NCBI RefSeq assembly: GCF_000008625.1
Contig: NC_000918.1
Coordinates: 210,001-242,000 of the forward strand
DNA: 32,000 nucleotides
Source: Aquifex aeolicus VF5
GTDB lineage: Bacteria; Aquificota; Aquificia; Aquificales; Aquificaceae
Direction: 5' to 3'
This document shows, piece by piece, positions 1 through 32,000 of this stretch. Position 1 is the stretch's first letter. Each line of letters opens with the position of its first letter. A program made the translations under genes and the position numbers. The notes below the pieces were generated by a model that was not told where the DNA came from, did no database searches, and saw nothing but the letters and a program-made list of their open reading frames with translations.

Positions 1-942
1 CAGGTGTTGAGTCTTGCTCATTCCTATTAGGAAAGTTCCCACTCCCGGGGTGCTCCTTACAAACTGTATGGCCACGTGAACGTCGTTTTCAAGTCCGAAG
101 AATTCCTTTAACCTTTCGGGTACTCTTCCTATTACGTTTCCCTGATAAATGGTTGCGCTGATATACGTGTAAACGCCGAGTTCCTGTGCAGCTTCCAGAG
201 TGGATAGCGTTTTGCCACTTACCTGCTGGTTCTTAAGCGTGAAGGCTTCCGGCATACCGAGGTTGTAGGGGAGCTGTATGAACTTAAAGTGGTGGTTTTC
301 GCCCGCAACGCTCTTTGCTATGTCCAGAATTTCCAAAAGACTTAAGTACTGCCTAGAAGAGGGAGTAAGTCTAAAACCGTGCCACGTTGCAAAGCCGTAG
401 AACTTGAGCTTTCCTTCCGAAACCTTCTCCTCTAAAAGTTCAAAACACTCGGCCACCTTTTTATTGAAACGATTCCTGTCCACGTAAAGGAGTTGCTCCT
501 CTGGGTTATGTAGGAAGTACACGTCTATGTAATCGGTTTTCATGTTTTCAAGGCTTTTGTTGAAGCACCAGTTTATGAATTCCCTTCCAAGGTAGTGTCC
601 CTGAGGTGTCATTTCAGAGAGGTCTATAATCCCCGTCTTTAGAAAGTTCTTTTCAAAGTACTCCTTAGGGTCTTCACCGCTTTCTACGTCGTAGGGGATG
701 TATCCGCCTTTTGTGGAAACAATTACCTTTTCCCTTTCAACCTCCTGAAGGACTTTACCCACAACCCTTTCGCTCTTCATGTACCTGTAATTGATTGCGG
801 TATCAACAACGTTTATTCCAAGCTCAACAGCCTTCTTTATCGTTTCGTAATAACCCCTGTCCGTCTCCTCGTCGAGCTCACCGAGATACGTCCCGACGCC
901 CATTTCTGAAAGTCTTAATCCTTCAAACTCTTTGTAAAGCAT
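1..942 (-). CDS. aldo/keto reductase family oxidoreductase (N-terminal ~314 aa; the 3' end runs off the window)
   Basis: My own translation from the ATG at 942 (minus strand): MLYKEFEGLRLSEMGVGTYLG...INVVDTAINYRY...VIVSTKGG...DYIDVYFLHNPE...IQLPYN. These are typical AKR TIM-barrel motifs. The frame stays open to position 1. It is absent from the ORF track because it has no stop in the window. Confidence 0.8.
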   Translation of the reverse strand, partial: MLYKEFEGLRLSEMGVGTYLGELDEETDRGYYETIKKAVELGINVVDTAINYRYMKSERVVGKVLQEVEREKVIVSTKGGYIPYDVESGEDPKEYFEKNFLKTGIIDLSEMTPQGHYLGREFINWCFNKSLENMKTDYIDVYFLHNPEEQLLYVDRNRFNKKVAECFELLEEKVSEGKLKFYGFATWHGFRLTPSSRQYLSLLEILDIAKSVAGENHHFKFIQLPYNLGMPEAFTLKNQQVSGKTLSTLEAAQELGVYTYISATIYQGNVIGRVPERLKEFFGLENDVHVAIQFVRSTPGVGTFLIGMSKTQHL

Positions 943-1020
943 AATGTAGTTAATTTTAAGTTAGGAACACAGCTTGGGATTTCCTTAAGGGAATATAATA
1001 TTTATTTAGTAAATCTTTAT

Positions 1021-1029
1021 AAGGAGTGG
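1021..1029 (+). promoter_or_regulatory. Shine-Dalgarno site (aaggagtgg) for the ParB-like gene
   Basis: The GGAG core at 1023-1026 lies 7 nt upstream of the ATG at 1034. Confidence 0.6.
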
Positions 1030-1033
1030 AGAA

Positions 1034-1816
1034 ATGTACACGCTCAGAGAACCCTACAAAGGCTACGAGGTCAAAGTAACGCTCCTGCCTATAGAGGATA
1101 TAGTAATCCCTCCCATACAGAGGGATTTATCGGAGACATTGATAAAGAAGTTAATGCTCAGCATAGAAAAAGTTGGATTTGTAGATCCCATACTCGTCGT
1201 TGAAGGAGAAGAAGGAAAGTACGAGGTGATAAACGGTCAGCACAGACTCAAGGCTGCGGAACTCCTCGGCATAAGGGAAATTCCCGCAATAATTCTGCCT
1301 CAGGAAACTAAAGACTACATAATATCCCTCAACGTTGAAAAGGCACCGAACTTAAAGGACAAGGCTCATCAGGCTTACGAGATATTCATGAAGTACCTTA
1401 AGGAAAATCCCGAAATGGAGGAAGTGGAGCTCGAAAACATGGTGGAAGAACCTTACTTCCTTACGGTTGGTTTCATTACTGACCGCTTCGGAGAAAAGAG
1501 GTTTCCCGCTTACGCCTTTGAAAAGGTTCTGAAAAAAGTAGACGAGTTTTTAGGTCTTCCCCTGGAGGAAGCGGAGAGGGAAAGGGAAAACAGGGCAAAC
1601 GTCCTGAGAGACGTCAGGGAAGTTATGGAGGAGAAGTATCAGGAACTCGGACTCACAAACGCCCTTCACAAGGAAGCGATAATTTCTAAAGCCTTCCAGT
1701 CCGTGTACGGAAAGAGAGTAAGGAAGGTAGATGACGACTTTTATACGGTATTTGAAAAGATAAAGGAAGCCATACCCAGAGTTTCCTTTACCGAAGAAGA
1801 GCTGGAAAGCTTTTAA
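1034..1816 (+). CDS. ParB N-terminal (ParB/Srx-fold) domain protein with a DGQHR-like motif; function unknown
   Basis: The N-terminal ~90 aa read ...IQRDLSETLIKKL...ILVVEGEEGKYEVINGQHRLKAAELLGIREIPAII, resembling the ParB-like nuclease / DndB-type DGQHR core. The C-terminal ~170 aa are helical and charged with no motif I recognise. A strong SD lies upstream. Confidence 0.6.
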   Translation: MYTLREPYKGYEVKVTLLPIEDIVIPPIQRDLSETLIKKLMLSIEKVGFVDPILVVEGEEGKYEVINGQHRLKAAELLGIREIPAIILPQETKDYIISLNVEKAPNLKDKAHQAYEIFMKYLKENPEMEEVELENMVEEPYFLTVGFITDRFGEKRFPAYAFEKVLKKVDEFLGLPLEEAERERENRANVLRDVREVMEEKYQELGLTNALHKEAIISKAFQSVYGKRVRKVDDDFYTVFEKIKEAIPRVSFTEEELESF

Positions 1817-2577
1817 AGAACGAATACTTCCGAGGTTATCTTTGGCTCTACTTCCTCTCCGAGTATTAACTTAATTAACCTCTCTAAATTCTGAGACCTG
1901 TCCGTAAAGTAAAGCTCAAGACTTCCGCTTCCTTCGTTTTTTACAAAGTCCTTTAAGGATTTCGCGGTTGCACGGGAGGAGTCTATCACATTCACACCTT
2001 CCAGAAAGTTTTGTATTTCCCTTTTGAGCAGAGGATAGTGAGTACAACCGAGGATTAATGTATCCACCTTTCCCTTAAAGTCCTTCAGGTAATGCTCCAC
2101 TACCTTTTTCGGTATTTCTCCCTCAATCATTCCTTCTTCCACCAGAGGCACAAAGAGCGGACAGGCTTTTGAGTAAACCTCTGCTCCTGCCCTTTTTAAG
2201 GCTTCCTGATAAGCACCGCTCTTTATAGTAGCCTGCGTGCCTATGACTCCTATTCTCTTCGTTTTTGATTTTCTAAGGGCTTCCTTAACTCCCGGCTCTA
2301 TTACTCCGAAAACTGGAAAGGGAAACTCCCTCTTTAATTCTTCAAGGGCGTAGGCGCTTGCAGTATTGCATGCGACTACGAGCAAGTCAACACCCTTGTC
2401 CTTCAGGAAGTTTGCGCACTCCTTTGAGTACCTTACTATCGTTTCCTTTGAACGTATCCCGTAAGGAACTCTTGCTGTATCTCCCAAGTAAACTACGTCC
2501 ACGTTCGGATAAGCTTCCCTTATGGCTTTTAAAACCGTCATTCCCCCCGCACCACTGTCAAAAATCCCTATTTTCAT
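1813..2577 (-). CDS. murI: glutamate racemase
   Basis: MKIGIFDSGAGGMTVLKAI..., both catalytic Cys motifs (VVACNTASA and LGCTHYPL), ~254 aa. I prefer the ATG at 2577 (MKIGIF) over the track's upstream start at 2610. Confidence 0.9.
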   Translation of the reverse strand: MKIGIFDSGAGGMTVLKAIREAYPNVDVVYLGDTARVPYGIRSKETIVRYSKECANFLKDKGVDLLVVACNTASAYALEELKREFPFPVFGVIEPGVKEALRKSKTKRIGVIGTQATIKSGAYQEALKRAGAEVYSKACPLFVPLVEEGMIEGEIPKKVVEHYLKDFKGKVDTLILGCTHYPLLKREIQNFLEGVNVIDSSRATAKSLKDFVKNEGSGSLELYFTDRSQNLERLIKLILGEEVEPKITSEVFVL

Positions 2578-2604
2578 AAAGAAGATTTTACAATTCATTC
2601 CTTG

Positions 2605-3666
2605 ATGCAATTTGAAGTCCTGAAGAGGTTTTTCCCTAAAGAGAGTCTGAAAAATTGCAAAGGAGCTTTATGGGTTCACACAGCAAGTATAGGAGAATTC
2701 AATACTTTCCTACCTATCCTTAAAGAACTAAAAAGAGAACACAGAATTCTGCTCACTTACTTTTCCCCCCGTGCAAGGGAATACCTAAAGACAAAAAGTG
2801 ATTTTTACGACTGCCTTCATCCTCTCCCTCTTGATAACCCATTTTCCGTAAAGAGATTTGAAGAACTATCAAAACCAAAAGCCTTAATAGTAGTTGAAAG
2901 GGAATTCTGGCCCTCTTTAATAATTTTTACTAAAGTTCCCAAAATCCTCGTCAACGCCTACGCAAAAGGGAGTTTAATAGAGAAAATTCTCTCAAAAAAA
3001 TTTGACTTAATAATAATGAGAACTCAAGAAGATGTGGAAAAATTTAAAACCTTTGGTGCAAAGAGGGTATTTTCCTGCGGGAATTTAAAATTCATTTGTC
3101 AAAAAGGAAAAGGGATAAAATTGAAAGGTGAATTCATAGTAGCGGGAAGTATCCACACGGGCGAAGTTGAAATCATTCTAAAAGCCTTTAAAGAAATAAA
3201 AAAGACTTATTCAAGCTTAAAACTGATACTTGTCCCGAGGCATATAGAGAACGCAAAAATCTTTGAAAAAAAGGCGAGGGACTTTGGTTTTAAAACTTCC
3301 TTCTTTGAAAACCTCGAAGGTGATGTTATCCTAGTGGACAGGTTCGGGATACTTAAAGAACTATACCCGGTCGGAAAAATCGCAATAGTTGGCGGAACTT
3401 TTGTAAATATAGGGGGGCATAACCTTCTGGAGCCCACCTGCTGGGGCATTCCCGTAATTTACGGACCTTACACGCATAAAGTAAATGATCTGAAGGAATT
3501 TTTAGAAAAAGAGGGAGCTGGATTTGAAGTAAAGAATGAAACAGAGCTCGTGACAAAACTCACGGAGCTCCTATCCGTAAAGAAAGAGATTAAAGTGGAG
3601 GAAAAATCAAGGGAAATTAAGGGATGTTACTTGGAAAAACTTAGGGAGTTTTTAAGAGGTCTTTAA
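2605..3666 (+). CDS. waaA: 3-deoxy-D-manno-octulosonic acid (Kdo) transferase
   Basis: MQFEVLKRFFPKESLKNCKGALWVHTASIGEF... has GT30 family architecture. From memory it matches the crystallised A. aeolicus WaaA. The ATG at 2605 follows the TTG used by the track at 2602. Confidence 0.9.
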   Translation: MQFEVLKRFFPKESLKNCKGALWVHTASIGEFNTFLPILKELKREHRILLTYFSPRAREYLKTKSDFYDCLHPLPLDNPFSVKRFEELSKPKALIVVEREFWPSLIIFTKVPKILVNAYAKGSLIEKILSKKFDLIIMRTQEDVEKFKTFGAKRVFSCGNLKFICQKGKGIKLKGEFIVAGSIHTGEVEIILKAFKEIKKTYSSLKLILVPRHIENAKIFEKKARDFGFKTSFFENLEGDVILVDRFGILKELYPVGKIAIVGGTFVNIGGHNLLEPTCWGIPVIYGPYTHKVNDLKEFLEKEGAGFEVKNETELVTKLTELLSVKKEIKVEEKSREIKGCYLEKLREFLRGL

Positions 3667-4411
3667 CGAAGGGAATTACGACCTCGTTGAACTTTTCGGG
3701 GTTTTCAAAAGGCGGAAGGTGTGCGGAGTTTTCAAGCTCGTAGTACTTTGCTCCCTTTATGCCCTCTGCAATCTTTTTCACAATCTCCGGAGGAGTGACT
3801 CTCTCGTCGTCTTTTCCCGCTATCACGAGCGTAGGAACGTCTATACTCGGAAGCAGATCCGTGTTATCCTTCCTTTCTGCTAGAGCCTTTAATGTCTTCA
3901 CTATGCCTTCCCTCGTTGCCTTTTCCATTATGCACCTGAGTGTCCTCATCTTGTTTTCGTCCTTCTTCGTGGCAGGGGAAGTCTGGTTTTCGAGCATAGC
4001 CTCTATTAAGAACTCCTTTCCTTCCTTCTGTACTTTCTCTATTAGGGCGTAGCGTGCTTTTTTGCCCTCTTCGGTGTCCGCCTCCGCCCTGGTTGCAACG
4101 AAAACAAATCCCTTTATCATTTCCCTGTAGCGTCTCCACATGTCGAACATTATGTAACCGCCCATACTGTCTCCTATCGGGATTACCTTCTTTACCCTGA
4201 ACTTTCTGAGTTCGTTTACGACGTAATCCGTTAATCTCTCTACCGTATACTCTCCGGGAAGGTTTGGAGCGTCTCCGAAGCCCGGATAATCTAAAGCTAC
4301 GTAAGGTATTCCTTCCTCTTCAAAGGCACAAAACTGGTACCTGTACATCTCTTTGTTCAGGGGAAAAGCGTGCAGGAAAAGTACAACTTCGGGAAAGTAA
4401 GTTCTCAGCAT
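3641..4411 (-). CDS. alpha/beta-fold hydrolase
   Basis: VVLFLHAFPLN oxyanion region, nucleophile elbow GDSMGG, C-terminal ...NSAHLPPFENPEKF (catalytic His), 256 aa. Confidence 0.75.
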   Translation of the reverse strand: MLRTYFPEVVLFLHAFPLNKEMYRYQFCAFEEEGIPYVALDYPGFGDAPNLPGEYTVERLTDYVVNELRKFRVKKVIPIGDSMGGYIMFDMWRRYREMIKGFVFVATRAEADTEEGKKARYALIEKVQKEGKEFLIEAMLENQTSPATKKDENKMRTLRCIMEKATREGIVKTLKALAERKDNTDLLPSIDVPTLVIAGKDDERVTPPEIVKKIAEGIKGAKYYELENSAHLPPFENPEKFNEVVIPFVKDLLKTP

Positions 4412-4885
4412 AAAAATTATTCTAAAATAGAAACTATGCTGAGACCTAAGGGATTTGACAAATTAGACCACTACTTCAGAACAGAACTGGACATAGACCT
4501 GACCGATGAGACCATAGAACTGCTCCTGAACTCCGTTAAAGCTGCCTTCGGAAAACTCTTTTACGGTGCGGAGCAAAGGGCAAGGTGGAACGGAAGGGAC
4601 TTTATAGCCCTTGCGGATCTGAACATAACCAAAGCTCTGGAAGAACATATCAAAAACTTCCAGAAGATAGAACAAGATATGGGAGTGGACGAGCTCCTTG
4701 AGTACATAGCCTTTATTCCTCCCGTGGAAATGAATGTAGGGGAAGACCTGAAAAGTGAGTACAGGAACATAATGGGCGGACTCCTCCTCATGCACGCGGA
4801 CGTTATAAAGAAGGCAACGGGAGAGAGAAAACCCTCAAGGGAGGCTATGGAGTTCGTAGCCCAAATAGTTGACAAAGTTTTCTAA
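4370..4885 (+). CDS. small helical protein, probable DUF1931 / histone-fold pseudodimer (Aq_328-like)
   Basis: 171-aa ORF from the GTG at 4370. An ATG at 4436 (MLRPKGFDKL...) would remove the 42-nt overlap with the divergent hydrolase gene. Position two genes after waaA and the length fit my recollection of the A. aeolicus Aq_328 histone-fold structure. The fold cannot be proven from sequence by eye. Confidence 0.5.
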   Translation: MQEKYNFGKVSSQHKNYSKIETMLRPKGFDKLDHYFRTELDIDLTDETIELLLNSVKAAFGKLFYGAEQRARWNGRDFIALADLNITKALEEHIKNFQKIEQDMGVDELLEYIAFIPPVEMNVGEDLKSEYRNIMGGLLLMHADVIKKATGERKPSREAMEFVAQIVDKVF

Positions 4886-4914
4886 TTGATTATTCTTTTC
4901 AGATAGGGGCTAGT

Positions 4915-5796
4915 ATGAATAAAAAGGAACTTATTGACATACTTCTATACGACGTTGCATTAGAGCATTCTGCCATAATCCAGTACCTCTACAACGTGTT
5001 CCTGATAGGAGATCCCGAAATAACGAACGAGATAGAGAGTATAGCAAGACAGGAAATGCGTCACCTCAAGTGGTTTGCCCAGAAGGTGGTAGAACTTGGC
5101 GGAAAGGTAACTCTGAACAGGATAGAGGAGGCTATAAAGGTAGGACAGAGCTGGGAAGAGATGCTCAAAAACGACGTGGATGCGGAAGAGGAAGCGATAA
5201 AGATATACTCCCAGCAACTTGAAATAGTGAAGGACGATTCTGTGAAAAAGCTCTTGGACAGAGTGATAAACGACGAGATGAGGCACAGGGACGAGTTTTC
5301 CGAAATGCTCGAAGAACTCAAAAACAAGAAGATAGAAGAAGCTAAACAGGAAGCAGGGATAGACTCCGAAATATTCAACATACTCAACAAACTCCTTCAA
5401 AAGGAGTACAGGCTAATACTGGACTACCTCTACCACTTCTTCCACTCAAAAACGTGGCAGGAAAAGGACACTTCTTTAGATATAGCAATTGAGAGCATGT
5501 TCCACATGGGAGAGCTTGGTGAAAAGATAGGAGAACTGGGAGGTTATCCCGACCTTTCCCTACCGAAGGCAAAACACTTTAAAGGATTCACACCAGAGGA
5601 AGTTATAGAGGACATAAAGGAAGAAGAAACTGCAAGCAGGATGTACGAAGAAAACGCAAAGAAGGTAACGAGGGAAGACTTAGTAAAACTCTTTAAGTGG
5701 TTTGAAAAACAGGAAGACTACCACGCTCAGAGATTAAAGGAATTATTTAGGAAGATGAACAGGTTCACTATAGGGGGCTTGGGAGAAGAGTCTTAA
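4915..5796 (+). CDS. tandem ferritin-like (diiron-carboxylate type) domain protein
   Basis: First half: LEHSAIIQYLY...ARQEMRHLKW...AEEEAIKIY...INDEMRHRDEF, i.e. two ExxH motifs plus the preceding Glu. The second half repeats the helical pattern more loosely (ESMFHMGE..., EEETASRMY..., KQEDYHAQR). Confidence 0.6.
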   Translation: MNKKELIDILLYDVALEHSAIIQYLYNVFLIGDPEITNEIESIARQEMRHLKWFAQKVVELGGKVTLNRIEEAIKVGQSWEEMLKNDVDAEEEAIKIYSQQLEIVKDDSVKKLLDRVINDEMRHRDEFSEMLEELKNKKIEEAKQEAGIDSEIFNILNKLLQKEYRLILDYLYHFFHSKTWQEKDTSLDIAIESMFHMGELGEKIGELGGYPDLSLPKAKHFKGFTPEEVIEDIKEEETASRMYEENAKKVTREDLVKLFKWFEKQEDYHAQRLKELFRKMNRFTIGGLGEES

Positions 5797-5843
5797 TACT
5801 TGCCAAATAAAGGGCTTTTTTATAAAATAAAAATCTTAGGTAA

Positions 5844-5931
5844 GCCGGAGTGGCGGAACTGGCAGACGCGCCGTCTTGAGGGGACGGTGCCCTTTACGGG
5901 CGTGCGGGTTCGACTCCCGCCTCCGGCACCA
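5844..5931 (+). tRNA. tRNA-Leu (anticodon GAG), class II with long variable arm, CCA encoded
   Basis: Acceptor gccggag/ctccggc, anticodon stem ccgtc/gacgg with loop ttGAGgg, variable arm tgccctttacgggcgt, T arm gcggg-ttcgact-cccgc, 3' ...a-cca. Confidence 0.9.
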
Positions 5932-5953
5932 CAAAATCCCTTAAAATAATCAA

Positions 5954-6970
5954 ATGCCGAAAAACGACCTCCTTTTGAGAAGCCTCCGCGGAGAACCCAT
6001 AGGGCGATTTCCCGTCTGGTTAATGAGACAGGCAGGCAGGTACATGCCTGAGTACAGGAAAATAAGGAACAGAGTTAAAAACTTTCTTGAACTCTGTAAA
6101 AACGTAGACCTTGCCACCGAAATCTCGCTCCTTCCTTTAAAAATTCTTGGTGTTGATGCGATAATCATCTTTTCCGATATCCTCGTTCCCTTGGAACCCT
6201 TAGGTGTAAAGGTCGAGTTCGTAGAGGGAGAAGGTCCGAAGCTCTCTTGGAGCGGAAAGGTTTCTGATTTGAAAAAGTACGACCCGTCTCAAAACGCATA
6301 CGTTTACGAAATTATTAAAAGGGTTAAGGAAGCTCAGGACGAAGTTCCCGTTATAGGTTTTGCCGGAGCACCCTTTACACTCCTCTCGTACCTGATAGAA
6401 GGCGGGGCGAGCAAAGACTTCAAAAGTACTAAACTCTTTATGTGGGAAAATCCCAAGGAGTACAAAAGGTTGATGGACATACTTACGGAAACTGTACTGG
6501 CTTACTTGAAGGAACAGATAAAGGCTGGAGCGGATGTGGTTCAAATATTCGATAGCTGGGTCAACAACCTGAGCCTTGAGGATTACGGTGAGTACGTTTA
6601 CCCTTACGTGAATTACTTAATTTCTGAGCTGAAAGACTTTTCGGATACACCCGTTATATACTTCTTCAGAGGTTCTTCCTCATTTATAGACCTGGCGGTG
6701 GACTACAGAGCTGATGCCCTTTCTGTGGACTGGAGCGTTGATATACCCGAACTCTTTAAAATCTACGATAAAGGCTTTCAGGGAAATCTTGAACCTGCGG
6801 TTCTGTACGCAAGCGAGGAGGTTATAGAAGAAAAGACTTTAGGACTCCTCAGAAGAATTCCCGTAAAAACTAGGTACGTTTTTAACTTGGGGCACGGGCT
6901 TGCCCCCGACATGGAACTTGAGAAAGTTAAGTACCTCGTGGATCTGGTCAAGTCCTTTCCTTTAACATAA
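5954..6970 (+). CDS. hemE: uroporphyrinogen decarboxylase
   Basis: N-terminal signature PVWLMRQAGRYMPEYR, 338 aa, family-typical length and C-terminal FNLGHG motif. Confidence 0.9.
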   Translation: MPKNDLLLRSLRGEPIGRFPVWLMRQAGRYMPEYRKIRNRVKNFLELCKNVDLATEISLLPLKILGVDAIIIFSDILVPLEPLGVKVEFVEGEGPKLSWSGKVSDLKKYDPSQNAYVYEIIKRVKEAQDEVPVIGFAGAPFTLLSYLIEGGASKDFKSTKLFMWENPKEYKRLMDILTETVLAYLKEQIKAGADVVQIFDSWVNNLSLEDYGEYVYPYVNYLISELKDFSDTPVIYFFRGSSSFIDLAVDYRADALSVDWSVDIPELFKIYDKGFQGNLEPAVLYASEEVIEEKTLGLLRRIPVKTRYVFNLGHGLAPDMELEKVKYLVDLVKSFPLT

Positions 6971-7759
6971 ATCTTCCCGCGTAGTCCTTTGCAAATTGAT
7001 AGGCAACTCTTCCCGAAAAACTGCTCCTTTCCGTAGCCCACCTGAGGGCTTCCCTCTTAACTTCTTCGTCCATGGGAATACCGAACATCTTTAAGTAGTT
7101 TTCCACGATTTCTAGGTAGAGTTCCTGAAAAACGGGTGGGAATTGAAGTCTGATACCGAAGCGTTCCACTAAAGAAAACTTTTCGTGGAGTGCTTCCTCC
7201 GGAAATTTATCCTTTTCTTCCAAATCCGGAGAGAGGTGTCTCCTGTTTGTAGTTGCGTAAACAAGACGTTCTGGGGTCTTTCCTCAACATCTCCCTCCAT
7301 AATAGATTTTAAAAGTCTAAAGGCATCCTCATGTGGCTCAAAGGTCAGGTCGTCGAAAAAGAGTATGAACTTTTCTTCTTTATCTCTCAGGACCTCGTAG
7401 AGATCTGCGAGTTCGGGAATTTCGTGTTTGGTTACCTGAACTATCCTTAGTCCCTCTTTTCCGAAAACTCCCAAGAGAGCTTTTACCAGAGAAGACTTTC
7501 CTGTTCCCCTCGCACCCCAGAGGAGCACGTCGTTTGCGGGAAGTCCCTTCACGAATTGAGCCGTGTTCCTGAGTAAGACTTCCTTTTGCTTTTCTACTCC
7601 GAGGAGGGAGTTTATATCTGGTATGTGGGGGTGTTTTACGGGCTCAAGCTTGTTTATCTTCAACCTGAAGGCGAGGTGTTCTTTGAAAAACCCTTCGGGA
7701 TAATCCCTGGTGTTTAAACCCTTTGAGAGTTCCTTTACGAGTTGCTCTACGAGGCTCAT
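6948..7759 (-). pseudogene. DUF815-type AAA+ ATPase, interrupted by a single 1-nt frameshift
   Basis: ORF 7169..7759 carries Walker A (LLWGARGTGKSSLVKAL) and Walker B (FILFFDDL), then runs into out-of-frame sequence after ...ERPQNVL. The adjacent frame is open from 7283 and reads (L)VYATTNRRHLSPDLEEKDKFPEEALHEKFSLVERFG..., the expected family continuation, through ORF 6948..7223. The junction lies at about 7257..7265. Confidence 0.75.
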
Positions 7760-7783
7760 AGGTTTATAATAATACTTTGTAGA

Positions 7784-7858
7784 GCGGGCGTAGCTCAGTG
7801 GTAGAGCGGCTGCTTGCCATGCAGCAGGTCGCGGGTTCGAGTCCCGTCGCCCGCTCCA
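7784..7858 (+). tRNA. tRNA-Gly (anticodon GCC), CCA encoded
   Basis: Acceptor gcgggcg/cgcccgc, D loop agctcagtggtagagc, anticodon stem gctgc/gcagc with loop ttGCCat, T loop ttcgagt, discriminator t, then cca. Confidence 0.9.
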
Positions 7859-7866
7859 TATAAAAA

Positions 7867-7941
7867 GGCGACGTGGCCGAGCGGTTAGGCGGGGGACTGC
7901 AAATCCCCTTTACGGCGGTTCGAATCCGCCCGTCGCCTCCA
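7867..7941 (+). tRNA. tRNA-Cys (anticodon GCA), CCA encoded; 8 nt downstream of tRNA-Gly
   Basis: Acceptor ggcgacg/cgtcgcc, anticodon stem gggga/tcccc with loop ctGCAaa, T arm ggcgg-ttcgaat-ccgcc, discriminator t, then cca. Confidence 0.9.
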
Positions 7942-8716
7942 CCAATTCCTTGATTTCTAAAGATAAACAAACAAAACTGGGATTTCTCAAGTCTTCCTTG
8001 TTGTACCTCAAAGGTTCTCTGAGTTTTCCCTCTTCGTAAACGAAGAGTTCACAGCCCGCCTCTTTTGCTACGGCATGCCCCGCTCCCGTGTCCCACTCCA
8101 TAGTTGGGGCAATTCTCGGATATATATCCGCACTTCCTTCCGCAACCATACATATCTTTAGTGAACTGCCCTTTGAAAGGAACTGGAGTTTACCAAATTT
8201 CTTTTCTAAATTTTCGAGGAATTTCTTGGTTTCTTCGTTCATGTGGGAACGGGAAGCCACGACCCTGAGGTTTTCCCTACTCCAATTTCCAATGGGAAGT
8301 TTTTCCATTTTTCCCTTTACCTCTCTGTAAGCTCCGTTCCCTTTCTCGGCAAAGTAAAGCACTTCTAAGGCAGGTGCGTAAACTACTCCGAGAACAGGTT
8401 CTCCTTCCTCTACGAGGGCTACGTTTACGGTAAACTCTCCGTTCTTCTTTATAAACTCCTTCGTCCCGTCCAGTGGATCAACGAGCCAGAACCTTTTCCA
8501 TTTTCTTCTCTCTTTAAAAGGAATTTCCTTTCCCTCTTCCGAGAGTACAGGTATTCTAGTTTCCTTTAACTCTTCCGTTATTATTCTGTGAGCCCTTCTG
8601 TCCGCTTCCGTAACGGGAGTCCTGTCTTCCTTTTCTTCAACTGTGAACTCCTTTGAGTAAACTTCTAAAATTTCCTCACCTGCTTTTTTGCAGGCTTTAA
8701 TCACCTTTTCTAACAT
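7910..8716 (-). CDS. cysQ: 3'(2'),5'-bisphosphate nucleotidase (inositol monophosphatase superfamily)
   Basis: SEE...WKRFWLVDPLDGTKEFIKKNGEFTVNVALV, GSSLKICMVAEG, YPRIAPTMEWDTGAGHAV. This is a strong CysQ pattern. The last ~10 codons are antisense to tRNA-Cys. Confidence 0.85.
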   Translation of the reverse strand: MLEKVIKACKKAGEEILEVYSKEFTVEEKEDRTPVTEADRRAHRIITEELKETRIPVLSEEGKEIPFKERRKWKRFWLVDPLDGTKEFIKKNGEFTVNVALVEEGEPVLGVVYAPALEVLYFAEKGNGAYREVKGKMEKLPIGNWSRENLRVVASRSHMNEETKKFLENLEKKFGKLQFLSKGSSLKICMVAEGSADIYPRIAPTMEWDTGAGHAVAKEAGCELFVYEEGKLREPLRYNKEDLRNPSFVCLSLEIKELVEATGGFEPP

Positions 8717-8719
8717 TCT

Positions 8720-9373
8720 TTACTCCTTTTCAAAAACCTGTATGTAAATGAGTCCTAAAAACTTTCTGCTGAAGTAAATCTCCTTAAAGCCGAAGCTTGT
8801 GAACATTGATCTCGTTTCCTCAGGAGAAAGGCTTTCCTTCAAACTCTTTATAAAGAACTCCCACTTATCCCTGCCGAAGAAGAGAAGACCTACAGGAAGG
8901 AGTAAAGTTTTCATTAAAAGAATCAGAACTCCTGTTCCTTTAAACCTCCCTATGTCTATAATTCCCACCCTAACTTTTTCTTTTCCGACTCTTTTTGCCT
9001 CCTCTAGGAACTTTTCCTTATTTTCAAGGTGTCTGAACACGAGAGAGAGGGAAACCCTATCAAAACTCTTGTCCTTGAAGGGCATATTCTCCGCATCCGC
9101 AAGTAAAAAGTAACAATCCCCGCACTTTTCCTTAGCTCTTCGGAGCATACCGAGGGCTAAATCTATCCCGACTTTGAGGTCAGAGTTTTTTAGTTTTAAA
9201 AGCACTTCCCCCGTTCCCGTTCCGACATCCAGCCAGTTTCCCTCCTCTCCCATCCTCTCTATTAATTCCTTCTGCCACCTGTGTATACCTCCGAAGGTTG
9301 CAAGACTCACGAAAAAGTCGTAAACCTTTGAAGCACCGGAAAATACTTTAGCCATTATTTCCTTTTCAGCCAT
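8720..9373 (-). CDS. class I SAM-dependent methyltransferase, UbiE/MenG-like
   Basis: SKVYDFFVSLATFGGIHRWQKELI resembles the UbiE/MenG YD..N...SFG.HR.W signature. SAM motif I is LDVGTGTGE. 217 aa. Confidence 0.7.
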   Translation of the reverse strand: MAEKEIMAKVFSGASKVYDFFVSLATFGGIHRWQKELIERMGEEGNWLDVGTGTGEVLLKLKNSDLKVGIDLALGMLRRAKEKCGDCYFLLADAENMPFKDKSFDRVSLSLVFRHLENKEKFLEEAKRVGKEKVRVGIIDIGRFKGTGVLILLMKTLLLPVGLLFFGRDKWEFFIKSLKESLSPEETRSMFTSFGFKEIYFSRKFLGLIYIQVFEKE

Positions 9374-9401
9374 AGATGTATTATTCTAATTCTTTACGGA
9401 G

Positions 9402-12400
9402 ATGTTTACCTTTGCTTTGTGTCCACACGATACAGAAGAGAAAAAAGAATTTGAATACTGGGAGAATATAGCAAAGTCAATATCAGAAAAATTAAAAGAA
9501 GATGTAAAGATAATAACTTTTAAAGATTATGCGGAAGAAAAATTAAAACTACCTTCTGCGGATTACGATATTTACTATGCAAATCCGGTAAGCTCTTACT
9601 TTTTATACAAAAAAGGATATAAACCCCTTGCAAGATTAAAAGGGAAAAGGGACAGTTTTGTAATTATTGGATACGAAAATGTAAAAGACCATCAACTTAC
9701 TGTAACGACAACGTACATAGAAACCCATTTGCTTCCCGTTTTAGTTCTGGAGCATTTTGACTTTTTAAAAACCAACATATTTTTCGTTAAAACCCAAAAG
9801 GAAATATACGAAAGCGTAAAAAATAAAAAAGCAGACTTTGGAATAATGTTTGAAGATGCATACAATGAGATTGAAGACGAAGAAAAAGTACCCGTTATCG
9901 TAAAAATACCTTCAAACTTGAGACATACCTTAATGGTAAAACCCGAAATTTATAAAAAACTAAAAGAAGTTATAAAAGAGTTTGAAGAGTTTGAACTGAT
10001 TGATGATAAGGAATTTTTGGAAGGTATAACTGAAAATCTGCCAATATTGGCTTTTTTAAAAACAAAAGAGTTATTCGACGTATCAAAGGCTATTTACAAC
10101 GAGCCTTTTGTTGGGGTTTTAATTTACAGGGATAAAATTGTTTATGCAAATGAAACGATTCAAAAACTAACGGGATACACATTAGAAGAACTTCAAAATT
10201 TACCTTTTGAAGAATTAGTAGCAGAAGAACAAAGAGAAGAAATAAAAGAAGCAGTAAAAAGAAGATTAAGAGGTGAAATTTTTTCAAAAGGTTATGAAAA
10301 CTTAAAAATAAAAACAAAAGACGGAAAATATTTATATACACTTGCCTTTTCAACCACAATGCTTTATAAAAACTCATACGCGGGACTTGTTTTCTTCATA
10401 GATATAACAAAAGAGGTTTTATACCAGAAGCTTTATAAGGCATTGAGAAATGTAAACAGGGCAATAGCAACAGTTTTAACGGAAAAGGAACTTTACAAAA
10501 CAGTTTGTGAAACTCTCGTAAAAGAACTTGATATTAAATTTGCATGGATTGGTGTCCCCGATGAAAAAACGAAAACGTTTAAATCTATATATAAATGCGG
10601 TGAGGAACAGGATTATTTAAAGCATATAAAAATTTATGCAGGAGGAAGTCTTCCAGAGGCAAAAGGACCTACAGGAAGAGCGTACACTGAAGGGAAAATA
10701 GTAATAAACCCTTCAACGGAAGAAAACCCTCTAATGAAACCTTGGAAAGAAGAGATGTTAAAAAGGGGTTTCCTGTCTTCTGCAGCTATTCCTATAATGA
10801 AAAACGGAAAAGTTCATGCGGTATTAAATATATACGCTTCCATTCCTCATTACTTTGATGAGGATATAAGAACTCTTTTAAAGGAGTTAAAACAAGATTT
10901 AAGCTTTGCCCTTGAGAAAATTGAAAGTATTAAGGAATCAAATATCCTGAAAATTGCGATAGAAAACTCTAGAGAGTGGATATTGATAACGGACAAAGAC
11001 GGAAATATAGAGTACGTTAACGATTTCGTTTCAAAATTGACAGGTTATAAAAAAGAAGAACTGATAGGTAAAAAGCCGAGAATTTTTAAGTCTGGATATC
11101 ACCCGAAAGAATTCTATGAAAAACTCTGGAAAACTATCTTATCCGGAAAAAGAGTTTGAGGCTATATTCGCAAACAGAAAGAAAAACGGTGCAATTTTTT
11201 ACATAGAACAAAAAATTATCCCTGTAAAACTCCCGGACGGAGAAATAAAGTTTGTTGCTATAGGAAGGGATATAACTACGGAAATAATGCTTTTAGAGGA
11301 AAACGAAAGGTTGAGATACTACGATGTGTTAACGGATCTTTACAACTATAACGGATTTGCCTTGCAGGTTATAGATTACATTAAAAAAAAATCCCGATAA
11401 TTTATCCGCACTTATATTAATAGACATAGCTGACTTTTCCTACATCAACAAAGTTTACGGATACGATTTCGGAGATGAACTTATAAGAAAAATTGCAGAA
11501 ATATTAAAGAAGAATTTTAAAGAAAGTGATATAATAGGTAGAATTGAGGGAGACTTATTTGCAATATTTGCAAAAAATTTAAAGAAAAAGGAAAATGTAT
11601 TCTCCCTTATAGAAAGGCTTAAGGAAATTCTGGATAAAGATGTTGTCTTTGAAGTAAGGGGCAAAAAATTACATATAATCTTCCACGGAGGCGTGTCTAT
11701 TTATCCGGATGATGGAAAAACCTTTGAGGAACTACTTCAGAACGCCAGGATTGCTTTAAAAGAAGCCAAACAGGAAGGTTATAACGTAGTAAAAATATAC
11801 AATAAAGAACTGGAAAAAAGGCAGAATCTTTCATTTATATAGAAAATCTTCTAACGGAAGCGGTAAAGGAAAACCTATTCGTATTCCATTACCAGCCCAT
11901 CTTTGAAGCAAAAACGGGAAATTTGGCAGGATTTGAGGCACTGGTCAGGATAAAGAAGGAAAGATACATTACCCGAATGAGTTTATAAACTTTCTGGAAA
12001 ATTCCCATTACCTTGATTACTTCAGGGAATGGGCTTTAAAGGAAGTGACGGATAAAATAAAAAAGTGGAAAAAAAACCCATAAGCGTGAACGTAACCGCA
12101 AGGACGTTTAAAAATGAAAACTTCCCGAACGAGTTATTTAAATATGCAAAAGACATTCCTGCACCCCTGATTCTGGAAATAACGGAAAGGATTTACATGG
12201 ACGATGTAGAAACCTCAAGAAAGATTATAAAAAGGTTAAAAGAGAACAAAAATGTAAAAATAGCGATAGACGACTTCGGAACAGGTTACTCGTCCCTTTC
12301 TTACCTGAAGGACATAGATACGGACATCCTGAAAATAGATATGTCTTTTGTAAGAAGAATTGTGGAAGACGAAAAAATAAGGGCGATAGTAAAGGCAATA

Positions 12401-12556
12401 ATAACCCTTGCGAAAGACCTCAACCTCTCAACTCTGGCGGAAGGAGTTGAAACGAAAGAACAGTACGAAATCCTTAAAAGTATGGGAGTTGATTTAGTTC
12501 AGGGATTTTACTTCTCAAAACCCCTGCCTGAAAACGAAGCCCAGCTTTTGATATAA
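9402..12556 (+). pseudogene. multi-domain c-di-GMP signalling protein (PhnD-like binding domain, PAS, GAF, PAS, degenerate GGDEF, EAL), ~1050 codons split by five frameshifts
   Basis: Six collinear in-frame segments: 9402..~11148; ~11152..~11389; ~11390..~11819 (open, stop at 11840-42, no Met codon so absent from the ORF track); ~11820..~11958; ~11964..~12076 (stop 12081-83); ~12077..12556. Joining them gives continuous domain sequence: ...EKLWKTILSGK/EFEAIFANRKKNG..., ...VIDYIKK/NPDNLSALILIDIADF..., ...YNKELEK/KAESFIYIENLL..., ...FEALVRIKK/..GKIHYPNEFI..., ...KIKKWKK/KPISVNVTART.... EAL motifs FEALVR, DDFGTGYSSLSYL, LKIDMSF, EGVET and QGFYFSKP are all present. Confidence 0.8.
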
Positions 12557-12566
12557 GCTAATTTCT

Positions 12567-13340
12567 ATGAGTAAAGAAAAGTACTCCTTTGAAGACCTCA
12601 TAAAGGTTATGGAAGAGTTAAGGAAGAAGTGTCCGTGGGACAGGGAGCAGACCCACGAAAGCTTAAAGAAGTACTTAATAGAAGAAGCTTACGAGGTTCT
12701 GGACGCTATAGACAGCAAAGATGACGAGAAGTTAAAGGAGGAGCTTGGCGACCTCCTCCTTCAGGTAGTTTTCCACTCTCAGATAGCTAAGGAAAGGGGA
12801 GCTTTTGATATAAACGACGTTATAGATACTTTAGTTAAAAAGTTAATAGAGAGGCACCCTCACGTTTTTGGATGCGCAAACCCCGAAGACGTTCTGAAAA
12901 ACTGGGAAAAGAAGAAGATGGAAAAGAGGAAGAGTATATTCGAAGGAATACCGAAGCACCTTCCCGCCCTGATGCGTTCCCAGAAACTTCAGGACAGGAC
13001 TTCTCAGGTAGGCTTTGACTTTCAAGACATAAGTCAGGTATTTGAAAAGATTCAGGAGGAGATAAACGAACTCAAAGAGTCTTTAGAAAAAGGAGACAGA
13101 GAAAATATAAAACACGAGATAGGTGACATTCTTACCGCAGTTGTAGAACTCGCGAGGTTTGTAAACGTGGATGCGGAAGAAGCCCTGCAGGAAGCTAACG
13201 AGCGCTTCATAAGACGCTTTTCCTACATAGAGAAAAAGGCGAAGGAAGAAGGTAGAAAACTGGAAGATATGAGCCTTGAAGAAATGGATAAACTCTGGAT
13301 GGAAGCCAAAAAACTCGAGGAACAAGGAAAACTATCCTAA
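12567..13340 (+). CDS. mazG: nucleoside triphosphate pyrophosphohydrolase MazG
   Basis: CPWDREQTHESLKKYLIEEAYEVLDAI...ELGDLLLQVVFH and a second EXXE-type half (INELKE...EIGDIL). 257 aa tandem MazG domains. Confidence 0.85.
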   Translation: MSKEKYSFEDLIKVMEELRKKCPWDREQTHESLKKYLIEEAYEVLDAIDSKDDEKLKEELGDLLLQVVFHSQIAKERGAFDINDVIDTLVKKLIERHPHVFGCANPEDVLKNWEKKKMEKRKSIFEGIPKHLPALMRSQKLQDRTSQVGFDFQDISQVFEKIQEEINELKESLEKGDRENIKHEIGDILTAVVELARFVNVDAEEALQEANERFIRRFSYIEKKAKEEGRKLEDMSLEEMDKLWMEAKKLEEQGKLS

Positions 13341-14231
13341 AGGTAAGAATTTTGAGAATTCCTTCAGCTTCTCGTACCCCACCACCTCTTCTTTTTGGTA
13401 GGGAATGGATATTTTTTCAATATCCATGAAGTAGTTTTCTATTTCCTTTAAAAACTTTTTTTCCACTTCTTTCCTCGCTTTTAAAAACTCATCCTGTGGA
13501 TTTTCTGGAAGAACCTTATTTATTATGAGAGCTTTTACCCTTATTCCGTAGTGTTTTAAGGAATTTACGAGTCTTTTCGTTTCCTCAAAGGGGAGTTTTT
13601 CGGGAGTAAGTACCGCAAAAAAGTAGGATTTATCGTAAATTATTTCAGAAAACTTTTTGAAACGCTCCTTTCTCTCTTTTAAGTATTCCAGTGCCTCTTC
13701 GTGGACGCTTTTTCCCGACAATTTCTTGAGTTCGTAAACTTTTTCCTTGAGTTTTACTATTTCTTCTAAGAAGTTCCCGAGATTTCTTACGGTTTTTAAA
13801 AGCCCGAGAGTGTGTCCCGTGGGAGCGGTATCCACGACTATGTAGTCGTACTCATTTTCTCTGTACACAACTTCCTTTGAAAGGGCTTCGAAAATAACCA
13901 CGTCCTCTATTCCCGGACTCTCTTCAAGGGAGTGTATAATTCCCTCAAGTTCTCTCAAGGTTTCCTTTCTCAGCGTAGCCTCTGCGAGTTTAAAAACCCT
14001 GCTTCTGTACTCCTTTAATTCCTCGTTCAGATCTATTTCTTTAACTGTCAGGTTTTCGCTCAGTTTCGTTTCTCCTTGAAGTTCTGTGTTAAAAACGTCA
14101 GAAAGGGAGTGGGCTGGATCTGTAGAAAGGAGTAAAACCTTTTTTCCCTGTTCTGATAGCTTTACCGCAAAAGCGGAAGAAGCGGTCGTTTTGCCTACTC
14201 CTCCCTTTCCTCCGAAGAAGAAAACCCTCAT
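13332..14231 (-). CDS. ArsA/GET3-family P-loop ATPase
   Basis: Deviant Walker A GGKGGVGKTT, LLLSTDPAHSLSDVF, VVDTAPTGHTL. Single ArsA-type half, 299 aa. Confidence 0.75.
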   Translation of the reverse strand: MRVFFFGGKGGVGKTTASSAFAVKLSEQGKKVLLLSTDPAHSLSDVFNTELQGETKLSENLTVKEIDLNEELKEYRSRVFKLAEATLRKETLRELEGIIHSLEESPGIEDVVIFEALSKEVVYRENEYDYIVVDTAPTGHTLGLLKTVRNLGNFLEEIVKLKEKVYELKKLSGKSVHEEALEYLKERKERFKKFSEIIYDKSYFFAVLTPEKLPFEETKRLVNSLKHYGIRVKALIINKVLPENPQDEFLKARKEVEKKFLKEIENYFMDIEKISIPYQKEEVVGYEKLKEFSKFLPLG

Positions 14232-15160
14232 TTTTTAACTCTCTTAATTATGTAAGGGAGGTAATCCTTTATCCCTTCTTCTAAGGAATACTCAGGTTCG
14301 TATCCGAGGGCTTCCCTTATTTTTGTGAGGTCTGCTTCTGTGAATTTCTGATAAAAATCGTAAGGACAGTCAAAGTACTCAATTTCGTAATTCGTCCCGA
14401 GTTCTTTGTTGAGGATAGAAACGATTTCGTTGAAACTCCTTGCCCTTCCCGTACCCACGTTAAATATACCAGAGACGTTCTTTTCAAGGGCAAGAAGGTT
14501 TGCCTTAATTACGTCTTTTATGTAAACGAAGTCCCTCCTCTGTTCTCCCCATTTAAAGAGTCTCGGTCTTTCCCCTTTTATCATCTTCACCGCAAGCTGG
14601 TAAATCATACTCGCGGTTTTTCCTTTGTAGTCCTCCCTCGGACCGTAAACGTTGAAGTACCTCAACCCCACTATGTTCATCTCGGGATACCTTTCCATAT
14701 AGTCCATAGCTATGTGATCCATCATGAGTTTTGAAAACCCGTATATGTTTTCAGGTTCAAGTCCCTTGTCTTCCCTCATGGGAGGCGGAGAGTTCCCATA
14801 GACCCCTGCGGAGGAGGCGTATATGACTTTTGCATTCCACTCAACCGCAAGGTCCAGAATGTACCTGAAAGAATCCGCATTCGTTTTCATCATAAAGTAT
14901 TGATCTTCCACCGTTGTGTCCGTTATAGCCGCTTCGTGAAATATCACGTCAAAGTGGAAGTTTTTCCTTACGTAATCCCATAAAGAAGGATCTGAAATAT
15001 CTCCCGTAATAACCTGCCCTTTAAATCCGATTAAGTTCTTAAAATGCCCGGAAGAAAAGTTATCAAGCACGTAAATCTTCGCTTCGGGATACCTTTCTTG
15101 AAGCGCAAAAGCTAAATTTGAACCGATAAAACCCGCACCGCCTGTGATTAGGAATTTCAT
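14228..15160 (-). CDS. hldD: ADP-L-glycero-D-manno-heptose 6-epimerase
   Basis: ITGGAGFIGSN, YASSAGVYG, YGFSK, RYFNVYGPRE.YKGK.AS, RDFVYIKDV, SGIFNVGTGRARSF, YQKFTEADL. Collinear with E. coli HldD/RfaD motifs as I recall them. 4-nt overlap with the downstream ArsA-like gene. Confidence 0.85.
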   Translation of the reverse strand: MKFLITGGAGFIGSNLAFALQERYPEAKIYVLDNFSSGHFKNLIGFKGQVITGDISDPSLWDYVRKNFHFDVIFHEAAITDTTVEDQYFMMKTNADSFRYILDLAVEWNAKVIYASSAGVYGNSPPPMREDKGLEPENIYGFSKLMMDHIAMDYMERYPEMNIVGLRYFNVYGPREDYKGKTASMIYQLAVKMIKGERPRLFKWGEQRRDFVYIKDVIKANLLALEKNVSGIFNVGTGRARSFNEIVSILNKELGTNYEIEYFDCPYDFYQKFTEADLTKIREALGYEPEYSLEEGIKDYLPYIIKRVKK

Positions 15161-15169
15161 AATTATATT

Positions 15170-15439
15170 ATGCAGTTCCTGAAAGGTGATAAGGCTTTTA
15201 ACTTCTTGCTTGGGCTTATATACGGATACAGAACCGCGGACGTGGATATGAAGATAAGACCACTTGAGGAATTCAAAGAGGAAGAGTATTCCGATTTCAC
15301 CATTTACTACATAGATAGAAAAAGCGGAGAAGTGAAAAAGGGAGAAAAACTTTCAGAATACACTCACGTGGTTGTACTGAAAGAGGACCACGAAAATAAA
15401 AAGGTCAGAATTGTTATATTCAAGAGGTTGAAAAACTAA
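15170..15439 (+). CDS. hypothetical 89-aa protein
   Basis: Intact ORF with local-type codon and amino-acid usage. No recognisable motif and no SD. Its ATG lies only 9 nt from the divergent hldD start. Confidence 0.35.
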   Translation: MQFLKGDKAFNFLLGLIYGYRTADVDMKIRPLEEFKEEEYSDFTIYYIDRKSGEVKKGEKLSEYTHVVVLKEDHENKKVRIVIFKRLKN

Positions 15440-15587
15440 AGTTTTAAAATATCAGTAATATCCAGCTGGCCCGTTTTTCCCGAAGGATAAAACCTACTAA
15501 AGAAGCTACTGTCGTATAAGCATATTCTTAATTCTTTATAAGTAAATTGAATTGCACTTTCATTGAAGGGCCTTTAACTTAAACTGA

Positions 15588-17465
15588 GTGAAGGAAAAGT
15601 GGAAGTCAATTGCAAACTTATTGGAAGAGGAGTTTGACTTAGAAGTTCAGCCATCTTACGAAGGTTGGGGAGCGGGATACGACCCCAAATTCCTGCCCAT
15701 ACTCGAAATGTGGGCAAAAGGGGAAGTAGAGGAAATACCCCAGGGAGCAAAGATACCGAGGGGAGTAATATTCAACGTAGTTGACTTTTTGAAGAAAAGC
15801 GAAGATTACACAGTTAATTCTATAAGGCACGAAATAGGATTACTCCTTAACACTCACTTTCCCAGCTGGCGCTTCGGTCAGAGAGAGGTATTCAGAGCGG
15901 GATACGTTCCCACTTCCTTCTTGGTGCTCTTTGCGGTTCTGGAGAGTTTAAAAACGGACAACAAGATAATAGAAGAGCTCCCTTCCGCTTTTGTTTCTCT
16001 AAAGGCACGCTATAAGGAAATACTCTCTCAAATAAAGGCACCGTACCCTTACCACCAGCTTGCCCTTTCCTTTGTGTACGCCTGGATAAACGAAGAACAG
16101 GACACCTCCGAAGAGGTAAAACACTACCATTCCACTATGGAAAAGGCTTTTTACGAGTATCTGAAGGAAAAAAATCCGCAGAGTGCTTACGACATAGTGA
16201 CGGAGGAGCTCTGGCAAAAGTTCAGAGTACTCGTTGACCTTTCTAAGGATCTAAACTACGTGGATCTTCTGATAGAAGAAGCAAGGGGAAGGAAGAGAGA
16301 GGACGCCCACAGGGCACGTATAATGACGGATATCCTCTCAAAACTTCCCGAAGAACTCAGGAATTACATAAAGGAAAACAAAGACAAGAGTGCGGTAGAA
16401 CTTCCTAAAGAAGACGTAAAGGTAATACTGAAGGCTCTTGAGGCTATACCCGACTGGATGAAGGATTACATGAAACAGATGAGTTATATGAGCCTCCTTG
16501 AGAAGGATATAGAATTCCTGAACTTCTTCCTGCCCAAAACCCTTGAAATAGACGTGGAACACAGGGGATTTGTTAGCTTCATATTCAAGGCTTGGGAAGA
16601 AATTTCCGCATCTCAGAACCTGAAATCCAAGAAAAAACAGGAAGAGGAAGAAGAGTTATCCGATTTAGACAAGAAGTTCAAGAAGGAGCACGGATTAACC
16701 CAGAAAGAATTCCAGAAGTACCGTTTAATCTTAAAGAGCGTTCTTCCCTACGTTGAACACTTCAAAAGAAAATTTGATAACTTCTTGCCAAAAGAAGAAG
16801 AACTGTGGGACGGCAAACACTTCAGGGGAAAGAGGATAAATCCGAGGAGGATAGCTACAGAAGTTCCGATAGGCAGGGGAAGGATATTCATGAGAAGGGA
16901 AGTTCCCCAGAGAAAGGAATTAATCTTTGAACTCTTAATGGATATATCTTCGTCTATGAAAAAAGAGGAGAAAATCCTAAACGCTCTCAAGTCCCTTATA
17001 CTCGTGTCCGAAGTTCTCGATAAACTAAAAATGGAGTTTTCCATAAAAGTGTTTAACGAAAACGTCTACACCTTAAAGGACTTTTCCGAGGACTACAAAG
17101 TAGCCAAAGCTAGAATTATGGATCTCCTAAACGACTTGGGAGGAAGTACCGACCTCAGCAAAGCCATAACCGTCGGGGTAGAGAGCCTCGAAGTGGTTAT
17201 GAAAAAAGAACACAAGAAGGGCGTACTCATACTGTTTACCGACGGACAGCCCACGAAAGGGCTAAGAGGGGAGGAACTTAAGTACTTTATCTCTCAGATG
17301 AAGATGAAACTACCCATCGTGGCGATAGGTGTCGGGGAAGCTACACACATGGTTAAAGAATACTTTGACAAAACCGGTCTAAGCGTTGAAGATATATCAA
17401 AACTACCTTCTGCTTTCTCCTTCGTTATGGAAAATCAGTTCAAGAGACTCCTTTCCGTGGCTTAA
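15588..17465 (+). CDS. von Willebrand factor type A (vWA) domain protein with a long uncharacterised N-terminal region
   Basis: The C-terminal ~190 aa have the MIDAS pattern: LLMDISSSM (DxSxS), GGSTDL, LILFTDGQPT. The N-terminal ~430 aa are helical with a charged linker (KSKKKQEEEEELSDLDKK). The start is a GTG directly after an in-frame TGA, with no clear SD, so the true start is uncertain. Confidence 0.65.
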   Translation: MKEKWKSIANLLEEEFDLEVQPSYEGWGAGYDPKFLPILEMWAKGEVEEIPQGAKIPRGVIFNVVDFLKKSEDYTVNSIRHEIGLLLNTHFPSWRFGQREVFRAGYVPTSFLVLFAVLESLKTDNKIIEELPSAFVSLKARYKEILSQIKAPYPYHQLALSFVYAWINEEQDTSEEVKHYHSTMEKAFYEYLKEKNPQSAYDIVTEELWQKFRVLVDLSKDLNYVDLLIEEARGRKREDAHRARIMTDILSKLPEELRNYIKENKDKSAVELPKEDVKVILKALEAIPDWMKDYMKQMSYMSLLEKDIEFLNFFLPKTLEIDVEHRGFVSFIFKAWEEISASQNLKSKKKQEEEEELSDLDKKFKKEHGLTQKEFQKYRLILKSVLPYVEHFKRKFDNFLPKEEELWDGKHFRGKRINPRRIATEVPIGRGRIFMRREVPQRKELIFELLMDISSSMKKEEKILNALKSLILVSEVLDKLKMEFSIKVFNENVYTLKDFSEDYKVAKARIMDLLNDLGGSTDLSKAITVGVESLEVVMKKEHKKGVLILFTDGQPTKGLRGEELKYFISQMKMKLPIVAIGVGEATHMVKEYFDKTGLSVEDISKLPSAFSFVMENQFKRLLSVA

Positions 17466-18040
17466 ATTAAATCCTGTCTGTTGCAGTACTCCATTGCGTG
17501 CTCGGGGGAAATTTCTATCGCCCTCATTAAACACCTTACAGCTTTTTTAATGACCTGAGAAATTACCTTTTCTTCCTCGGGTGAAAAGGGGGAAAGGACG
17601 TACTTAACAACGTCTTCCTTCTTCTTCGGTCTTCCTATACCTATCCTCAAACGGGGAAAGTTCTGTGTTCCTATGTACTTTATTATGGACTCAACGCCTC
17701 TGTGTCCTCCTGAACTCCCTTTTAACCTAAGTCTCATATGCCCTAAGGGAAGATCAAGGTCGTCGTAGACCACTATCATCTGCTCGGGTGATAGTTTGTA
17801 CTCTTCGAGGAGGTTGTAAACTGCAGCCCCCGAGTTGTTCATGTAAGTCATGGGCTTTGCGAGTATTACTTCTTTTCCTCCGATACGGGCTTTGTAAACG
17901 TGGGAAAGGGCCTCCTCAAAGGGCCCCTTTGCCCTAAGAGCCTTTACAAGTTCGTCTATTACCATAAAACCGACATTATGCCGGGTTTTCTCGTACTCCT
18001 TCCCCGGATTTCCTAAACCTACTACTAGTTTAATGTCCAT
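17462..18040 (-). CDS. pth: peptidyl-tRNA hydrolase
   Basis: LVVGLGNPGKEYEKTRHNVGF, DDLDLPLG..RLRLKGSSGGHRG. 192 aa. It sits directly downstream of the L25/ctc gene, as in many bacteria. Confidence 0.9.
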   Translation of the reverse strand: MDIKLVVGLGNPGKEYEKTRHNVGFMVIDELVKALRAKGPFEEALSHVYKARIGGKEVILAKPMTYMNNSGAAVYNLLEEYKLSPEQMIVVYDDLDLPLGHMRLRLKGSSGGHRGVESIIKYIGTQNFPRLRIGIGRPKKKEDVVKYVLSPFSPEEEKVISQVIKKAVRCLMRAIEISPEHAMEYCNRQDLI

Positions 18041-18044
18041 TCAA

Positions 18045-18652
18045 TTAGGAAGTTGCTTCCGTTTCTCCCGTTTCTTCTGCTCCTGTCTCCTCTTCGCCTA
18101 TTACTTCTTCTTCGGGCTCGTAAACTACCGCTACCGTTTCTTCAGGATTGTCAAGGATCATACATCCTTCGGGAGGTGTTATGTCTCTGACGTGGAGCGC
18201 TTCTCCGAGTCCGAGTCCAGATACGTCAACCACTATTTTTTCGGGTATCTTTGCAGGAGGAGCTTTGATTGTCAATGTGTGCATTACGGGTTCAAACGTT
18301 CCGCCGGCTTCTACACCCGCGGGTGTTCCAACGAATTCAATGGGAACTTCCACTTCAATTTCCTCAACGTTTGAGAGGTCGTACAGGTCGATGTGTATGG
18401 GATTGTTTCCGAGCCAACCGAATTGAATGTCCTTTAAAAGACAAACCCTCGTTTCTCCGTCAAGTTCTGCCTCAATAAGAAAAGCCTCTCCGTGGGGCAA
18501 GAAGCAAAATCTTTAACGTTAATCCAGGCGTGCTTATTCTCAACTCCCTTTCCGTAAATTTCCACAGGGAGCCACCCTTCCCTTCTTTTCCTCTTAAGGT
18601 CGCTCTTCCTTCCGGGTTTCCTTGGTAAAAGCTTAACCTTTACTCTCCTCAT
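18045..18652 (-). pseudogene. rplY: 50S ribosomal protein L25 / general stress protein Ctc, split by one frameshift
   Basis: ORF 18434..18652 gives the L25 N-terminus (RKSDLKRKRREGWLPVEIYGKGVENKHAWINVKDF), then goes out of frame. ORF 18045..18500 continues the family sequence (LPHGEAFLIEAELDGETRVCLLKDIQF...IHIDLYDL...VEVPIEFVGTPAGV...) with an acidic tail. The junction is at about 18497..18512. Confidence 0.75.
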
Positions 18653-18715
18653 TTTCCATTCCTCCGTAGATCAGAAAACTTTATTATACATAAGTTTTTC
18701 TTTAAATTTATTCCT

Positions 18716-19936
18716 ATGAGTGAGAGGGAAGAGTTCAAGTTCAACACGGTGGAAGAAGCAATAGAAGACATAAGACAGGGGAAGATGGTAATAGTTGTGG
18801 ACGACCCAGACAGGGAAAACGAAGGAGACCTCGTAATGGCTGCAGAAAAGGTTACCCCTGAGGCCATAAACTTCATGGCAAAGTACGGGAGGGGACTAAT
18901 ATGCCTGTCACTCACTCCAGAAAGGTGTGAACAACTGGACCTCCACCCCATGACTCCTATGAATACGGACCCAAAAGGTACTTACTTTTGCGTTTCCATA
19001 GATGCCCACCCAAAGCATGGAACGACAACTGGAATTTCCGCCTACGACAGGGCCTTGACTATAAAACTCGCTATTTCCCCCGACGCTAAGCCCTCGGACT
19101 TCGTAAGACCAGGACACGTTTTTCCCTTAAAGGCAAGACCTGGAGGAGTTTTGGAAAGGGCGGGACACACGGAGGCTTCCGTTGACCTTGCAAGACTCGC
19201 TGGACTCTACCCCGCCGGAGTTATTTGTGAGATTATGAAAGACGACGGAACCATGGCGAGGGTTCCCGACCTTATGGAGTTTGCGAAAAAGCACAACCTG
19301 AAAATAATCACAATAGCGGATCTAATAAAGTACAGGTTGAGGAGAGAAACCTTAGTAGAGAAGGTTGCAAGTGCTCACCTTCCCACTCCCTGGGGAGTTT
19401 TCAAGATACACGCTTACAGGCACAAACTCACTGGTGAAGAGCAGGTGGCCCTCACGATGGGTGAGTGGAAAGAAGACGAACCCGTTCTCGTCAGAGTTCA
19501 CTCGGAATGCCTGACTGGAGACGTTTTCCGTTCCTTCAGGTGTGACTGCAGACCTCAGCTTGAGAAAGCCCTTGAGATGATAGCAAAGGAAGGAAAAGGA
19601 GTTCTCGTTTACATACTCGGGCACGAGGGAAGGGGTATAGGAATAGCGAACAAAATTAAAGCTTACGAACTTCAGGAGAAGGGATACGACACGGTGGAGG
19701 CGAACGAAAAACTCGGATACCCACCTGACCTCAGGGACTACGGTATAGGGGCACAGATACTCAGAGACCTCGGGGTCAGAAAAATGAAACTAATGACGAA
19801 TAACCCGAGGAAGATTGTGGCTCTTGAAGGCTTCGGACTGGAAGTAGTTGAAAGAGTACCTATAAAAATAGAACCAAATCCTTATAACAAAATTTACCTG
19901 CAGGTTAAAAAGGACAAGCTGGGGCACATGTTCTAA
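18716..19936 (+). CDS. ribBA: bifunctional 3,4-dihydroxy-2-butanone-4-phosphate synthase / GTP cyclohydrolase II
   Basis: RibB half: [34 protein letters not shown]. RibA half: [36 protein letters not shown]. 406 aa. Confidence 0.9.
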
Positions 19937-21837
19937 GCTCTTCGTGCCCCGAGTTCTTCCAATCTCTTCTTTAGTTCTTCAACCTCGTCCTCTTCGGAAA
20001 GTCCCAAGTAATCTAAGAGCTTTTTAACACTTACCCACTTTTTCAAAACCATTCCCTGAGTTATTAGTTTTTCAAAGGGCTCGTCGTCCCTCACAAGTCC
20101 GAGATCCTTTAAGAACTTCTGGAAGAACCTGGCGTAAAGCAGGTGGAGAACTGCGTGTTCAATCCCACCTATGTAAACGTCAACGGGCATCCAGTAATCC
20201 ACCTTTTCCCTGCTGAAAGGCTCTCTGTCGTTCTTAGGGTCGCAAAATCTCAGGAAGTACCAGGAGCTGTCAAAGAAGGTATCCATGGTGTCCGTTTCCC
20301 TTCTCGCCTTTCCTCCGCACTTGGGACATGTGGTGTTTACAAACTCTTCTGAGGTCTCAAGAGGGTTTCCCTGTCCCGTGAACTTCACGTCTAAGGGGAG
20401 TTTTACGGGGAGCTGATCCTCCGGAACTGGAACCATTCCGCACTTTTCGCAGTAAACGACGGGAATGGGAGTTCCCCAGTACCTTTGGCGGGATATGTTC
20501 CAGTCCCTTAATCTGTAGGAGACTTTCTTTTCTCCCAGACCTCTATCTTGGAGCCACTCGGTGATTTTCCTCTTTGCGGTTTCGCTGTCGAGCCCGTCAA
20601 AGCCGTCGGAGTTTACAAGAGTTCCCTTTCCCTCATAAGCTCCCTTTTCAAAGTCCCACGCACCTTCGGGTTTTACTACAACCTTAATGGGAAGGTCATA
20701 CTTCTTTGCAAATTCCCAGTCCCTCTGGTCGTGGGCGGGAACGCACATTATAGCTCCCGTTCCGTACTCATAAAGGACGTAGTTTGCACTCCAGACTGGT
20801 ATCTTTTCCCCGTTTGCCGGGTTGGTTGCGTAAACACCGAGGAAGACACCTTCCTTATCCTCTTCCATTGTCCTCTCTCTCGTGGACATCTTCTTCATCT
20901 TTTCCACGAAGTTTTCAACGTCCGAATAACAAGCATTTCCGAGTCTTTCCCCTATGCAGGCGAGCACGGGAACTAAGGGGTGTTCTGGGGCAAGTACCAC
21001 AAAAGTAGCCCCGAAAACTGTGTCGGGTCTCGTCGTAAACACGTCTATGTATATCCTCTTTTCCTTTAAGAGTGTTTCTTTAAGTTCTTCAGGAACGCAG
21101 TTCAGGAACTTTTCGGGCTCTTCAATTTCTACGTAAAACCTGATTAAGGCTCCTTCGGAGCGTCCTATCCAGTTCCTCTGCTGGGCTATTACCCTTTCGG
21201 GCCACTTGCCTTCCAGTTTTTTGAGGTCCTCAAGCAGTCTATCGGCGTAAGCGGTAATCCTCAAAAACCAGGAAGGAACTTCTTTCTGGACTATGGGCGT
21301 TCCGCACCTCCAGCACTTTCCTTCTATCACCTGTTCGTTTGCAAGTACGGTCTGGTCGTGAGGACACCAGTTAACTTTTGCGGTTTTCCTGTAAGCTATT
21401 CCCCTCTCGAGCATCTTTAAGAAAATCCACTGGTTCCACTTGTAGTATTCCGGATCGCAGGTTGCTATCTCCCTGTCCCAGTCGTAGGAAAACCCGAGTA
21501 TCTTTAATTGTTTTTTCATGTAATCTATGTTTTCGTAGGTCCACTTTGCAGGGTGTATCCCGTGTTTTATCGCTGCGTTTTCCGCCGGAAGACCGAAGGC
21601 GTCCCACCCCATCGGGTGGAGTATGTTCTTTCCCCTCATCTTCAGGTATCTCGCTATGGCGTCCCCTATGGTGTAGTTCCTCACGTGACCCATGTGTATC
21701 CTTCCGGAAGGGTAGGGGAACATCTCAAGGACGTAAAACTTGTTGGGCTTTCCTTCTTGGGCTTTGAACACTCCCGCTTCTTCCCATCTCTTTTGCCACT
21801 TTTTCTCTATTTCCCTCGGGTTAAACTCCTTCATCAT
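19933..21837 (-). CDS. leuS: leucyl-tRNA synthetase, alpha subunit of a split enzyme (HIGH motif plus CP1 editing domain; no KMSKS or anticodon-binding domain)
   Basis: [15 protein letters not shown] (HIGH), zinc-type CxxC pairs, a CP1 editing region ([19 protein letters not shown]), then ...LITQGMVL followed by a short unrelated tail and a stop. 634 aa. Confidence 0.9.
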
Positions 21838-21840
21838 TAC

Positions 21841-22578
21841 TTAGAATATAACAGCGGTCAGGAAGTAGTCGGAAATCAGGATTAACATTGAAGAAGTCAC
21901 GACGGAGTTTGTGGTAGCCTTTCCCACACCCGCAGTTCCACCTTTAGTGTAAAACCCGTAGTAACAACTTACCGCTCCGATTATAAAACCGAAAAAGGTA
22001 GCCTTGTACAGTCCCCCCACGATGTCGTGAAACTCCGTTAAATCAACCATCTTCTGCCAGTAAAGGTATTCGTTAACTCCGAAGAGTTTAGTTGCCACGA
22101 ACCACCCGCCGAATATCCCCGCAACATCCGAAAGTACGGTAAGTAAAGGTACTCCGAACGTTGTTGCGAAAATCCTTGGCGTTACTAAAAAACTTATTGG
22201 GTTTATAGCCATAACTTCCAGGGCATCTATCTGCTGTGTAATTCTCATAGTTCCTATACTCGCGGTCATCGCCGACCCAACCCTTGCCACCACCATGAGA
22301 GAGGTGAGAACCGGTCCTAGTTCCCTTCCCATGGATATGGCAACCACCGCACCTATCAGGTATTCCGCGTTAAACCTGTGAAAGGTAGAGTAGGTCTGTA
22401 AGGCAATAACTCCTCCGGTGAAGAGAGAAGTCACAAGCACCACGGGGGTGGTTTCAGCCGCAACGTAAGTGAGCTGGGAGATGAAGTGTTTTAAGCGGGG
22501 CGGTTTTTTGAATAAAAAGAAGATGGACCACAGGGTCAAAAGCGTGGCCCTTCCGACTTCTTCCAGAAATTTCGTCAT
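21841..22578 (-). CDS. mlaE: MlaE/YrbE-family ABC transporter permease
   Basis: 245 aa polytopic protein. GRELGPVLTSLMVVARVGSAMTASIGTMRITQQIDALEVM is the conserved MlaE core. Confidence 0.8.
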   Translation of the reverse strand: MTKFLEEVGRATLLTLWSIFFLFKKPPRLKHFISQLTYVAAETTPVVLVTSLFTGGVIALQTYSTFHRFNAEYLIGAVVAISMGRELGPVLTSLMVVARVGSAMTASIGTMRITQQIDALEVMAINPISFLVTPRIFATTFGVPLLTVLSDVAGIFGGWFVATKLFGVNEYLYWQKMVDLTEFHDIVGGLYKATFFGFIIGAVSCYYGFYTKGGTAGVGKATTNSVVTSSMLILISDYFLTAVIF

Positions 22579-22591
22579 TTAAGGAAGAATT

Positions 22592-24178
22592 TTAAAGTAT
22601 TCCCTCCTCTTCGTCCTTCATGAGTTTGTAAACTATGCTGTCGCGAAGGGCTATCCACGAAGCCTCTATAACGTTTTCAGAAACCCCTACCGTTCCCCAC
22701 TTTCTCTTTCCGTCTGTACTTTCTATTAAAACCCTTACTTTAGCAGACGTTCCCGCACTTTCGTTTATTATCCTCACCTTGTAGTCTATGAGCTGGAGTT
22801 CTTTCAGGTTCGGGTAAAACTCCTCAAGGGCTTTTCTCAGAGCTCTGTCAAGGGCACTTATCGGCCCGTTCCCTAGAGATGCCGTGTGTTCTTCCACTCC
22901 CTCCACGGAAAGCCTTACTGTAGCCTCTGAAGTTGGGAGACTGTCATCCCTCCTTTTTGCTATAAGCACCCTGTAGGCGTCAAAGTCGAAGTAATCCTTG
23001 ACAAGTCCAAAGTGTCTCTTTATGAGGAGTTCTAAAGATGCTTCCGCGGCTTCGAAGTGGTAACCCTCCTTTTCGAGTTCCTTAATCTTATCTATCAATT
23101 TTTTAAGTTCGGGAGATTTTGGATCTATCTCTATACCGAACTCCTTTAACTTGTGAACGAGGTTGCTCCTTCCTGCAAGATCAGAAACTGTAATCTTTCT
23201 CTTATTACCGACAAGTTCCGGATTTATGTGCTCGTAAGTTTTCGCGTTCTTCAGAACCGCGGAGGCGTGAACACCTCCCTTGTGTGCGAAGGCACTCTCA
23301 CCCACGTAGGGCATATTTCTGGGAAGTGGCATGTTTATTATCTCCGCAACGAAGTTCGCAAGCTCCGTTAACTTCTTTAAATTTTCCTGAGGTATTACGT
23401 CAAATCCGAGCTTCAATTGAAGGTTCGGGATTATTGAACAGAGGTTTGCGTTTCCCGTCCTCTCGCCGATTCCGTTTATGGTACCGTGAACCTGTCTCGC
23501 GCCCGCAAGGACGGCCATCAAAGAGTTTGCCACCGCAGTTTCCGAGTCGTTGTGGGCGTGTATTCCTACGTTTGCATCCTTAAACCTCTCTTTTACTTTC
23601 TTCGTGATTTCGTATATCTCGTGTGGAAGGGTGCCTCCGTTTGTGTCGCAGAGAACGACCCAGTCCGCTCCGCCTTTCAGAGCAGCTTCCAAAACTTGAA
23701 GTGCGTACTCGGGGTTTGACTTGTAGCCGTCGAAGAAGTGCTCAGCGTCAAATATAACCTCGTCAACGTACCTCTTGAGGTACTCAACGGTCTCGTAAAT
23801 CATATTTAAATTCTCTTCAAGGGTGGTTTTGAGGGCATCTGTAACGTGTAGATCCCAGCTCTTTCCGAAAATCGTTACCACCGGTGTTTCCGCCTTTATC
23901 AAAGATTCCACTTGAGGGTCCTCACTCACTTTCTTATTGGGTCTCCTCGTAGAACCGAAGGCTGTCAGCTTTGCGTTTTTAAAGTTCATCTTTTTAGCCT
24001 TCTGGAAGAATAAATTATCTTTCGGGTTTGCGTAGGGCCAACCGCCTTCTATGTAGTGTATGCCAAAGTCATCCAGCTTTTCCGCTATCCTTATCTTATC
24101 CTCAAGGGAGAAACTCACTCCTTCCATCTGTGAACCGTCTCTGAGTGTCGTGTCGTAGATGTATACCTTTTCTGCCAT
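22592..24178 (-). CDS. citramalate synthase / 2-isopropylmalate synthase family enzyme (CimA-like long form)
   Basis: [44 protein letters not shown], plus a C-terminal LeuA-dimer regulatory domain. 528 aa. CimA versus LeuA cannot be decided by eye. Confidence 0.8.
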
Positions 24179-24259
24179 GATAGGAATAATAAAATAGGAA
24201 AAGTTTTAACGATTGTTAAGGGTTAAAAAACTTCTTATAAAAGCCGATTATAATAATTG

Positions 24260-24526
24260 ATGGTGAACAGGATTGAACTCTCACGCCTTATAGGACTCTT
24301 ACTGGAAACGGAAAAGAGGAAGAACACGGAACAGAAGGAAAGCGGTACTAACAAAATAGAGGACAAGGTTACACTCTCCAAGATAGCTCAGGAACTTTCA
24401 AAGAACGACGTTGAAGAAAAAGACCTTGAGAAAAAAGTAAAGGAGTTAAAAGAAAAAATAGAAAAAGGAGAGTACGAAGTAAGCGACGAGAAAGTGGTGA
24501 AAGGACTGATAGAGTTTTTTACGTAA
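24260..24526 (+). CDS. flgM: anti-sigma-28 factor FlgM-like protein
   Basis: Small (88 aa) protein with a disordered-looking N-terminus and the C-terminal motif KVKELKEKIEKGEYEVSDEKVVKGLIEFF, typical of FlgM. I prefer the ATG at 24260 over the track's TTG at 24257. Confidence 0.6.
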   Translation: MVNRIELSRLIGLLLETEKRKNTEQKESGTNKIEDKVTLSKIAQELSKNDVEEKDLEKKVKELKEKIEKGEYEVSDEKVVKGLIEFFT

Positions 24527-24589
24527 TATAACAAATCCCTTATAAGACTATTACTCATCTTTAAAAAATCCTAAATTATATCCTTACCT

Positions 24590-26518
24590 ATGGATTCAAT
24601 TTCCTTTTACGAGTACCTTCTTACTAAAGGTTTTGAAGAGAGAAAGTCCCAGAGGGAGATGATAAAGATAGTGGAAGAGGCACTGGAGGAGGGAGGAGTT
24701 AAATTAATAGAAGCTCCCACGGGAACGGGAAAGACCTTCGCTTACTTAATTCCCATAATTGTTAATAAACAAAAGGCGATAATCTCTACAGGAACGAAGA
24801 TTCTTCAGGATCAATTAAAGAGGGACATAGAGTTTTTAGCCGGTCACTGGAAGCTCTTGACAGGACAGAAGGTAAATTACGCGGTAATAAAGGGAAAGGG
24901 AAATTACCTCTGTATAGACAGGTTTAAGAAAGAAGAAATTCCAGAAGCGGACAGGCTGGAAGTGGAAACCTTTATGGAAACCGAGTGGGACGGAGACCTT
25001 ACTTTAACAGGACTTGCTTCTGAAACTATTGTAAAAATAAACGTTGATGACGATTACTGCACCTTTGCGTACAGGATGGCGTGTCCCTTTTACAGGGAAT
25101 GTTATTACTGGGCTAAGGTAAAACGAAGGGAGGAAAACGCTGACATACTCGTGGTAAACCACTCCCTATTAGCACTCAAAGAGTTTGAGACAAAAGACAA
25201 AGTACTCGTCATAGACGAAGCCCACGAGCTTGACAGGTACTTAACCCTCGCAACGACCTTCGGTATAAGTCTTTACTGGTTTAAGGATCTTCAAAAAAGT
25301 CTTGAAAAACTTCTGGGAGAAAGTGTAAACATACCCGCGGAAGAATTCTTCAGGAATAACTTTGAAAAGCTCTTTGATGAGGAGAGCAACGAGGCAGCCC
25401 TTGAAAGCCTGAGAGAGTACATCCCCCAGATGAAAACACTTCTTTACATACCCTTAAATGAGGCTGTGGAAAAACTCAGGAAGAAAGTCAAAGAAGAAGT
25501 GGAGAAATTCGTCAAAGAAACCCTTATGGTCAGCTACACCTTTAAGGACTTCCTTGAAAATACCTTGCTCTTTGACAGAGACCTGATTGATTCCGTAAAC
25601 GCTGGATACGAAGAACCAACGGAAAGAGAAAAGGAATTAATCAACAAAGTCAAAAAAATAGATTACTACAGGAGGAAGTTAAACAAACTGAAAGCGTTTA
25701 TAAGGACTGCCGAAGACGAAGAGGAAGGCGTAGGCTACAAAGTATCAAGGGCTTGGAGTAAAAAACTGAACGGTTATAACTACAGACTTGAAGCCTTCCT
25801 TATATTTCCGAGAAATGTAATAGATCCCGAGGAGTACAAGGCGGTAATCTTAACTTCCGCAACCGTGGAGCCTGAAGACATATACCTCACAACTGGGATA
25901 ACCGGGGAGTTTTACACACTTCCCCACAACTATGACTACACAACGTCTACCATATTCATAGAGGACACGAACCCAAAAAAGGAAGACTGGAAGGACAAAC
26001 TCACGACAAATTACTACATCCTCAGGAGCGAATACGACAAAGTCCTCGTTCTTCTCACGAACAAGGAACACCTGAAGCTTTTCGAAGAAGACGAAGAGGT
26101 AGGCATTCAGGGAAAGGACAGCTTAACGAGGTTGATAGAGTTTTTAAGAAGCGGAAGGATAAAGGCTTTAATTGGACTTGATAGCCTCTGGACAGGTGTT
26201 GACGTAAAGGGAGAGAAAGGTATTCTGATGTCAAAACTCCCCTTTGAAAACCCGAGAGATCCCCTTACGTACCACAGGCTGAAGTTCTTAGAAAAGGTAG
26301 GAGAAGACCCCTTTACATACCAAAGGAGAAAAGCTTACATAAAGTTCAGACAAGGAGTGGGGAGACTAATAAGGCAGAACTCCGACAAAGGAAAGATAGT
26401 TCTGTGCGACAACAGGATATGGCGATACAGGGAGTTCGTGGACTTCCTACGTTCCTTAGGAATAAACATAGTGAGTAAGGGCAAGTTCAAGAGAAAGAAG
26501 AGAACTCCTTTCTGGTAG
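24590..26518 (+). CDS. dinG: DinG/XPD-family (Rad3-like) ATP-dependent DNA helicase
   Basis: Walker A EAPTGTGKTF, DEAH box VIDEAHEL, four Cys between them (YLCID, DYCTF, ACPFY, RECYY) consistent with an Fe-S domain, and C-terminal motifs TSATV and RQGVGRLIR. 642 aa. Confidence 0.8.
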   Translation: MDSISFYEYLLTKGFEERKSQREMIKIVEEALEEGGVKLIEAPTGTGKTFAYLIPIIVNKQKAIISTGTKILQDQLKRDIEFLAGHWKLLTGQKVNYAVIKGKGNYLCIDRFKKEEIPEADRLEVETFMETEWDGDLTLTGLASETIVKINVDDDYCTFAYRMACPFYRECYYWAKVKRREENADILVVNHSLLALKEFETKDKVLVIDEAHELDRYLTLATTFGISLYWFKDLQKSLEKLLGESVNIPAEEFFRNNFEKLFDEESNEAALESLREYIPQMKTLLYIPLNEAVEKLRKKVKEEVEKFVKETLMVSYTFKDFLENTLLFDRDLIDSVNAGYEEPTEREKELINKVKKIDYYRRKLNKLKAFIRTAEDEEEGVGYKVSRAWSKKLNGYNYRLEAFLIFPRNVIDPEEYKAVILTSATVEPEDIYLTTGITGEFYTLPHNYDYTTSTIFIEDTNPKKEDWKDKLTTNYYILRSEYDKVLVLLTNKEHLKLFEEDEEVGIQGKDSLTRLIEFLRSGRIKALIGLDSLWTGVDVKGEKGILMSKLPFENPRDPLTYHRLKFLEKVGEDPFTYQRRKAYIKFRQGVGRLIRQNSDKGKIVLCDNRIWRYREFVDFLRSLGINIVSKGKFKRKKRTPFW

Positions 26519-26529
26519 TATTTCACTAA

Positions 26530-27600
26530 ATGCTGCTTGACAGGTATCTGCTTTCCCGATTTCTCGGAATATTTCTCAACGTAAGTTTTGTGAGCGTTTT
26601 GCTCGTTTCCCTCTACGCACTCCTTGACTTCCTTGTAGGTTTTAAGGAAAAGCGAACTGACGTTGCACTCTCGTATTTTCTCAACATCCTGCCCTTAGGT
26701 TTTTACTACATCTCTTTCATAACGCTTTCCATATCTCTAATACTCTTTTTAAGGAAGGTATTTGAGAAAAAGATGGAGTTAACGGTTCAGAGTTTCGGGA
26801 TAAGTCCGCTGAGGTTTTCCCTTCCTGTGCTCCTATTTTCCGTCTTTTTATCCTCTACATTTTTACTCGGTAATGAGTACGCCTTTCCCAAACTCCTCGG
26901 TAACCTGTGGTTCATAGAAAAGAACTATAAAAAGAAACAGGAAGTCAAAGGATTTATAAAGAACTTCTGGTTCATTAAGAAAGAAAATGAGGTTAAAACT
27001 TATTATCACGTGGGAAACCTGAACTTATCCGACGGAAGTTTGTTTAATTTTTACACTATGAAAGTAGAAAGAAAGAATTTAAACCCTCTGGAAGTATTGA
27101 AAGTATTCTCAGGTGTTTGGAAAGATAAAGAAATCTTTATAAGAAGCGGAGAAATTTACGATTTTGAAAAGGGAAAGAGGGAAAAGGTATTCAACAAAAC
27201 TTTTAAGCTCGGACTTTCAATAAAGGAAGTAGAGCTCTTTTCCGAAAAGATAGATTTCTTAAGTTTGAGTGAAATCTTTTTCCTGATGCAGAAGAGTAAA
27301 AAAGTGGGTCTGAACGTGGACGTATACACAGGAGAACTCTTCTACAGGGTAATGTTTTCCCTTTCTCCCGTGTTTATCTCTATATTCAGTCTTTATCTTT
27401 TCTTCAAACATAAAGTGCTCTCTCAAGTTATTCCCAGATTCTTGGTTTTTATCGTAATCCTGTGGCTCGTTATACTTTCGCCTAAAATCCTCCCTCAGAA
27501 GGCAAACCAGCCCGTCCTTTACTCCCTTATTCCTATCTTCCTATTGATTCTTTACTCCTTAAAAGGAGTATACGATCTTCGCAAAGGATTCAGGGTCTAG
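26530..27600 (+). CDS. LptF/LptG (YjgP/YjgQ) family LPS export permease
   Basis: 356 aa. N-terminal LLDRYLLSRFLGIF, three N-terminal TM helices, a central soluble beta-rich insert, then three C-terminal TM helices, which is the family topology. Confidence 0.7.
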   Translation: MLLDRYLLSRFLGIFLNVSFVSVLLVSLYALLDFLVGFKEKRTDVALSYFLNILPLGFYYISFITLSISLILFLRKVFEKKMELTVQSFGISPLRFSLPVLLFSVFLSSTFLLGNEYAFPKLLGNLWFIEKNYKKKQEVKGFIKNFWFIKKENEVKTYYHVGNLNLSDGSLFNFYTMKVERKNLNPLEVLKVFSGVWKDKEIFIRSGEIYDFEKGKREKVFNKTFKLGLSIKEVELFSEKIDFLSLSEIFFLMQKSKKVGLNVDVYTGELFYRVMFSLSPVFISIFSLYLFFKHKVLSQVIPRFLVFIVILWLVILSPKILPQKANQPVLYSLIPIFLLILYSLKGVYDLRKGFRV

Positions 27601-28302
27601 GCTTGCAGTTCCTACGAGTAGTCCGTTTATCTCTTCGTGTTTCATGAACTCTTTTGCGTTCTGTGGGTTTACACTTCCTCCGTAGAGGATACGGGTCTTC
27701 CCTTCGTTTTTGGGATTGAGCTGGTTTATTAAGTTCCTTATGAAGGTGTGAACCTCAACAGCATCTTCGGGGGTTGCGGGTGTTCCGGTTCCGATAGCCC
27801 ACACGGGTTCGTACGCTATGTCTATTTTATCCGTATGCTCTTCCACACCTGTGAGTGCGAGTTTTATCTGTGTTTCAATGACCTTAAAGGTCATCCCAGC
27901 TTCCCTCTCTTCTTTCTTTTCCCCAACGCATAAAATGGGTCTTATTCCCATCTCTAAGCACGCAACTATCTTCTTGTGAATTAACTCGTCACTCTCACCG
28001 AATATGTGCCTTCTCTCTGAGTGTCCCACTATCACGTACTCACACCCAACTTCTTGGAGCATGGGTATTGATATCTCTCCCGTAAAGGCTCCCCTCTTTT
28101 CGTAGTGACAGTTTTGAGCTCCAAGCTTTACACCCGTTCCCTGAAGCATTTTACCCGCAACGTAGAGGGAAGTAAAAGGAGGACATATGAGTATCTCCCT
28201 GCTTTCGGGGTGTTCAACGAACTTCAGGAAGGTGTTAATGTACTCTTCGGTTTCCTTTACCGTTTTGTTCATCTTCCAGTTTGCGGCTATTAATCTTCTC
28301 AT
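27559..28302 (-). CDS. tpiA: triosephosphate isomerase
   Basis: IAANWKMNK, VIVGHSERR, AYEPVWAIGTG, YGGSV. 247 aa. Confidence 0.9.
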   Translation of the reverse strand: MRRLIAANWKMNKTVKETEEYINTFLKFVEHPESREILICPPFTSLYVAGKMLQGTGVKLGAQNCHYEKRGAFTGEISIPMLQEVGCEYVIVGHSERRHIFGESDELIHKKIVACLEMGIRPILCVGEKKEEREAGMTFKVIETQIKLALTGVEEHTDKIDIAYEPVWAIGTGTPATPEDAVEVHTFIRNLINQLNPKNEGKTRILYGGSVNPQNAKEFMKHEEINGLLVGTASLDPESFAKIVYSF

Positions 28303-28331
28303 AAGATCTAATTCTACTTAAATTGAAAATT

Positions 28332-28340
28332 AAGGAGGTG
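28332..28340 (+). promoter_or_regulatory. Shine-Dalgarno site (aaggaggtg) for the GYD-domain gene
   Basis: Near-perfect SD 6 nt upstream of the ATG at 28347. This supports that start over the track's TTG at 28323. Confidence 0.65.
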
Positions 28341-28346
28341 GGAGCC

Positions 28347-28661
28347 ATGCCTATGTACGTCATGCTTACAAAACTCTCCCCCTACGCGGTCAAAGATCCA
28401 AAGAAATTAAAAGAAATAGAACAGAAAGTTAAGAAATTAATTGAAGAAAACTGTCCCGGTGTGAAGTGGGTAATGAACCTTGTCGTTTTTGGTCCTTACG
28501 ATTATCTGGACGTATTTGAAGCCAAAGACGACGAAGAAGCTTCAAAGGTAGCCCTCATTATACGCTCTTTTGGACATGCAACCACGGAAACCTGGTCAGC
28601 AATGCACTGGAAAGACTTCAAGGAAGTAATAGATAAACTAAAGGGAGTTCCAGTAGCGTAA
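28347..28661 (+). CDS. GYD-domain protein
   Basis: MPMYVMLTKLSP...VVFGPYDYLDVFEAKDDEEASKVALIIRSFGHATTET. GYD family pattern, ~104 aa. Confidence 0.6.
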   Translation: MPMYVMLTKLSPYAVKDPKKLKEIEQKVKKLIEENCPGVKWVMNLVVFGPYDYLDVFEAKDDEEASKVALIIRSFGHATTETWSAMHWKDFKEVIDKLKGVPVA

Positions 28662-29435
28662 AAGAGTTTCTTTTGTCTTTCTTAATACTTCCTCTGTATC
28701 CAGACACATTCTTTCTTCACAAACGTTCGGAAAACAGGGAGAGCAGTCCAAATTTAGTGAAATCTGAAAAACCTTATCTCCTATAGGTCTCCACACGAGT
28801 GGATCGGTAGGACCGTAAACGATAAAGGAAGGAACTCCGAGGTAGGAAGCGAGGTGAGAAATCCCGCTGTCAAGCCCTACGTAAAACCCCGCCGTTTTTA
28901 AGTGCTTTGCTATTTCCAAGGGAGATAGACTGAGAAAGTGAGGACTTAAAACCTCTCTCAAATGCTCTTCCGCCTCGCCGAGGAGGAATACAACTTCCTT
29001 CCCTCTTTCTTCCAGAAAATCTTTAAGTTTTAAAAAGACCTCCAGAGGCGGATTCTTCTTCTTGGAACCGCTGGAAGGGTGGATTACAACTTTACCCTTT
29101 AGAGGTGAATCTTGAACAGGTTTAATAGGCAACTTGGTTGAGAACTCCTCTCCCAGACCGAGGGAATTCAGGTAATGTTTTACTATCCACTCCCTCTTTT
29201 CGGGGAAAGGTTTTACATTTCCTTCAAAGGAAATGATTACTTTTAGATCGAATTCCTCCTCTGGGATAAATGAATAAACTCCGTCAGCGTAACCGACCTC
29301 TTTTGCAATAGAGAAGTAATCCGTATTTCCGACCGCTATCGTTTCGTAACCCCTTCTTTTTAAGATTTCCAAAATTGGGAAAGTTAGAAGAGTGTCACCC
29401 AGCCCACCTCGCCTGTAGAGGAGAGCCTTTTTCAT
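28638..29435 (-). CDS. glycosyltransferase family 9 (heptosyltransferase-like), short form
   Basis: RRGGLGDTLLTFPILEILKRRGYE (GT9 N-terminal signature), VIHPSSGSKKKNPP, GLDSGISHLASYLGVP. At 265 aa it is shorter than typical RfaC/RfaF (recollection). Confidence 0.7.
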   Translation of the reverse strand: MKKALLYRRGGLGDTLLTFPILEILKRRGYETIAVGNTDYFSIAKEVGYADGVYSFIPEEEFDLKVIISFEGNVKPFPEKREWIVKHYLNSLGLGEEFSTKLPIKPVQDSPLKGKVVIHPSSGSKKKNPPLEVFLKLKDFLEERGKEVVFLLGEAEEHLREVLSPHFLSLSPLEIAKHLKTAGFYVGLDSGISHLASYLGVPSFIVYGPTDPLVWRPIGDKVFQISLNLDCSPCFPNVCEERMCLDTEEVLRKTKETLLRYWNSL

Positions 29436-29866
29436 CAGTACCCCAGTCTTATTCTTACCCCTAGGTAAACGAGAAGTAAGCTAAGTATTAAGTTGAGAAT
29501 TCCGAGCCACTTTGCCCATACCCTGTGTTTTTCCGAGTAAAGAGCCTTTTTACCCGCCCACAGGTCGTGAAGCAGTGAGATAAAAACTACCACGAAGAAT
29601 ACACCGAGTTTAGTGTGAATGCTTGGACGGAAGCCGCCTTGAATTAAATAAGTGTTTACTAACCCGGTTACGAATAATAAAAACAAAGATAGGAAAGTTC
29701 CATACAGGGAGAAGCGCTTTCCAACTTCTTGAAAGGCTTCATTCCTTATCTGGGGTTTGTCCTTGAGGTACGGAGCTACCACAAGGGATAAGAAAAGCAT
29801 CCCGCCTACCCAGAAGGTAGCCAGTACCACGTGTAAGAAGAGAAATAGTTCCTTCATAAAAATCAT
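29435..29866 (-). CDS. four-TM integral membrane protein (CopD/HemJ-like His-x6-Trp first helix); function unknown
   Basis: 143 aa with four hydrophobic segments. The first helix reads LFLHVVLATFWVGGMLFL. The family assignment is tentative. Confidence 0.45.
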   Translation of the reverse strand: MIFMKELFLFLHVVLATFWVGGMLFLSLVVAPYLKDKPQIRNEAFQEVGKRFSLYGTFLSLFLLFVTGLVNTYLIQGGFRPSIHTKLGVFFVVVFISLLHDLWAGKKALYSEKHRVWAKWLGILNLILSLLLVYLGVRIRLGY

Positions 29867-30240
29867 TTTACCGCCACAATTTCTATTTCTACTTCCGCAT
29901 TAAGAGGTAGTTCTTTCACACCTACAGTTACCCTTGCGGGTTTGACCGAAACATCTTTGAAGTAATCTTCGTAAATTTCGTTGAGTTCCTTAAACTTCTT
30001 TATGTCCGTAATGTAAATGGTAACTTTTACTATATTCTCCCTCTTGAGACCCGCTTCCTCCAGAATTGCGTCTACGTTCTTGAATATCTGAATTACCTGT
30101 TCTTTAAAACCTTCGACCAGTTTTCCCGTTTCGGGGTTTATACCTATCTGTCCTGAGATGAATAAAAAGCCGTTTACTTCAACTGCTTGAGAGTAAGGAC
30201 CGACGGGAACGGGAGCCTTAGGGGTTTTTATTTCCCTCAC
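29863..30240 (-). CDS. ridA: RidA/YjgF/TdcF-family reactive-intermediate deaminase
   Basis: PKAPVPVGPYSQAV...FISGQIGINPETG...PARVTVGV..LPLNAEVEIE. 125 aa. Confidence 0.85.
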   Translation of the reverse strand: MREIKTPKAPVPVGPYSQAVEVNGFLFISGQIGINPETGKLVEGFKEQVIQIFKNVDAILEEAGLKRENIVKVTIYITDIKKFKELNEIYEDYFKDVSVKPARVTVGVKELPLNAEVEIEIVAVK

Positions 30241-31949
30241 TTTTTGTCCTCCTCAATCTTTTCTTTCACAAAGTCTATAGCCTTTTCTATTTCTACATCC
30301 CACTTTTCTCCCGTGTGTCTGCTCTGAACCTCTACTTTTCCTTCCTTTACCTTTTTACCTACGACAATCCTGTAGGGGAATCCCACTAAATCTGCGTCCG
30401 CGAATTTAAATCCGGGGCTCTCTTCCCTGTCGTCGAATATTACGTCTATTCCCTTTTCCTCCGCCTCCAAGTAAAGCTTTTCCGCCACATTTTTCATTTC
30501 CTCGTCTTTTGTATTCAGGAGTATTATGTCAAGTTCAAAGGGTGCTACGGGAGTTGGCCACTTTATCCCTTTATCGTCGTGGTACTGCTCCACGAGTGCT
30601 GCGAGAATTCTGGAAACGCCTATGCCGTAACAGCCCATAATTATGGGTTTTTCCTTTCCGTCCCTGTCAGTAAAGTAAGCCTTCATGGGTTCCGAGTACC
30701 TCGTTCCGAGCAGGAATATGTGTCCGAGTTCAAGACCTCTCCTTACCTTTAAAGGAGAACCACATTTGGGACATGGGTCTCCTTCCCTTACCTCCGCAAC
30801 GTCTACAAACTCACCGTACTGAAAGTCCCTTCCCGGGTTTACGTTAATGTAGTGCCAGTCGGGTTCGTTCAGGGCAACTACCAGGTTCTTAACGCCGTAT
30901 AGGGAGTTGTCCCACAGAACCTTTATATTTTCTGGGAGGTTGAATATACCTATGAATCCCTTTTTCGTTCCGAGGAGTTCCTGAACTTCTTCGTCCGTTG
31001 CGAGTCTGAAGTTGTCCGTACCTAAGACCTTTTCAAGTTTGTTTTCGTCTATTTCCCTGTCTCCTCTGATTAAGACGAGTACAGGTTCTTTTTCGTTAAC
31101 TATGTAAAGAACGGCTTTCATTATCTTTGAGGGATGGACATCTAAGAACTTTGAGAGTTCTTCTATGGTGTGCACGTTAGGAGTGTGCACTTTTTCCATG
31201 GGTTTTTCTTCTTCTTTTTCTTCTTCGGGTTTCGGAAGGGGAACTATTTCCGCGTTTGCAGCGTATCCGCAGTTTTCACAGTAGGCTACCTTTGCTTCTC
31301 CATAGTCCGTGAATGCAATAAACTCGTGGGACATCTTCCCGCCTATTTGTCCCACATCCGCTTCAGCCATTATTACGTTCAGACGGAGTTTGTTGAAAAT
31401 CCTCTGATAAGCGAACTTCATAGCCTCGTAGGAAATCATCGCGGACATATCGTCCGTATCAAAAGAGTAAGCGTCCTTCATTATGAACTCTCTTGCCCTT
31501 ATTAAACCGAACCTCGGTCTCTTCTCGTCTCTGAACTTTACCTGTATTTGATAAAGAATTACGGGAAGCTGTCTGTATGAACGAACTACTCTTCTAACGA
31601 GGTCCGTTATTTCCTCCTCGTGTGTAGGACCAAGGCAGTACTCCCTCCCGTTTCTATCCTTTAGTTTAAAAAGTTCTTCTCCGTAGGTTTCCCACCTTCC
31701 CGTTTCTTCCCAGAGTTCTTTCGGATTTAAAACGGTAAGGAGTAGTTCCTGCGCTCCGCTCCTGTCCATTTCCTTCCTTATGATGGATTCAACTTTTTTA
31801 AGAACTTTGTAGGCTGGGGGAAGCAGTTCGTATATTCCCGCGGAAACCTGTTTTATAAAACCCGCTTTCAGAAGTAATCTATGGGAAGGCGCTTCAGCTT
31901 CCTTAGGTTCTTCCTTTTCGGTATACAAAAAGTACCTGCTCCAACGCAT
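30237..31949 (-). CDS. proS: prolyl-tRNA synthetase (bacterial type with INS editing domain)
   Basis: Class II motifs (FRDEKRPRFGLIRAREFIMKDAYSF; GCYGIGVSRILA), a central INS-like insertion and a C-terminal anticodon-binding domain. 570 aa. Confidence 0.9.
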   Translation of the reverse strand: MRWSRYFLYTEKEEPKEAEAPSHRLLLKAGFIKQVSAGIYELLPPAYKVLKKVESIIRKEMDRSGAQELLLTVLNPKELWEETGRWETYGEELFKLKDRNGREYCLGPTHEEEITDLVRRVVRSYRQLPVILYQIQVKFRDEKRPRFGLIRAREFIMKDAYSFDTDDMSAMISYEAMKFAYQRIFNKLRLNVIMAEADVGQIGGKMSHEFIAFTDYGEAKVAYCENCGYAANAEIVPLPKPEEEKEEEKPMEKVHTPNVHTIEELSKFLDVHPSKIMKAVLYIVNEKEPVLVLIRGDREIDENKLEKVLGTDNFRLATDEEVQELLGTKKGFIGIFNLPENIKVLWDNSLYGVKNLVVALNEPDWHYINVNPGRDFQYGEFVDVAEVREGDPCPKCGSPLKVRRGLELGHIFLLGTRYSEPMKAYFTDRDGKEKPIIMGCYGIGVSRILAALVEQYHDDKGIKWPTPVAPFELDIILLNTKDEEMKNVAEKLYLEAEEKGIDVIFDDREESPGFKFADADLVGFPYRIVVGKKVKEGKVEVQSRHTGEKWDVEIEKAIDFVKEKIEEDKK

Positions 31950-32000
31950 AGGAATATTTTACGAAACTTAAAATATGTATACATTTACTTAATATGGATC

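Follow-up and report, generated by a model that had tools for sequence, protein, structure and literature searches.

A probable laterally acquired c-di-GMP signalling gene of Aquifex aeolicus, very likely a pseudogene disabled by five frameshifts

Failed horizontal transfers are over-represented among pseudogenes, and GGDEF stands high among pseudogene families (Liu, Harrison, Kunin and Gerstein 2004, PMC522871), and GGDEF and EAL genes are likewise often inactivated by mutation in the decay of c-di-GMP turnover in Shigella (PMC11327459). Composite PAS-GGDEF-EAL c-di-GMP phosphodiesterases with solved structures include MorA (PDB 4RNH), RbdA (PDB 5XGB) and DosP, and frameshifted genes with long A-runs that transcriptional slippage rescues are known from Thermus dnaX, Citrobacter tssM (PMC4256274) and the poly(A) genes of endosymbionts (PMC5009743). 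As in the failed-transfer class of PMC522871, the Aquifex aeolicus gene described here is a disabled copy with intact homologues elsewhere, lies more than 2 SD off host genes in codon-position GC and belongs to the pseudogene-rich GGDEF family; unlike that class, it carries five disablements in about 1 kb and none in its first 1.75 kb, and three of its pieces are still publicly listed as ordinary CDSs. Its restored C-terminal 416 residues align with MorA end to end (query 2-412, chain 22-444, E 8e-61), crossing joins 2 to 5 between reading frames with the metal and substrate residues of the EAL domain conserved; unlike MorA, RbdA and DosP, the gene cannot be expressed as a single polypeptide, reads IEGDLF at the GGDEF motif and has a PhnD-like N-terminal domain. 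Its A9 and A8 runs recall the known long-run frameshifts, but slippage-rescued genes use one long tract that is often conserved, whereas here five corrections would be needed, one of them outside runs, and the runs are not conserved. Unlike Shigella, a host-adapted pathogen, Aquifex is a free-living hyperthermophile.

We regard positions 9402-12556 of the window (the whole 32-kb stretch of DNA that was analysed) as very probably a genuine multi-frameshift pseudogene, an AT-rich gene most likely acquired laterally and then disabled by replication errors. Three-frame translation resolves the locus into six segments in alternating frames, with open stretches at 9402-11156 (frame 0), 11068-11397 (frame +1), 11375-11839 (frame +2), 11806-11985 (frame +1), 11937-12080 (frame 0) and 12056-12553 (frame +2); joined, the segments form one collinear 1052-residue protein whose translation contains zero in-frame stops. 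A sequence-only reading of the locus had proposed one collinear gene of about 1050 codons with five frameshifts, four of them in poly-A, and this structure holds, with intact homologues aligning across every join and MorA across joins 2 to 5; the stretch of some 150 codons without Met that it described is found again as the 155 Met-less codons at 11375-11839. The features of the locus are as follows.

8720-9373, minus strand: left flank, a methyltransferase gene of the UbiE type with ordinary composition, pointing away from the pseudogene across a spacer of 28 nt
9402-11159, plus strand: segment 1, PhnD-like binding domain, PAS1, GAF and PAS2 up to two thirds of its length, terminated by a TGA that frameshift 1 created; its 585-aa ORF is aq_340 (AAC06634.1 / WP_010880169.1, annotated 'PAS domain S-box protein')
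11116-11400, plus strand: 94-aa ORF containing segment 2 (WP_164930586.1, annotated 'hypothetical protein')
11152-11388, plus strand: segment 2, frame +1, last third of PAS2 and linker to GGDEF
11390-11818, plus strand: segment 3, frame +2, no Met, GGDEF domain
11818-11958, plus strand: segment 4, frame +1, where the EAL domain begins, with its EAL motif (GFEALVR)
11955-12074, plus strand: segment 5, frame 0, middle of the EAL domain
12065-12556, plus strand: 163-aa ORF containing segment 6 and lacking the EAL-motif part of the domain (AAC06635.1 / WP_010880170.1, annotated 'EAL domain-containing protein')
12074-12556, plus strand: segment 6, frame +2, C-terminal two thirds of the EAL domain
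12567-13340, plus strand: right flank, mazG, of normal composition, starting 10 nt past the pseudogene stop codon

A promoter and terminator scan of 9000-13500 returned fewer matches than shuffled sequence, Rfam and tRNA scans found no RNA element within the locus (only tRNAs more than 1.4 kb upstream), and aq_340 or aq_341 is not mentioned in a pseudogene or c-di-GMP context by any paper in the literature searched.

The family to which the restored protein belongs consists of intact homologues of 1042-1062 aa, up to 62% identical over the full length and 74% over the C-terminal 600 aa. Eleven of them run through joins 1-3 ungapped and differ by one residue at joins 4 and 5, so that every join is crossed collinearly in the alignment that had been proposed as a check. 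Orthologues in other Aquificales had been named as comparators; the useful ones are members of a laterally spread family and not Aquificaceae orthologues. The ORF downstream of the closest homologue (1900-2322 of its contig, L003) was considered as a transposon gene and dropped, having no Pfam match.

Pfam matches on the joined translation give the domain order PhnD-like/PAS/GAF/PAS/GGDEF/EAL that had been read from the letters, with PAS2, GGDEF and EAL each crossing joins:

Residues 13-193: Phosphonate-bd
First PAS, followed by GAF_2 at residues 359-505
Residues 519-625: second PAS, the match spanning a join
Residues 639-794: GGDEF (PF00990), E 4e-29, 101.8 bits against a cut-off of 23.8, the match spanning a join
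Residues 817-1042: EAL (PF00563), E 3e-63, 213.8 bits against a cut-off of 31.3, model positions 4-236 of 236, the match spanning joins

The separate ORFs carry complementary partial domains, the 585-aa ORF ending with PAS model positions 6-70 of 113, the 94-aa ORF matching PAS_9 positions 59-102 of 103 and the 163-aa ORF, the largest to bear any EAL sequence, covering EAL positions 84-236 of 236; no uninterrupted frame holds the EAL domain, which sites 4 and 5 split over three frames. Comparison with MorA and the homologues indicates that the catalytic and metal residues of EAL are kept (GFEALVR, SVNVTAR, LEITER, DDFGTGYSS, KIDMSF, EGVET, QGFYF). The earlier statement that the domain motifs are well preserved is thus right for EAL and wrong for GGDEF, whose signature is degenerate (GAG GGA GAC TTA TTT, with EGDLF at 11546-11560), while the GGDEF motif itself is present in 8/11 aligned homologues and in 5/5 loci whose DNA was read. 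Where an RxxD inhibitory site would lie, five residues upstream of the motif, the alignment, read by eye, has KESD in Aquifex, and the homologues have KxxD. On reading the N-terminal sequence, neither a signal peptide nor a membrane segment was seen. A tblastn search found no other GGDEF- or EAL-like sequence in the window, of which this is, as claimed, the only c-di-GMP module.

Indel sizes were read by aligning the locus at the DNA level with the closest intact homologue (75.5% nt identity), where net frame-changing gaps occur at the five sites only, with changes of +1 (A5), +1 (A9), -1 (A6), -7 and +2 (A8). The four runs lie exactly where they had been reported:

11147-11151, plus strand: site 1, A5, one A too many; homologues are ungapped through LSGK EFEAIF
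11383-11391, plus strand: site 2, A9, one A too many; the longest homopolymer in the window
11814-11819, plus strand: site 3, A6, one A too few; A7 restores ELEKKAESF
11945-11958, plus strand: site 4, outside any homopolymer; a 7-nt gap relative to the closest intact homologue
12069-12076, plus strand: site 5, A8; the closest homologue has A6 (TGG AAAAAA CCT)

The A9 and A8 runs are the two longest homopolymers of the whole window. Two of the proposed sizes had to be revised. At site 4, where a loss of one nt or of 4 nt had been suggested, the alignment reads GTCAG-------GATAAAGA in Aquifex against GTCAGAATAAAAGATAAAGA in the closest intact homologue, and EALVRIKDKDGKIHYP is present in this region in nearly all homologues; the site is best read as a 7-nt deletion near 11948, which would be consistent with a deletion between ATAAA direct repeats. 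At site 5 the run is where it was placed, yet it need not be one A short: W-x-x-P is found in 11/11 aligned homologues covering the region, and a gain of two A (A6 to A8) appears more parsimonious than the alternative of one A lost from an A9 run.

Miscounted homopolymers are a well-known kind of artefact, and the Aquifex reference genome dates from 1998, two circumstances that speak for errors of sequencing or assembly in the reference and a true gene that is intact. This explanation, which had been left as an option, is nevertheless almost certainly wrong. Four Logan contigs from other read sets carry mazG, and both of those that were read show the same broken layout: one assembly (L002) is 100% identical to the window over 15.5 kb, and the other (L001) represents a slightly different lineage, with 7 SNPs and 1 indel (in rplY), in which the five sites are unchanged. 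All five shifts are hence reproduced by two independently assembled read sets; moreover, the 49-aa ORF whose end lies at site 3 recurs on four Logan contigs, and the 7-nt difference at site 4 is no homopolymer miscount. An intact Aquifex allele was not encountered either, no match between 74% and 100% identity being present among 5.8 billion proteins. Of the options originally offered, it is the pseudogene that is supported, both by collinear homology across the frame changes and by the recurrence of the same breaks in independent assemblies. To our knowledge every sequenced A. aeolicus stock derives from one isolate, so that the breaks may predate or postdate its isolation.

Composition sets the pseudogene apart from its surroundings. 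Its GC3 is 0.317 against 0.494 +/- 0.046 in the 26 other genes of the window (z = -3.8), its GC1 is 0.426 against 0.506 +/- 0.034 in the same genes (about -2.3 SD), and by the GC-content criterion of Liu et al. (2004) it falls with failed horizontal transfers. One might object that the gene is native to the Aquificota and was passed on vertically, that it decayed where it stands and that its low GC reflects the amino-acid make-up of the family, given that the family occurs in several Aquificota (Hydrogenothermaceae, Hydrogenivirga, Aquificaceae MAGs) and that homologues commonly lie 1-3 GC points below their own flanks. The Aquifex deficit, however, amounts to about 9 points under the window and is greatest at third codon positions. 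Furthermore, the closest members of the family are low-GC Hydrogenothermaceae and Nitratiruptor genes, the nearest relatives (Nitratiruptor, a contig of 27% GC and a Hydrogenothermaceae MAG of 29% GC) being 59-74% identical to the Aquifex gene and the Aquificaceae copies 38-49%. A neighbour-joining tree without branch support makes the 27%-GC metagenomic gene the sister of the Aquifex gene and sets both within a clade of Nitratiruptor and Hydrogenothermaceae genes, apart from Hydrogenivirga, whose copy lies in a different neighbourhood with no synteny to the Aquifex locus. Five mazG-bearing metagenomic relatives (mazG 70-86% identity) lack the sensor gene within 8 kb, the other neighbours being absent as well. 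Native decay is, on this evidence, unlikely; lateral acquisition from a low-GC hydrothermal bacterium is the most likely origin. The nearest sampled relative is only 74% identical. The only syntenic contig, L059, begins inside mazG.

The placement of the breaks raises the question of whether the whole gene is dead. All five lie at or after codon 584, despite nine runs of 6 in the upstream 1.75 kb, and aq_340 could on that account survive as a functional, output-less PhnD-like/PAS/GAF sensor of which only the GGDEF-EAL part is decaying; the overlapping 94-aa ORF might even complement it by supplying the missing strands of PAS2. Because the closest homologue is 25% diverged in DNA and synonymous sites would be saturated, dN/dS was replaced by amino-acid relative-rate and conserved-column counts. 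Aquifex departs from family-conserved residues at 5/141 columns upstream versus 16/154 downstream (Fisher p = 0.024), a ratio that is mostly opposite in intact homologues and that leaves its unbroken first 584 codons unusually near the family consensus, and in the relative-rate counts its unique changes are about half those of its sister upstream (e.g. 38 vs 87) and equal downstream (49 vs 54). In two relatives, too, the first interruption falls within PAS2: at codon 580 (TGG TAA ATG) in Nitratiruptor SB155-2 and at residue 621 in an Aquificota MAG from a hot spring. These statistics are nevertheless built on small counts: the clustering of first breaks across family members is marginal (P = 0.04 and 0.08), and, were the gene fully neutral, all four later indels would land downstream with a probability of 0.04-0.34, according to the steepness assumed for the rise of slippage with run length, the two most slippage-prone runs (the restored A8 and A7) being downstream. 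The truncated product, besides, ends in the middle of PAS2 and at no domain boundary, and N-terminal-only proteins among the 5.8 billion sequences are just these three disrupted genes. We consider survival of aq_340 as a working sensor to be very unlikely, and equally improbable the fuller proposition that it is alive under purifying selection with the same cut made independently in Nitratiruptor sp. SB155-2 and the hot-spring MAG; were that true, it would amount to a selected, recurrent cut inside PAS2 in a vent-bacterial sensor family.

The same figures bear on the age of the decay. The loss had been called recent, a description that stands in a relative sense only, departures from family-conserved residues being already more frequent downstream of the first break than upstream. 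The restored frame is still free of stops, though 5.9% of random substitutions would make one, which limits the time spent drifting or else hints at residual constraint.

Stop-free joining and intact EAL residues might also be expected if transcriptional slippage or ribosomal frameshifting restored enough full-length protein for function at 85-95 degrees C, the more so as A-runs hold four of the five shifts and, in other bacteria, runs of the length of A9 and A8 can slip to an appreciable degree. A single transcript would, however, need five independent corrections, among them one at site 4, which has no homopolymer, and two at sites 1 and 3, which offer merely A5 and A6, and this is not the rescue that one conserved slippery tract, some 8-9 A/T long or longer, provides. 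Sites 1 and 2 call for deletion of one A; across a transcriptome, insertions rise exponentially with A/T run length, deletions are rare in homopolymers and frame restoration was never found (PMC5574713). Sites 1 and 2, moreover, lack an A-run in the closest intact homologue, and hence there is no conserved slippery site. The partial bypass by slippage that had been entertained for this locus deserves next to no credence. A phase-variable locus was likewise rejected, the tracts being identical in L001, L002 and the window and one slip being unable to reverse five disruptions; on slippage in Aquifex, the literature yielded nothing except dnaX reviews.

We return to the reading of a laterally acquired gene that decayed. 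The product of the parent gene would have been a cytoplasmic protein of c-di-GMP signalling, 1052 residues long, with the PhnD-like ligand-binding/PAS/GAF/PAS/GGDEF/EAL order, with a degenerate GGDEF active-site motif and with an EAL phosphodiesterase domain whose catalytic residues were in place. This AT-rich gene was most likely gained laterally and then disabled by small replication errors, for which sequence context suggests slipped-strand changes of +1, +1, -1 and +2 in A-runs and, between short direct repeats, the loss of 7 nt. Ribosomes starting at the ATG at 9402 would now make only the 585-residue product, which stops inside PAS2 and has neither output domain. As there is no way to join the pieces further downstream, a full-length product would presumably be absent, and the locus would contribute neither synthesis nor breakdown of c-di-GMP.

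The three public CDS records (aq_340, the 94-aa ORF and the 163-aa ORF) are accordingly to be taken as pieces of one dead gene, and censuses of A. aeolicus signalling should not count these fragments as separate c-di-GMP or PAS proteins. Nothing at the locus challenges current understanding, and loss through five breaks is an ordinary fate for acquired genes. What the locus would offer is a clean, small example of how, in the compact genome of a hyperthermophile, slippage at the longest A-runs wears down an acquired AT-rich gene, and of gene exchange between Aquificota and Campylobacterota at vents.

Three-frame translation resolves positions 9402-12556 of the window into six open stretches, successive ones overlapping at their ends and lying in different frames; for this locus the ORF list of that strand contains only ORFs of 585, 94, 49 and 163 aa.

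Open stretches of the locus
9402-11156, + strand, open stretch 1, frame 0
11068-11397, + strand, open stretch 2, frame +1
11375-11839, + strand, open stretch 3, frame +2
11806-11985, + strand, open stretch 4, frame +1
11937-12080, + strand, open stretch 5, frame 0
12056-12553, + strand, open stretch 6, frame +2

The 585-aa (aq_340; AAC06634.1 / WP_010880169.1 / O66671), 163-aa (AAC06635.1 / WP_010880170.1) and 94-aa (WP_164930586.1) ORFs are each carried in public annotation as ordinary proteins. Scanned separately, the first stops at position 70 of 113 of the PAS model, the 94-aa ORF matches PAS_9 positions 59-102 of 103 and the 163-aa ORF matches EAL positions 84-236 of 236; these partial domains complement each other. 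Joined across frames, the segments give a protein of 1052 residues with no internal stop.

Pfam domains of the restored protein
Residues 13-193, Phosphonate-bd
PAS, two copies
Residues 359-505, GAF_2
Residues 639-794, GGDEF (E 4e-29)
Residues 817-1042, EAL (E 3e-63)

The matches to the second PAS, GGDEF and EAL span joins. Among 5.8 billion proteins searched there are many intact ones of 1042-1062 aa that share this architecture (identity to the restored protein: Nitratiruptor 62%, Caminibacter 54%, Persephonella 51%, Hydrogenivirga 49%), together with a 602-aa metagenomic protein, P0018, that is 74% identical across the C-terminal part. In a multiple alignment the homologues run gapless through joins 1, 2 and 3 and differ by one residue each at joins 4 and 5. 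MorA of Pseudomonas aeruginosa (PDB 4RNH) is collinear with the restored GGDEF-EAL region (query 2-412 against chain 22-444, E 8e-61), and the catalytic residues of EAL are retained. Since both the homologues and MorA cross the joins, the collinear reconstruction put forward in the sequence-only reading is correct.

To size the lesions, the locus was aligned globally, as DNA, with its closest intact homologue (contig L003, 75.5% nucleotide identity). Net frame-changing gaps occur at five sites only, the remaining gaps cancelling pairwise or being multiples of three.

Net frame changes relative to L003
11147, + strand, site 1, +1
11383, + strand, site 2, +1
11818, + strand, site 3, -1
11948, + strand, site 4, -7
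12069, + strand, site 5, +2

The homopolymers first pointed out (A5 11147-11151, A9 11383-11391, A6 11814-11819, A8 12069-12076) lie where they were placed, the A9 and A8 being the two longest in the whole 32-kb window, and the indel sizes proposed for sites 1-3 hold. Site 4, by contrast, had been read as one, or possibly four, nucleotides too few; the homologue has GTCAGAATAAAAGATAAAGA against GTCAG-------GATAAAGA in the window, a 7-nt loss between ATAAA repeats that fits the 16-residue EALVRIKDKDGKIHYP spacing of nearly all homologues. All homologues share W-x-x-P at site 5, encoded in the closest as TGG AAAAAA CCT, which makes two extra A (A6 to A8) more parsimonious than the one missing A (A9 to A8) previously suggested. 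The longest runs in the restored sequence are the A8 of site 2 and the A7 of site 3, which would be the first targets expected of length-dependent replication slippage.

It had been left open whether the breaks are a sequencing or assembly artefact, an option we reject: the locus has an identical ORF layout, with all five sites unchanged, in Logan assemblies, which derive straight from other public read sets. One (L002, SRR29904084) matches the window at 100% identity across 15.5 kb. The other (L001, ERR15087784) shows seven transitions and one indel against it, none at the five sites, and its sole SNP within the pseudogene, 9644 G>A, is a third-position change (GGG to GGA as read from the comparison). 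The comparison also brings out a second frameshift, in the ribosomal protein L25/Ctc gene (18045-18652, - strand), which is polymorphic among sequenced A. aeolicus stocks: the gene is intact in L001 (202 aa, CAAGGAAGC) and frameshifted in the window and L002 by an indel at about 18500 (CAAG-AAGC), leaving the first ~52 codons in one frame and the remainder in a 151-aa ORF (18045-18500).

That slippage might bypass the lesions and yield full-length protein, as also suggested, is highly improbable. Each transcript or round of translation would need five independent corrections; a homopolymer is missing at site 4, those at sites 1 and 3 are short, and at sites 1 and 2 an A would have to be removed. 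Furthermore, sites 1 and 2 carry no A-run in the closest intact homologue, so that no slippery signal is conserved. In E. coli and Buchnera, transcriptome-wide, transcriptional insertions increase exponentially with A/T run length, deletions seldom occur within homopolymers and no restored reading frame was seen (PMC5574713).

As to the age of the decay, the restored protein departs from the family at 3 of 136 columns conserved in at least 90% of members, always conservatively. At a 70% threshold it departs at 5 of 141 columns upstream of site 1, the family minimum, and at 16 of 154 downstream, evenly across PAS2b, GGDEF and EAL (Fisher p = 0.024), a ratio mostly reversed in intact members. 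Its unique changes exceed those of P0018 with 10 of 10 outgroups (e.g. 71 vs 33); relative to two intact homologues (P0002 and P0001) they are about half as many upstream and equal downstream. From these deviations and rates, drift of the downstream part has probably been under way for some time. Stop-creating substitutions amount to 5.9%, giving a probability of no stop of 0.38 after 20 substitutions and 0.16 after 40, and the stop-free restored frame therefore bounds the drift time; the inactivation, proposed to be recent, is so in a relative sense only. The contrast between the two parts also lends modest support to continued constraint on aq_340, which we nevertheless consider unlikely, given that its truncated product stops mid-PAS2, that the most slippage-prone runs sit downstream regardless, and that under complete neutrality all four later indels would fall downstream by chance with a probability of 0.04-0.34.

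Several relatives are themselves disrupted. The closest homologue in Nitratiruptor sp. SB155-2 (L004 6001-9177, AP009178.1) carries one in-frame TAA at codon 580 with an ATG directly after (TGG TAA ATG; ...NNKFW*MIRSGKEF), four to seven codons upstream of the A. aeolicus site 1; the stop divides the gene into 579-aa and 478-aa ORFs, recurs in three Logan assemblies (L005-L007) and may reflect either a nonsense pseudogene or a gene fission. In one Hydrogenothermaceae MAG the frame shifts by -1 at residue ~175 (L009 ~4495-4505, A7 where A8 is expected), another has an in-frame TAA at codon 904 (L013, 4001-7150), and a Tibetan Aquificota MAG has a -1 shift within AGGGAT (residue 621; L018 ~5855-5865; truncated product on 5 contigs). 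First breaks across the family thus lie at residues 175, 580, 584, 621 and 904, with marginal clustering in PAS2 (P = 0.04).

Lateral acquisition followed by decay is the best reading of the gene's origin. Its GC content is 33% against 42.7% for the window, with GC3 of 0.317 against 0.494 +/- 0.046 in 26 other genes of the window (z = -3.8) and GC1 about 2.3 SD low; homologues lie just 1-3 points under their own flanks. Closest to the gene are a 27%-GC metagenomic contig, a 29%-GC Hydrogenothermaceae MAG (64% identity) and Nitratiruptor (62%), with copies from Aquificaceae at 38-49% identity, and a neighbor-joining tree, computed without branch support, places the gene within the low-GC group. 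The Hydrogenivirga copy has a different neighborhood. Metagenomic mazG relatives (70-86% identity) lack the sensor gene within 8 kb of mazG, together with the other neighbors, and are hence not true empty sites. On this reading the pseudogene belongs to the 'failed horizontal transfer' class of Liu et al. 2004 (PMC522871), who found GGDEF rich in pseudogenes.

Around the locus, an intact gene at 2602-3666 (+ strand; 37% GC, GC3 0.366 vs the mean of 0.494) may be a second acquired gene. tRNA-Gly(GCC) and tRNA-Cys(GCA) (7784-7941, + strand) lie ~1.5 kb upstream, beyond two genes of normal composition, one ORF (7910-8716, - strand) having an annotated end that overlaps tRNA-Cys; no integrase or repeats that would mark an island were seen. 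On the other side, mazG starts 10 nt past the pseudogene stop codon, no promoter-like site was detected between the two (12557-12567), and mazG may rely on read-through from the dead gene for its transcription. The closest intact homologue is followed by a 141-aa ORF (L003 1900-2322; 31% GC, cut by the contig end) with no Pfam match and no similarity to the A. aeolicus mazG.

The view that domain motifs are well preserved holds for the EAL residues, which are intact, but not for the GGDEF motif, which reads IEGDLF here and GGDEF in 8 of 11 aligned homologues. Hence, from family knowledge, the parent was most likely a c-di-GMP phosphodiesterase under sensor control whose GGDEF domain was non-catalytic. 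Its PhnD-like domain begins at residue 13, no signal peptide or membrane segment is visible by eye in the restored protein, and the domain would therefore be a cytoplasmic ligand sensor. The locus at 9402-12556 is a genuine pseudogene, multiply frameshifted, whose parent was a sensor gene probably acquired laterally; it is of a kind already well known, and the practical outcome is a correction of its annotation.
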